In this document: positions 1-64,000 of the stretch, piece by piece | Layout of the letters: each line of letters starts with the position of its first letter | Numbering within the stretch: position 1 is the first letter of the stretch | Assembly: GCA_031835245.2 (NCBI GenBank) | Contig: JAVKOQ020000026.1 | Coordinates: 1-64,000, forward strand | Source: Balamuthia mandrillaris | Lineage: Eukaryota | DNA length: 64,000 nt | Direction of reading: 5' to 3' | Position numbers and translations under genes: made by a program | The notes under the pieces: generated by a model | Told to the model about the DNA's origin: nothing | The model's input: the letters and a program-made list of their open reading frames with translations, nothing else | The model's database searches: none

Positions 1-65
1 ACGGTAGCGTGCCCTTGGAACTTGGCTGGCGAGACCAAGCACTCAAAGTAGGTGCTGTAGCCTTG

Positions 66-106
<41 letters not shown>

Positions 107-421
107 ATGGGAACTCATAATGGATACGAATATATCAACACGAAGGCCTTGAAATTAAAACTCTCCACCTATTCACAACCGTCCGACCAAGCGTCCAAAC
201 TCCACACCACGTGCAGGAAATTACTCAAAAAGAATCCCACAATAAAAAACAGCTGTTGAATTCGTAAGATAAATGAAACGGAGTTGATGGAAAATTCGCA
301 TCACAAACACACAAACTTTACACTCTTACCTATTATTATGCACAGTCCCAACACCAACAACAGAAACTGACCTCCACCACCACGCAAGGGTATCACAACA
401 CAGCCCACCATTCCTTCCACA

Positions 422-1429
422 GACCACTACGTCACCCCTGGAGAAGTTCGCAAGCACCACAAAGTCAGCCACGAGAGCCTCCGCCGCTGGGCAGAAGCAG
501 GAGATGGACGCCTTCGCTTTACTCGCACGCCAGGCGGGGTGCGTCTCTACCACCTCGGAGACATCCAAAGGATCTTCAACCAAAAGGGGGAGCAAAAGAA
601 AACGCAACACATCTGCTACGCCCGCGTCAGCAGCAGCCACCAGCGAGCAGACCTCGATCGACAGGTGGCTGACCTCCAAGCCCAGTACCCCGGCTACGAA
701 GTCCTCAAGGACGTCGGTTCCGGCCTCAACTACAACCGCCCAGGCTTTCAAGCCCTTCTGGAACGAGTGTACTCGGGCGTGGTCTCCGTGGTTGCAGTTA
801 CCCACAAGGACCGTCTCTGCCGCTATGGGTTCGAGCTGGTGGAGTTCTTATTTGCCAAGACAGGCACACGGCTCATGGTTCTCAGTGACCAGGATGCTCC
901 CGAACGAGACCCCAGCAGGGAGCTTGCTGACGACCTGCTGGCCATCTGCAACTACTTCGTGGCCAAGAACAACGGCAGGAGGGCCGCTCAAAAGCGCCGC
1001 CAGCGCAAGCGACGAGATGCTGTCGCCGTTGAATCAGACGAAGAAGAGAAAGAAGGCGTCGAAGAAGGGGAAGAGGAGAGAGAAAGAGAAAGAGAAAGAG
1101 AAAGAGAAAGAGAAAGAGAAAGAGAAAGAGAAAGAGAAAGAGAAAGAGAAAGCGGAGGAGGAGGAGGAGGAGGAGAAAGCACGACCACCAGTCGAGTACA
1201 AAGTGAGAAAGATACGGATTTACCCGACGACGAAACAGAAAGAGACCTTGAAGAGGTGGATAGGAACGACCAGGTGGACCTACAACCAGTGTCTGACAGG
1301 GGTCAAAAACGAAAACGTGCCACGGACCAAGAAAGCCCTGCGGGCCAAGTACCTAAACCAAGACGCCCCCGATCTGCCCGATTGGGTGCTGGACACACCG
1401 TACGACGTAAGAGACGAAGGCATGAATGA
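422..1429 (+). CDS. tnpA: IS607 TnpA serine recombinase (MerR-like HTH + resolvase catalytic domain); start codon unresolved
   Basis: The frame of ORF 539..1429 is open upstream to 371 and reads HYVTPGEVRKHHKVSHESLRRWAEAG..RTPGGVRLY (HTH), then YARVSS (catalytic Ser), DLDRQ, DVGSGLN, HKDRLCRYGFEL and ELADDLLAI. Confidence 0.9.
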   Translation, partial: DHYVTPGEVRKHHKVSHESLRRWAEAGDGRLRFTRTPGGVRLYHLGDIQRIFNQKGEQKKTQHICYARVSSSHQRADLDRQVADLQAQYPGYEVLKDVGSGLNYNRPGFQALLERVYSGVVSVVAVTHKDRLCRYGFELVEFLFAKTGTRLMVLSDQDAPERDPSRELADDLLAICNYFVAKNNGRRAAQKRRQRKRRDAVAVESDEEEKEGVEEGEEERERERERERERERERERERERERESGGGGGGGESTTTSRVQSEKDTDLPDDETERDLEEVDRNDQVDLQPVSDRGQKRKRATDQESPAGQVPKPRRPRSARLGAGHTVRRKRRRHE

Positions 1430-2480
1430 CCTGCTCAAGGCCTACAGCACCAACCTGGCCAAACAGAGGAGACAGAAGAAGAGACTGAAGTTCGAGGTGC
1501 GATTCCGCAGCAAGAAAGCCCCTCAGGAGAGCATAGTGATTCACATCAAACATTGGCATGGTGCTGGGAGGATCTATCCCAAGTCCTTCGGCAAGGAGGA
1601 GGTCCTCAGGGCCGCTGAGACCCTGCCGGACAAACTGCCCAGCGACAGCCGGTTGACGCGCACCCGCTGGGGCAAGTACTACTTATGCATTCCCGTACCC
1701 TTGGAGGCGGTGGTGGTGGGTGGTAAAGGGGACGATAACCAAGTCCCTGTTACTCCCACAGTCGCAAGGGTGGTGGCCATCGATCCTGGGGTGCGCACCT
1801 TTGGTACTTGTTATGAAGCCCCCAGCGGTGAAGCCTACGAATGGGGAAGGAGGGACATTGGACGCATTGAGCGCCTTTGCCATTGTCTGGATCTACTCCA
1901 GAGCCGATGGAGCCAACCAGGGGTCAAGGCCAGGCGGCGATACCGCATGCGGCGGGCGGCCGCCCGGATGAGGGAACGCATCCGCAACCTGGTGGACGAG
2001 GTACACAAGAAGATGGCCCTCTGGTTGGTGGAGAACCACGACCTGGTGCTCCTCCCCGAGTTCGCTACGGGCAACATGGTCCTCAAGCGAGCCCGCAGGC
2101 GGATCGGGAGCAAGACCGTGAGAGCCATGCTGGGGTGGGCGCACTTTCGCTTTCGTCAAAGGCTGTTGAACAAGGCCAGAGAGCATCCTCGTTGTCGAGT
2201 GGAGATCGTGAGCGAGGCCTATACCTCCATAACCTGCGGCCATTGCGGGCAGCTACGTAGGGACTTGGGCAAGAAGGAGGTCTTCTACTGCCCCCATTGC
2301 CACCTCAAGGCGGGAAGGGACATCCACGCAGCTAGGAACATCCTCCTTCGCTACCTTGCCACCCACAACTACTACCCTCAAACAACGACAACAACAACAT
2401 CAACAAGAGCCGACGAGTCTCTCCCCATGGGGAGGGACGGTTTGTTGGCACTGGGTCCTACCCCCTCATATGTACCTTAA
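504..2480 (+). CDS. tnpB: Fanzor2/TnpB RNA-guided endonuclease, 658 aa
   Basis: KIRIYPT..W.GT.RW.YN helical region; RuvC-I VVAIDPG (D at 1782); Pro at the usual RuvC-II position (LLPEF) with alternative Glu in SEAYTS (2214); CGHC..CPHC zinc ribbon; RuvC-III RDIHAARNI (D at 2319). Confidence 0.93.
   Translation: MDAFALLARQAGCVSTTSETSKGSSTKRGSKRKRNTSATPASAAATSEQTSIDRWLTSKPSTPATKSSRTSVPASTTTAQAFKPFWNECTRAWSPWLQLPTRTVSAAMGSSWWSSYLPRQAHGSWFSVTRMLPNETPAGSLLTTCWPSATTSWPRTTAGGPLKSAASASDEMLSPLNQTKKRKKASKKGKRREKEKEKEKEKEKEKEKEKEKEKEKAEEEEEEEKARPPVEYKVRKIRIYPTTKQKETLKRWIGTTRWTYNQCLTGVKNENVPRTKKALRAKYLNQDAPDLPDWVLDTPYDVRDEGMNDLLKAYSTNLAKQRRQKKRLKFEVRFRSKKAPQESIVIHIKHWHGAGRIYPKSFGKEEVLRAAETLPDKLPSDSRLTRTRWGKYYLCIPVPLEAVVVGGKGDDNQVPVTPTVARVVAIDPGVRTFGTCYEAPSGEAYEWGRRDIGRIERLCHCLDLLQSRWSQPGVKARRRYRMRRAAARMRERIRNLVDEVHKKMALWLVENHDLVLLPEFATGNMVLKRARRRIGSKTVRAMLGWAHFRFRQRLLNKAREHPRCRVEIVSEAYTSITCGHCGQLRRDLGKKEVFYCPHCHLKAGRDIHAARNILLRYLATHNYYPQTTTTTTSTRADESLPMGRDGLLALGPTPSYVP
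1076..1151 (+). repeat. (GAGAAA)n hexamer microsatellite inside the TnpA/Fanzor overlap
   Basis: Seen directly; reads (EK)n in the Fanzor frame and (ER)n in the TnpA frame. Confidence 0.95.
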
Positions 2481-2540
2481 TGGTGTGGTACATATGTGCA
2501 TGATTTGCAAGATGTGCAAGTTTAATGTAGGCGAGCAAAT
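2400..2540 (+). ncRNA. Putative Fanzor omegaRNA (right-end scaffold plus flank-derived guide); boundaries approximate
   Basis: Perfect 10-bp stem CATATGTACC(2467-2476)/GGTACATATG(2487-2496) spans the Fanzor stop codon. Position matches known TnpB/Fanzor omegaRNAs. Confidence 0.55.
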
Positions 2541-4629
2541 ACATTCAAAGCGGTTACCAACACGTCCGGCTCGCTCACAAACACCACGTTCTCCTCCCTC
2601 TGTCCCTCCTCTTCTCTCCGCTGTTTCAAGAAGGCCTCTCGGACCCTCCGCCTCAGCGCCTCCTCCTTCGTCACGAACACCGCAAAAGTCTGGCGAGGGC
2701 AGTGCCGGAGGGCTTCCTCCAGCATGGGCACATCCGAGCTGGTGTCCCCGCAGACCAAGTGGGGGCCGCGCTGCATGGACAGGCCCAGCTCCTCGCAGAG
2801 GAAGGCCAGGCCGTCCCCTTTGTGAAAGTCCCGCACGACGGAGGCGTTGCTGTTGTCCTCGATGGTGAGGATGATTTCAATGTCGAGCCCCGTGTCTTCG
2901 ATCATAAAGTTTTTCTGGTGGTCTTGAGGTCTTGTTTTGTTTCGTTCGGCCTCTTCCTGTCCCTCCGCTTCCTCCTCCTCCGCTTCTTCTTTGTCTGATT
3001 TGTGGTTGGAGAGTGGTTGGCGTTGCTCTTTTGCTTCTGCTTCTTCGAGTTCGACTAGGTCTACCACTTGGCGGACGGTGGAGAGCCAGGCGAGGGATTC
3101 TTCCACGGGGACGGAGCGGTTGGTGTCCTGCCGGGCGATGGTCGTTTGGCCAAACTTTTCTTGTAAGCCACTTCCTATCATTGTAAACTTTTTTTTGTTG
3201 GGTTCACGATATTAACGAGAAGCGGGGGAAAAAAAAGAAAGAAATGACAAGAGAGAAAGAAAGAAATGACAAGAAAGAAACCTTTTCATATTGTGGCAAC
3301 GCCACAAGTGCTTCCAACTTGGCGTTGAGCTTGTCTAGCAACCGCTGCTTCCTCGGGTCGATGAAGGACTTGTGCAACCTGCCTGAGAGGTCCAAGAACT
3401 CTCTCCCTTTACTGCCCGCATAGATCATGCTATGGGACGGATTGACGCTCACCGCACAAAGCCCAGATAGCGGAGCAGAAGTCATTATGATTGGGTGAAT
3501 CACTTTCTTCTTCGTCTTTGTTTGTTGCTTCTGGACATTGTTGGCGTTATCGTTGGTGTTGATGTGTTCAGGAGCGGAGGAGGGGAGAACAAAGCGAGAG
3601 AGAAAGACGGCGTTGTAGAGGGATTGGAAGGAGGAATTGTAGGTGGCGCAGTAGTTGTTGATGGTGCCGTCACGATCGGTGACAAAGCATTGGAAGGGTA
3701 TTGGTTGGTCTTGAGGGTCATTGGATTTGGTGGCTCTTTGCAGCATCGAAACTACACTATGAACCTGTTGGATAAAAAAGAAGAAAAGAGAGTAAGATGA
3801 AGATAGAAAGAAATGAAAAAGAAATGAAAAACGGAAGAATGGCGGATGACGACAGAGAACGAAAACCAAAAAAAGAACATAAAGAACGAAGGTGGAAGAA
3901 ACAAAGGAAGATAGAAAAAGGAATTCCAGGGTGAACTGATGTGTTCCTCGTTACCTCGTTGGTAAAGTTGGGGTGCAGCTTTGGGAAGTAGTCGTTGATG
4001 AGGGCGTCCTCTCCGTTCAACACAAAGTAGATGTCTTTCAGCAGCTCCGCAATCGTGTAACCGAAGCTTCGTCTGACCACTTTCGAGTGTGGTTGCAGTT
4101 GCAGCAGCGGTTGTAGTAGTTGTTTTTGTTTGCTGTCGTCAAAGGTTTTGTTCTCTTTGCAGTTATCCTCCTCCGCTGAAGAGGAGCCGTCGCTCATGGG
4201 AAGCGCTTTGAAGCCGTCCTCATCCTCTGGGATGGCCTGCAGGGCAGCCAGCAGCTCCCTCATGGTTCTCAAGGCCTTCCTCTGCGCCCGTCTCCTGGGT
4301 CGTGCGCCAGCCGTCTCCCTCTCCTCCGTGGCCCACGTTGAGCATGAGGGCAAGGAGAGGAAGAGGGGAACGAGCTCCCTCCGCAAACCAGAAAGCTCTT
4401 CCATGCGGCTCAAAAAGTCTTCCAGCGAGGCAATAGGTCTGATCTCAGCAGTGCAGCAGCACTCGTCTTCTGCTTCTTCTTCGTGGTCCTCTGTTGCTGC
4501 CTCTTGGTGGTTGGAAACGAATGGCAGTGAGGAGTGGTTGCTGTGGCTGCTGTTTGCAGCGGAAGGAGGAGGAGCACAAACGGCTCCAACTGCTGCGGCT
4601 GCGGCGGCTGGCCCACCTAAAGCTTGCAT
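2522..4629 (-). CDS. Trehalose-6-phosphate phosphatase (HAD family, nematode gob-1-like type), multi-exon
   Basis: HAD motif I FVTDRDGT followed by NYCATYNSSFQS; GSKGREF; GSGLQEKFGQTTIARQD; DTGLDIEI; HKGDG; motif IV GDTSSDVPM; N-terminal helical extension. Confidence 0.8.
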
Positions 4630-5177
4630 GTGTGATCTTTTTGAGGTGCCTTTTCTTATTTTTGCTTGTCCAGCCCCAGCCCGTTTCAGAGGAATTGGTT
4701 GAAAACTTTCTTCGGACTCTCTCGCTTTGCTGCTTTTGTTGTGTTGTTCTTTGTTTAGTGTCTTTCTTTTCCACTGTTCTTTTTTTTTTTTTTGTGTGTG
4801 TTGGATCAAATAAAATGAAAAAAATGATATAACAAAAAAAAAAGGAGAGGTTGCTTAGCGGACCTGAAGGATTTTATAAAACAAAAAAATATATAGTGAG
4901 AGATAAAAGAAAGGTCCCCTCCTGCTATGCTCCGTCTCTCCCTCTCGTTTGTTTTTCTTTTTCGGTTTTCTTTCTGCTGGTTTCACGTCATTATTCTCTC
5001 TTTCGATCGATATATCAAAATTTTCCGATTATAGACTAATTATCCCGATTGTCGACAAATAAGGTCCGCAGCAGCTCGAGAGCAAGATCGATCGGAATGG
5101 GTGACGTGTCCTGCTACCGTGACGTGTTTCTGAGCCATTTCTCGATCACGGGGTTTGAACCCTCAACTCAGATCTCC

Positions 5178-5183
5178 TATAAA
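5178..5183 (+). promoter_or_regulatory. TATA box upstream of the RNase MRP RNA gene
   Basis: TATAAA about 45 nt before the predicted 5' end. Confidence 0.4.
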
Positions 5184-5223
5184 TATTTTTTTTTCATTTT
5201 TTCTTTTTCTTTTTTTTCTCTTC

Positions 5224-5582
5224 AGGACACGAACAAAACAGTATTTCGAAGCGCGTGGCAAGCCGAAAGGCTTGACCAACGCTTTGGGGAAAGTCTCCGG
5301 ACACTAGGACAGAAAGTGTCAGCTGTAACACGCCAAAGTTTTTTCCGACCCTCTTTCTTTGCTCATTTTTTGATTTGCCAAGATGGGATTTGGGGGTGCA
5401 CGAAAAAAAATATTTTTTTTTTCACACTCCCCTTCCTGGAGCGATGGAGTGAAAGAGTTTTAAGGATCGGCGAGTTCGTCGTAGCACAGTCATGTACCTG
5501 TAGCCCATGGGATTTTTGTTCCACCCGTCATGAAGGAACACCCGAGAGGCGAACCCAACGGAGCTCACTCTGTTCGTGTCCT
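5224..5582 (+). ncRNA. RMRP: RNase MRP RNA
   Basis: P1 AGGACACGAACA/TGTTCGTGTCCT closes the ends; long P3 with a GAAA tetraloop; CR-I GGGGAAAGTCTCCGG; P8 GACA-GAAAG-TGTC (the MRP-diagnostic GARAR pentaloop); CR-V AACGGAGCTCA forms P4 with a compensatory T-A pair relative to the human GTCCCC/GGGGC. Confidence 0.9.
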
Positions 5583-5804
5583 TTCATGACACTCCCTTTT
5601 TTTTTCTCCTTGCACTATTCTCCCCCTTTTGCCAACCGTTTTTTGTGTTTTGGCCTACAAAAAAGCTGGACACTGGTGCAAGGAGAAAATCAATCTTGTT
5701 TTCTCTTTCTATATCTATCCCTCACTTCTTCACGACAAAAAAACATTTTATTTTCTTTCCTTCAAGGCCTGCTTCTTCTTTATTCGTCGCTCTCTCTTTT
5801 TTAT

Positions 5805-8800
5805 TTAATCTTCGGCATCCCAATCCACGTTCTGGGCGGCGTGATCCGTGTCGATGGCCCTGCACTCCGTGATGGCGTACAGCACCTTGCTGGCCATGAT
5901 GGCCTTGCTGGAGTACCTCGGCAGCTCCAGCTGGAAGAAGCAGGTGTGGCTGACGGGCAGGCAGCCGTCCACGGCGGAGCCGGAGAGGGCGGGCTCCCCC
6001 CAGCCCCTGCCCGGCGGGCTGAACTCCATGACGACCATCTGCTGCGTAAAGTCCTCGCTGCGCAGGGGCAGGCGGGAGCGACCCCACACGAAGCGGAGGA
6101 AGAGCTCCCTCTCCTTGTGGTTGAACCCCTCCAGCATCTCCCACATCCACCGGATGGCCTGGTCCTTGGGGGTGAAGCCCTTGTAGCGGGTGTTGCGCTT
6201 GAGGAGGGAGAGGTCGATCTCGTGGCTGCCGCAGACCGTCATCTCCAGCTCCTTCCAGGTGAAGAGGGGGAGGAGCTGGACGGGCACCACGGCCGCCATG
6301 CCCTTGCGGATGGCCTCCACTTGAACCGAGAACTCGTGCAGGCGGTAATTGTAGACCAGCTCCACCCATTCCTTTCGATTGTGCCATCTGTTTTGTGTTT
6401 GTTGGTGCGCGTTAGGAAGGAAGAAGAACAGGCAGAAAGGGAGGAATGGAAAGTAGAAAGAGAGAAGACCAAGAAGAAGGAAATGCTTACGTGACAGGAA
6501 TAGACTTTCCGCCTTCCACGAGTTCGATCTCTCTGCCGTCGCTGGAAGTGGTGGAGAAGGTGTAGGGGATGATATCTCTGAACGTCTCCTCCGTGACGCC
6601 CTCCTTCTCAATGTTCATGACCTTGTTGAGGACCTGACAGCAGAACGAGTCAATGGCCTCCAGATCCTCGTGCTCCGGGCTCAGCTCGTCTCCTACCAAG
6701 GGCTTCCAAACGATGGATGGCAGGTCCAAGTTCAGAATGTGCTTAGCGCGCAAGGCCAAGCCCATCAACTTGCCCACGAACTGGTACATGGACAGATGGA
6801 GAGAGGAGGTGCAACTCGGGTTCGGGATGAACTTGTCCTGGTTGTCACCGAATCCCCTCGAGTTGGGGCAGGGGATGAATAACGGCGTGTTTCTGGACAT
6901 GAGATCGCTGCAAATGTGGCTGACAGAATCGCGGAAGAGGCCGCCGGCGTCTCTGCCACCTTCTCCGGCGTAGGTCACGTCCCATGTTTGTTGGCCGACG
7001 CTGTGCCGCAGGAATGTCGGAGAGACGAAATGCAGTTGGGTGAAGATCTGTCCAAATACGGAGCGAGTACCGTCTGGTTCTTTCTCTGTATTACAACAAA
7101 TAATAAACAAATTAGTGATGAGTAAGGGGAGGGAGGGAGAGAGAGAGAGAGAGCGAAAGAGCAGAGTGAGAGAGAAACGACAAAGAAAAAGATAAAAAGA
7201 AAAAAAAGCGTACTCTCCAAAGCTTTAAGCGCTCTAGCACGATTGACGGTAATGTTAGGACGGCTTGGGCTGCTGGTCGTAATGCGAAGGATCTTATTCC
7301 AGAGGGTAAGCTTGGTCTGCATGAAGATGATGCCCTTCAAGTTGCACAACGACCGAACGAGACTCCAATTGACGTGTGACTGAGAAAAGTCGAGCAGTGG
7401 CAGCACGTCTGCCAGCTGAGTGTTAAACAAACGAATGAGGCAGAACCGGAACCGCAATTCGGCCAAAGGCAAATGTCTCAATAGGTGATGGCGAGCCAAC
7501 AGAGCCGAAGAAGGTTCGATCTCGTCCAGCGGCATATGGAACGGATCCACATCTTCCTGCAACTTGTGCTTCTTACTCTTGTTTTTGGAGGAGGAAGAAC
7601 TTGATCCTCCTCCACCTTCTTTGCCACAACTTAAGACAAGTTCGACGAGTTGTTGGTCCATCGCTAAGGTCCATTGCGTGCTGCGTTGGTAGAGAATATG
7701 AGGAAGCTTGTCACGACAGACTGTGGGAAGAGAGGGAGTAGGCGAGTGGAGAGGAGATTGGATGTTGCGTTGGTTCTTTGGTTTGCTAGTTTTGACGATG
7801 TGTTTTACTTCATTGTCGGATAATGTGCGAAGATACATCCGACAGTCCATCAATGCTCCTGTTTTTTTTCAAATCAGGTAAGGTAGGAGAAACGAAAAGA
7901 AGCAAGGAGGGAAGAAGAAGAAGAAGAAGAAGAAGAAGAAAGCAGAAAGAAGAAGGCACAAACCTTTGATAGGTTCAATACCAGCAGTCGAGAGGGGTAC
8001 GCGGCCAAGGCAAATGGGGAACGAGTTAACACGGACCACTTGGTGGTCACTTAATACGTGCTCATTGTCCAAGGAGCCGTTAATGTATACCCGAAGGTTG
8101 TTGCCATCACAGCAGCAAGCCACATGAGTCCAACTGTTGAGTGTCAACTCTTTCTTCGTAGTGCAGCTTTCATTGTTGTGATGATCGGTAGAGACGGTGA
8201 AAATGAGACGAGAGTCTCCATCGTTCATGCTGAGAGAGGGAGTGATGAAAGTTTGAGAGAAAGCAGGTGGAGAAGAAGAAGATGATGCGGAAGAAGAGGA
8301 ATCTCCTTTCCAAAATATTACTCGTCGACTGCCGGTATGACCTTCGCGCAAGTACACCCACATGCAAACGGAGAAAGCGTTGCCAAAGGGACCTGGGTCG
8401 GCGACAATCACTCCATCTTCAGCGTCGTTTAGTGTTACATTTCTTGCCAGCGGATAGAATGACTCTGCAAATAGCACGAATAACGAAAATATGTAAGGCA
8501 AGGAGAAATGGAGTTAAGGATAAACGGTTTTACCGTGAAGCTTTTCCAAACGATAGGCCTGAAGCAAAAGAGCATGAGAGAAAATGCGTTTGGTGACGAG
8601 ACTATGGGCTGCATCTGCCACAGACACAACATGATCGAACCATGTTCCACCTGTTTCGGTTTTTATAATTGTTAGCGCAAAAAGAACGACGAAAGAAGAG
8701 GCAGAAGAAACAAGGCTAAAGAGGAAAACTAATCGAACCAGAAGTGATAAACATAGGCTCTCCATCACGGGCGCTCTCGGAACCCTCATCCACCAATACG

Positions 8801-11800
8801 CCACTAGCGCTGTCAAAGATAATGTACTTCACCCGCAGTTCTTTCGCTCCATCATCACCATTGGCATTAAAGAAGGGATAGTTCGAAGTCGCTCCCACCG
8901 AAGAAAGATACAAACAATTGCCACCGCATTCGTTTACATATTGTTGAAGTTCTCCGGTGATGTCTTTGCTGAAGGGAGAAGATGGTTCTTGCTTCGACGA
9001 AGCTGATGCAGAAGAACTGCTTCTCCTTCTACTTCCTGCTCTTCTTCTGTTGTTTTTATTGTTATTGCTGTGGCTTGATCCTTCTTCGCCGGTGGCAACG
9101 TAACTGGCAGAAAGAATTTGCAGTTTGACGTTGTTTAGATCCATAATTGATATTTGAGGGCCGCTCTCATCCGAAGAAGAAGATGACGAAGTAGGGGTAG
9201 CAGAAGAGGAGCGTCGAAGGACAGAAATAGGAGAGGTAGGAGAGGTAGACATCTTTGAAAGCTCGGAAATAAACTCGGTAAAGGAGTACTTGCCATCTTT
9301 CTCTTTCTCCTTGTCTTTCTCCTTTTCCTTGTCTTTGTTTTTGGTGCTCGTTTCAGAAGGAGAAGTGCCTTTGGATTGGATGGCTCCTTCCTCTTCCACC
9401 TTTCGTCGAAGATTGAGATTGACGGAAGAAACGGCTAAACGAGTGACGCAAACAAGTTCTACTAAGCTCTGGAAGTAGGAAGAATACAGTTGGTTGTTGC
9501 TCTGTTTTTCCAGCTCATAAATGCGATTGATTTTGTTGCGTATTGTCATAAGTTTGTTGAGTGGCACCAACGCTACGATAACGAAAAAATCAGGATGGGT
9601 GGGTAGAAAAAATAAAAGTAAAAAGCACACAGAGAGAGCATAGAGAGGAGAATGAAAACGCACCTTTCTTTTGTACAGCTAGAGGAGCCTGCGGAATCTC
9701 CTGAATCACTCGAATGAGGAGCTGGATACCCCTCATCTTCGACGCCCTCTTCGCGTAACGAACGTACCACATGAGAGCCTCACAAAGGTCTATAATGTAC
9801 TCGTTGCGAATGATGGACTCCTTCGCGTCTGACATCAATAGCTCCAACAGCCAGTAGCCCAACTCAAAGTTGAGTCCATCTAACGCCTCCCTGTCGTTCA
9901 ACCGAAAGACTAACGGAATGATGGAGAAGCGAACGCCCCAATAGGTAGTTCCAGGTCCGCTAGTGAAGCGATACCAGAAACGGTCTGAGTGAATGACCAA
10001 GGGGCGGAAATTAGAGCCTCTACCCTGGAAGCGTTGGATAAGGTCCTGATGCAGCTCATCACGGTAGAAGGAGACGCTGGTCATCATCTCCGAGTGGTTG
10101 ATGGAACAGCGGGAGTCGAAGCGGATCATGAGGCTGCTGGCTCCTGGTATGTGGAACTTGGAGCGAACATCCACGTTGGGACGGTAAGGGTGCTCAGACT
10201 CTTCCACCAGAACGGGGGGAGGCACTTCCACAGCTTGAATAAAGTGGATGATGCACTCTTTTGTCAGTGTTTGCACTAACGATGGAGAGGAAGAGAAAGA
10301 AGCCTCTTCCATATCGTCTGATGATGAGGACTGAGTGTCTTGATTTTTTTGTTGAGTTCTGTTGTTGAGACTAGAGCGTAAACGTCCTCGTTTGGAGTAT
10401 TGTTGGTAGTCGATTTGGAGAGGGATCGCTCGTGCTGGTTCTTCCTTGAGAAGAGCGGCAAGCTTGGCTCTAAACGTATCCAACAAGGGTGACCCTTGTT
10501 GCGCCTTTTCGTGGTTGGATGAGAACAAGAAAATAGATAAAAAATAAAGCAAAGCAGATAATAAAGAAGGAAAATACGCACTCGTCCAGAAGATTCAGCT
10601 CCAGAATACAAAAACTCGGCACTAGCCAACTTGAGAAGGTCCATCACGCTCTTCATCGATTCTTGTGAGTCGATGGCAATCGGGAATGTCGGCCATTCGG
10701 CTATCAGTGACAACATTGCTCTACGCACTTTGAGAATGGCCAACGCTGTTTCTACCTCCACCACTTTTTATGCATTGGTTAACGAAGGAAAGAAGTGAAG
10801 AATGAAATAAAATATCAACGTACAAGCATTCTTGATCTTGACAGGAGCAGCAGTACAAAGCTCGACACATGGGTCTTGCCACATATCTCTTGGTTTCTCC
10901 AAAACCTGGAAAGAAAACCAAAACGAGCGCTTGCTGCATGTGTCCGCATCGAAGAACCGCAGCTCTACCATCAGAAGGTCTGGATTTACTGCTGTTACGA
11001 CTCCTGTTCTTCCCGCAAACTATTTTGGTTTGGTATTAGGAAAAGAAATTCAAGAGCGACTTAACAAAACAAAAGAAAGATATAACATCACCATGTCCAT
11101 AGAAGGATGCCAAGAGGGAGTTTGGGAGTTAACAGCTGCGCTAGGAGAGACGCAAAGCAGCATGCCGGGCGTTATTTCCTTGATGGTCACCGTCTCCAGC
11201 TCTCTGCCTTGTCGCTGCGTGCGAGCAATTTGTATCGGCGCATCCGCCCCTATCTCATCGTCCAAGTATCGTCCTCCTTCTTGTGACTCACTACTCGTTT
11301 GGAAGAGCTCATCCTCTTCCTCTCGTTCAAAGTTGGTGAACTCATCTTCATCTTCTGCTTCTTGCTCTTGTGGTTCTTCTTCTTCCATTGCAGCTGTGGC
11401 AGTCGTGGAGGAAGTTGAAGAGGATGAAGAGGATGAAGATGCAGCTATTGCATTCAATATTTCAGGAGGAATATCATCGCCATTCTCTCCGCCGTTTTGC
11501 ACCAACAATTGTTGCAACCATTGTTCTTGCCGCTCCGCATCTTCCTGGCGACTCCGTTCCAAACTTTCTGCTTCCATTCGTTCTTTTTTTATTTTGCAAA
11601 TGAGTTGAGCAGAGAGAGAGAGGGAAAGAGGAAGACAGAGAGATAACAGAGACGAGAAGAGAAGTAAAAAGAAAGCAAACCTAATTCTCTAAAGCCGTTC
11701 TCAAATAGCCAATTCGCTGCAACTTGCATGTCGTCATTGGACTTTTCCAAAGCGATAACACATAGCTCAAGTGGGAACATTGGAGTCATCGATTGCAACA

Positions 11801-14800
11801 TTTCAGCCTACAATGAAACATCGGTCAAGTTCATTTATGTGTGAGATACGTGAGGAAAAGTAAAGGAGAAAGGAAAAGAAACGTACATCAGTGCGCCGCT
11901 TGATTTCAACAGGGGTAAGCGAACTCGTTTGCTCCGCGTTCTCTACCAACTGTTCTACATAGTTTTCCGGCAATATCTCCATGTAGTTGTAATAAAACCG
12001 TTCCTGTCCAAAGTTCACCACAACACGACACCGATCAGTTGCTATCCACAACGCAGGACTGAATCTACCGTTAACGTTGTCGAAAGCGGGGCCGAGAGTC
12101 TGTCCGTTCTTCGTGAAGAAGAGAATGCCAAGTCTGTGGGACCAACCGCAACCGATCACGTCACCGACGCCGCAGCGAGGGCCGTAGGCGGGGTCCACGG
12201 GAAGGTCGGAGTTGTGGTAGGTGGCTCCCTCGTCAGCCTGGAAGCAATAGCTGTTGTTGCCGGGACTACCAAAGAGCGGCATGCCATCACGATACAGTCC
12301 TATTGCAACTCTAAAAAAAATCCATCAACAAAACAAAGCAACAAAGATTATAGAAGATAGGAGAGAAAGCAAAAACGGGAAGCTAGATTCGCGAGAAGGA
12401 TCTCACCAACCTTGGATATTTATGGCCTTCCGAAGAAGAGGCGCCAGAGTTGTTGCGTTTCTCGCCAAGGATTTTGACTTCAAAGTAAAAAGCAGGAACA
12501 GTGTTGGGAATGGAGTAGTTAGCTTTGGCAAGGCCAATGCTTTGGGGATCTAGACATTGGCCCATCATCAAACGAGGATTACGCAGAGAAAACGCGATGT
12601 TTCGTGCAGTTCCTGTTTTGTTTGTCGTGTGAGAGAAAAAAAGAAAGGGGAATAAAAGGAGCAGAAAGGAGAAGGTCAAACCTCGATCCATAGCCGTAGG
12701 AAGGTGGAATTGCAACAAATTCAATGGAGAGTATTTAAGACGGCTCGTTCTGTTCCATCGATCACGAACAGCATAAATCTCATCCTTGAAAACAAACTTC
12801 TTCATCGTTTTTTCATCCTCTTTATCAATGGTTTCATCTTTGCGCCCTCCTTCCTCTTTGTGGTGTTGTGTTGGATAAAACTGATCGCGAATGCCGTAAA
12901 GCAATTCCCATAAACGGTCCTCGATCTTTTCCATGTTTTCGAGACTGTGAAACTCATCCAGTTGAGTGGGAGAGATGGCCATCTTCAATAAAGTCGGAAA
13001 CAGCTTTTGAGCGTAAAGCTCTGAAGTGGAGGAGCCATTCTTGTCGGCAAGAGCAGTGCAGAGATATTTCAACACGCGGGAACGCAGTTGATGGAAAAGA
13101 AGATCAGCAGCGCAGTGACCAGCATCTACTTCCTCTTCATCTTTATATTGCAAAAAGGAAAAAAAAAACGTCAGAAGAACAAAAGAAATAAAGGAGGGAG
13201 AAAGAAAGATACCATCACTAAGTGTTTCGTCTTCCTCGAAGATGATATTGTCAACATCTATAAACTCTTCGTGAGAGTCACTAGCGGAGTTCTCAATGGA
13301 GGAATCCGAGTCTTGTTTCTTCAAGAAAGCGGACTTAACGGGACCCATTGCAGGGTTCGCTGTATTACAAATCTCGCAGTTTTGAGCGGCCGGTATGTTG
13401 ATAAATGTGCACGCTGGACAAGACCACGGTTCCTTTTTGACTTGTGAAGAGGACGACTTATCCTTTATGAAATGTTGTAAGAATACGTCCAGAACAGCGC
13501 AAAGAAAAACTAGAAATAAACCTTCTTAGCCTTTGGCTTAAGCTTTGGTTTCACTTGAGCTTTAGCAATCTTGCTAAGGCGGGAGTTGTTGGTTGAATTC
13601 TTGTTGCCTCCTGTTCCAGCGCTAGAAGAAAGGAGATCAGAGCGACGACTTTTTGTTTGCAAAGGCTCCACTGCAAAAAGAATGACGGAGGGAATCACAT
13701 CCGCTGTAATCGGGAACCTTTCCGTGTTGGCAGCAATCTACACTCATCAAATATAAATAAGAAGGAAGAAGGGAAGAAGAAGGAAGAAAAAACAAACCTC
13801 AGGAATAGGTCGGAGCATTTCGGAAGAGACCTTGATGATCTGTCCCATATTAGAATCGAAGATGACTCTGGCTTCCGCAGAGTCACGATCATAGAAGGTG
13901 ACAGTGCCAGTCTCCTGCTGCGCTCCCTCGGTTTTGGTCACCACTCTTGCTCCCACTCTCATGCGATCGGTGTGTCCACCAATAATGCTGAGCGCAGCAA
14001 AAGCTCTCCACAAGATTTTATGGTTATTGTTGCTGTTGCTCTTAAGAAGGTCGTTGTAGAATGAAGAGCGTATGGTTTGAGTAGCAGGATCAACCATGGA
14101 AGGAATCTTTTGGATGGCTTGCAACATGGCTTGTTGTAACAACGTCGTCCATTGAGGAATGTAAGAAGAACTAGTGGTAGTATTCAGGAGGTGACGGAAG
14201 AGCATGACCATTTCAGAGATTTCGTTGAACTTGACCTGTCCGTCGCGATAGTTCTGCAAGGAGGGGGAGAGTGTTTTGGAGGGAGACAAAGGATTTTGGA
14301 AAAGTGATATGTTGGCCGTACCCTCTTCCTCCGTTTCTATGTTCATCGCTAACAGTCCTGAAAACATTGATGAAGAAGATGATGGCGAAGAGGAAGAGGA
14401 AGAAGAGGAGGAGGCAGCACGATCAGTGTGAATCTGAATCTCCAACGCTCGACCTATCACATCGAAGAAGCAGTGAATGAAGGCCATTTCTGGAGTCAAA
14501 TCATCTTCATCTGTCTTTGTCCCTTGCTCCAGTTCCATCATCGATCCATTCTCTTCCGGCGTAGTGCCAACGGCATGAAGCAAATCTTTCCTAGAGCAAC
14601 AAAACAGCTCATCCCAGTCTTGGTAAAGACGTAATTCTTGTCTCAATTCTGCGTTTGTGATGAATAAAGCGGGATCAATCTTAGGCAGTACGTGACGAAG
14701 CAAACGCAACACTAGTCGTTGAATGCGAGGTGTGCCCAAACGTAACAGCTGCAAGAAGACTTTGAGAACTTTGGGAGAGGTCATCACTCCAGAAGAAGAG

Positions 14801-17800
14801 GTTGAAAGTGCGGATGCGGAACGACGAAGGTTTATCTTCGGGGATAAAGTGGAAGAAGCAGAAGAAGGAACAGCAAGAGTTGCTGCTCGACTGGAAAGCA
14901 TTGGAGAGGAAGAGGGAGAAGCAGAAGAGGAAGATGCTGATGATGAAGAGGAAGAAACAAGAGCAAGAACGGTTGAAACTTCGCCTTCTCCTTCACGAAT
15001 GCTAATGACGCCCAAAAGCATAAGCATGGAGTAACAGAATCGTTCCTCTTGATGATAGTCATCAATCTTGTGGTAGTGATTGGTCGCTATTTGAGAGCTT
15101 ACCTCTCCGCCACCATTTTCAAATTCTGTTTCGTCGTCTTGTTCGCCTCCTCTGATCACCGTTTGCGACACAAAATTCTTTCTCTTTTGTCCTAGTTTTG
15201 CGATAGAGCCTGTGATATCCGAAAATATTACATCCAGCACGTGTTGCTGGAATGTATCTAACTTGTCTGTTACTTTTTCTTCTTCCTCTTTCGTCTTTGC
15301 ATCCGTTATCATCGTCGTTTGTTCTTTGTTGTTAGCGCCGTTGTTGTTAGCCTCACGAGATCCTTTGTTCTGACCAACGCACACAATAACTAGTAAACGG
15401 TAAGTAAGGCTCGCCAAGTGCTTGAAACGTTGATCCAGTTTCTTGTCACAACTCTTTTCTTCCGCATTTGTTTCTGAATGCTGTTTTCCTTTGTTTAGTA
15501 CTTCCTCTTTCTCGCTTTCGGTAAGATATTGTTGAGATGAGGATGAAGAAGCGTGCAAGCCTTGGAAAGTTAACTTGCGCAGAGTGTCAAAAATTTGGAC
15601 GTGCATGAGGAATGGATGGTCTTTGGGCATGAAAGACAAGCACCATGCTTGCAATGAGAGGGCTCGTGTAGTTGGATCCAACGACTCATTTACCAATAAC
15701 TGAATAAAATTGTGTTAGCATCGAACTTTGCTAAAAAAAAGACAGGAAAGAGACGTTACCTTTGCCAAGTATGAATACAAATGTACAAACGATACTTCTA
15801 ATTTCTTCTCAAAGGCAGGGCCGCATGCCTTTAGTTTTGAACAAAAGGGGTTACAAAGGTGAGGCAAAGAAGCATGGGATGAAAAAGGTAGTTTTTTTTT
15901 CGCGTACCAAAACATCTTTCAGATAATGCCGCATGGTGACCAGCGCGGGACCTACCACTTTGAGCATGTCATGTTGCACCGAGGTCAACTTCAAGCTCGT
16001 TAGCAACTCGTACAACGCGTTCAACGCTGCTATCCTTCCCCTATTTTCCGATTATTATGATTTTAGAGTGGAAAAAAAGACAACGAAATGACACCTCTCT
16101 CTCATTTACAAACCTTGCTCTGGTCAATCTCCTGTTCAACAGCTCTATGAGTGTCGAGGTAGATCCACTTTCTCCCTCGTTCTGTATGAACGAAAAGATA
16201 TGAACGGGTAGGGTAGCAAAAAGGTTTTGTCTTCTCTGTCTGCGTCCCTTGCTGTTGGTCAAAAAGCCTCTTCCCTGTTGGTGGTGATGCCTGTGATGAC
16301 TTTGAAGCGCTTGCCAAGTTTCAAAGAGAGATTTCCACAGCTGCAAAGAGGACTTGTCCTCTTGACTCTCCTGCGATTGACGAAGACTGACAAAGTTTCT
16401 TTGCTGCTTGTCCTTCTTCTTGTTGAGCCTGCGTGACATAGTTGGCGAGAGAGCGGAGGACATGGAGGAGATGAACTTCTCCTCCGTGGTAAGAAACTCC
16501 TCCTCCTCTCCACAGGCCCCGCCATGTCCCAAGGAAGTTGAGGATGAGAGCCCAGGGGTAGAGGTGCAAGATTTCAGACGAAGCAACAGCTTCATGTTCT
16601 CGATGACTTGATTGCTGAGCTCAAAGTATTTAGCACTATTTCAGGGTACAAGCAAACGGTTAGCACGGAAAAACAAGATGAGGTTGGTGAAATTAAGAAA
16701 AAGAAAGGGGAAAAACGGAAAACTCACTTTGGATCCGCAAATTCGGGCTGTCTCTCCTTTTCCTTGTCTGGCAAAGTCTCACCACGTTGCCTGGCCAGTT
16801 CTCTTTCTTCCTCCAGACGTTCCTCCTCCTGCAACAATCTATGTTGCGAGGTCTGCACGATCCATCGCCTCACCTTTTGAGCCTCCCTACAAATCTCTAC
16901 CAGTTGGCTGGTCTGTTCCTCTGTGCGCGTCTCGGAGTTCAGGGCTGCTGCCGCTAGTCCCAAATGCTTCACGTTGGTGGCGATGTAATAGCGTGTCGCG
17001 AGAGCGACATGAGAGCCTCCCATCATGTCTGTAGGCGACATGGGCAAGTGTTTGCGTGTGAGAGTGAGAAACATTTTCGCTCCCACCGAGTTCTCATCTT
17101 TGATAAAGTCTTCCAAGAACTCTGCTGCCTCGTCTGCTTTTTTACGTTTTCTTCCTTTCCTTCTGTTATTGCTAGCTGCTCTGCTTCTGCTTTTCCTTCT
17201 TTCTCCTTCTTCCGCTTGCTCTTCCCCTTCCTCTTCCTCTTCCTCTTCTTCCGCTTCCATCTTGTCTTGTGGTTTTTTGGAAGAAGGGGAATCTTCTTCA
17301 AACATTTGCTCCTCTTCCCATCCACCGCTAAAGAGCGGAGACTGCAACAAAGGCTCATAACGTTTTTCCAAGGATGTAACTCTCGGTCCAATGAGCATAC
17401 AACCTAAAGTGTTGGCCGTAAGGTGAGCCACTGTTCTTTCAAGCTCGTAAAGCCAGCTGCGGCATTGCCCCAACACCAAAGGAGTGACAATGCAACGATA
17501 GCCCCAGTAGGTTTGGAAGGAGTTGGAGTGGAAATGAAATACGACAGTGTCGCCGGGCACGATGATCGGAACTTTGGGCCAATTGGTGCTTGGGCCACAA
17601 AATTTGGTCAGAATAGGCTCTGTTTGGAACGGTCCTCGGTACAGCTGAAGCCAATCCCCGTTGTCCTTTTAAAACAAACCAATACAAATGAGAAACATGA
17701 GACAAGAAAAAGAAGTGAGCTAACTAAGCCCAGGAATAAAAGAGGACGTAAGAAGTACTTTGGTACTGCATCTGGGATCAAAGGTTACGCATAAGTGAGT

Positions 17801-18297
17801 GGCACCTGGAATGGTGATGACCTTCTCCTCATCAGCATCCGGGTAGTACTTATGAGGGCTTTCCACTTCCATAGCAGGCGCCATCGCATTGCCATAACAA
17901 GAGGAAGAGACCACTCGCTCTGTGTCCAAATAGTCCATTTCCTCAGCGGTGATGGCAGTGGACTTTATGTTAAACGAGTCCAGCCGCTTCATAAACTCCA
18001 CCAACAGTGGCAACATATTCTCTGAAAGCTCATCTCGAAAGTCAAAGTACCGCCAGACATAGGGAGCAGTGGCAGAGCTGGCTTGCGTCACAGTAGAGGG
18101 AGGGCTCAAAGTGGGAGAGCAGAAAAGCGACACAGCTAAGAGAAGGTAGCGTAAAAGTTGGTTGAGAGGAGAAGCGTCTATGCTGCGAAGGAGATATGCG
18201 TCCATCGATTTGCCTGGACTATTACCTATTAATAAACAGTTCATTAAAGAGATTTCAAAGGGAAAGAAGAGTCTAAAAGGGACATTATAAAGAAAAC

Positions 18298-18334
<37 letters not shown>

Positions 18335-20000
18335 GTGTCAAAAACAAGTTGGTAGCAAAAACAGCATCCTGAAACTCAATAGCAAGCTCCAGCGTAAGTC
18401 GCACATACAACAGGAACATGCGGAACGCAGGGTCTTGGTTGTCCTTGCAACAAACAACCTGCCGAATGAGATCTTTTTGCAAAGCTGTCAACAGAGTCAA
18501 CGATGGGAGATAAGGCAGATCTCCCTTTGAAGAGGACTTGGTGTCGTCCTTGTCTTTGTCTTTGGAAGAAGGCATTGCCTGTGATGCTTCCTCCTCTGGT
18601 TGTTGGTAAGAAGTAGCAGCACGAGAGATGGCTTGCTTGGCACGGTTCCACACATGATTGGTGAGCATATACAAAAGACTCTTTCTGAACTGCTTTTCTT
18701 CTTCTTTCTCTTCCTTCACACTCAACCGTCGGCTACGTTTGTGCTCTTCTTGCTCTTGCAGGCTTGGAAGGCTTTTCTTGACAGGGGAGGTTTGTGTTGC
18801 TGGTTTATCTTGGGAAGTTGATGAAGTTGCTGAGGATGATGATGACGTTTCTGCTTTTTCCTTGCCCTTGGATTTGTCTTCTACGTCAGATGACGATGGC
18901 ATTGCTTCTTTGGCTGAAGTAGTATTAAAGAACAAATAGCAAGGAGGGATGATCACATGAGAAAACAAACAAAGAAAGGGAACAAACCGAGTAAGTGACT
19001 AGGAAGAAGGGGAAAAAGAGGGAAGAGAAAGAGGGAAACGAAACGACGAAAGAGAAAGAGAAAGAGAAAGAGAACATTAAGGACAACAAGGAATGAAGGC
19101 GTTACCAGCTGCTTGAAGCTCAAGAAAGTTGGCCACCTCTTCTGATAAGGACAAGTGGAGGTTGGGCAGTTCTGCCAACCTCGCCAGTAACACCTTCAGA
19201 ACGCCAACTTCCTCCGAGTCACAATTGTTGAAGAGGTTGAGCACAAACTCACCCCTTCGTGTCTTGAGCTCCTCCTCCGCACGCTTATCCCAACACCTAC
19301 GAATTACGCCCAATCGCATGTGTGAGCGAAGAAGTGCCAAGTGACTGTTCTCTAGCTGCTTCTTTCTCAAGGAAAGCAGCGTATCAAAACTGGATGTGCC
19401 TGGTTTTCAAGGAGTGATATATTTAATGAGCAACAGCGAAAGAGACACAAGAAATAGAAGAAAGAGGAAAATAAGAAATGGGAATAGAGAATAGAGAAAA
19501 AAGAGCAGATAAGAAAAGAACAAGCGAACGAGAAGAGAGAAAGAAAGAGGACGAGAGCAGAAGAAAGAGTTACTGTGAGCACAAATGGAAGCTATTTCCT
19601 TGGTCAGCCACTTGATCTGTGTTTGGTTGAGGTGCAGGTACTGCTCGCAGAGCAGGGCGAGCGCGTTCTCAATGTCCCTCCCCTTCTCCTTCCGCCGCTT
19701 CAGCTTGGCCAGCAGCTCATCATCGCTGGCCCAGCGCGTCTGCGAACTCTCCAGCCGGCCGAGGTGGCGCGTGACCACCCACTCGTCATCCAGCAGGTTG
19801 AACCAGCTCTCCTCCAGCTCTTGCAGCCGCTCCAGGTCCTCGTTCAGGGTGGAGAGCAATGAGGAAAGGGAGAAGAGATCCGCTCCGCCACCTCCAGGAG
19901 ATTGGGCGGTGTTAGAGGGAGGTGGTCCGCCGCTGTTGCCACCCGATTGTGTTGTGCCGGCATGGGCGGAGGTTTGTAGCGTGGAATCGATGTTTCCCAT
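5805..20000 (-). CDS. Giant multi-exon HECT E3 ubiquitin ligase (HERC/HECTD4-like) with SPRY, UBA-like, CUB-like and LamG/ConA domains
   Basis: C-terminal HECT (GEGGRDAGGLFRD, FLRFVWGRSRLP, LPVSHTCFFQLELPRYSS); SPRY (FYFEVKI, GDVIGCG, FFTKNG); ESEHPY and ESPHKY CUB-like units; LamG (WTHVACC..RVYINGSL); N-terminal MGNIDS. A single transcript is inferred from same-strand exons with GT-AG boundaries. Confidence 0.8.
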
Positions 20001-20073
20001 CCCTTAACGCTATATCCTTTGTTTTCGTTTATCTGTTTCTTCAGAAATGAAAATAGATTGGTTTTTGATGAGA

Positions 20074-20105
<32 letters not shown>

Positions 20106-20699
20106 TAGAAAGAGAAGAAGGAAAAATAAAAAGCCTTGAGTTAAATCGATTGTATAGTTTTAAAAAAAATAGGTCGTACCCTTTGGCGTGTTTTTTTTTT
20201 TTTTATTCTAGAAGTTTTTTTTGTCTCGTTTTATTTCCGAAGAAGAAGAAAAAGAAAGACCTTTTTTTTCTTCTTGCTGTCTCTCTCTTCTTCGGCAAGC
20301 GGGGAAAAAAACACGCGCGCTACTCTTTTTGTTGTTGTTCTTTTTCTTTCTCCTATTCGCTTTCTTTCTTTCTTGCTCTGTTATTTTTTTTGGCTGAAAG
20401 GAATGAAGGATAGGAGCCAGGACGTGAGACACAGCGTGCTAAGAGAGGCCATGGACAACGATAACGCGGGAACCGATCAATGGATCAAATCATTCAAACC
20501 ACCAATCAAAATGGGTAACATTTGGAATTTCGCCATAGATCGCAAATGTCGACAAAATAAACCTGTGCACTTTTTGTGGTCAAATTCATCACTAGGTTCG
20601 TGGCTCTGCTCCATTCGTGCACAAATGCTGCCCAATTAAAGTAGTAAGAAAGAAGAAAGAAAAGAAGAAAAAGATCCGAAACACACACCACGCACCGCA

Positions 20700-22650
20700 A
20701 TGGACACCGCTGGAGGAGGAGGTGGTAAGGACGGCGAGGCTCCCTCGGTACAAGAGAACACAGCCCATAAAGTAGAAGAAGAAGCCGTAAGAGAGGAGCT
20801 TCGCGACAAGTTGACGCTCGAAGAGCCACAGAAGGACAAACAAGTGGAGGAAGAGGAGGGAATAATCATCGAAGAAGGCGAGGAGGAGGATTTGTTGGCG
20901 GGCGTGGACGACGATGTGTTGGTGGAAGGGGATGAGGTGGAGATCGTCTCGGGGGATGAGGATGAGGATGAAGGAGGAGAAGGCGGCGAGGGGGAGGGCG
21001 AAGAGGGAGGAGCGACCACCGATGGCGAGGAGGGCATGATGGAAATCCCCGACGACTCTGTTCAAGGCTTTTTCTCTCACACAGGTTTTTTTTTCCTTTC
21101 CTTCTCATTTTTTTTCTTTTTTTTTTTTGATTCGTTTTTCTTCTCTTTTGCACAAACAACAAAACCCAAAGACTCAGTCTACTGTGTGGCCCTCAACCAG
21201 AAACGGCCCAACATCGCGGCCACAGGCGGCGGTGACGACGTGGCCTACCTCTGGGACGTACAAACGGGGGAGACCCTGGCCAAGCTAGAGGGGCACACGG
21301 ACACGGTGGTCGACGTGGGCTTCAACCACGATGGCACGCTGCTGGCCACCGCCTGTATGGACGCCACGGTGAAGGTGTGGAACGTGGAGTCCGGAACCTT
21401 GGTGCAGACTTTGGACGGACCACAGGAGGGTGTGGATGTATGTCATTCTCCTCTCTCTCTCTCTCACTTCTTTATTCTTGCAGTCTCTCTGCTACTTTGT
21501 TTGTTATAACATGCTCACTCTTTCTTTTGTCTGTGTTTGCTTTTCCGTTTCTTTCAAACAAAGTGGATATCATGGCATCAAAAGGGTAACGTCGTCTTAG
21601 GCGGTTCCAGCGATGGTACTTGCTGGATGTGGCTGGCCTCCCTCGGCAAGTGCATGAACGTCTTTGCCGGGCACAATGGCCCTGTCACTTGTGGCGCCTT
21701 CTCTGGCAATGGCAAACGTGTGGTGACTGGCAGCGAGGACGGCACAGTGCGTGTGTGGGACCCGAAGACAGGTCAAACGGTGCACACTATCAAAGGACAC
21801 GGCTTCCATGAGGAGGGGGTTATCTGCCTGGACTGCCATCCGGAGGAGTCCATCGTCATCACGGGCTCACATGACCAGACAGCCAAGCTGGTCAACATTC
21901 GAACGGGGCGGGTCTTGGCTGACTTTACCGGTCACACGGAGTCTGTGGAGTCTGTTGGCTTTTGTAATGTGTACGTAGATATCTTTCTGTTATTATTGGT
22001 GCTGACGTTTATAATTTTCTTGTGTGTTAACATTTTCTTTTTCACTCTGTCGTCTCTGGTTTCTTTTCATGTGTTAGGCTTCCGTTGGCGGCGTCAGGCT
22101 CAATGGACTCTGAAATAAGGATTTGGGACCTGAATACAATGCAACTTCGGACCACATGCAAGGGACACGGTGATGGCATCGTCAAACTCAAATGGCATCC
22201 AACGGAGCCACTTTTGTATTCTTGTTCAGTGGATAGGAGTCTTCGTTTGTGGGATGGTCGAACAGGTACTTGCGTAAAGACGTGGGAGGGCCATCAGGAT
22301 ATCGTGCTGGACTTTGACATCTCTCCGTACGCTCTCTTCCATCCTATTATTGTTTTATTATTCTTCGTTTCTAATAAGACAAAAGTAGGGATGGAGAAAT
22401 GGTGGTCTCTTCCTCAGATGATAACGTGGCGCTGGTATTCAAGGTTCATGATGACGAAGAAGATGCTGGTGCTTCTTCATCATCCTCTGTTCCTGTTGAG
22501 GAAGACAAGGGAGAGGCGCCAACAGAACAAGAGGAAGAAGAAGAAGCCTCTTCCTCCACCACCAACATGGATGAGACATCAACCACACAACAAGAAACGA
22601 CGGAAACCGAAGAACAAGAAGGAGCAGGAGGTCCTCCCTCTTCTGAATAA
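20700..22650 (+). CDS. AAMP: WD40 protein AAMP/SQT1 (ribosomal protein uL16 chaperone), multi-exon
   Basis: Acidic N-terminus, DDSVQGFFSHT, ATGGGDDVAYLW, WISWHQKGNVVLGGSSDG and several GH..WD repeats. Confidence 0.85.
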
Positions 22651-22704
22651 ACGATTCTCTTTCTCTGAAAGAACCAAAAAAAAAAAAGCGATGGATGCTG
22701 TTAA

Positions 22705-22804
22705 CGGCCCTTCCCAGAGTCGAACTGGGACCTCCCTCTGTAAAGGAATTGACTTGATCGGTAAATCATTGCAGGGGCGTGATGCCAACTTACACCAAAG
22801 GGCC
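22705..22804 (-). tRNA. tRNA-shaped gene with ~26-nt intron-like insert; anticodon undetermined (copy 1)
   Basis: Reverse complement: acceptor GGCCCTT/AAGGGCC, A-box TGGTGTAAGTTGG, T-arm CCCAG-TTCGACT-CTGGG, downstream oligo-T. Confidence 0.75.
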
Positions 22805-23333
22805 TTTTAACAACAACAAGATAACAAATAACCTTGCTCACAGATGGCTGATGGCCGGCGTCGCTTTTTACTTGGTTGCTTTGCTGGGCGAGGTCAGCAT
22901 TATGGGAACAGCAACACGTGTTCACCGAAATGGAATTCCATTCCTGCCGACACAACATTACTCCCCTCCTTCTCGTCCAAGAACTCGTTGTAGTCTCTTC
23001 ATTTCTCTCCTGGGGCCACCACACTTGTGTACTTTAAGTTCCTTTGTGGTGGTGGTTGTATCGGTTCCGTAGCGCAGGCCTGAGGTGTGTTGGTTGAAAG
23101 GAACGATTAAGTGTGTCCAGAGATTCTCCCATAGTGGTTAGAATCTTCATTGGATGAGCATAATAAACCTAGGAAGTCTCTCTTTGTCAAGCTTCGAACC
23201 TTCACAGAGGGGAGAGTTCTTTTATTTTCACAACTCCACTCAAAAAAACATAACTTGGGCTATAAAGATTAATATTAATATTATAAAAGAACAAAAACCA
23301 GGTTTGGTTCTCGATTCGTTTCTCCGACCCATT

Positions 23334-23741
23334 TTACCAGGGGCAACGGAGGGGATCGATGTGAAGGACCTTGCTGACGCAGGGGCAGCAAGTGTGCCAG
23401 ACAGTGTTGCCAAGGCAGTCCTTGCAGGAGGTCTCCTCATGGCACTCGCGGGAGCAGCTCATGAGCTTGCTGGCGCACTTGGCAAGCAGGGCGGAGGGGC
23501 ATTGGTCGTCATCGGTAAGGCCTTGGAGGGCGTTGATGGGGGCCTCGAGGGAGGTCTCTCCGAGGAACCAGAGCTCGGCGACAAGGTCCGCCAGCTCGGA
23601 GCACTGCTCGGGGGTGAGCAAGGGGAAGGCCTGCAAGCAGGCAGCCTCGGCATTGTTGCGGGTCTCACGGGTGATGACAGCGGCCTGGCAAGAAGCAAAC
23701 AGGGCCAGGGTGGCGACGATAACAATGGTAAGCTTGTTCAT
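23334..23741 (-). CDS. Small secreted cysteine-rich protein (135 aa, intronless)
   Basis: Signal peptide MNKLTIVIVATLALFASCQA, Cys-rich C-terminal half, GC3-rich codons. Confidence 0.75.
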   Translation of the reverse strand: MNKLTIVIVATLALFASCQAAVITRETRNNAEAACLQAFPLLTPEQCSELADLVAELWFLGETSLEAPINALQGLTDDDQCPSALLAKCASKLMSCSRECHEETSCKDCLGNTVWHTCCPCVSKVLHIDPLRCPW

Positions 23742-24303
23742 TGTTGTTGTTGTGTGGTTGTGCTTGTTTGCTGTTTGTTGGAAGTAACAAAAATGTTAGA
23801 ATGTACCCAAATAAAAGGAGGCGATGAGTTGAGCTTTCGTGCCCGTCGTGCATGGCACGAAATTAGAACGTGGCGTTTGACCAATGTAATGCCGGGGCAG
23901 CCAACAACAGCGCGACACATCAGCCTGCTTCATTACGGTTTACAATAAAGGAGCAGATGCGCAATGAATCGGCAATCCAATATGAGAAAATTTGATCTGC
24001 ACGGCAACAAAACGGCCCAATGTAAACCTCAGCGGTACAAAAGTCCGTGCCCTGCCTTCTGTGTTCATGTTTCGGCGCAAAGGGTCCTTTCCAACGGGAT
24101 AAAGGAGCGAATTTCGCGTCACATTGTTGTACAACAGCGTACGAGGCAGTTGTTCTGTTACCATCCTCTTTAGTCTTTCATTTTAGCAAGTTTTTGCTTG
24201 TTAGTCAAAGTTTAAGCATGAACACGAATAAAAGAAAAAACAAGGCGAGGATGAAGAGAATAACCAGGCCATGCAGAATTTAAAATACAAAAAACAAAAG
24301 CAT

Positions 24304-24403
24304 CGGCCCTTCCCAGAGTCGAACTGGGACCTCCCCCTGTAAAGGATTGAGTTAAGCCGTTAAATCATTGCAGGGGCGTGATGCCAACTTACACCAAAGG
24401 GCC
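24304..24403 (-). tRNA. tRNA-shaped gene with ~26-nt intron-like insert; anticodon undetermined (copy 2)
   Basis: Outer arms identical to copy 1 except one A/G; divergent central insert; TTTT begins 4 nt downstream. Confidence 0.75.
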
Positions 24404-24747
24404 TGGAAAGAAAGCTATATAAAACAAAAACTTTCCACTCCACCCTTTCTTGCAATCCATCTGCCTTATCAACGCCAAACGTGTCTTGTTTCCTTGCCAT
24501 TGTGGTTCCTGGATGTTAACTATTAGGTTGCGTGCCGCAATGTATTTTCTATTATAATTAGCAATATTAGGTTGTGAAAGGAGCTTGTCCTTCCTATTAG
24601 GTTGAATGCGTTAATGTACCATCTATTAGATTTATCAGTAGGAACTAGATTGGTAACTATTGGTTGTATCACCTATTTTTATGACCTGATATGAGGTTGG
24701 GAAATGTTCTGAAACTACTATTAGGTTTAAAAGAAAGAAAAGAAAAG

Positions 24748-25033
24748 ATGAGCAGCAAAACGTCCACCCAGGCCAGGGAGGAGGAGAAAGAGGTCGTGGT
24801 GGCCCTGCGTACCAAGGAAGAGTCCATGACGCAGCTGGATTTCTTGTGGGAGGCGACCCACCTTTACGCCAGCACCAACCCTCAGCTAGCTCAATTCTAC
24901 GCGTATGTCTCTCCGCATCGATTCTCATCCTCACTTCATTCATTTCTCCTAAGCTTTTTTTTTTCTTTCTTTCTTTCAGATCCAAGCTGCACAAGTTAGC
25001 TTTTGAGAGTTCCATTGGTATCCACTGCTACTC

Positions 25034-25064
<31 letters not shown>

Positions 25065-26179
25065 CTGCTTGTGTACTGATTGATCGGCCGCTCAAGATCT
25101 TTCCAGCTCGGTGGCTTCTCGCTTCTGCTCTTTCTGCGGGGCGTTCTTCGTGGTGGGGGGCAACTGCCACGTCCGTCTTCGCCCTCTCCGCGAGTGCTCC
25201 GCCCGAACGCTCTCCTCCCTGCAGGCCCAAAAGCGCCGACAGCAGCAGCCACCCTCCTCGCTGGCCCAAAAACTTGCGAGCGAGAGCTCCTCTTCCTCGG
25301 CCTCCTCGGATGTTCAAAAGATGGTGGAAGAACTTCGCCTTCAAACGTTGTCCAAGACGGCCAAACGACGTATGAAGAGAAAGCAGCAGGCAGCGGCTGA
25401 TGCGGAGGGCGGCAGCACTAACAACAAACAACCGCACAGCAAAAACAAACAGAGCAGCTCATCTTGTGCCAATGTCCTGGTATGCTCTTTTATTTCCTGC
25501 TTTTTGGTTTCTTCTTTCTTCGTCATTCTTTCTTCGTCTTTCTTTCTTTCTTGTCCCTTCTTTCTTGTCGTTTCTTTCTTGTCGTTTCTTTCTTGTCGTT
25601 TCTTTCTTGTCGTTTCTTTCTTGCGTTTCTTTCTTGCGTTTCTTTCTTTCTTTCTTTCTTTCTTTTCTTTTCTTTCTTCTTTCTTCTGTCTTCTTTCTTT
25701 CTTATTCGTTCTTCCTTCCTTCTTCCTTGTTAACGTGAATAGCAAACATCCAATAGTGTTATCACTGCCTACTCTGCGACAAGTTGACCTGTTTCGAAGG
25801 CACTGCCAAGCATCATGTCCGCCTCAAACATAAAGAACAGCGAGAACTAGAAAAAGCGAGAGCGAAAGCACAAGAAAAAACAACACAAATGTTACCTCCG
25901 CCTTCGTTACTCCACATTACAGACGATACAAAAGTCACCGAAACGAACAGCAATAACAACAACAAGAAACGAAAATTGGAAGAAGAAAACGAAGAAAAGA
26001 AGAAGCAGAAAAAGAAGACAACGAAACAACAACAAAACAAGAAGAAAAGTTCGCAATTGAAAGGCCTGTTGCAAAATAGTGCGCTCCAACGGAAGAACAT
26101 GCAGCAACAACAAAGCACGAAACAAAAAGAAGAAAGAGGAGGTGGACTGTACGCTTTTCTCCAGTCGCTCAACAATTGA
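24748..26179 (+). CDS. Rpp21/Rpr2/Snm1-family zinc protein, probably RMP24 (C18orf21)-like RNase MRP subunit, multi-exon
   Basis: QLDFLWEA..LAQFY, RFCSFCG..GNCHVRL, second CxxC (HCLLC), basic tail ending LYAFLQSL. Confidence 0.65.
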
Positions 26180-26241
26180 ACAGTGCTTTACTTCTTTTTG
26201 GATGCTCTCACCTTCTCTCGTTCGTTTGATTTTGTTGCGTT

Positions 26242-29063
26242 TTATTGGTGAGGAAGAATGCTCCAAGGAACAACGATAGTTCCATCGTGTCCGATGCGAA
26301 GCTCATCCGAGACACGAACGGAGAGACCTTGCATCAAAGGCGCAAGTTCGCTGGAGTAACGCCGCAACGTGAAGCAACATTCGGTCATGTCTTCTGATGT
26401 GATGTTGTCCGCTTGCAGCAATTCTCTGACGCGAAGACTTCTTTTCACCAGTATTCTTTTGTTTTTTGTTGGTGAAAGTGAAAAGAAGAGAAAGCAAGAA
26501 TGAGGATAGAAAGAACAACATACCGCAACTGGGTTTCTCTGGCACGAAGGTCATCTAGCACTTGTTGGGCGTGACTTGCCTTTCTGCCATTGCGCCGTGC
26601 CCATTCTACTATATCTTCTGCTTTACATGTGGTTGGTATCGAGAGCACTCCTACGCCATGGTCCATCACGAACCGATTCCAACCTCCTCCTTTTACCTGG
26701 AGGGGAGGCGCTTAAATATTAAAAAAGGAGTCGGTATAGCAGCAGAAAAAAGAATGGATAGCAGTTACCACAATCGAAATGTTTGAAGGCAGTTGGGTGT
26801 CGTTTGAGAAAAGTTGGGGACCAAGCGCCTCTCTAACACAATCATAAAGTTAGTAAACATAGAGGAAGAGGAAGAGCAAGAGCAAGAGCAAGAGCAAGAG
26901 CAAGAGCAAGAGCAAGAGCAAGAGCAAGAGCAAGAGCAAGAGCAAGAGCAAGAGCAAGAGCAAGAGCAAGAGCAAGAGCAAGAGCAAGAGCAAGAGCAAG
27001 AGCAAGAGCAAGGAGAACAAGGAGTGCAATACAGTTCAGCTTCTATCCGACGCAAAAAAAGAGCATAGCTGAAAGGATTGATGGTTGTGTAGTCGGCACA
27101 AAAATAGCGAAATCCAAGGCGCTCTGCCAACGAAGCTTCCTTCAACCGAGTAACTTTGAACTCTTCTCTCTGTCGTCTGACTCTATCGAGTTCGATGCTG
27201 AGAAGAACTTTGCTCCAACTCTGAATAAAGTTGTGGTCGTTTACCATCGAGTCGAGAAAGATTCTTCCGAACGCGTCTTCATAGAGTTTACCTTCCTCTT
27301 TTATGTTAAAAGAAGAAGTTTAGAGCAAAAGACGAGAGACAACAAAACGAACAGACAAGAAAGAGGTGAAAGACAAACCAGAGACTTTGGAGAAGCAAAT
27401 GTTGCAGTCAGTGAGATCAAGTGGCTGCTCGTTGAGTTGGATGTGGTCAAACACAATGACCAACTTCTTCATCAAGTCCAACTGTCGAGCTGGGTCGTTG
27501 AGTTCCTCTCTACCAAAAGTGACTTTGAGGCCTCGTTGCTGTGACATCAACACGTATCGATGAAGGGCTACCTCTCTTTCTATGCGTCGTACGTCTTCTT
27601 TCTTCTTTTTTGCTTCGGTCAAGTGGTGACTTATAAACTCAACCAAGTCTTGAATGTTCACTGGACCTTTTTTATAAAGTTAACATTTTAGCGAAGAGTG
27701 GAGAATGAGGAAAGAAGCAGGAAGTAAGAAATATGAGAAAGAATAAATGCAGCATGTGGAGCGAAGACAAACTGAAAACAAACAAACAAGAACTACATTC
27801 AACCAACCGTGTTGAACATCAGAATAATACTGCTGCTGATCATTCTGGTTGAAAGCAGCAGCAGCACCTGCCACAGCCTCGTCCTCCGAGAGGCCAGATT
27901 GCGTCTCCAAGCCTTTGACCCCCTGCCAAAAGCCATGAAAGGAGAACTCCCTCTTCTCGTCCGTCTTGAAGATGGAGCCCGTTCGCTCGAACAGCGGCAG
28001 CAGTTGGGAGAGAATGTGTCGCTCTCTGCTTTTGCGAGTGTTGTGAGGGGTGGCATGAATGATGGCTTCCACTTTGGGGAGTTCTGTGGAGGATGATGAA
28101 GGAGACGCAGCATCAGAGGGAGTTGAAGCAGAAGAAAGAAGATAGAATTCGAGAGAATAGGTTTTGTTGCTGGAGACGTGGACTTCGGGAGGACGTTTGA
28201 TGTCGTCGAGAAAGTTGTGGAGAGCTTGTAATGATTTGCTGTTGACGTCCTGTTGGGTCATGTTGTGAGAAGCAGAGAAGAGAACGAGAAGGACAACGAG
28301 AGCAATGGAAGAGAAGAGAAAAAAGAAAAGAGAAGAGAACGACGAAAATAAGAGAAGAGAACGACGAAGAGAAGAGAAGAGAAGAGAACGACGAAGAGAA
28401 GAGAAGAGAACGACGAAGAGAAGAGAACGACGAAGAGAAGAGAACGAGAAGAGAAGAGAACGATGAAGAGAACGATGAAGAGAAGAGAAGAGAAGAGAAC
28501 GACGAAGAGAAGAGAACGATGAAGAGAACGATGAAGAGAAGAGAAGAGAAACGACGAAAAGAAGAGAAGAGAACGACGAAGAGAAGAGAACGATGAAGAG
28601 AACGATGAAGAGAAGAGAAGCAGAGAATGAGGAGAAAGCTTAACCTGGTGTTGAGGATAGTCAGAAAAGAGGTCCGGTGAACCATCAGCAAGAAGCGATT
28701 GAGCAGCGCCTTGAGGGTCGGTCTCTTTGGCTCTCCTCCTTGCTGGGCGGCGGTGCTCGTTGCATACGTTCTGTTCATATCTTCGAAGCCACCAAACAGC
28801 CTTTGCGAGGGGCAAAAGCGAAGAAACGGAGAAGAGGGAGGAAGAGCATGACCCCATTTCAGACGGCGTGCTGCCGAGGGGCAAGATCTATGGAGCAGCG
28901 CTCTGGCGGGTGTTGGTTTCGCCCAAGAGAGAGCTGAGCCTGAGAGGCGGATCGACCTGGATCGTCGCACAGCGGTGGTGGAACAAAAGACAGAAAAAGA
29001 AGAGGAGGAGAGGGAGGAGGAGGAGGTCACCACAGAGAAGATATTTTTTTCGTTTCTTTTCAT
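26242..29063 (-). CDS. TCAIM: TCAIM-like mitochondrial protein (DUF4460/DUF4461), multi-exon, one apparent frameshift near 28676; start uncertain
   Basis: LNRFLLMVH(P)DLF..VNSKSLQAL N-terminal motif; C-terminal IGHDGTIVVPW. Confidence 0.7.
26874..27011 (+). repeat. (GAGCAA)n intronic microsatellite
   Basis: Perfect hexamer array seen directly. Confidence 0.95.
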
Positions 29064-29315
29064 CTTTTCTTTGTTTTCATTTTTTAATGTTGTGGCACAT
29101 TCCGATCATACTATGCATACTTTGAATATATTAAATGCTTGAGTGACTTCTAATTTTTTAAATTCCAATCATTCCTTGTCTTTGTTTTTCAATTGGTAGA
29201 TCATCTGACAGTCGACATAAAAACTTATAAAAAAAAGAAGGAGGGAGATCGTGCTGTTTTTTTCCTTCTTCATCTCTCTCTCTCTCTCTCTCTCTCTTCT
29301 TTTTTTTTGAAAGTG

Positions 29316-30160
29316 ATGTATCGGCAAAGAGAAGTGTTGGTTCCTTTGGTGCCGTTGGGCTCTGCCTTTCGGCTGGTTGGCAGTGGCATTGGTGTCCGCT
29401 CTCTTTGCCGGAGCTCACCGCTAGGATTTGTTTCACAACAGCAACAGCTTTGCGGCAATCAACGCTCTTATTCTTCTTCCCTTCTTCGCAGTGCTTCCTT
29501 CTCTTCCTCCAACATCGCTCTCTCCGAACCCACCACCCGAAGAAGAACACACTCCCGCTTCCCTGGTGCTTCCAGCCTTGGCTTCTTCCCTACCACTGCT
29601 CAACTCCATCTTTCTTCCCGCCTCTATTCCACCTCCGACCCTGAAAATTCTCCTCTTCCTCCTTCTTTTGCTTCTCCTGATGAGGTTCTCTCTCTCTCTC
29701 TCCTCTTTTCTTTTGTTGTTAATCGATCAACTCACATTTGAACTGCTGAAAAAAAATATAAAATAAAAAGGAAGCACTTGACCTCAACCCCGAATGGCTT
29801 CGTCCTGGCACTCCAGTTGGAGCAGAAGGAGGGTCTAAAGTGCCGACCGGCCTGGACTGGAACGCTTTGGCCCCGGAGGCCTCCACCTCCTTAAGCGGCG
29901 GCGGCGAGGGTGGCTTTTTGAACAGCTTGCCCAACTACGTGATGGACGGGCTGGAGTGGGTCCACCTCACCACGGGCTGTCCTTGGTGGGGCACCATCGT
30001 CGGTGCCACCTTTGCCATTCGTCTTGCCTTGTTGGCTCCGGTTTGTTGGGACTCCTCAAGACTCTTTTCTCGCACGTCTAACCTAATGGATATTCCATTT
30101 ATGATCGTAGACGTTGTTCACTTTGCGCAAGGCCACTGCCCTTGGAGTGTTGCAACCTGG

Positions 30161-30209
<49 letters not shown>

Positions 30210-31166
30210 TCTCCTCTCTCTTGCTCTGTTTCTTCAGATTCTCCACCTTCATTCTCTTCATCTCCTTCTACCTCGTCCTCTTCTTCATCTTCTATATCAA
30301 CTTCATCTTCTTGAAGCATTATCTCTCCTTGATCACTGTGGTTATTAACTACTGCTTAAAACGACAAAACAAAAAACATAGAGCTCAACAAAGTCAACAT
30401 GGCAATGGCCCAAGAAAGAAGGAAGCCAAATCCCAACATGGCCCTCATCAGAGCTCATCAAGAAGAGTTGAGGAGCATGATGAAAAAGGCCAAGGTTAAC
30501 CCTTTTCATGTACTGGTGGGTCCCGCTTGTCAGTTGCCCGTGTTTCTGCTCTTCTTTGTGACTTTGCGGCGGATGAGCGAGGAAATGCCAAGCTTTGCTA
30601 ACGGTACGTCCCTTCTCTTGTCCTCTTGTTCTTCCTCATTTTCTTTTCTTTTCGTTTGCTATTTTGTTGCGCATTCCCTTTTCTTTCAAAAATAATGCAA
30701 CTCATGTTCGTTGGATAATTATAGGTGGTGTTTTGTGGTTCACCGACTTGACCACTCCCGATCCTTACCTCATTCTTCCCACTCTCATGAGTCTTGCCCT
30801 TTGGGCCACCATGGAAGTACGTCTTTTCTTTTATTTGTTTCAAAAAATGGTTCGCTAAACTTATGATACAAACAACAACAATAGTTGGGCCAAACACCAT
30901 CCACAGCATCCACCGGCAAGAACGTCCATTTCGTCAAGTACCTGGCCAGAGCCTTCTCCCTGTTCCTCCTTCCCTTCAGCTCCTTCTTCCCCGCCGCTCT
31001 CAACGTCTACTGGGCCACCAACAATCTGCTCTCCTTGACCCAGGCGCTCGCCCTGAAGCGCCCCTCCGTCAGGAAGAAGGTTGGATTGCCCCCGCTGCCA
31101 AACCAGGCCGCCGAGGAGCAACAACAACTCGCAAGGAAGCTTACCTCCACCAAACCCAAAAAGTAA
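29316..31166 (+). CDS. OXA1: Mitochondrial inner-membrane insertase OXA1/YidC family, multi-exon
   Basis: Presequence; LEWVHLTTGCPWWGTI..IRLAL; QLPVF..LRRM; GGVLWFTDLTTPDPYLILP; YWATNN. Confidence 0.9.
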
Positions 31167-31286
31167 TCTTTTTTTTTTCAAAACAGGAGTAACAGCCGAT
31201 AATTATTCTATTTTAAAATGTGGTTTTTATCTTCTTCTTTCTTCTTCTTTCTTCTTTCTGCTCTTATGTTTATGTCCCAAAAAGCT

Positions 31287-31825
31287 TCAAGGACACTTCC
31301 GCTCCACAAGAGCAGCACCGTGCTCCTCATACTCAGACTTGCTCATCCACATCTGCTGAAACGTGCCCAACGAGGCCAAAATGGAGCCACCGATCCAAAC
31401 GCCAAACTTTCTCTCCGCCGCGTTGTTCGCCGCCACTAACTTGAATCGCTGCGTCGCGCTCTCCGCCAGTTCCTTCTGCAGCCGGTCGAGAAAGCCTGGA
31501 AGTAGCGTGTTGCCGCCAGTGACGACGATGCCGCTGTATAGCTCACGGCGAGCATCCACGTCCGCGTTTTGGATGCAACGAAGAATCATTTGGTGAAGAG
31601 GAATAAGTTGCGAGTGAAGAGGTTCTTCTTCTTCGGCTTCTTCATCAATGGTGGCGTTGGGAATGGAGGAAGAGGAGGCGGAGGAGAAGAGAAGTTCTGG
31701 GACGGAGAAACGTTCAGTGCTGACGTTGATGACGTTTCCGTCGGGAAGTTCGTATGGTACTGTTGCTATGTTTGCATTCTCTCTGTTTTTTTAAAACGCG
31801 GTAAGAGAAAAAAAGGAGAGAAAGG

Positions 31826-31866
<41 letters not shown>

Positions 31867-31983
31867 GAGGAGGCGCCAAACTCTTCAATAAACGGATCTG
31901 CAGAGACTCTAGCCACTGATTCCTTAATGTCTTGTACGACATTCTTTTTTTTTTTGAATTGGTTTTACGTTTAGCGAGAGAGG

Positions 31984-32017
<34 letters not shown>

Positions 32018-33373
32018 AGCGGGGGAAGCAGAGAAGAGACAGGAGAGCGTGGGAGAGATATCAAATGATTTACCATAACCATATAATCGTGGTAGGAGCG
32101 AGTGATGTTGGGAAAATCCAGTTCTGTAACTTGCATGACGCCTTGCTTGGCTTCTTTCTTCCGTAACATGTAATGAGGTTTGATAGAAATTCTTTTTTGC
32201 TTGTACAGGTCCAGAAAGGCTCTCGTCAGTCGGTCTCCGGCCAACGTGCTTTTCACTATTCCCTTCACAAATAACATTGTTTGTTAGTGAAAGACAGAAC
32301 AATGATTAAAAAAACAAAGGTAAAGAATGAAACATGCACAAAGAGGAAGGGTGATAGATGAAAGAATGGATGAGCGAAGAAGAACCTTGCCAAGAGCATA
32401 GCCTTCATGAACGGCCACAGCGCTGGTAACGCCAGCTCCAGAGTCAAGGACCAAAGCGGAAGAACGACCAGAGGCGAACGTGGCGAGCACGGCGTTCTTG
32501 CTGGTGAACAGCGCCGGGCACTGGTACCTCTCGAACATGAGCTCGGTGGCCTTCTCTCTGAGGCTTCGCGTGTTGAAGGAGGCCTCCGCCAGGAGAATCG
32601 GGTGCTGCTTTGGATCCACCGACAGCCTTTTCTTCAGTCCGTAGTTGATCAACTCTTCCGCTATGTTCCAGTCGTAAACTTTTTTTTTGTTTGGATGAGT
32701 TAGACAAGAAGAAGCAAGAAGCAAGAAGCAAGAAGCAAGAAGCAAGAAGCAAGGAAGGAAGAAGAAGAAGAACAAGAAGCAAGAAGCAAGGAAGGAAGAA
32801 CAAGAAGAAGAACAAGAAGAAGAAGAAGAGCAGAGCAAGAGAAAAGAAAGAAGAAAGCAGAAAGAAGAAGAAAGAAGAGAGAAGAAAGAAAAGAAAGAAG
32901 AGAGGAGGGAAGAGAGAAGAGAGAAGAAGCAAGAAGAAGATCTACTGACTCAGGCCTTCACGCAAAGGGCTCTCCACTTCCATAAAATCTCTTTTGTAGG
33001 CCAAAGCGCTGCTGCCAATAAAGTAGTTGGGTTTGTTGGCAGCGGCAGCAGCAGAAGATGCTTTGGACGAGGAGGCATCGCCGCCGCTACCACCACCGTC
33101 CTCCATCATGGCAGTGGCGCTGGGCTCGCCGTGAGAAGAAGAAGAGGAGGGGGAGTGAAGCACCCCAACGGTGGAGGGAAAGACCGCTTTGGGAGAGTCC
33201 TCGCCGGCGTACCCCATTTTGCTTGTGCTGCTGCCAATGTCGATCACCAGTGCGGAGACCTCATCTACAAAAAAAAAAAGATATAAAGCAGTGGAGTGTT
33301 AGCCAACAAAAGAAGTTTTTGTTAGAAAAAAAGAAAAAAAAAAGGACGAACCTCCACCGACCATCGTCACCAT
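31287..33373 (-). CDS. ARP4: Actin-related protein 4 (ARP4/BAF53), multi-exon
   Basis: [69 protein letters not shown]. Confidence 0.92.
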
Positions 33374-33630
33374 CTTTTTGCTTCTTCCTCTCTTTCGATC
33401 AAATCTTTTTCTTTTCTTTCTTTTTTTTTTTGGTTATTCCGCTAAACCGTTCAACCTCGTAGAACTGTGGCTAATAGATTGAACCAAATGATAATCATGA
33501 CGTCATATTACCCAAAAAAGGATTTTACGTCGACGATATGTTAAAAAGGACAATGTCCGATCGGTCCTTACATTTTCAAACTAGAACTTTATCTAAGAAT
33601 CTCTCTCTCTCTCTCTCTCTCTCCTCTCTT

Positions 33631-33668
<38 letters not shown>

Positions 33669-33920
33669 AAAAGCTTACAATTCTTTTTCGCTTTCCGTTC
33701 GGGAAGAGAGCTGGTCAAATCGTTTCCGAATTTCCGTGGAATAGCCGCCTCCTTGCTGTGGATTGTTCCGGCTCCGGGGATGAACACGACCCCATAAATA
33801 GCGCCACCCTCGCAAGACGCGTTCTTTTTTTCTTCTTCTTCTTCTTCTTCTTCTTTCCAATAACACACGTTACATCGCTCACTATCTACCCCACCTCCCA
33901 CCTGAAGAAACCCAGTCAGC

Positions 33921-34564
33921 ATGGAAAAAGAAACACTCGCCATGAGATGTCCCAATGGTACCTCGTCGTTCCCATTCTCCCATTCTCTCCGCTCCTCTGT
34001 GCATGCTTCTCATGTTTTCCGTTGCTTTCTCTGGGCGCAAAGACTCTTGCAACTGCAAAGCAGGCTGCAACTGTGGAACCAAGTGCCAATGCGGCTCCAA
34101 ACCCATCGAAAAGATGAGGTGCACCAACAGTACGTGTCTATTCTTGTTTCTTTTTTGTTCTTTGCCGAACGAGGAAAGAGTAACACTGAAAAAAAACAAA
34201 GACAACTGCGAGCACAGGAGTATGTGTAAGTGCGAAGGAGGCCGCTGCAAGTGCGGGTCTGCCACTGAGAGAGCTCCCAGAGCCTGCGGCAATCGTTCGT
34301 GTTCTTTTTTTTTGTTGCTCTCCTCCTGTGTGTCGCTTTATCCTTCTCACCACTTTTCCTATCTCACTTGGTTGCTGTTGTGCGTATCGTATTCGTTTCA
34401 TCCATGCAGCCAATTGCACCTGTGGCACGAACTGCACGTGCGGCCCGACGTGCCAATGTGGCACCAAGCACGGGGAGAAGCAGGCGTCCTCCACCAAGAA
34501 GGGAGAACAAGCCAAAATCCCGGGCGAGAGCCAAGGCAAGACACAAGCGGAAAAGATAAAGTAA
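33921..34564 (+). CDS. Metallothionein-like protein with three Cys-rich repeats, 4 exons
   Basis: Predicted spliced product MRCPN-DSCNCKAGCNCGTKCQCG..MRCTN-NNCEHRSMCKCEGGRCKCG..RACGN-PNCTCGTNCTCGPTCQCG; no aromatic residues. Confidence 0.75.
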
Positions 34565-34679
34565 GCCAGTCTTACAATGAACTTGTGAATAATGCAGAAA
34601 TAAAAGATAAGGGAGACCCTTTTCTTTCTTTCATTGAAAACATGAAATGTTCAACGTAAAGAAAGTAAGAAACGCCAAG

Positions 34680-35631
34680 TTACTTATCTTCAATGTAATG
34701 GGTAGCGGAGGGCTCCATGCGTGGCTCGCTTAGTTGGCTGAGCAGATGGTGGTGCGGCCACACCATCAACGTTTGGATGATACGTCCATCCCAGAAGTCC
34801 AAAATGGCCACACAGTCACTCACTTTGACAAAACGCCCTTTTATCCGAATCGTAGGTAAGCAACAAAAACAAACGACAAAGATAAGTAAGAAGGAGATAC
34901 CAGTGGCAGGCACGCCTTGATAAGTTCCAGTGTTGGTCCCAAAGAACTGGTAACGGATGACGACTTTTGAACCTGTCAAGTCACTTGATGGTATAAGTTC
35001 CAGGGAGCAACAGAACAAAGTCGAACGACGGATGCATATGCAAAACAAACGAGAGAGAGAGAGAGAGAGAGAACCACTACCGTCGGTGATGAGGTCATCA
35101 ACAAAATAGGAATAGTCAGAAAAGCTCGTGCGTGTCATGTCATTGTACTGCTGTAGACCATTGAGTCCGAGCAAAGGCCTCTTGAGCATCGGCGAAGAGA
35201 AGACGTGCTTGTCACTGATAAACTCCTCCGCGCGACTAAAGTCGTTGCCTGCCCAGATCTCAAACACTAAACGCAGAGCCTTGTCCTTGAGCTCCTGCCC
35301 TGTGGCAGATACTCGAGTTTCTGAGATGGCAACGAGAGAGAAGAGAGAGAGAGAACAGATTAGAAAGAAAGAAAACAGAAGGAACAACAGAAACAAAACA
35401 AGTGCAACAAATACCAATGGGCCGACTGGAGGTTTCGCATTGGCCACCGATGGTGCACCTGTAGGGACCTTCGTCCTTGGGAGGGGCGGGAGGCTCGCTC
35501 TCCCTGCAGGCGCCCTGTTCGGTGCACTCGAAGCCTATCCTCCCTTCCACCACCTGCCGAGAAGTACCACAGAACCAAACCACCACCAAGAACGACAAGA
35601 ACAAGCCCAACCTCCCCGCAAACACCTTCAT
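34680..35631 (-). CDS. SnoaL-like/NTF2-fold ester cyclase protein with signal peptide, multi-exon
   Basis: Hydrophobic N-terminus; FEIWAGND..SFSDY..DDLITDG-KVVIRY..GTNTGTYQGVPATG..FWDGRI. Confidence 0.75.
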
Positions 35632-36131
35632 GTCACTACGTGGCTGAACCTCTTGCTGCTACGTTTTTTGTTTCTTGGATGCACACAGCAACAGAAAAAA
35701 AAGAGGAGAGAGCGAAAATGGAAGAATTTTGAGGGGTGATTTGTGACGTGGACCAATGGGATTCGCGCGAACTGTAGATCAAGATTGCATAATGGAGCAG
35801 GTAAGGTACAGAATGTGTCTTTGATGTGTGCTCCCCACCCACAGATCGTATGTCTAGGAGATCACGATCATAACGTGGAGCAGTGAAAGTGCAGGAGGTG
35901 TCTTCAATTGGTGCACCTTACCGATCGGGAAAAAAAGGCGGGAAAAAATAATGAACAAAAAATCCACTTGGACGGATCCACTTTCTAACGACGTGAATCT
36001 AGATCAACAAAAAAGGAAAAAGTGCGAGTGGTTCACTAGCACCTCTCACGTCGTTAGAAACTAGAGCCAAATTTTTCCCCGAAAATATTTACAAAACAAA
36101 AAAACCAAAAAAGAAAAAAAAAGGAAAAAAA

Positions 36132-36707
36132 ATGGAGCGAAGTGGAGAAGCAGGGCAAGAAAAAAAGTGGGAGTGCGAGCACCAACGCTGCCATCACACC
36201 GGAAAAGATGGCCAACGAGTCCTCTATGCCTCTGCAAAAGCCATGTGGAAACATGAAAGAATGCAGCGCTATCATGGTTGCGATGCTGGTTGTCCCTCTT
36301 GCTTGCGTTGGGAGGGCAAAACAAAGGGCAAAGCACAACCAACAGAAGCATTCTTTCAGTGCCGACATACCAATGGATGTATCCGTCTGTTCAAGGTTGC
36401 TTGCACCCGCTCAACCCATGAGCTTCATGATGACCACGTTAATTGCTCTGAGGACTGCCAACGGTGCGAAGATTCGAGACACACAACAGCCTTCCTGCAA
36501 ATGGAGCGAGAAAAAGAAGAAGAAAAGAGACAAGAAAACGTCATGTATCAACGCAAAAAAGAGCTGGAGGAAATGAAGGAACGATGGATAGCAACAGAGA
36601 CTGGCAAAGTGTGTTGGAAGAAAACAAAAAAGAAAGGGAAGAAGTGTACCTCAAAGAGCAAGCAAAGGCCTTGTTGCGATGTCTCTGTCCCCAACAATCA
36701 TTCATGA
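36132..36707 (+). CDS. Tandem Cys/His zinc-finger module, probably the N-terminus of the downstream transposase (different frame)
   Basis: Two similar units: WECEHQRC..KHERMQRYHGCDAGCPSC and FQCRHTNGC..THELHDDHVNCSEDCQRC, followed by a coiled coil. Confidence 0.6.
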   Translation: MERSGEAGQEKKWECEHQRCHHTGKDGQRVLYASAKAMWKHERMQRYHGCDAGCPSCLRWEGKTKGKAQPTEAFFQCRHTNGCIRLFKVACTRSTHELHDDHVNCSEDCQRCEDSRHTTAFLQMEREKEEEKRQENVMYQRKKELEEMKERWIATETGKVCWKKTKKKGKKCTSKSKQRPCCDVSVPNNHS

Positions 36708-38503
36708 TGGCCCTTGGAGAGCTTGTAAAAAGCGATCCAGCTACGATCCACTATCTGAAAGAGCATATTAGCGAATTTCAAGAGCTTCAACAGCCACGCC
36801 ACCAACCTGCACTTTCAGTGTTACTTGCCTACAAAGAAACAGTTGGTATAACAGACAAGAACTGGAGATACACCATGTCTGTTTTCAACCTCGATGACTC
36901 CACCTCCATTCATCACCTCAACAAGCAAAAAGCAGCACTTATGGAATCCATGGAACCAAGAGTAACCCTCGGAGGGAATGGCTACGAATTGCCCCTTTTG
37001 CAATACATGAGCTGGGTGTTAGCACACAATCCTCCTCCAGAAAACAAACCAGGACAAAAGCACTTGGTGAAGTTTGCCTTTGATGGAGCCACCATGACCC
37101 AGGGCAAACGGAAAAAGCAAGAGATCGGCACCTTCAACTTCCTTTTTGATGGCCTCGAGTTAGCAAAAGCCAAGTCTGTAAACAACGCACACCAGTATCT
37201 CATTTTCCTCGGTGAGGAAGACAGAGAAGCACAGCTGGAACTACAGAATGCAGTGAAAGGGATAGAATACCTTGCTAACGGAGGAACTATTTGTGCCAAC
37301 GGTACCGAGTATGCTCTCGAGCCTGTGCTTGTGTGCGACATGGCAGCGTTGGTACATTTGCTTGGACTCTACAGTTGCTATCATCCAAACTCGAAGTGGA
37401 AGTGTCCTTGGTGCTGCGTTGACAAGCATTCAATCGCGAACTTTGCCATCGAGTGCTGGCCCTTGCGAAATGAAGCAGAAATGTGGAGAGATGGTGAGCA
37501 AGCAGAGAAGTGTGAATCTAAGAGTGGAAAAGATCGTTTTGCCCAGAAACACTTTGGGGTGCAAAACAAACCTTTGATCAACATTCTTCTTGACCACATC
37601 ATCCCCTGCATGCTACACTGCTTCATGGGAGTCATGCGCAAGCTGTTGGAACTGCTAATGGAGCAAGCACCTAACGATTCACCCCTTGCTGAAGGCTTCG
37701 AGAAATGCTTTGAGACGTTGAAGATGAAGTTACCGAAAGAAACCAAGAAGAAGAAGAAGGTCAAAACCTTGGAGCAACGGGTAAAGAAAGCAAGATTTGG
37801 CCGTTCAGACTATTTGCGTATTCTCGAGCAACGAGCTTTGTTTATGGCAGCACTAAGAAGGTCAGTGGGAGATGGGACAAGGACACAACAAACGGAAGAA
37901 ATATGGGAACTGTTTGCGAAACTTTATACCCTTGCTGCCCAGCCACAAGTCATAATAACAGAGGAGGAATGGCTAAAGATGGCGCGTGAGTTTGGTTTCA
38001 TGTTTAGCAAGCGATATGGAGAAGAGGAGGTAACGCCATACATACACGTTTTTGTTTACCACGTTGGATTTTATTTGCACAAGTACGGATCGGTGGAAAA
38101 GTTCGCCAACTATGCAGACGAGAGTCGCCACTCCAGAAACAAGAAAGCACCAACTAGTGGATATGGAGGGAGAAAAGGAGAGAGGAAGGTATGTTATCAA
38201 CAACTAGCCTTTGCCTTCCGCCAAGAAAAGTACCTCTTCGACAAGACATTGCCTGAGCCTCAACGGAAAAGGCAACGAACACAGAAGCCCAATGTCAACT
38301 GGGCATCACGGAATATTTGTTTACATCCAGAGATGCAGCAGTATGTTGGCTCAGCTCAGCTTCAAGAAGAAGAAGAAGAAGAAGAAGAAGAAGAAAAAGA
38401 AGAAGAAAAAGAAAAAGAAGAAGAAGAAGAAGAAGAGAAAGAAGAAGAAGAAGAAAAAGAAGAAGAAGTGGAGAAGGAGAAAGAAAAGGAAGAAGAGATG
38501 TAA
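36584..38503 (+). CDS. RAG1/Transib-like DDE transposase core
   Basis: Ordered motifs AFDG (D at 37082), VCDMAAL (D at 37337), CPWC, CMLHCFMG, TPYIHVFVYH and NYADESRH (E at 38120) parallel RAG1 CDG, YDEK, CTLC, DALHCDIG, TNYFHKTLAH and SEGNESGN. Confidence 0.75.
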   Translation: MDSNRDWQSVLEENKKEREEVYLKEQAKALLRCLCPQQSFMMALGELVKSDPATIHYLKEHISEFQELQQPRHQPALSVLLAYKETVGITDKNWRYTMSVFNLDDSTSIHHLNKQKAALMESMEPRVTLGGNGYELPLLQYMSWVLAHNPPPENKPGQKHLVKFAFDGATMTQGKRKKQEIGTFNFLFDGLELAKAKSVNNAHQYLIFLGEEDREAQLELQNAVKGIEYLANGGTICANGTEYALEPVLVCDMAALVHLLGLYSCYHPNSKWKCPWCCVDKHSIANFAIECWPLRNEAEMWRDGEQAEKCESKSGKDRFAQKHFGVQNKPLINILLDHIIPCMLHCFMGVMRKLLELLMEQAPNDSPLAEGFEKCFETLKMKLPKETKKKKKVKTLEQRVKKARFGRSDYLRILEQRALFMAALRRSVGDGTRTQQTEEIWELFAKLYTLAAQPQVIITEEEWLKMAREFGFMFSKRYGEEEVTPYIHVFVYHVGFYLHKYGSVEKFANYADESRHSRNKKAPTSGYGGRKGERKVCYQQLAFAFRQEKYLFDKTLPEPQRKRQRTQKPNVNWASRNICLHPEMQQYVGSAQLQEEEEEEEEEEKEEEKEKEEEEEEEKEEEEEKEEEVEKEKEKEEEM

Positions 38504-38874
38504 AGAAAAGGAAAAATAAAGATCAGTACCAAAGACCAACACAAGAGAAAAGAGAGAAGAAAAGAGAGAGGAAAACAGGAGAAAGGAAAACAGGAGAAAG
38601 GAAGAGGAAGAGAGGAAGAGAGGAAGAGAAAAAGAGAGGAAGAAGAAGACAGGAGAGAAGAGAGAATAGAAGAGAAGCAGAAACGAGAAAGGAGAGAGAA
38701 GAGAAAGAAGAAGAAGAGAGGAAGAGAGGAAAAGAAGAAGATAGGAGAGAGAGGAGAGAAAAGGAAGAGAGAAGAGACAGAAGAGAGCAAGGAGAAAGAG
38801 GAGCGAAAAGAAAAGAGAGGAAGAGAGAGGAATAAGAGGAGAGAGGAGAAAGGATAGAAGAAAGGATTTTGTAC

Positions 38875-39322
38875 CTGCTTCGGGCCATTGGAGAACATGT
38901 GATCGATTGTACACTGCATAAAATATGGTGAACTTTGTTTTGTTCTTCAGACGTTTGATATGTAAAGGGGGCTGCAGCTTCGCATAAGAACCACGCTCAT
39001 AGGTGATGCAGCTATTCTCTCCAAAGATCTCCTCGATCTGTTGCAAGGAAGAAAGGGTGGTCTCAAACTCACCGAAAAACAGTTGATGGAGGGCACTGCT
39101 GAGCTCAACTGAGAATCGGAGAGGTAAATCCCGTGGTTTCCTTGTTACTCGCTTTTTGAGCGCTGGGCCGACGGTGTCTTGCACTATTTGCACTATTGTT
39201 TGCCGCTCCAATACTACATACGGACCACATATGAAAGGAACCGCAGAAGCCTTAAAAATAAGCTGAACACACTGTGCTTCCTCCTCAGTTGATGTGCTCT
39301 GTACGGCCGCCGCAGTGCTCAT
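38875..39322 (-). CDS. Unknown ORF convergent with the RAG1-like transposase (~150 aa of complex sequence; 3' end uncertain)
   Basis: ATG at 39322, open non-repetitive reading frame MSTAAAV..QWPEA up to a possible GTAC splice donor at 38874. Confidence 0.5.
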
Positions 39323-39465
39323 TTTGTCTTCCCTTCTTCTTCTTTTTTTTTTCAAGGACGACACGACAGATCTCATCAGGATCCACTTTCTATATTCTCA
39401 TGACGACCCGACCCCTTAATTCCAAGTAAAAAAGAAAAAAGAGTAGCGAAAACGTAGCGAGAGGG

Positions 39466-42400
39466 ATGCGTTGTGTGGTGTGTCAGAGCGAGGCCTTCTC
39501 GCAGACGGAATACGGTTTCTACGTTTGCGATGCTTGCGGAACACAGTCACAGGTACTACTACCACTAGCTACGCGACCGTTTGGCATGTTTGTGTGTGCA
39601 GGGTGCTGACACCTCAATAACAGGACTTTGTCCAAGAGGCTTCGGAGTTCAATGAATATATAGCACTGAAAGTAGTGCAGATTAACAAGCCCAAGAAAAA
39701 AAAACAAAAGACACAAAGTCCTCTCCCTCTCTCCCTCTTTCATTGTTGTTTGTCTTTCTCTTTCTCTCTTTCTCTTTCTCTTGCTCGCTTGCTCTCCATT
39801 AACTCACTCCTGTGTGTATTGTAGAAGGGTTGAAAGGAGGCCTAGAATTTTTGTTGGAGGTCTTCCAACGCCTTCTCATGGCACAAGCGGAGAAGCTCAT
39901 TACCGACTTCGGAGTCTCTCCGCTGTTATATCCGCTGGTAGCTCGGCTGTGGTTTGAGTATCTCGATCTACGCAAGTATCGGCCCACTTGCTTCACCTCG
40001 TTTGGCGTCTACGTCCGTAAATCTAAAGGAAGACAAAAAGTAAAGAAGCCCGAAGAGCAAACAGCAGTAGAAGATGATGATGAAGAGGCGGAGGAGGAGA
40101 AGGATAAAGACAAGGAGGAGGAAGACGAAGAAGATGAAGAAGGCGGAGAACCTGTCGACGATGCTGATTCATCTGACGGTGAAAAAAAACAAACAACACA
40201 AGAAACAAGAAAGCCACGCCGAAGGACAAGGAATTTTGGTGCCATCGATTATAGCTTGGAAGCGTTTCTGGAAAACTCGGAGGAGGAGGAAGAAACTGCC
40301 GAACTAGACAGAGAGCGGCACAGACTAGTAAAGCCAACGACGGAGGAAGAACAGGCTGACAAATCAATTGATCAACAAAACGAAGCTAGAGAATGGCTGA
40401 AAGAGTTTGGAGGGTGGGGCGACCAAAACGAACATGAGATGGAGCAAATGGAAGATGATGAAGAAGAGGAAGAGGAGGAGGAAGAAGACGACGACGACGA
40501 AGATGAAGAGGGACTAAGTAGCGAAGAGTTGGAAAGGAAACGCAGAGAAGAAAAGGCATTCCGTGATAAGAGAAAGAGACCATTTGGACTTAAATCTCCA
40601 CAAGTAGCGATGGAGCACGATAACTTTCCTGCATTGTTCAACACACTAACCCTCCCTTATTTTGCTTGTCTCTTATTAAGAGAACCGATTCCCTTGAACC
40701 GCTACTTGGGGTACTTCTTTGCGTTATCCTCTCTTTTTAGATGTTTCCTTGCCGTATAACGATATCACCCCTTCAGGTGGATTCGCCAAGGCTTGCTTCC
40801 TCATGTGGGACAAATAGCAGAAGAACTACGTAAAGACAACCAACGCATAGCGGGAAAGTACATCACTATATTATCACCATTTGTTCGTTCATTTTTCTGT
40901 GTTTCTTGCTCTTTTACGACCTTGCTCACTTCTTTATCTTCAAACAGAGTTTTCCCAGCGTAAAACGGTTCATGTTACATCTTAGGCTTGTCTCTCTCTT
41001 CTTCAAAGTGCAAATACCTGTTCCTCTTGTAGGCCCCATGCTTCGCAACATTTGTCAAGACTTGGAGCTTCCTCCTATCATGGCTGACCTTTCTTATCGG
41101 ATATACTGCTTCTTCAAGCTGAACAATCTCATTGCAGACGAAGAGTGGTTTATTGGTAGGAAAACTATCACTCTGGACATGCTCGTTGCCGTCTTTCTTG
41201 TGATTGCCCTGAAGCTATGTTATCTATTTCATGATTTTATTCCTCCACCTACCAAGTCTTCAACACCGTCTTCAACTTCTACGTATTCGGAGGTCGATCC
41301 AAGCAAGCTGTTTGCAGGCGACAGAGAAGACTTTCTTCAATGCATCCCTTCGCTGGAGGAATGGTTCCACAAAATTCGCCACCGACGTCTATTTGAACGA
41401 CGAAAACGCCATCTACCAGAGGGCGCTCCATTTTTTAGCAGGTCCCCTCTCCTCTCTCCTCTTGCTGATTCATCATACTGATTTCTTGTTTTGGAACTTA
41501 GCGAGTTGTGGGAGCTTCCCAAAGAAAAGCTTGGCGTATATTATGAGTTCTGTCGTGACCACATCTTTCCGCGTTGGGCCAACCCGCCCAAAGGTTCTTC
41601 ATTTCTCTTTGCCATTCCTTTTATTTCCATTTTTATTTCCAGGTCCTTACATTCATGGCATAAATTTCATTTTCAAGTTGCTGGTTCAGATAGCACTCGG
41701 GATATTTTTGAAAAACATGACGAACAGGAGCAGGACAAGGAAGAAGCGCAACTAGACGAGGACGTACCGGGTGTTCCTATTCCTGCGACACCCATAAAAC
41801 GTATCATCAGCTACCAAACTCCTGATTTATCATCGTCTTCTCAACTTGGAAAAGGCACAAAACGGAAGCGAAGTCCTAAGAGTAGAACTTCAACAACACG
41901 TAAGACTTCCCCTGCTGATTCTTCCGTTGCTGCTGCTGCTTCTTCTGCTGCTCCATCTTCTTCTTCGTTCTCTTGGGTTCCTTATCCTGTTTCTCCTTCT
42001 GTCACGGCTGCTGCTGCCGCTGCTGCTGCCGCCGTTGCCGCTGCTGCCTCGACTTCTACTTCTACTGTCCCAACAGGCTCCCGGCCAGCGCGTTCTCGCA
42101 GAAGCCCTTATGACATCGCCACGTTTGAGTATAGTTCAAAAGGAACGGGGGAGGAAGCCCAACTTCTTCCGTCACAACCACAATCACCTCCTCAAGTAGT
42201 CCCGCTGACACAAGCACCTTTGGTGGAGAATGTCATTCCATCTCCCATGCAAAAATTTCCAGCTAACCCTCGAGGCTCAAGGAAATATACAAAACTGGAA
42301 GAAACACAGCCAAAGAAGCGCGGCAAAAAGATTCCAAGACCAGAAGTGACAGATGAGATACTTTTGAAACAACGACAATGGGGCAGCACCAAACATGACA

Positions 42401-43095
42401 AACTGATAGAAGAAGAACCCACAGCCTACATTCACTACCACCGAGCCTTCCGTAACCCACAACACGGATTCTTCCATCAACTCTACCTGTTTGCATTGGA
42501 AACTATAGCCGAGTACCTTGCTGTTGAAGTATCCTACCTGCAGGACAGCGTGTGGCGCTTGGAGTGCCCCCTTTGGTTGTACGTTGATTCCTTGTCCAAG
42601 GGTCTAGCCAAAGAAGAGGACTCCTTCGAGGTAACGCGCATAAGCAGAGAACTGCACCAAAAACAGGACAACCTCCAGTACGAGTTCGGCCGTGCCTACT
42701 GGAAGGTGTTCCTCCGGCAGAGGCCATGGCCACCTATGTGGCAACGAGACAAAGAAATCCTGGAGGAGTTCGAACAGCTCCCACCAAACACCACCATGCG
42801 CTTTAAGACCGTCTCCAACATGCCTTGTCATGCTTGTGGAAGTATGTCAAAGGATGTGCCCATCATCCAGTGCCCCATCTACAAGGTGAAGGGAGGCCAC
42901 CAGCGCTTTTGTGTCAAGTGTTTGGAGCGACGCTATGCTGTAACGAAGGAGGAGATAGAGAGCCGGATCATCCGGGGTTGGCGGGGCGGCTACTGCTTTG
43001 TTTGCAGCCAGCGGTGCGCTTGCTATGCTTGTTACTGCAAGGTGGCGGGCATACAGCAACGAACGTTAAGCAAGAACACCAAACATGATTTTTAA
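39466..43095 (+). CDS. TAF1B: RNA polymerase I initiation factor TAF1B/RRN7 with C-terminal zf-4CXXC_R1-like Cys cluster, multi-exon
   Basis: N-terminal zinc ribbon CVVC..GFYVCDACGTQSQ; FQRLLMAQAEKL; LWFEYL; YFACLLLREPI..RWIRQGLLP. Confidence 0.8.
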
Positions 43096-43106
43096 TTACA
43101 GATAAA

Positions 43107-43181
<75 letters not shown>

Positions 43182-43949
43182 TTAAAGAAGGAAGAGAGAC
43201 AGACGCAACGGGAGGAAGAAGGGCTCAGAAGGATGGTCGGGATGGCGACACTGGCGCAGGGCCTCTTCCAGCTCGAACTGAGAGGAAAGCAGAACAGAGT
43301 CGCCCTCGTCGTCGGTGTACTTGATCACGTAGCCGGTCCCTGTCTTGGGCGCCAACTGGAGCTGCTCGCATATCACTTTGCTCAGCCGTTGGAACGCGGT
43401 CGGCAGGAGCGCAGGGGACAAGTCCAAGCGAAAGCGGCGAGTCTCTTCCGACTTTTTATCCGCTGACACCACTTTGACTTTGACAACCACGAATCTGCGC
43501 TCCTCTTTGTCTTCTTTTGCTGGTGCTGCCTGTTGTTGCTGCAGTTCTTGTTGTTGTTCTTTTTCTATTTCTTCTACCACTTGAACCTTTTCTTGCTGTT
43601 GTTGCTCTTTCGCGATAGGCACAGTAGCTTCTTCTGAGGGGGAAGGACCTCCTTTGTCAGCTTCTTCTTCGGTTTTCCCCACAATTTGATCTTTGGCAGG
43701 TCCTGCTTTTTCTTTAGGGATGATCTTAATCACCTTCTTGGCCATAGGTCCCGTTGGTGTGGCGCTCACAGGAGAGGTCGAGGGGGAGACCACTGGCTTG
43801 AGGGTAGGATTAGAGGGCCGCTTGCTGCGGCACAGCTCGCAACGGTTGGCGCTCAGCGCGTTGAGATAGGTGCACGCCCCGCATTCCCACTCCAGCTCGT
43901 CGCCACCGCCCTTTCTGCCAGAACCCAACAAGTTGAACATGGCTTCCAT
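43182..43949 (-). CDS. RanBP2-type zinc finger + PB1 domain protein
   Basis: WECGACTYLN..RCELC; ETRRF..IKYTDDEGDSVLLSSQFELEEA (type I/II PB1 with OPCA motif). Confidence 0.85.
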   Translation of the reverse strand: MEAMFNLLGSGRKGGGDELEWECGACTYLNALSANRCELCRSKRPSNPTLKPVVSPSTSPVSATPTGPMAKKVIKIIPKEKAGPAKDQIVGKTEEEADKGGPSPSEEATVPIAKEQQQQEKVQVVEEIEKEQQQELQQQQAAPAKEDKEERRFVVVKVKVVSADKKSEETRRFRLDLSPALLPTAFQRLSKVICEQLQLAPKTGTGYVIKYTDDEGDSVLLSSQFELEEALRQCRHPDHPSEPFFLPLRLSLFLL

Positions 43950-44240
43950 TCTTTCTCCTGCTACTCCTTTTTTTTGCTGCAAGCTTCCACTCTTTGTTTC
44001 TGTCACTGCTTTCCTCTCTCTTCTCCCTTTCAAACTTTTTTCTGTTCTGTTTTGTTTTATTTTCTTTGTCGACTAAAATCCATTTTTAGGAAATTTATCT
44101 CCAAATTTTCAGTAAAGTTTCCATTTTATTTGTCGACGCCCAGACTTGTGATCAATGACGTCACGATCAACATGATCCATGAAGCACCAATCAAAAATCA
44201 AAGTTGGTTCTAATTTTGTGTCGACAATTGCTTCTTCTTT

Positions 44241-46245
44241 TTAGACGGCAAGATTCCAATAGGTGGAGTTCATGATGGCCTTGGACTTGTCCTCCAAGAA
44301 CTTCCACTTCCAGGTGCGTTGCTCGTTGAAGAACTGATCCAAAAAGAGCTGTTCGTTTTCCTTTAATCCCGTCGTGCGGTCGTGGGGAGGCTTTATGAGT
44401 CGCTTGGCAGTGGTCGTGACGCTATCGAACTCGTCCGGTATCTCCAAATAGTCGCACAACTGCCGAAGGAATGGCTCTGGCTGTTTGTTGGTCGCCAAAG
44501 GAGTTAGGTTATATACGAAGAAAAAAACTGGAGAAGAGAAACTCTTTCAGTTTTTGTTAAAACCACATTACGTACGTGCTCCAAGAAAAGGTTGTAGTTG
44601 ATGACCAAATAGTCGTCGGGATGAAAGGTTTGCAGTTGTTGGTTCAGCAGGCAGAGATGTCTCTCTGTGGAGCGAGCAGACGCCAAAACGTCGGCCTTGC
44701 CACCCGCTTTGATGTGTGGCCATCCTCTTCTGTAATTGGAGTAGGCAGAGTCTGAAACAAGGGAGAAAAGATTAGGAAACAGAACGAGAGAAGCAGAAGG
44801 AGATGCAACGAGTAAGAAAAGAATACCGCGAGGATCCCGGAACACGATGACTAGCTTAAAGCCAACGTTGGCTTTAGTGAGCAAAGAATTAAACTCGTAG
44901 GAAAGATCTGGATAGTGTGCCGTATCAAAATCGGGAATGGAGCTACACATTGTTGTAGAAGAGAATGTGAGGAAAAAGTAATGGAGAGGAGAAAGAGGAG
45001 GAAAAGAAAAACAGCAGAAATAAACACGTACCGATGAACGACTATGATCTTATGCGATGGAAATTGTGCAAACTCTTCCTTGACTACTGCAGGAAAGCTG
45101 TTCTTTGCTTGAAGATGTTTGTCGACAGGACCTTAACATTCAACAGTTAGAGCGATGAACATAGAAGCAGAGCACAGAGAAGAGAGAACGGGAAAGAGTT
45201 ATCGAGAGGGAGAGAGAACGTTTTGTTGGGTGAGAGACAACAAACCAGAAGACCACAGGTTGTGGTTGGTGGTGCCCAAAGTGAACCACTTGCGACTCTT
45301 ATCATGTTGTGGACGGTAGACAACGGAATCAGAAGCACCTTCTGGCAGCACCGTCTTTGCCAAAAACGTTGTTCCTATTGATGCATCAAAAACAATGAGA
45401 CGAGAGAGAGAGGAGACAGAGTTAATGATAGCAAATGTAAGAGAGGAAGCAGAAGCAGAACAGAAGAAGAAGAAGAACAATAACACCAAGAAGAAGAAGA
45501 AGAAGAAGAAGAAGAAGAAGAAGAAGAAGGAGAAGAAGAAGAAGAAGAAGAAGAACAAGAACAAGAACAAGGACAAGGACAAGGACAAGGACAAGGACAA
45601 GGACAAGGACAAGGGCAAGGACAAGGACAAGGACAAGGACAAGGACAAGGACAAGGACAAGACAAGGACAAGGACAAGGACAAGGACAAGGACAAGGACA
45701 AGGACAAGGACAAGGACAAGGACAAGGACAAGGACAAGGACAAGGACAAGGACAAGGACAAGGACAAGGACAAGGACAAGGACAAGGACAAGGACAAGGA
45801 CAAGGACAAGGACAAGGACAAGGACAAGGACAAGGACAAGGACAAGGAAAAGAAGCAAAACGAGGTGCTTACCGCTTCCTTCAACACCCGTAAAAAGTGC
45901 AAAGTGACGGTCAAACGAGGTACGCGTGGCATAATAGGACTGCGCGGCAAAAATCGGGTAGTTCATGTGCAGCAAGAGCCCCGCCTCCGAGCCAGCCCCT
46001 CCCCCGCCTCCTCCTCCTCCTCTCCCTCCACCACCCGCCCCCCTCATGGGTCCCTCCAGCGTGGTCGTTGCCGCTTGTTGTGTCAGCTGCTGCCCCTTCT
46101 CCCTCTCCCTCTCCCGCTCGAGCTCCTGCAGCCGTTTTTGGAGCTGCTCCACCTTCCACGACTTTTGTGCGAGCTCCTGTTGGAGCGCAAAGTTGGCCTT
46201 GGCCAGCTCCAGGCTGTCCGCGTTGTTGTTGTTGTTCTCCTTGTC

Positions 46246-46297
<52 letters not shown>

Positions 46298-46470
46298 GGT
46301 TCGAACCGGGCGAACTGCACCACGGAGGCTTTGGTCGGGGTGGAGGGGTCGCAGGCGCCGTTCCCACGGGAAGACGAGAGGGCGAGGAGGAGGAGCAGCG
46401 CAAAGGCGCAGCCGGCCAAGAGAAGGTAACGCCGGTTCCGTTCCGTTCGTACCACCAGCGGCACCGCCAT
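44241..46470 (-). CDS. Type II membrane sulfotransferase-like protein, multi-exon
   Basis: N-terminal TM anchor and coiled stem; spliced 5'-PSB-like FTGVEGSGTTFL; 3'-PB-like VIFRDPRDSAYS. Confidence 0.65.
45571..45847 (+). repeat. (GGACAA)n intronic microsatellite preceded by (GAA)n
   Basis: Array seen directly. Confidence 0.95.
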
Positions 46471-46768
46471 GGTCTTTTGGGTTTATTTCTATTTTCTTAA
46501 GCTTGAATATTTGTTTTGACGTTTTTGGCTGAAAAATAATTGCCGATTGGCCGGATAAAATATTGTAACAGATGACGTCACTAAATGTTAAAGTCGGATA
46601 TTAGCCTAATTTAATCATATGATGTTTTCTTTTTTTAGTTGTATTTAAACAAACAACACTATTCGTCGGCCGGCTGACCTGTTTCACCTTTGAATTTGTT
46701 GTTTGACACAAAAGTGTAAACTTTTGTAGTTTAAGGAGCCAAACCTTGGCGTTCCCTGCAAAAACGTG

Positions 46769-46930
46769 GTATTGCTAACACAGAAAATCTTGAGAGAAAA
46801 GTTAAAAATTATTGAGAATTATCAATTTTTGAGCCGAACCCGGTTGACAGTATTGCTAACACAGAAAATCTTGAGAGAAAAGTTAAAAATTATTGAGAAT
46901 TATCAATTTTTGAGCCGAACCCGGTTGACA
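46769..46930 (+). repeat. Perfect 81-bp tandem duplication of the transposon end
   Basis: 46769-46849 is identical to 46850-46930. Confidence 0.95.
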
Positions 46931-46945
46931 GTAAAAGCGAAAAAA

Positions 46946-47400
46946 CTATTCAGGGCTGTCAGTGATTGACAGACAGGCGACAGGGGCGGGAAGGGTCGGC
47001 AGGAGGGCCGCGGGAAGCGCGCTCTCAACGGGCTCTTTGCTAGCGAAGGCATCTGTGGCCACGACTTCTGGCTCCAACGGCCTACCGGTGAAGGGAAGTC
47101 CCATGTAGCACTGCCCGAAGTAGGCAATAGGTTTTTTTATCCACCCTTCTGCGTCTTGTGCTGTAATCTTTCCCATTGCCTCCTCAATCTTCGTTTTGAG
47201 GTCCTCTATATCGTTGAAGACAGCTCTTCTCACGAGCCCTTTGATCTTTGAAAAGCAGTACTCAGGGGGCAGGTACAGCACCGAGATGTTATAGGCAGCA
47301 TCTTGAATTTACCCGCCAGCATATTGGCGTGGTGGATCTTGGCATTGTCCATAACCAGCACCGTATTGCGGGGAACAACGCCAGCAAGCCCCAGCTCAAT
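46946..47400 (-). pseudogene. Tc1/IS630 transposase C-terminal fragment
   Basis: VLVMDNAKIHH..LYLPP|EYCFSKIK: the YSPxLNPI segment is deleted and the N-terminus is missing. Confidence 0.8.
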
Positions 47401-48435
47401 GATGATCGCACGCGTGTTGTCATCGATTCGTGCTGTTCGTGCTCGCTTAGCAGGAGAGTGGTAGCTATCTTCTGTTTTGCTATCCCTTTTCTTACTGCTT
47501 GTGTAGTGCTCTAATGCGGTGCACTTTCTTTTTGCTGCATCAAAGGTATTCTGAACATCTATTAATGCCCTTCGCTGTGCTCTACCTCATCTTTAAGCGT
47601 TTTCACTCTCTCTCTCTCTCTCTATTGCAAGTGCCTCTTCAGGAGAGGTCAGTGAAAGCTCAACAATCGGTGTAGTCACTGACATCACTTTTATTCTCCT
47701 TCTCTTTCTTCTGCTTCTGCTTTTTCTTCCTTCTCCTCCTCCTCTTTCTTTCTTTCTTTCTTTCTTCCTTATTTTTTTGTAGCTTCATTCACTGGGTCTT
47801 TCCCCTTTGTTTTTGAGAGAAAACACAACTCCAATTGCAAGAATTTTAAATTTTCTGGTGTGGTTGCTTGTGCGTTTTCAACTTTTCTATCATACAATTT
47901 CAATATTTCTTGAGAAAATCCAACTATTTTTTCAAATGTCAACTTTTTTCTCCACTATTGCTAATTTTTTTTGCAAGATTTTCCGTGTTAGCAATACTTT
48001 AGGAGCCCTGAGCAACACGCAAAACAAAAAATTTGCAAATCGATTGCTGTGGTTTTTGTTGTGTTGGTTCAAAAAAAAAACTGTTTTGTTGGAAAATTAA
48101 GGTTGTGAAACAGGTCAGGCTAAAGGGGGGGCATGTATTTCCTCACAGCGACAAAGGGGAATGGTGGGACGTGTTATCTTGGTTTTGTCTCCTCCTGCGG
48201 GCTGTACACAGGCAAAGAGGTCAAGCGACTGCCAGAGAGGTTGCAGTTTAGTTGAGCGTGTGTGTGTGCAAAAGGGTTTGGAGAAAGGGGGGGAAGGGGG
48301 TTTTGTCCTTCCTCCTCTTTCTTGGCTGGCTGGTTGTTCCAAAAGTCAACAGAATGAATGGGGAAAATATTTATCGAGTCATTTTGTTTGTTGGTTTGTG
48401 TTTTGTTTTGTTGTTCGGGATAGGTCTCCTTCCTT

Positions 48436-50304
48436 CTAGACCTCATGAAGGTCAAGCCATGGGAGATAGCCGCTGGCGATGAGCCTGCTGTCAATGCCAT
48501 CAAGATGGGCCATGTTTGCCCTCAAGTAATGCACCAGCTTCTCCACGGCTTGCGCTGAGTGTTGTCTTGTCTGAAACACATTGCTAGAAAAAAAAAGCAG
48601 TCCGAAAAGATAGAAGATAAGAACAAGAGGAAAGAAAGAGGAGAGAGAGAAGCAAAAGGATAGAAGAGAAAACAGAATGCGGACATGAGTAAAATATAAA
48701 AAGAAAAGAAAAGGTTACCGGTATAAGGCATCGACGAGGACCGTGTCGGACCGTTGCAAGAGGGCTTCGTCCAAGGAAATGACGGTGCCGTAGTAGTACT
48801 GGTTTAGTTGCTTTACTTCACGACCGAATATAATCGCATTGTCCGCCTATTTTGAAATATAGACAGAGAACAGGTTTGCAAAAAGGTGAAAGGAACGAAA
48901 GGTTTAAAAAAACTACATACACCAGCTTCTACTAAGCTGTCCTCAACTTCATTCCAAAACTCAGTGAATAATTCTTGAGACAATTGCTTGCCCTTATGAT
49001 TGCAGAAACGTTCGTTTGAATGAAAGAAGAAAGAAAAAAGAACAGAAAGGAACAGAGAATAAGGAATAGGGAAGATCAAATAGAAAGAGTAAAACAGAAA
49101 GAAAAGGACAGAGAGCATCAAAGAGCAAAAGAGAAAAAGAAGCGCATGATTTGAAAAAAAAGAGAGAATGTCATACCCTCCAACCTTCGCTGCGAAGGCG
49201 GACCATAACCATCCACAAGTGCAACAACGAAATGGTGAACCATTCCATCACCGAACGGTGGTTATATCCGAGAACTGAACCAAACAGAAGGAAACTTATC
49301 GGTTAATACATACCATTTTAGGGACAAGGAGAAGATTGTTGAAGAACAAGAAGTGGCAGGAGTAAATGACGATAACAAGAATGAGACGAACAATAACATC
49401 AACACCAACCACAAAACGACAACAAGAAGAACAAGAAGAAGAGAAGGTAATCCGAATAACGCGATCGTACGGTCATAGAGTTCGTCTTTTCTAGACTGAT
49501 GTCTCACGAAGATGTAGAGCTGGCCGGCATTATAACCTCTTCGTATCTTTGTGAGAAAGAGTCTCTTCAAAAAGTTTTCCTTCTCCTCCGTTCCATTTTT
49601 GATCCTTATCAATGCCACTTTCTTGATGAGCCTACAAGCAAACATACGGTGATAAGTCAGAGACCAATAAAAATAGGATGAACAAAAGAAGCAGACAGAA
49701 GAAAAAAAAAGAACGCAAAAAACAAAAAGAATAAAAAACACCAGAAGAACTGAACAGAGCAGAGCACAGCAGAACGGAATACACAACCACAACCACAACC
49801 ACAAAGAAAACGACAAACAAAAAACGATGGAGGAAACGAAGCATACTCAAGCCGTTCGTGATGCAATCGGTCGTTCTCTTTGCGCTCTTCCGGCGTCATC
49901 CTATTCACCAGTTGATAGACGCCTTCGCCGCTTATCACCGTGATAGTCCCATCTGCGGCTTCCATTATTTCCTCTCTGCTATTATTTTGTGCTTGCTCTT
50001 GTTGAAGAGCAGCAGGTTGAGCTTGAGCGTTTGCTGCAGCAAAGGAACGACGTTGTTGTTCTTGCTGTGGTTGTTGAGGAAGAAGTAGAGAAGTAAAAGT
50101 TGTGGCGGGAGAAGAAGAGGAAGAAGAACGGAAGAGAGGAGCAAAAGAAGAAGAGCGTTTGTGTGGAAAGAGAGCAGAAGCAAAAGGTTGAGAGTTGTTG
50201 TGGATGGTTCGACCACTCGTGCCGCCGGCGGAACGCAAAGGAAGAGCGAGCGGAACCGGAGCAAAGCGTCCAGTCACGCATGAAGCCAGTGTGTTACTCC
50301 TCAT
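48436..50304 (-). CDS. UQCC1: Ubiquinol-cytochrome c chaperone CBP3/UQCC1, multi-exon
   Basis: Presequence; LHLWMVMVRLRSEG; QELFTEFWNEVE; YYGTVISLDEAL..LVDALYRN; LVHYLR. Confidence 0.85.
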
Positions 50305-50794
50305 TTTTTTCTTTCGCTGTGGGGATTCAATAATCAAAACAAAAAAGAGGGAGGTAAGAAGAAGGTTCTGTAAAGAGCTCAATAATAAAAACAGAACACT
50401 CGATCAAAAATAATAAACAAAAACTATGAACGAAGAAGAAGCTCACCTTTAAATAGCTTACGATGACCTCAACACAAATAAATAAGAAGAGGAAGAAGAA
50501 GATCCTGGAAAGGGTGTGTGAGGAAGGACGTCGGTCACCGATCTTGGTGGTGTTTTATGCGCGGCTCCTTTGCTTTATTTTTTTTTCTTTTGGGTTGATC
50601 ATAAGGATGATGTCATCGAGTAAAGATCGGAGGCTGATGTCACCCCGGCCTTCCATGTCGACCCTGGGAAAAGGTTGTCGACAGTAAATATTGGAGGATG
50701 ATGTCACCGCGACCTTCCATGTCGTCCCATGAATTATGTCGACAGTTTAAACAAAGAAAGAAAATAAAAAGCGCACAGAGAGAGAGAAAAAAAG

Positions 50795-51159
50795 ATGGTA
50801 AGCTCGTACGATTACATTGTGGTCTTTTTCACAAAACGTGGATTCATCAGCTCACTTTTTCTTTTTTTGCCACTAGGCTAAAGTGCAAGAAGGAGGTGAG
50901 GACGTAAATGTCACGTGGGAAGACCAGCAAGCCATCAACTCGTTCGGCAGGCTCAACATCCGCTTTCACGAGATTGAGGACGAAGTGAAAAAACTAAAGG
51001 TTCCTTTTTGGCCTCTCCTCTGTGTCTTTCTTCTTCCTCTTTGGCCCTCGCTCACCATAACGCTCTCACCAGGAAGAAGCACAAAACTTGGACGACTCCA
51101 CCAACGAACTCATCCTTGCCGATGATGACGTTCCCGTCAGGTTCGGCTTCAAATCACTT

Positions 51160-51198
<39 letters not shown>

Positions 51199-51429
51199 GA
51201 CTTTTCTTAATGCTGTTAACAACAATTGAAAAACAGGTATAAAGCAGGAGAAGTCTTTGTGGAGGTGCCCAAAGAGGAGGCGGAGCAAATGCTGGAAAAG
51301 GCGCTGCAGGAGAACGGCGTTCAGATGGAGAAGTTGGAAGAGGAGTTGGCTGCCATCAAGAAGACGATGGCCGAGCTCAAGGTGCGGCTGTACGGCAAGT
51401 TTGGCAGTAACATCAATCTTGACGAGTAA
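50795..51429 (+). CDS. PFDN4: Prefoldin subunit 4, multi-exon (first coding exon is the ATG alone)
   Basis: [40 protein letters not shown]. Confidence 0.93.
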
Positions 51430-51678
51430 AAAAAAGAAGTTACCAGCGAAAGAAAGCAGAAAGAAGTGGTGTTGGGATGGAACGGCTGTTTGTTCCGTCG
51501 CTTGGAGAGAGAGAGAGAGGAGAGGAGAGGAGAGAGAGAGAGAGCCACGAAAGAGAAAGAGAAGCAAGAGAATATAGCAAAAGAGAAACCATGATAGAGA
51601 AACAAAAGTTAACAGCAAATGAAAGGAAGGAGAAAAAGAAAGGTAAGCCAGAGGCAGAGAAAGGCACACCGTCGAGTA

Positions 51679-52541
51679 TCAGTTCGATGTTGAAGAAGAA
51701 CCCGTATCTGCCGTAAGGAAGGTTCTAAACTGCTGGTAGGCCGACTCCAGGTCATCATTGACGATGACCTTGTCCCAAAAGTCAGGCTTGTCCCGGTACT
51801 CCAGCTCCCTCTTGGCCGTGTCCAGCCTCTTCTCGATGGCCTCGGCGTCGGTGTCCCCTCTGCCCGTGAGACGCCTGCGCAGCTCCTCCACGCTGGGCGG
51901 CACCACGAAGAGGTAGCGCGCGTTCAGCGTGGACTGCTTCACCAAGAGCACGCCCTGGATGTCTATGTCCAACAGACACACCTGAACGTTCCAAAGTTGT
52001 GGAAAAAAATATACAAAAAATATACAAAAAAATGGAGATTAGAACAAAAATAAATAACTTAAAAATAAATAAAAACAACAAAAAATGTAAAATAAAATAA
52101 ATAAAAATAAAATAAAAAATAAAATAAAATAAACAACAAAACAAATAAACAGGTAGCACACACAAACAAGTAGCAATTTTTTTTAAAATAAAAAAACCGG
52201 TGGGGGCGTACCTTTCCTTGTTCGGCAACAGATTCGACGGCGGCTATGCTGGTGCCGTAAAGGTTGCCGCTGTACTCGGCGCTCTCCAGGAACTTGCCCT
52301 CCTCCTTCTCCTTCAGGAACGTCTCTCGGTCCGTGAAAAAGTAGTGCACGCCGTTCTGCTCTCCCGGCCTGGGTTTTCTGGTGGTGTGGGACACCGAAAA
52401 GCCAAAGCTGGAGGGGAACTCCTTCAGCAAGCGGCCGATGAGGGTGCTCTTGCCCGAGCCTGAAGGTCCTGCCACCACCACCGGCCTCATTGCTGCTGCT
52501 CTCATTTGCTCTCTTTGCTTCCTTTCCTTTGCGTTGGGCAT
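51679..52541 (-). CDS. GUK1: Guanylate kinase, 2 exons
   Basis: [44 protein letters not shown]. Confidence 0.95.
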
Positions 52542-52669
52542 ATTCGTGTCGTCACGAGAAAGTGTTCTTCTGCGAAATTCCATTTTGGAATGTTAGGAAT
52601 TTTTGGAATGTAAAGAATGCAAATGATTCCTCCGGAATGATAAGAATGATAAGAATTATTTTGATTTGT

Positions 52670-53494
52670 TTACAGAAAGAGATGGTCGCCTCTGCTGGAT
52701 GCGCCGCCACTGCTATCAGATACACTCCCGCTCTCGCACACAGTAACCATGTCCTCATGGCAAACCCGCTCGCACACGCCCAGATCCGAATCGGAGGCAC
52801 ACTCGCCCAAGCATGCAATCCATTGAGATTGGCAAAGGCAGTAGTTGTCTGTATCTTCCGCTGCTTTGCTGCATTCCTCCTCTTCGGCGCTGCATTCTAC
52901 CATTCGTGCAACACAAGTATTGGGATCAACTGCAGCAACGTAGACGATAGAGATACCATCAGAAGAACTGAAGAAGCAGACATCAACATTGACCGCAAAC
53001 AGAGAAGGAAGAGGGTACTTTGAATGTCTTTGCTTTCGTCATAACACTCGTTCGTAAACTCAAAGTTTACTCCATTGGGAGCAGTCACGTTGTAGACAAG
53101 CGTGCCATCACGCTGTTGCGCCACAGCTGCCGGGTAAACACGGCTGCAATCAAAGTTGTGCCCTGCTCCTGCCTCCACCTCATTCACACCACACGCCTCA
53201 TCGATGTTCCAACAAAGGTCCTCACAGGCGAAGCCGCCAGCGGTCACGACGTTGCTTTCTGAGCTGTCTGCAAGCGATTCATCGTCCGGAGCTTCCACTT
53301 GTAAGCATTCTCTATAATTAGGTTTGTTATTATTGTTTCAATGATGAACCAAAGGAAAGCAAAAAAAGAAAATGAAGAAAGGATGAAACGAACCGATAGA
53401 AAGTTGGACACAAGAAGCGTGCTCGCTGCAACAAGCAGTCACCTGTAATGCTAAATAAAATACTTTTTTTTGCCTCTGTCAATTTTTGTGTGCA

Positions 53495-53535
<41 letters not shown>

Positions 53536-53886
53536 CAATACGTCTCCGCATATCCTTCGCGAATGGGTTGATAGCTGTCCACGTAGATGAGGTCGTAAGT
53601 CAGAAATGGCAGACACAGCTCTAAGATACCCTCGTACTCCTCCTTAGGAACACAGGTGGCATCCGGAAGGCTTGCAGCCATCACCTCCGCGAGGCTGTCA
53701 TCGTCGCTTTGCTCCCCTCGCACCGTGACAAGAGAGGTCGCTACCATCGCCAAGTCCAAACGAACAAAAACACAGCGCGTTAAGCTTCACTTTTTTTAAA
53801 AAAAAAGAAAGAAAGAAACTTGTTTCAAAAAACTCACCACAAAGGAAGATGGTTAGCAGGATAACACTCAGAGGACGGCGGTGCAT
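52670..53886 (-). CDS. Secreted Cys-rich protein with frizzled-CRD-like domain, multi-exon
   Basis: Signal peptide; CLLQRARFLCPTFY.EC..ACEDLCWNIDEACG..FDCS Cys spacing; second small Cys-rich unit at the C-terminus. Confidence 0.55.
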
Positions 53887-54501
53887 GTTTGTGTGTTTGT
53901 TTATGTGTGACGGCAACAAAAAAAAAAATGAAGTCTGGAAAGACAGAAGCCGGTAAACGCGGGTCAGGTCCCCCTCCACCCCGTTACAAGAACACACCGC
54001 GCCTCAAAAGATGAAAAGCAAGGTGCTTTCGGGCAAACAACGGAACAGCACACTTTTATAGAGTTTGCTTCATATAGTAAAATTGGTTGGCCTAAATGAA
54101 TGAATGAATTGGACATTGCCATCGATCACATGTAGGATGGTCTCCTGTTGTTCAGCGAAACGACAACCACAACCACCTCCAAAAGGGAGCGTCCGTTCGT
54201 GCAAGAACAAAGAAGTGGGGGAAGCGAAAGTTCGCAGGGGGCAGCTACCCGCCGAGTTTCCAGTAGTTCATTCTCTGTTGCGTCCCGATTTTCTCTGTAC
54301 TTCACGCCCAATACTGAAACCCCACCAAAACGACCGAATGAACACTGAAAACACAAATAAAACACTCTCCTCCCTCCCTCCTCCCTCCTCCCCCCCTTTC
54401 CTCTTCCTCTCTCTCTCTCTCTCTATCTTTCTCTCTCACACACTCTTTTTTTTTTTTGTTTGCTTCCAGAACAGAAGAAACACGACGAGAGATCAGAGAG
54501 A

Positions 54502-55169
54502 ATGAGGTGGATGAGAGTGAAGGTGTTGCCGCTGGTGGCCGTGATCCTCCTGCTCTTCGCCATGATGGCCGTGCTCTTTGGGCTGACCGCGGTGGACGAC
54601 GGGTGGGCGCGCAAGGACGACCGTACCCACTTTGGCTGGAAGGGCGGGGAGATCAAGGGCAAGCACTACGACGCGGACGACCTGCGGAGCACGGGCTGGC
54701 AGAGGGGAGGGAGGGCCGTCATGGTGGGCTCCGTGGTGGTGCTGATCCTGCTCACGTGGAGCTTGTTCTTTGCCTGCCTGAGAGTCTTCGCGTGGGGGCC
54801 TTTGAGCATCGGCCACGTTGGCTGGAGCGTTCTCTGCTTGACCACGTACGTTGTTCTTTTGTGTTGAGAGAGAAGGAGGGAAGGAGAGGAGAGAAGAAAA
54901 GAACCTGCATGCTAACCTTTGCTGCTGCTTTTTGTTGTTCTCTCGTTAAACAAACGGCGCATAGGCTGGTGTGGGTGATCTGTTGGTCCACATGGGCGGC
55001 AGACACGCAGAAAGACCGAGAGAGGCTCCACGCCTCGCCGGATTGGGCCTTTGCCTTTGCGATAGCCGGCAGCGTCTGCACGCTTGCCGCCTGCGTGGCT
55101 CTTATGATGGCGCCCTCGTATGACTATGCTGTGTTTGAGGAGGATGGCTATGCTGTTATCGGCGTGTAA
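54502..55169 (+). CDS. Four-TM claudin-like membrane protein, 2 exons
   Basis: Four hydrophobic segments, W..G.W in loop 1, WAFAFAIAG in TM4, YDY tail. Confidence 0.6.
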
Positions 55170-55273
55170 AGAAAGAAAAGATGGTAAAGTCAGAATGGAA
55201 GAAAAGAGTGAAAGAGGAAAGAGAGGGAAGCCTACGATGAAGGCAAGCAAGCAAGCAATCGAAAAAAAAAGAG

Positions 55274-56748
55274 TTATTGCAACAAACATCGTTGTGATAG
55301 GTCTCCCTTCTTCTTCCTTTTCGTTTTGCCTCGTTTGTTGTTGGTGGTGTTGTGCAACAAGCGAATGCCTCTCCGTTGCAACGCGGCAGGAGAGGGGACA
55401 TGGTTCGGTCTAACATGCGAACGGGCACCAAACGGACACATGGCGGTCCCCAAGAGCGTTTCAACCAGTGTTTCCACATTTTCTCCTGTCTTTGCACTGT
55501 TTAAAGCATTATCAGTTGGTTAAAACGATGAAACGAGAAAGAACAAGAACAATGTCAGGAAGCAAAAGCAAGGAAGACCTGGTGCGAATATGAGCCCATG
55601 CTGCCCACTCTTTGGCTGCGCGCAATGCGGTCTCCTCGTCCACCTGATTCTCTTCCAGCAAGTCGCACTTGGTGCCGACCAAGAAGCGAACGCCCTTTGA
55701 CGGTGAGCAGTCCTGCCTCACCCAGCCCAAAGCGCGCTCCAAGCCCGTCAGTGACTCCTTGTCGGTGGTGTCATAGCACACAACGAAGGCATGAACGTTT
55801 CTGCTTAGGTATGCAGAAAGGGATTGAGGGAGCATTCCAGAACCTAAGAGATAGACAAGAGGAGGGACAGGCGAACGTGAGAGAGAAGTCGCGAGAGCGC
55901 GAGAGAAGCAAACCAATAGAGTCCCACATCTTCAACTGCAGTGACAACAAAAGAGGAGAAGAAGAGAGGTAAGATAAACAATAACAGATCAGAAAGGAGA
56001 GGAACAAGCAGGAGAACAGAGCAAGCAAGAAAACGACGACAAGTACGTAACAACTGGTAGAATCTATTGAGAGTGTATACTTACCGCAATGCGCTGACCT
56101 TGAGCCTCACGAATGCGAACCCTAATGTCAGCCCCGATGGTGTTGTGGTGGTGGTGAGGGTCGTAGCCTTGGCCCGCCATGCGAAGAAACAAGCACGTTT
56201 TGCCGATACCGGCCTTGTTGCCTGTCTCAACGCAACCCCCAAAGAAATAATACGGTTGATGATGGAGGAAAGAAAGACGCACGTTAACAAGAGAAGACGG
56301 TACCAAAGATAACCACGTTTATGGAGGCATCATATCTGGTGTCGGGAAAGGCAGGCAAGGGGGTCAAAGGAGGATTCGTCTTCCACTCCCTTGCGCTCTT
56401 TCTGAGCCACCCCATGTAACGCTGCTTCCAAAGGCCTTGCTCCTCTTCCTCTTCTTCTTTCTTCTGTGTGTACTCCTCCTCTTTATCTTCGGGCGAAACT
56501 TTCTCCGCTTCTTCTTGTTCTTCTTCTGGTCGCTCTGCCCAAGAAGGATGACCCAAAGGTCGCCACAAGGCATCCTGGCGGGAGAGGCGAGCAAAGAAGC
56601 AGCACGCCAGGCTCACGTTGCACAGATCCTCCGCCGTCTCCAAGTAGCTCAGCACGTGGAACCACACCTCCGCTGGCAGCAACGCTGCACCACCGGGACA
56701 TTCCGTACGTTCTTCACCTCCGTCCTCCTCTCTCGAGCGCTTCTTCAT
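55274..56748 (-). CDS. F-box domain fused to Rab/Ras-like small GTPase, C-terminal CLLQ, multi-exon
   Basis: LLPAEVWFHVLSYL..DLCNVSLAC..DALWR F-box; G..GIGKT, TIGAD, WDSIG, VGTKCDL and TSAK-like G motifs. Confidence 0.8.
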
Positions 56749-57075
56749 TCAGCTTTTGTTCTTCTGCAAAAGTCAGCTGAGAGGTTAACCTCTTCAGGGA
56801 AGAGAGGCATACTACCCACAATAGTAAATAGCAGGTGGTTCCCTTGCCTATTTTTCTGGTTGCGTGGCAGAGTGTTCCATCACACACAAGCAAAACTTAA
56901 CATCAGCTCCTTCCTTCACTCGGTGTGGATTCCCTTTCTGTCTCTCTGAAGCCCAGGTCGAATCCTACCGTCGTTGTGGAGTTTTTTATTTTGCGTGCAT
57001 GGATGGATGGATGGATGGTCATTATGCAAAGGGGATGTTTTTCTTCCTCTATCTCTCGCGCACAAGAACCAGGAG

Positions 57076-57078
<3 letters not shown>

Positions 57079-57116
<38 letters not shown>

Positions 57117-57136
57117 GAGACAGAGAGAGAGAGACA

Positions 57137-57182
<46 letters not shown>

Positions 57183-57193
57183 GAGAGAGAGAC

Positions 57194-57254
<61 letters not shown>

Positions 57255-57344
57255 CGGAGAGAGAGAGAGACAGAGAGAGAGAGACAGAGAGAGAGAGAGA
57301 CAGAGAGAGAGACAGAGAGAGAGACAGAGAGAGAGAGAGAGACA

Positions 57345-57394
<50 letters not shown>

Positions 57395-57400
57395 GAGACA

Positions 57401-57444
<44 letters not shown>

Positions 57445-57492
57445 CAGAGAGAGAGACAGAGAGACAGAGAGACAGAGAGACAGAGAGAGAGA
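57079..57492 (+). repeat. Compound (GA)n/(GACA) microsatellite
   Basis: Seen directly, about 410 bp. Confidence 0.95.
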
Positions 57493-58090
57493 GGAGAAAT
57501 GAAAGGGGTTGAGAAAGAATGGGAAACGCAGGTTTGTTGTGTGAACTTGATTCGTTTATTTTGTAGATTGCAGGAATAAAAGGAGAAAGAAGAAAGGGAG
57601 AACAAAAAAAGAGAAGAGAAAGCTCACCCCAACCAAAGGCTGCAAAACAAAGAGGAAGCAGGTCCGGTGGAGCGGCCGGCAACCAAAAAGGAAAGGTGCA
57701 GCAAAGCTTGCCCACAGCAGATGCGGATGGCAGCTTTTTCTTTGGAAGGGATAATGGAAAAATAAAGAAAACGTAAAAAAGTGAGAGAAGATCCACAGGT
57801 TAACAGATTTTCGTCATTTCTCTCTCTTGATGCAAGTCGAAAGAACGAAGAAGATGAAGAAGGAAGTAAACCAGAATAGAGTAAGCGTTGAAGGTGGGAG
57901 GCCGGAGGGAGGGCATGCTTGCGGCTAGGAGAGAAAGATTGAAGGAGATTGAGGCGTTGGTGGGCTCAGGGGCGGCCTTGGAGGCGGCGTCTAAACAAGA
58001 AAGAACAAAAAAAAAGACAAAGAGATTAGACCACGATGACATTCAACAAGGTGGAAGTTGGATGGTGGTGTCGGTGGATTGGATATCGTT

Positions 58091-59006
58091 TTAGTCGCGG
58101 TCCTGGGCATCCTCGTTTTCTGCAGCACCGGCAGAGGTGGTAGTAGAGGCGTCGGCGGAGGCATCATCGCGTGGCTTGCTTTCTTCGGTGGCAGCAGCAT
58201 CTTCGCGAGCAGGAGAAGGAGACTTGGATACCCCTCCTCCAGAACGGGAAGGAGAGTCCGATCCCTCTCGTCTGGTCTTCTTTCGTTCTGGGCTACGTGA
58301 GGCGGAGCGAGAACGCGGAGAATGCGATCGGGATCGAGGAGAGGCGGATCTAGATCGTGGGGTGGGGGATCTCGACCTCTTTCTTGCCATTGGGCTCCTG
58401 GACCGCTCCCTCACAGGACTTCCGGAGTAGGAACGGCGGTGAGGAGAGGGCGATCTGGAGTAAGGAGAGCGGGAGCGGGAGTAAGAGCGACGGCGAGGAG
58501 AGGGAGAGCGAGAGTAGGAGCGGCGGTAGCGAGAGTAACGAGGAGATGGAGAGCGTGAGCGAGAGTAGGAGCGGCGAGAGCGTGAACGAGGAGATGGAGA
58601 GCGAGAGTAGCGGCCTCTGCCATAACGACCACGGCCATAGTCGGGAGGCTCGCGGCACTCCCTGGCCCAATGGCCGGGTCGGCCACAGCGGAAGCAGGTG
58701 TCTCTATCTCTGTCACGGCGAGTGCCTTTGGCCCACTCCACTGCTATTCTAGATCCAAGTAGCGAAGCACCTGCAAAAAAAAAAGTAGAGAGCCAAGATG
58801 AACTAATGTGTTTAAAAAATCAAGAAGGAAAAAACCGTACCATCTAAGTCGTAAAGAGCGTCTTCCGCATCCCTTTTGTCTTCAAACTCCACAAAGCCAT
58901 AACCGACCTTCACATCACAACGTACGATGCGGCCGTACTTGTAGAACAAATCTTCCAGGTCCCTAGGACGTGCGTCCGAAGGGAGTCTTCCAATGAATAA
59001 CGCCAT
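58091..59006 (-). CDS. SR splicing factor (RRM + CCHC knuckle + RS domain), SRSF7/RSZ-like
   Basis: [38 protein letters not shown] repeats. Confidence 0.92.
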
Positions 59007-59893
59007 GAGTTTGGGTGAGTGCGCGCGTGTGTGTATGTGCTTTTGATTGTTTTTTTTTTTTTGAGAAAAACTTCCTTTGGGGCGGCAGTGTTGTCTGCTT
59101 TGCGTGTGTGAAAAAAACGTGGAAGGGAAGAATACGTGCTTTTTCATTTTTCCGGCGCCGGAGCATTTTTTGATTGGTAGATACCAACTCCGTTTTTCCG
59201 ATTCAGTAGGATTTCCGAACAGTCCCTGCTTTGTTGTCGACATAAGACCCCATTATTTTGTTGTATGTAGAAATTTCGATTTTTGATTGGCTTTTTGAAT
59301 TTTTTTTTTCAAACCAAAGTGGTGCATTTCTCAGTGTTCCCCGCGGTTGCAGTTATTTTTTTTTACAATGGTGTTTGACGCTCATCGGTGGGGCGTTAGG
59401 TGCTGGAATCGGCATCCGGCTTTATGCTTGCTAGCATTTACATTGCTTTTGGGGGTTGAACGCACATGTAGCGGTGCCTCTCTCCAAATCGACCATTGTG
59501 GGCATTGCTCTGGGCGGCTATGTCGTCACTTGCCGAATTAGGCGTCCTGTTGGTGATCGACTTCTCCTCTACTACCGTTAAGTCCTTGCCAGGGATGGCC
59601 TAGCTGATGGTGTGTTCAGCTTCTATGAAAGAGACTAGCCGGGAGGGTTACTCACCGGACAAATTAAGCCTTTGTGTCCTGGACGTGAATGGCTGGCTTG
59701 TGTCTAATTTATTTGTTGTTTTGTTATCCACCCCAAAACGAAAAACATAAAAACACTTGCAGTTCTTCAAAAGATGAAACCCACAAAGCAAAAGTCGTTG
59801 AAACAAGAACTATCGGCCATCACAGACGCAAGAAACGGTATTCCTTCGTTGCAAATAACAGTTGAAATGAAAAAGTACAGTCTATGAAGAAGC

Positions 59894-60550
59894 ATGACTG
59901 ACAGAGCGTCCTCTTCTTCCATTACCAAAGGCACACCGAGTGACCATTTGCGGTGTGCGGAAACGCTTCAAAAGATAGTGGGCAACATATTGGCTAACCC
60001 TTTCGACCCAAAGTACCGCACCATACGCACCAGTGCTGCGCCTTTCCAGAAACACGTGGCACCCTTTCCTTCTGCCCTCAACTTTCTGCGTTCTGTTGGT
60101 TTTGTTACAAGGGTACCCCTGCTATCCCCCGTTCTCTTTGTTATCTTGTACTCTTTGCTTCTGTTCTCATTTCACTTTTTTCCTACCTTTCTCCTTCTCT
60201 TCTATGCTTCACTTCTTCTCGTTCTTTTTTTCTTTCAACACTCTTCTTGCTCCTCTATTTGTTTTTTCTCACGTGCTCTCGTTCTCCTGTCCTCCCACTT
60301 TCTCTTCCATTCCCATCAACAGGTGGTGGAGTTTCGCCAAGTGATAACAATAGAAGGCGCAGATGACATAGCCTCCATCCAACAAAAACTTGAAGAGGCT
60401 CAACTAGTGTTAGCAGAGATGATCACTTCTTTTCACGAAAGGGATGAGCGACACAAGAAGGAAGAAGAGCGTCGGAAAAACGAGGACGAGGTCGAAAGAC
60501 AGAGAATCCTTCAAATCATTGAAGACAACAAACAACGAAGAAAAGGATGA
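59894..60550 (+). CDS. PUB-domain protein, 2 exons
   Basis: TLQKIVGNILANPFDPKYRTIR..FLRSVGF. Confidence 0.85.
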   Translation: MTDRASSSSITKGTPSDHLRCAETLQKIVGNILANPFDPKYRTIRTSAAPFQKHVAPFPSALNFLRSVGFVTRVPLLSPVLFVILYSLLLFSFHFFPTFLLLFYASLLLVLFFFQHSSCSSICFFSRALVLLSSHFLFHSHQQVVEFRQVITIEGADDIASIQQKLEEAQLVLAEMITSFHERDERHKKEEERRKNEDEVERQRILQIIEDNKQRRKG

Positions 60551-60635
60551 AAGAGCAGAAGAGTAAATAAAGAAAAAGACTTATTCACAAAACTAACCCA
60601 AAATAAACCTGTTTCGTTGTTATGTGTTCCTGTTC

Positions 60636-61875
60636 TCATTCACAGCCACATCCCTTCTTGCCAGCTCTGTTGTTGGCAGCGCCTCCCTCTGGACCACGAC
60701 CTAATTGCACTTTGCCGCCACCACCGCCACCGCTTCTGGATGGAGGAGCAGTGCTGCCGCTCGTTTTGGCTTCTTGTTTGATAAGTTCCCGGGCTAAAGC
60801 CTCAAAAGCTTTTTGTTGAAATACCAAGATGGAAATAAAGGATGAGTTAGGATGCAACTGGCCATACAACGAACAAAAACAAATGAAAAGAAGAACGAAG
60901 AACGAAGAATGAATGGAGAATGAATAAGACTAAAAGAAAGCAGAACAAATAAATACCTTCATGGACACCAGTGCCATCTTTAGCAGATGTTTCAAGAAAG
61001 AGGGCATTTACGCTCTCTGCCAGTTTCTTTCCGTCCCGAGGAGATACCACTCGTTTACCTTCCAGATCCGTCTTTGTGCCGACAAAGAGCTTGACAGCGG
61101 TGGCCTCGGCCTTGGTGTCGATCTCGGGCGCCCACAGGGTGCTCACACTGTTGAAGGTGCCTTGGTCGGTGACGTCGTAGACGACGATCACGCCTTTTGC
61201 TCCTCGATAGTAACTGCTGGTGATGGTACGGAACCTCTCTTGTCCTATAGTACCAAGAAGAAAAGTACAAGGATAGAAGAGAGAAAGCGAGAATAGGAGG
61301 AAGACATTCGGGGTGAGCGAAATGCAAATGCAGTGGCGAGAGCAGAAAAGAAGCAGAGAGAGAGAGAGAGAGAGAGAGAAACGAAAGAGGAGGATAAGGA
61401 ACCAGCAGTGTCCCAAATTTGCAGCTTAACAGTCTTGCCGTCCACTTGAATGGTTTTAATCTTAAAGTCAACACCGATGGTGCTTATGTAGGATTCCGTG
61501 AATACGTCATCCTTTTATGGCACACCGGTTAATCATGTTCGAAAAAGTTCAGGCAAAAAAAGTGTTTGGGAGTACCGTAAACTTCAGCATCAAGCTGGTC
61601 TTGCCAACGCCGCTGTCCCCAATGATGAGCAGCTTGAACATATAATCTGTCGACCTATCGTTGGACACAACACCCACACACTTTGAATCAAACACCCACC
61701 CGTACACAAGGAAAGAAGAACGATGCCACAGGTCTGTACGTACTCTCTGTCTTGCATTCTTTTCTCTCTTGTTGGCAACCACTACCTGAATTGGCGGTAT
61801 TAATATTGCCACTACGGCCGCCCCCTGTGCTTATTGCTCCTTCTGCTGCCGCTACTCTTTTTTTTTTTCAGACAT
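60636..61875 (-). CDS. Rab1/Ypt1-like GTPase, multi-exon; start uncertain (homopolymer near 61860)
   Basis: [53 protein letters not shown]-terminal GCGCE. Confidence 0.9.
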
Positions 61876-62170
61876 ACACCGATTTTTTGCGGACATGCCT
61901 GAAAACTAAAAAACCAAACATACGTAAGCTTTCCTAGGAAAGGTGAAAAGTGACATCATCATTTCCCTCTTTTTCTCCGAAACTTCGAGCTTCGGAGAAA
62001 AAGAGTGACTTGGAGACTCGAAGTGGGCCGAGAAGCAAGAGAGCAAAGATGACCAAAAACCCAAGTGCTTTACTTCCGCCGCGGACGCTTTTGTGTTTGT
62101 GAGTAACAAAGAAAGAAATAGCGTTATCTTAATCCAAGGGTGAACGCCTGGGAAAACTTTTTAACAAACA

Positions 62171-62880
62171 ATGAAACGGTCGCTCCCCGTCTCACACGCC
62201 CTGGCCGAAAAGAAGCTTCCCGTGGTGGTTCGCATCCAACGCAAGGACGGCAGGGTGGTGCAGGACTGCGACGTCTACATCGGCCGGGCCTGCTACCGGG
62301 GCGGCTGGAGCCTGCCCCAAAGCAAGTGGTACAACCCGTTCACCGCCAAGAAGTGCGGCTCGGTGGGGGGCTGCGTGCAGCGGTTCGAGGAGTATGCCAG
62401 GGCGTCCCCGGAGCTAATGGGGGCTTTGGGGGAGTTGGTGGGGAAACGGCTGGGCTGTTGGTGCAAAACCACACCCTCCAAACCTTGTCATGGTAGGTTT
62501 AGGCTCTTTGTCCTTCTCCTATTGCCTTCTTCGTGTTTTTGGTTTGTTTTCCTTACTTTATTTTTTTAAAAAAAAAACCAGGAGACGTGCTTGTGAAACT
62601 GGTGAGAGAAATGCTGGAGGAAGCAGAAGCACCCAACCAAAAGGAAGAAGAGCAGAAGCAGGAGGGAGAGAAAACGGAAGAAGGAGAAACCCCAAAGGCG
62701 AAACAGGGGCCAACAACGAAAAAGAGAAAGGTACAAGAGCATGAAGGTGCAGAAGACAAGCAAGAGACGAAAGCCCCCGCCGCAACCATCCCCAGGGGAG
62801 AGAAGCAAACGAAAAGAGAGGAAAAGGAGAAGGAAAGAAGGATGAAGAAAAGATTTCAAGGAAGCACCAAGATGGAATGA
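62171..62880 (+). CDS. DUF4326-domain protein, 2 exons
   Basis: DCDVYIGR..SKWYNPF..LVGKRLGCWCK..PCHGDVL. Confidence 0.85.
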
Positions 62881-63536
62881 ACTGCTGTCAGGTGACTTTT
62901 TGTTGTTCTGTATTGGTTGTATTGGGGGAGACGTATTGTATTGATGCCCCGACCCGACCCGAAGCGCGACAATGAGGGTGACATCAGCCGTACCTCCCCT
63001 TTTGGAGGGCGGAACATAGGAGAAACTCCAGCGGGATCAGTGCAACGAAAACGGGCAAATCACGTCCAATTTAACCCAAGAAAAAAAAAACTTGTCCCTT
63101 CCTTGGCTACTTTGTTTTTTTTTTTTCGTTGTCGTGAAAGAAAGCAAGCAAGCATAGCAAGGCCAGCGGTAGTGGCCTTACAGGAAAGCCTTTTTTTTTT
63201 TGCTTGCTTGGCTTCTTTTTGTGATTCGGGTTGTTGTTCTCTATCTCTCTCTATCGATCTTTTTTTTTTTTCAACAAACCCCCCGCGCTTTGGTTGAATG
63301 CATTTGTACGTCGCGAACAGCCAAAGGAATCCTTAGCATCCCTCCCCCTGCGACCTATCTCTCTTTCGTCTTTTCAACCCTCACTACCGAGAGAGAGGGA
63401 GAGAGATCCAGTGTTACTCTTCTTTTTTTTTCCCCTACCTCCGTTTCGAACAACAAAAAGTCCGTCAATCTTTTCTCGTACTACCTTTTTTTTTTCTTTG
63501 CCTTCTGCCTTCTTCCTTCTTCTTTCGATCGCCGCT

Positions 63537-63859
63537 ATGAAACATCTCCCAAGAAAGCGCAAAGAATGGAAGGTCCACGAACGCTTTGCTCTTGATCAAG
63601 AAGAGCTGCTCTTAGAAAGTACTCTTCTCTCTCTCTCTCTCTCTCTCTCTCGTTCATTTAAAAAAAAGGCTCACGTGAATCAAAAAAACGAAGCGTTTGC
63701 TTGTACTCTCGGATGGCACATTCCTTCTCGCCTAGGCAACATGTTTCTTTTGGAGCATCATCTTTGCTTCTACTCCAAGATTCTGCAAAACAAGACGCAG
63801 GTTCTCTCTCGTCTATCGCCTCTCTTTCATCTCTCCCATCGCATCTCTCTTTCTCTCTT

Positions 63860-63893
<34 letters not shown>

Positions 63894-64000
63894 CTCTGTC
63901 CGTCTCTCTCCTTTCTCTTTCTCATTGTTTTTGTATAAAAGCGAAAAGTACGGTTAGAGGACATCACCGAGATTAGAAAAGTGCACGGCGGCGTTCGTGG
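63537..64000 (+). CDS. GRAM-domain protein, 5' part (runs off the window)
   Basis: HERFAL..EELL..FACTL..GNMFLLEHHLCFYSKI. Confidence 0.7.

What the first reader, a model, noticed from the sequence alone, without database searches (positions are those of the whole stretch)
35974..39392. RAG1/Transib-like transposase cassette with a convergent partner gene in a protist
Seen: an intronless 640-codon ORF carrying, in order, equivalents of the RAG1 catalytic D, D and E and the ZnC2/ZnH2 ligands (CPWC; H..H in TPYIHVFVYH). It is preceded by zinc fingers, followed tail-to-tail by a second ORF, and the whole unit is inserted between two divergent host genes. Known: Transib/RAG-like transposases share these motifs, and ProtoRAG has tail-to-tail RAG1L-RAG2L. 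Inference: an undescribed two-gene branch of the RAG/Transib superfamily in amoebae with atypical ends; best candidate for a new system in this window.
Basis: partly seen in the sequence, partly recalled or inferred. Interest (0 to 1): 0.9.

Follow-up and report, generated by a model that had tools for sequence, protein, structure and literature searches.

The report
Amoeba RAG1-like transposon with novel partner
A 3.5-kb DNA element in the amoeba Balamuthia, present at this site in some genomes and absent in others, carries a transposase predicted to fold like the antibody-gene recombinase RAG1 and, tail to tail with it, a small conserved gene that is not RAG2 and likely helps the element jump.

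Summary
It starts CACTTGGA, ends TCCAAGT (terminal G missing), and another run of the species holds the exact empty site; three other contigs show different flanks at the same left boundary. The transposase model matches RAG1 (Z 25.6), ProtoRAG (23.6) and Transib (23.4). The 640-codon ORF is only the core: the full ~790-aa gene starts at 36132 with two zinc fingers and this copy is frameshifted. The convergent ORF is a conserved 150-180-aa protein with no known family, found tail to tail with the transposase in 6 of 10 testable metagenome elements and in Acanthamoeba. It is not RAG2. Transposase relatives occur in Planoprotostelium and dictyostelids. A spliced antisense RNA covers the transposase. 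Open: no target-site duplication seen, partner function untested, no tree against reference Transib/RAG1, and the unclassified Dictyostelium DDT elements could be the same family. This scan earlier noted RAG1-like transposons with a small partner in Naegleria (unchecked). Verdict: new two-gene variant of the Transib/RAG1 (CMCT) kind.

The parts
35965..39427 (.). Whole transposon, 3463 bp
   Evidence: Run X20 joins 35964 directly to 30 letters identical to 39428-39457; X1 element contig begins exactly at 35965
35965..35972 (+). Left terminal inverted repeat CACTTGGA
   Evidence: Three contigs (two in X1, one in X4) carry other flanks before 35965; left ends of L003 and L001 align
35974..35987 (+). 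Subterminal motif GGATCCACTTTCTA, likely a transposase-binding site (inferred)
   Evidence: Repeated at 39379-39392, 0 of 300 shuffles reach 14 nt; GGATCCACTTT at the same offset in L003
35982..36060 (.). 15-bp perfect inverted repeat (arms 35982-35996 and 36046-36060) inside the left end
   Evidence: shorter arms (9 and 6 nt) at a similar place in L003 and L001
36132..36599 (+). Transposase N-terminal part: two Cys/His zinc-finger repeats (C2H2-like) and a charged helix
   Evidence: 99% identical to residues 1-156 of in-frame copy P0014; 15 invariant columns, mostly C/H, in 5 elements; weak match to ZIC3 fingers E 0.007
36595..36604 (+). Frameshift: this copy is offset by 2 nt relative to in-frame database copies
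   Evidence: tblastn of P0014 splits into two frames at 36599; P0001, P0013, P0014 read through, the P0012 model skips the site; the X1 majority contig shows no correcting gap
36584..38503 (+). Transposase core (639-aa ORF): DDBD, pre-RNH, RNase H with D167 (37082), D252 (37337), E513 (38120); ZnB with C274/C277 (37403, 37412), H345 (37616), H488/H493 (38045, 38060); poly-Glu tail
   Evidence: AlphaFold pLDDT 90.9; Foldseek RAG1 E 1.8e-15; Z 25.6 over 454 residues; profile hits BbRAG1L E 5.4e-8; conservation
35965..38360 (-). Spliced antisense transcript across the transposase (9 joints, 8 introns with one alternative donor), no ORF over 118 aa
   Evidence: Run X4 contigs skip CT..AC or CT..GC segments on the plus strand; translation. 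Strand inferred from the splice signals
38504..38875 (.). Purine-rich low-complexity spacer; on the minus strand part of a predicted intron of the partner gene
   Evidence: sequence; donor after codon 149 and acceptor at 38360 as in gene model P0167; not tested with reads
38876..39322 (-). Partner gene, conserved 149 codons (about 170 aa if spliced as predicted); no known family
   Evidence: Homologues tail to tail with the transposase in L001, L003, L004, L005/9/11, L008/10, L012; Acanthamoeba ACA1_023090; no Pfam, PDB or Atlas assignment
39379..39392 (+). Second copy of the subterminal motif, 35 nt from the right end, in the same orientation as the left copy
39421..39427 (+). Right terminal inverted repeat TCCAAGT; terminal G absent; no target-site duplication against the empty allele
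   Evidence: relatives L003 and L004 end in full GTG
34680..35631 (-). Host gene, SnoaL-like, spliced; start 334 nt left of the element
   Evidence: Pfam SnoaL E 9e-7; introns in X14 and X4
39466..41481 (+). Host gene, TAF1B/Rrn7-like; ATG 38 nt right of the element; 3' end not delimited
   Evidence: Zn_ribbon_RRN7 E 1.5e-7; Rrn7_cyclin_N E 0.002

Best explanation
This is a 3463-bp, multi-copy, insertion-polymorphic DNA element with CAC-type inverted ends that encodes a transposase predicted to have the RAG1/Transib fold and, tail to tail, a conserved 150-180-aa non-RAG2 protein that likely serves as its dedicated transposition cofactor. Shown: boundaries, empty site, several flanks, conserved two-gene layout, frameshift in this copy. 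Predicted: RNase H DDE core with ZnB insertion. Inferred from RAG/Transib chemistry: the transposase binds both ends (zinc fingers on the subterminal GGATCC motif, core on the terminal heptamer), nicks and forms hairpins on the flanking DNA, and inserts the freed ends elsewhere, here into A/T-rich intergenic DNA. Inferred and untested: the partner works at the transposase-DNA complex, possibly on the two helices between CPWC and LH that occupy the place of RAG1's RAG2-binding region. This copy is likely non-autonomous, moved by in-frame copies; overlapping and read-through antisense RNA from the partner strand likely dampens transposase expression.
For: Empty site exact to 30 of 30 letters in X20, which has almost no depth inside the element; three contigs with other flanks at 35965; element contig depth 528 against 33-81 for the other seven listed X1 pieces, though the tool warns depth is no copy number. 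Five NCBI transposase accessions in one 90% cluster on at least four contigs and two partner accessions. Fold: RAG1 Z 25.6, BbRAG1L 23.6, HzTransib 23.4, P element 12.3, Hermes 8.3. Complete relatives with CAC...GTG inverted ends: L003 (20-3178) and L004 (4-4609). Partner: leave-one-out profile finds each of 7 members, E 2e-9 to 1e-39 among 2552 six-frame segments, always minus strand, downstream; stop codons 11 and 38 nt apart in L001 and L003. Helices 297-308 and 313-322 lie between CPWC and LH and this stretch aligns to BbRAG1L; Tao 2022 (PMC9435367) names such a region as the RAG2-binding one, lost in subgroup II Transibs. Nine antisense splice joints, none on the sense strand.
Against: No target-site duplication at the one locus with an empty allele, and the terminal G is missing; L003 and L004 flanks show none either but may come from different copies. 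Flanks are A/T-rich, whereas RAG and Transib targets are GC-rich (PMC10629977). The partner was not detected in 4 of 10 testable elements (L006/7, L013/14, L015/16, L017), so it may be dispensable or lineage-limited. No evidence of any kind on what the partner binds. HMMER put E513 on the first Glu of BbRAG1L's SEGNE; only counting from the shared GSV motif puts it on the second; D167 and D252 lie outside that alignment. No sense-strand transposase RNA was shown. Sequence identity to RAG1 is only 12-15%.
Confidence: 0.68

Rival explanations
1. The element is as described, but the partner is a regulator or anti-silencing factor, or mainly a source of antisense RNA, and does not act in the transposition complex.
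For: Missing from 4 of 10 testable elements; other cargo occurs in the family (a Tet/JBP-like ORF beside L001, E 0.034, below cut-off; a PD-(D/E)XK gene in L006); abundant spliced antisense RNA on the partner strand; fungal CMCT elements carry TET/JBP genes thought to counter silencing (PMC12730594).
Against: The partner is conserved as a protein at 23-31% identity with shared motifs across hosts and keeps a fixed position; it has no enzyme-like or known regulatory family match.
Confidence: 0.3
2. It is a separate lineage of the wider CMCT clade (like ESTA, Plavaka, Chapaev, EnSpm) that resembles RAG1 only because RAG1 and Transib are the solved representatives; it is no closer to RAG than those are.
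For: Kojima 2025 (PMC12730594): all CMCT lineages share the C(2)C and H(3-4)H motifs and CA..TG ends, and ESTA also matches RAG1 by HHpred. No Pfam RAG1 hit for any of 84 members at E 0.05. No CCGHC tail, RING or kelch partner.
Against: The family profile finds BbRAG1L by sequence (E 5.4e-8, the only hit under E 1 among 177635 PDB sequences); structural match covers about 455 residues from DDBD to CTD, and three RAG1 entries also align helices 31-70 with the nonamer-binding region at lower Z; no EnSpm or Plavaka Pfam hit either.
Confidence: 0.3
3. The family is already on record as the Dictyostelium DDT transposons, described but never classified; the new part would then be the RAG1-type fold.
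For: Transposase homologues occur in Heterostelium and Acytostelium; D. discoideum DNA transposons including DDT are said to resemble no known transposase (PMC5633606); that DDT-A/B carry two ORFs is recalled, not read.
Against: None of the 30 clusters looked up was named D. discoideum or DDT; DDT-B is 5471 bp (PMC9012585) against 3.2-4.6 kb here; dictyostelid homologues are long branches far from this element.
Confidence: 0.25
4. A domesticated, single-locus host gene pair; extra database entries are haplotigs.
For: Amoeba assemblies can hold haplotype duplicates; the NCBI models carry host-gene names.
Against: Exact empty site, different flanks at one boundary, absence from a whole run, terminal inverted repeats in three elements, a frameshift in this copy.
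Confidence: 0.03

Closest known systems
RAGL/ProtoRAG transposons (BbeRAG1L-RAG2L; AanRAGL of Aureococcus)
   Same: RAG1-type core fold (Z 23.6 to 6b40; profile E 5.4e-8), two helices at the RAG2-binding position, CAC ends with asymmetric subterminal motifs, second gene tail to tail as in ProtoRAG, polymorphic insertions
   Different: Partner is 150-180 aa, no kelch propeller or PHD; C2H2-like N-terminal fingers instead of C1-C3/RING; no Cx2Cx3GHx4C tail; no 5-bp duplication seen; A/T-rich flanks; only 12% identity
Transib (HzTransib; subgroups I and II of Tao 2022)
   Same: Fold (Z 23.4 to 6pqx), DDE and ZnB motifs, CAC termini; L001 begins CACTGTG
   Different: Second gene; N-terminal zinc fingers; longer ZnC2 region than subgroup II; heptamer variable (CACTTGG, CACTGCG, CACTTCG); duplication not seen
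Other CMCT lineages: EnSpm/CACTA, Chapaev, ESTA, Plavaka, Lanisha (Kojima 2025)
   Same: C(2)C and H(3-4)H motifs, CA..TG ends; some carry TET/JBP cargo; EnSpm has a second end-binding protein (recalled)
   Different: No Pfam match to EnSpm or Plavaka models; no TA duplication as in ESTA; partner unrelated to any Pfam family
Dictyostelium DDT elements
   Same: Amoebozoan, unclassified DNA transposons; two ORFs (recalled)
   Different: Longer (DDT-B 5471 bp); homology untested because no DDT sequence was available

Membership tests
CMCT clade (Transib/RAG1, EnSpm, Chapaev and kin) | RNase H DDE transposase with C(2)C and H(3-4)H motifs between second D and E | tested here: met
CMCT clade (Transib/RAG1, EnSpm, Chapaev and kin) | CA..TG termini | tested here: met
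   CAC left ends in window, L001, L003, L004; GTG right ends in L003, L004; window right end lacks the last G
CMCT clade (Transib/RAG1, EnSpm, Chapaev and kin) | 2-5-bp target-site duplication | tested here: inconclusive
   None at the window locus, whose right end is damaged; L003 and L004 have only 3 nt on one side and may join flanks of different copies
CMCT clade (Transib/RAG1, EnSpm, Chapaev and kin) | Mobility (multiple copies, empty sites) | tested here: met
Transib proper | 5-bp, GC-rich duplication | tested here: inconclusive
   Not seen at one damaged locus; flanks A/T-rich
Transib proper | Single transposase gene, no RAG2-like or other partner | tested here: not met
   Conserved second gene
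Transib proper | Phylogenetic placement within Transib subgroup I or II | not testable with these tools
   No reference Transib or RAG1 sequences were available as stored proteins; the tree holds family members only
RAGL/ProtoRAG | Second gene convergent with the transposase | tested here: met
RAGL/ProtoRAG | Second gene is a six-bladed kelch propeller with PHD finger (RAG2L) | tested here: not met
   149-180 aa, no kelch or PHD hit for 9 of 9 members, no PDB hit under E 0.9, no Cys/His cluster
RAGL/ProtoRAG | CTT* tail with Cx2Cx3GHx4C | tested here: not met
   Absent from the C-termini of the 15 proteins in alignment A2, some of which are truncated; a W..R..(H)P tail is found instead
RAGL/ProtoRAG | NBD*-like region and alpha11-alpha12 (RAG2-binding) region | tested here: inconclusive
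   Two helices at the alpha11-12 position; NBD aligned in 3 of 33 listed RAG-type rows at higher rmsd, no GRP motif
ESTA | TA duplication | tested here: not met
   Left flanks end TC (window), TT (L003), CT (L001), CG (L004), AA (X4)
EnSpm/Plavaka | Match to family profile models | tested here: inconclusive
   No such Pfam hit in 84 members at E 0.05 or 8 full-length proteins at E 10; distant membership not excluded
Dictyostelium DDT | Homology to DDT ORF1 and ORF2 | not testable with these tools
   Primary paper not held; no DDT sequence obtained

The most novel reading that the evidence does not exclude
Amoebozoa carry a currently mobile, two-component RAG-type recombinase in which a RAG1-fold transposase has recruited a small partner unrelated to RAG2 that docks where RAG2 docks. 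The RAG1 lineage would then have acquired an obligate cofactor twice independently, in the same tail-to-tail layout, and this family may integrate without the 5-bp duplication that defines its relatives.
Probability: 0.27. Interest if true: 0.88.

Novelty: new variant of a known kind. Interest (0 to 1): 0.7.

Why it matters
How the RAG1 enzyme of vertebrate V(D)J recombination gained its partner RAG2 is an open question; current models have a single capture of RAG2L by a Transib (PMC9435367, PMC10629977). A recently mobile protist family with a RAG1-like core and a different, conserved tail-to-tail partner makes it testable whether the RAG2-binding surface is a general cofactor dock older than RAG2. 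It also supplies compact 3.2-kb natural elements for biochemistry, extends the clade to Amoebozoa, may classify long-orphaned amoebozoan DNA transposons, and corrects NCBI names (myosin VIIb-like, caldesmon). Strain-specific presence makes it a possible typing marker.

Tried and rejected
No whole genome is held for this window, so copies could not be collected directly. Reads could be laid only on 34400-38580: the partner gene and right junction were not covered, so partner expression, its predicted intron and right ends of other copies stay open. No RNA holder was listed; run X14 (RNA) had about one read pair in the element and shares several variants with element-free X20, so it is uninformative. 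Single-sequence searches of the transposase found nothing in Pfam or PDB. Partner fold: single-sequence AlphaFold failed (pLDDT 36) and was not searched; Atlas gave no usable hit and only leads under 0.9 or TM under 0.4; no similarity between partner and transposase profiles. No relatives in viral contigs, prokaryote genomes, plasmids or viral structures (best E 0.01); the one viral motif match L019 has no transposase or partner and is taken as chance. Rejected: the 14-bp direct repeat as element ends or as a long duplication (it is internal); a programmed frameshift (in-frame copies exist and relatives keep the T-D-W register); a long ORF in the antisense RNA; RAG2 homology. The tree is the quick version, 45 rows covering at least 330 profile positions, with long-branch warnings, and has no outgroup.
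Full report
Observation. The window holds a 639-aa ORF at 36584-38503 (+), a 191-aa Cys/His-rich ORF at 36132-36707 (+) overlapping it in another frame, and a minus-strand ORF at 39376-38351. The best protein hit is a Balamuthia mandrillaris protein at 98% identity, named myosin VIIb-like. The flanking genes are a minus-strand SnoaL-like gene and a plus-strand TAF1B/Rrn7-like gene.

Gene structure. Database copies P0001, P0013 and P0014 read from the zinc-finger ORF straight into the core; tblastn of P0014 splits on the window into residues 1-156 and 156-735, offset by 2 nt at 36599. Relatives keep the in-frame register, so this copy is frameshifted rather than recoded; the P0012 model skips the site, and the majority contig of run X1 shows no correcting gap, so defective copies are probably common. 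The N-terminus has two Cys/His repeats with a weak match to C2H2 fingers.

Boundaries and mobility. Four runs were laid on 34400-38580; the right third of the element was not covered. In X20 the left flank ends at 35964 and continues with 30 letters identical to window 39428-39457, with almost no depth inside the element: an empty site. In X1 a 2429-nt contig begins exactly at 35965 at depth 528, against 33-81 for the other seven listed X1 pieces (the tool warns that depth is no copy number), and two X1 contigs and one X4 contig carry other flanks before 35965. X1 also appears to hold an empty allele. NCBI lists five transposase accessions in one 90% cluster and two partner accessions. The insert is 35965-39427, CACTTGGA...TCCAAGT. 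Against the empty allele there is no target-site duplication and the last G is missing; a secondary lesion at this end and duplication-free insertion both fit.

Fold. AlphaFold with 84 sequences gave pLDDT 90.9. Foldseek ranks RAG1 first (E 1.8e-15), then BbRAG1L (5.9e-10), HzTransib (1.1e-9) and P element (5e-4). VIA-align gives RAG1 Z 25.6 (454 residues, rmsd 4.2), BbRAG1L 23.6, HzTransib 23.4, P element 12.3, Hermes 8.3. The family profile hits BbRAG1L at E 5.4e-8 and nothing else under E 1. In that alignment HMMER set E513 on the first Glu of SEGNE; counting from the shared GSV motif it falls on the second. The first two Asp lie outside that alignment, so their roles rest on invariance and fold. 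Two helices (297-308, 313-322) lie between CPWC and LH, the position that Tao 2022 describes as the RAG2-binding region lost in subgroup II Transibs; the equivalence is my inference. Caveat: Kojima 2025 shows these motifs are shared by the whole CMCT clade and that ESTA also matches RAG1, so the fold alone does not place the family inside Transib/RAG.

Family. 555 proteins among 1.84 billion representatives match at E 0.001 or better; 150 were listed. Of 30 clusters looked up, named ones came from Balamuthia, Acanthamoeba castellanii, Planoprotostelium, Heterostelium and Acytostelium; most of the rest have no name. A metagenome scan gave 18 loci, which collapse to 12 elements by DNA identity. 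L003 (20-3178) and L004 (4-4609) are complete, with CAC...GTG inverted repeats of 7 and 10 exact bases; the left ends of the window, L003 and L001 share CACT..GA.GGA.CCA. Flanks seen are mostly A/T-rich.

Partner. The conserved part is 149 codons (39322-38876). A profile finds homologues on the minus strand downstream of the transposase in 6 of the 12 elements (L001, L003, L004, L005/9/11, L008/10, L012); two (L002, L018) have under 300 nt downstream and cannot be judged; four (L006/7, L013/14, L015/16, L017) have 900 nt or more and no hit. Leave-one-out searches recover each of 7 members at E 2e-9 or better. The Acanthamoeba protein ACA1_023090 is in the family. Identity is 23-31%. It has no Pfam, PDB or Atlas assignment and is too short for a kelch propeller. 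In L001 and L003 the two stop codons are 11 and 38 nt apart, so the transcripts very likely overlap. In the window a low-complexity spacer has grown between the genes and the partner runs into a predicted intron.

Antisense RNA. Run X4 is listed as DNA? but skips two host introns also skipped in RNA run X14 and has no depth at 35660-35939, so I read it as RNA. Its contigs show nine joints in the transposase region, all with minus-strand GT..AG or GC..AG signals and none with plus-strand signals. The spliced product has no ORF over 118 aa. It lies on the partner's strand; whether it starts at the partner promoter or in a host gene next to another copy is not shown.

Mechanism. Shown: a multi-copy, polymorphic element with inverted ends and two linked genes. 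Predicted: RAG1/Transib fold. From established RAG/Transib chemistry (nick-hairpin cleavage, PMC10629977), cut-and-paste movement is inferred. The partner's role is inferred from fixed linkage and protein conservation; I put a role at the transposition complex near 50%, regulation or anti-silencing near 30%.

Literature. Ten searches listed no paper describing a RAG1/Transib-type two-gene element in Amoebozoa; the library lacks most subscription journals and Repbase. Read: PMC9435367 whole main text and its one held supplement by term search, with no hit for ten amoeba names or terms (figures and other files not held may list more species); passages of PMC10629977, PMC4411706, PMC7204232, PMC12730594 (108, abstract 109), PMC5633606, PMC9012585, PMC4559204, PMC12405889, PMC3417536. 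The original DDT description was not held; that DDT has two ORFs and that EnSpm has a second end-binding protein are recalled. Two earlier notes of this scan report RAG1-like transposons with a small partner in Naegleria; I did not test them, and the partner described there (213 aa, Cys/His-rich) may be a different protein.

Verdict. A real, recently mobile, two-gene DNA transposon of the Transib/RAG1 (CMCT) kind with a partner unlike RAG2. It works like Transib/RAGL by inference; it is not a RAGL (kelch partner and CCGHC tail not met) and not a canonical Transib (second gene). New variant of a known kind; interest 0.7.

Noticed in passing
window 35631-35964 and 39428-39466: The element sits in the short intergenic region shared by two divergent genes, 38 nt upstream of the TAF1B/Rrn7-like ATG, so it separates this RNA polymerase I factor gene from its upstream DNA on this allele. 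Run X1 appears to hold an empty allele too (loose end at 35948).
   Followed up: partly
L001:3314-4111 (+): A 2-oxoglutarate/Fe dioxygenase-like ORF (Tet_JBP E 0.034, below cut-off) lies head to head with the partner gene; no right end was found between them, so it may be cargo, as in fungal TET-bearing transposons.
   Followed up: partly
L006:4477-5412 (-), also L007: A PD-(D/E)XK Rpn-like nuclease gene (PDDEXK_2 E 5e-14) is convergent with the transposase where other elements have the partner.
   Followed up: no
proteins P0005/P0009, P0010/P0017, P0032/P0180-P0182, P0042: Balamuthia holds at least four further, divergent subfamilies of this transposase; X20, which lacks this element, has short matches that look like such relatives.
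   Followed up: partly
alignment A1 members: Accessory domains in some homologues: SAP in 3 of 84, Ulp1 protease in 1, SWIM in 1.
   Followed up: no
window 33955-34560 (+): Small Cys-rich, metallothionein-like spliced gene just left of the SnoaL-like gene; no Pfam hit on the unspliced ORF.
   Followed up: no
window 37839-37862: NCBI models P0001 and P0014 remove a 21-nt GT..AG segment as an intron that is coding in P0012 and in relatives; probably an annotation artefact.
   Followed up: no
window 37230: This copy lacks 3 nt (one codon) present in the X1 majority contig and in the NCBI copies.
   Followed up: yes
run X4, record 19: The antisense transcript runs 1110 nt past the element's left end into a flank unlike this window, so it comes from another copy and reads out into host DNA.
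   Followed up: no
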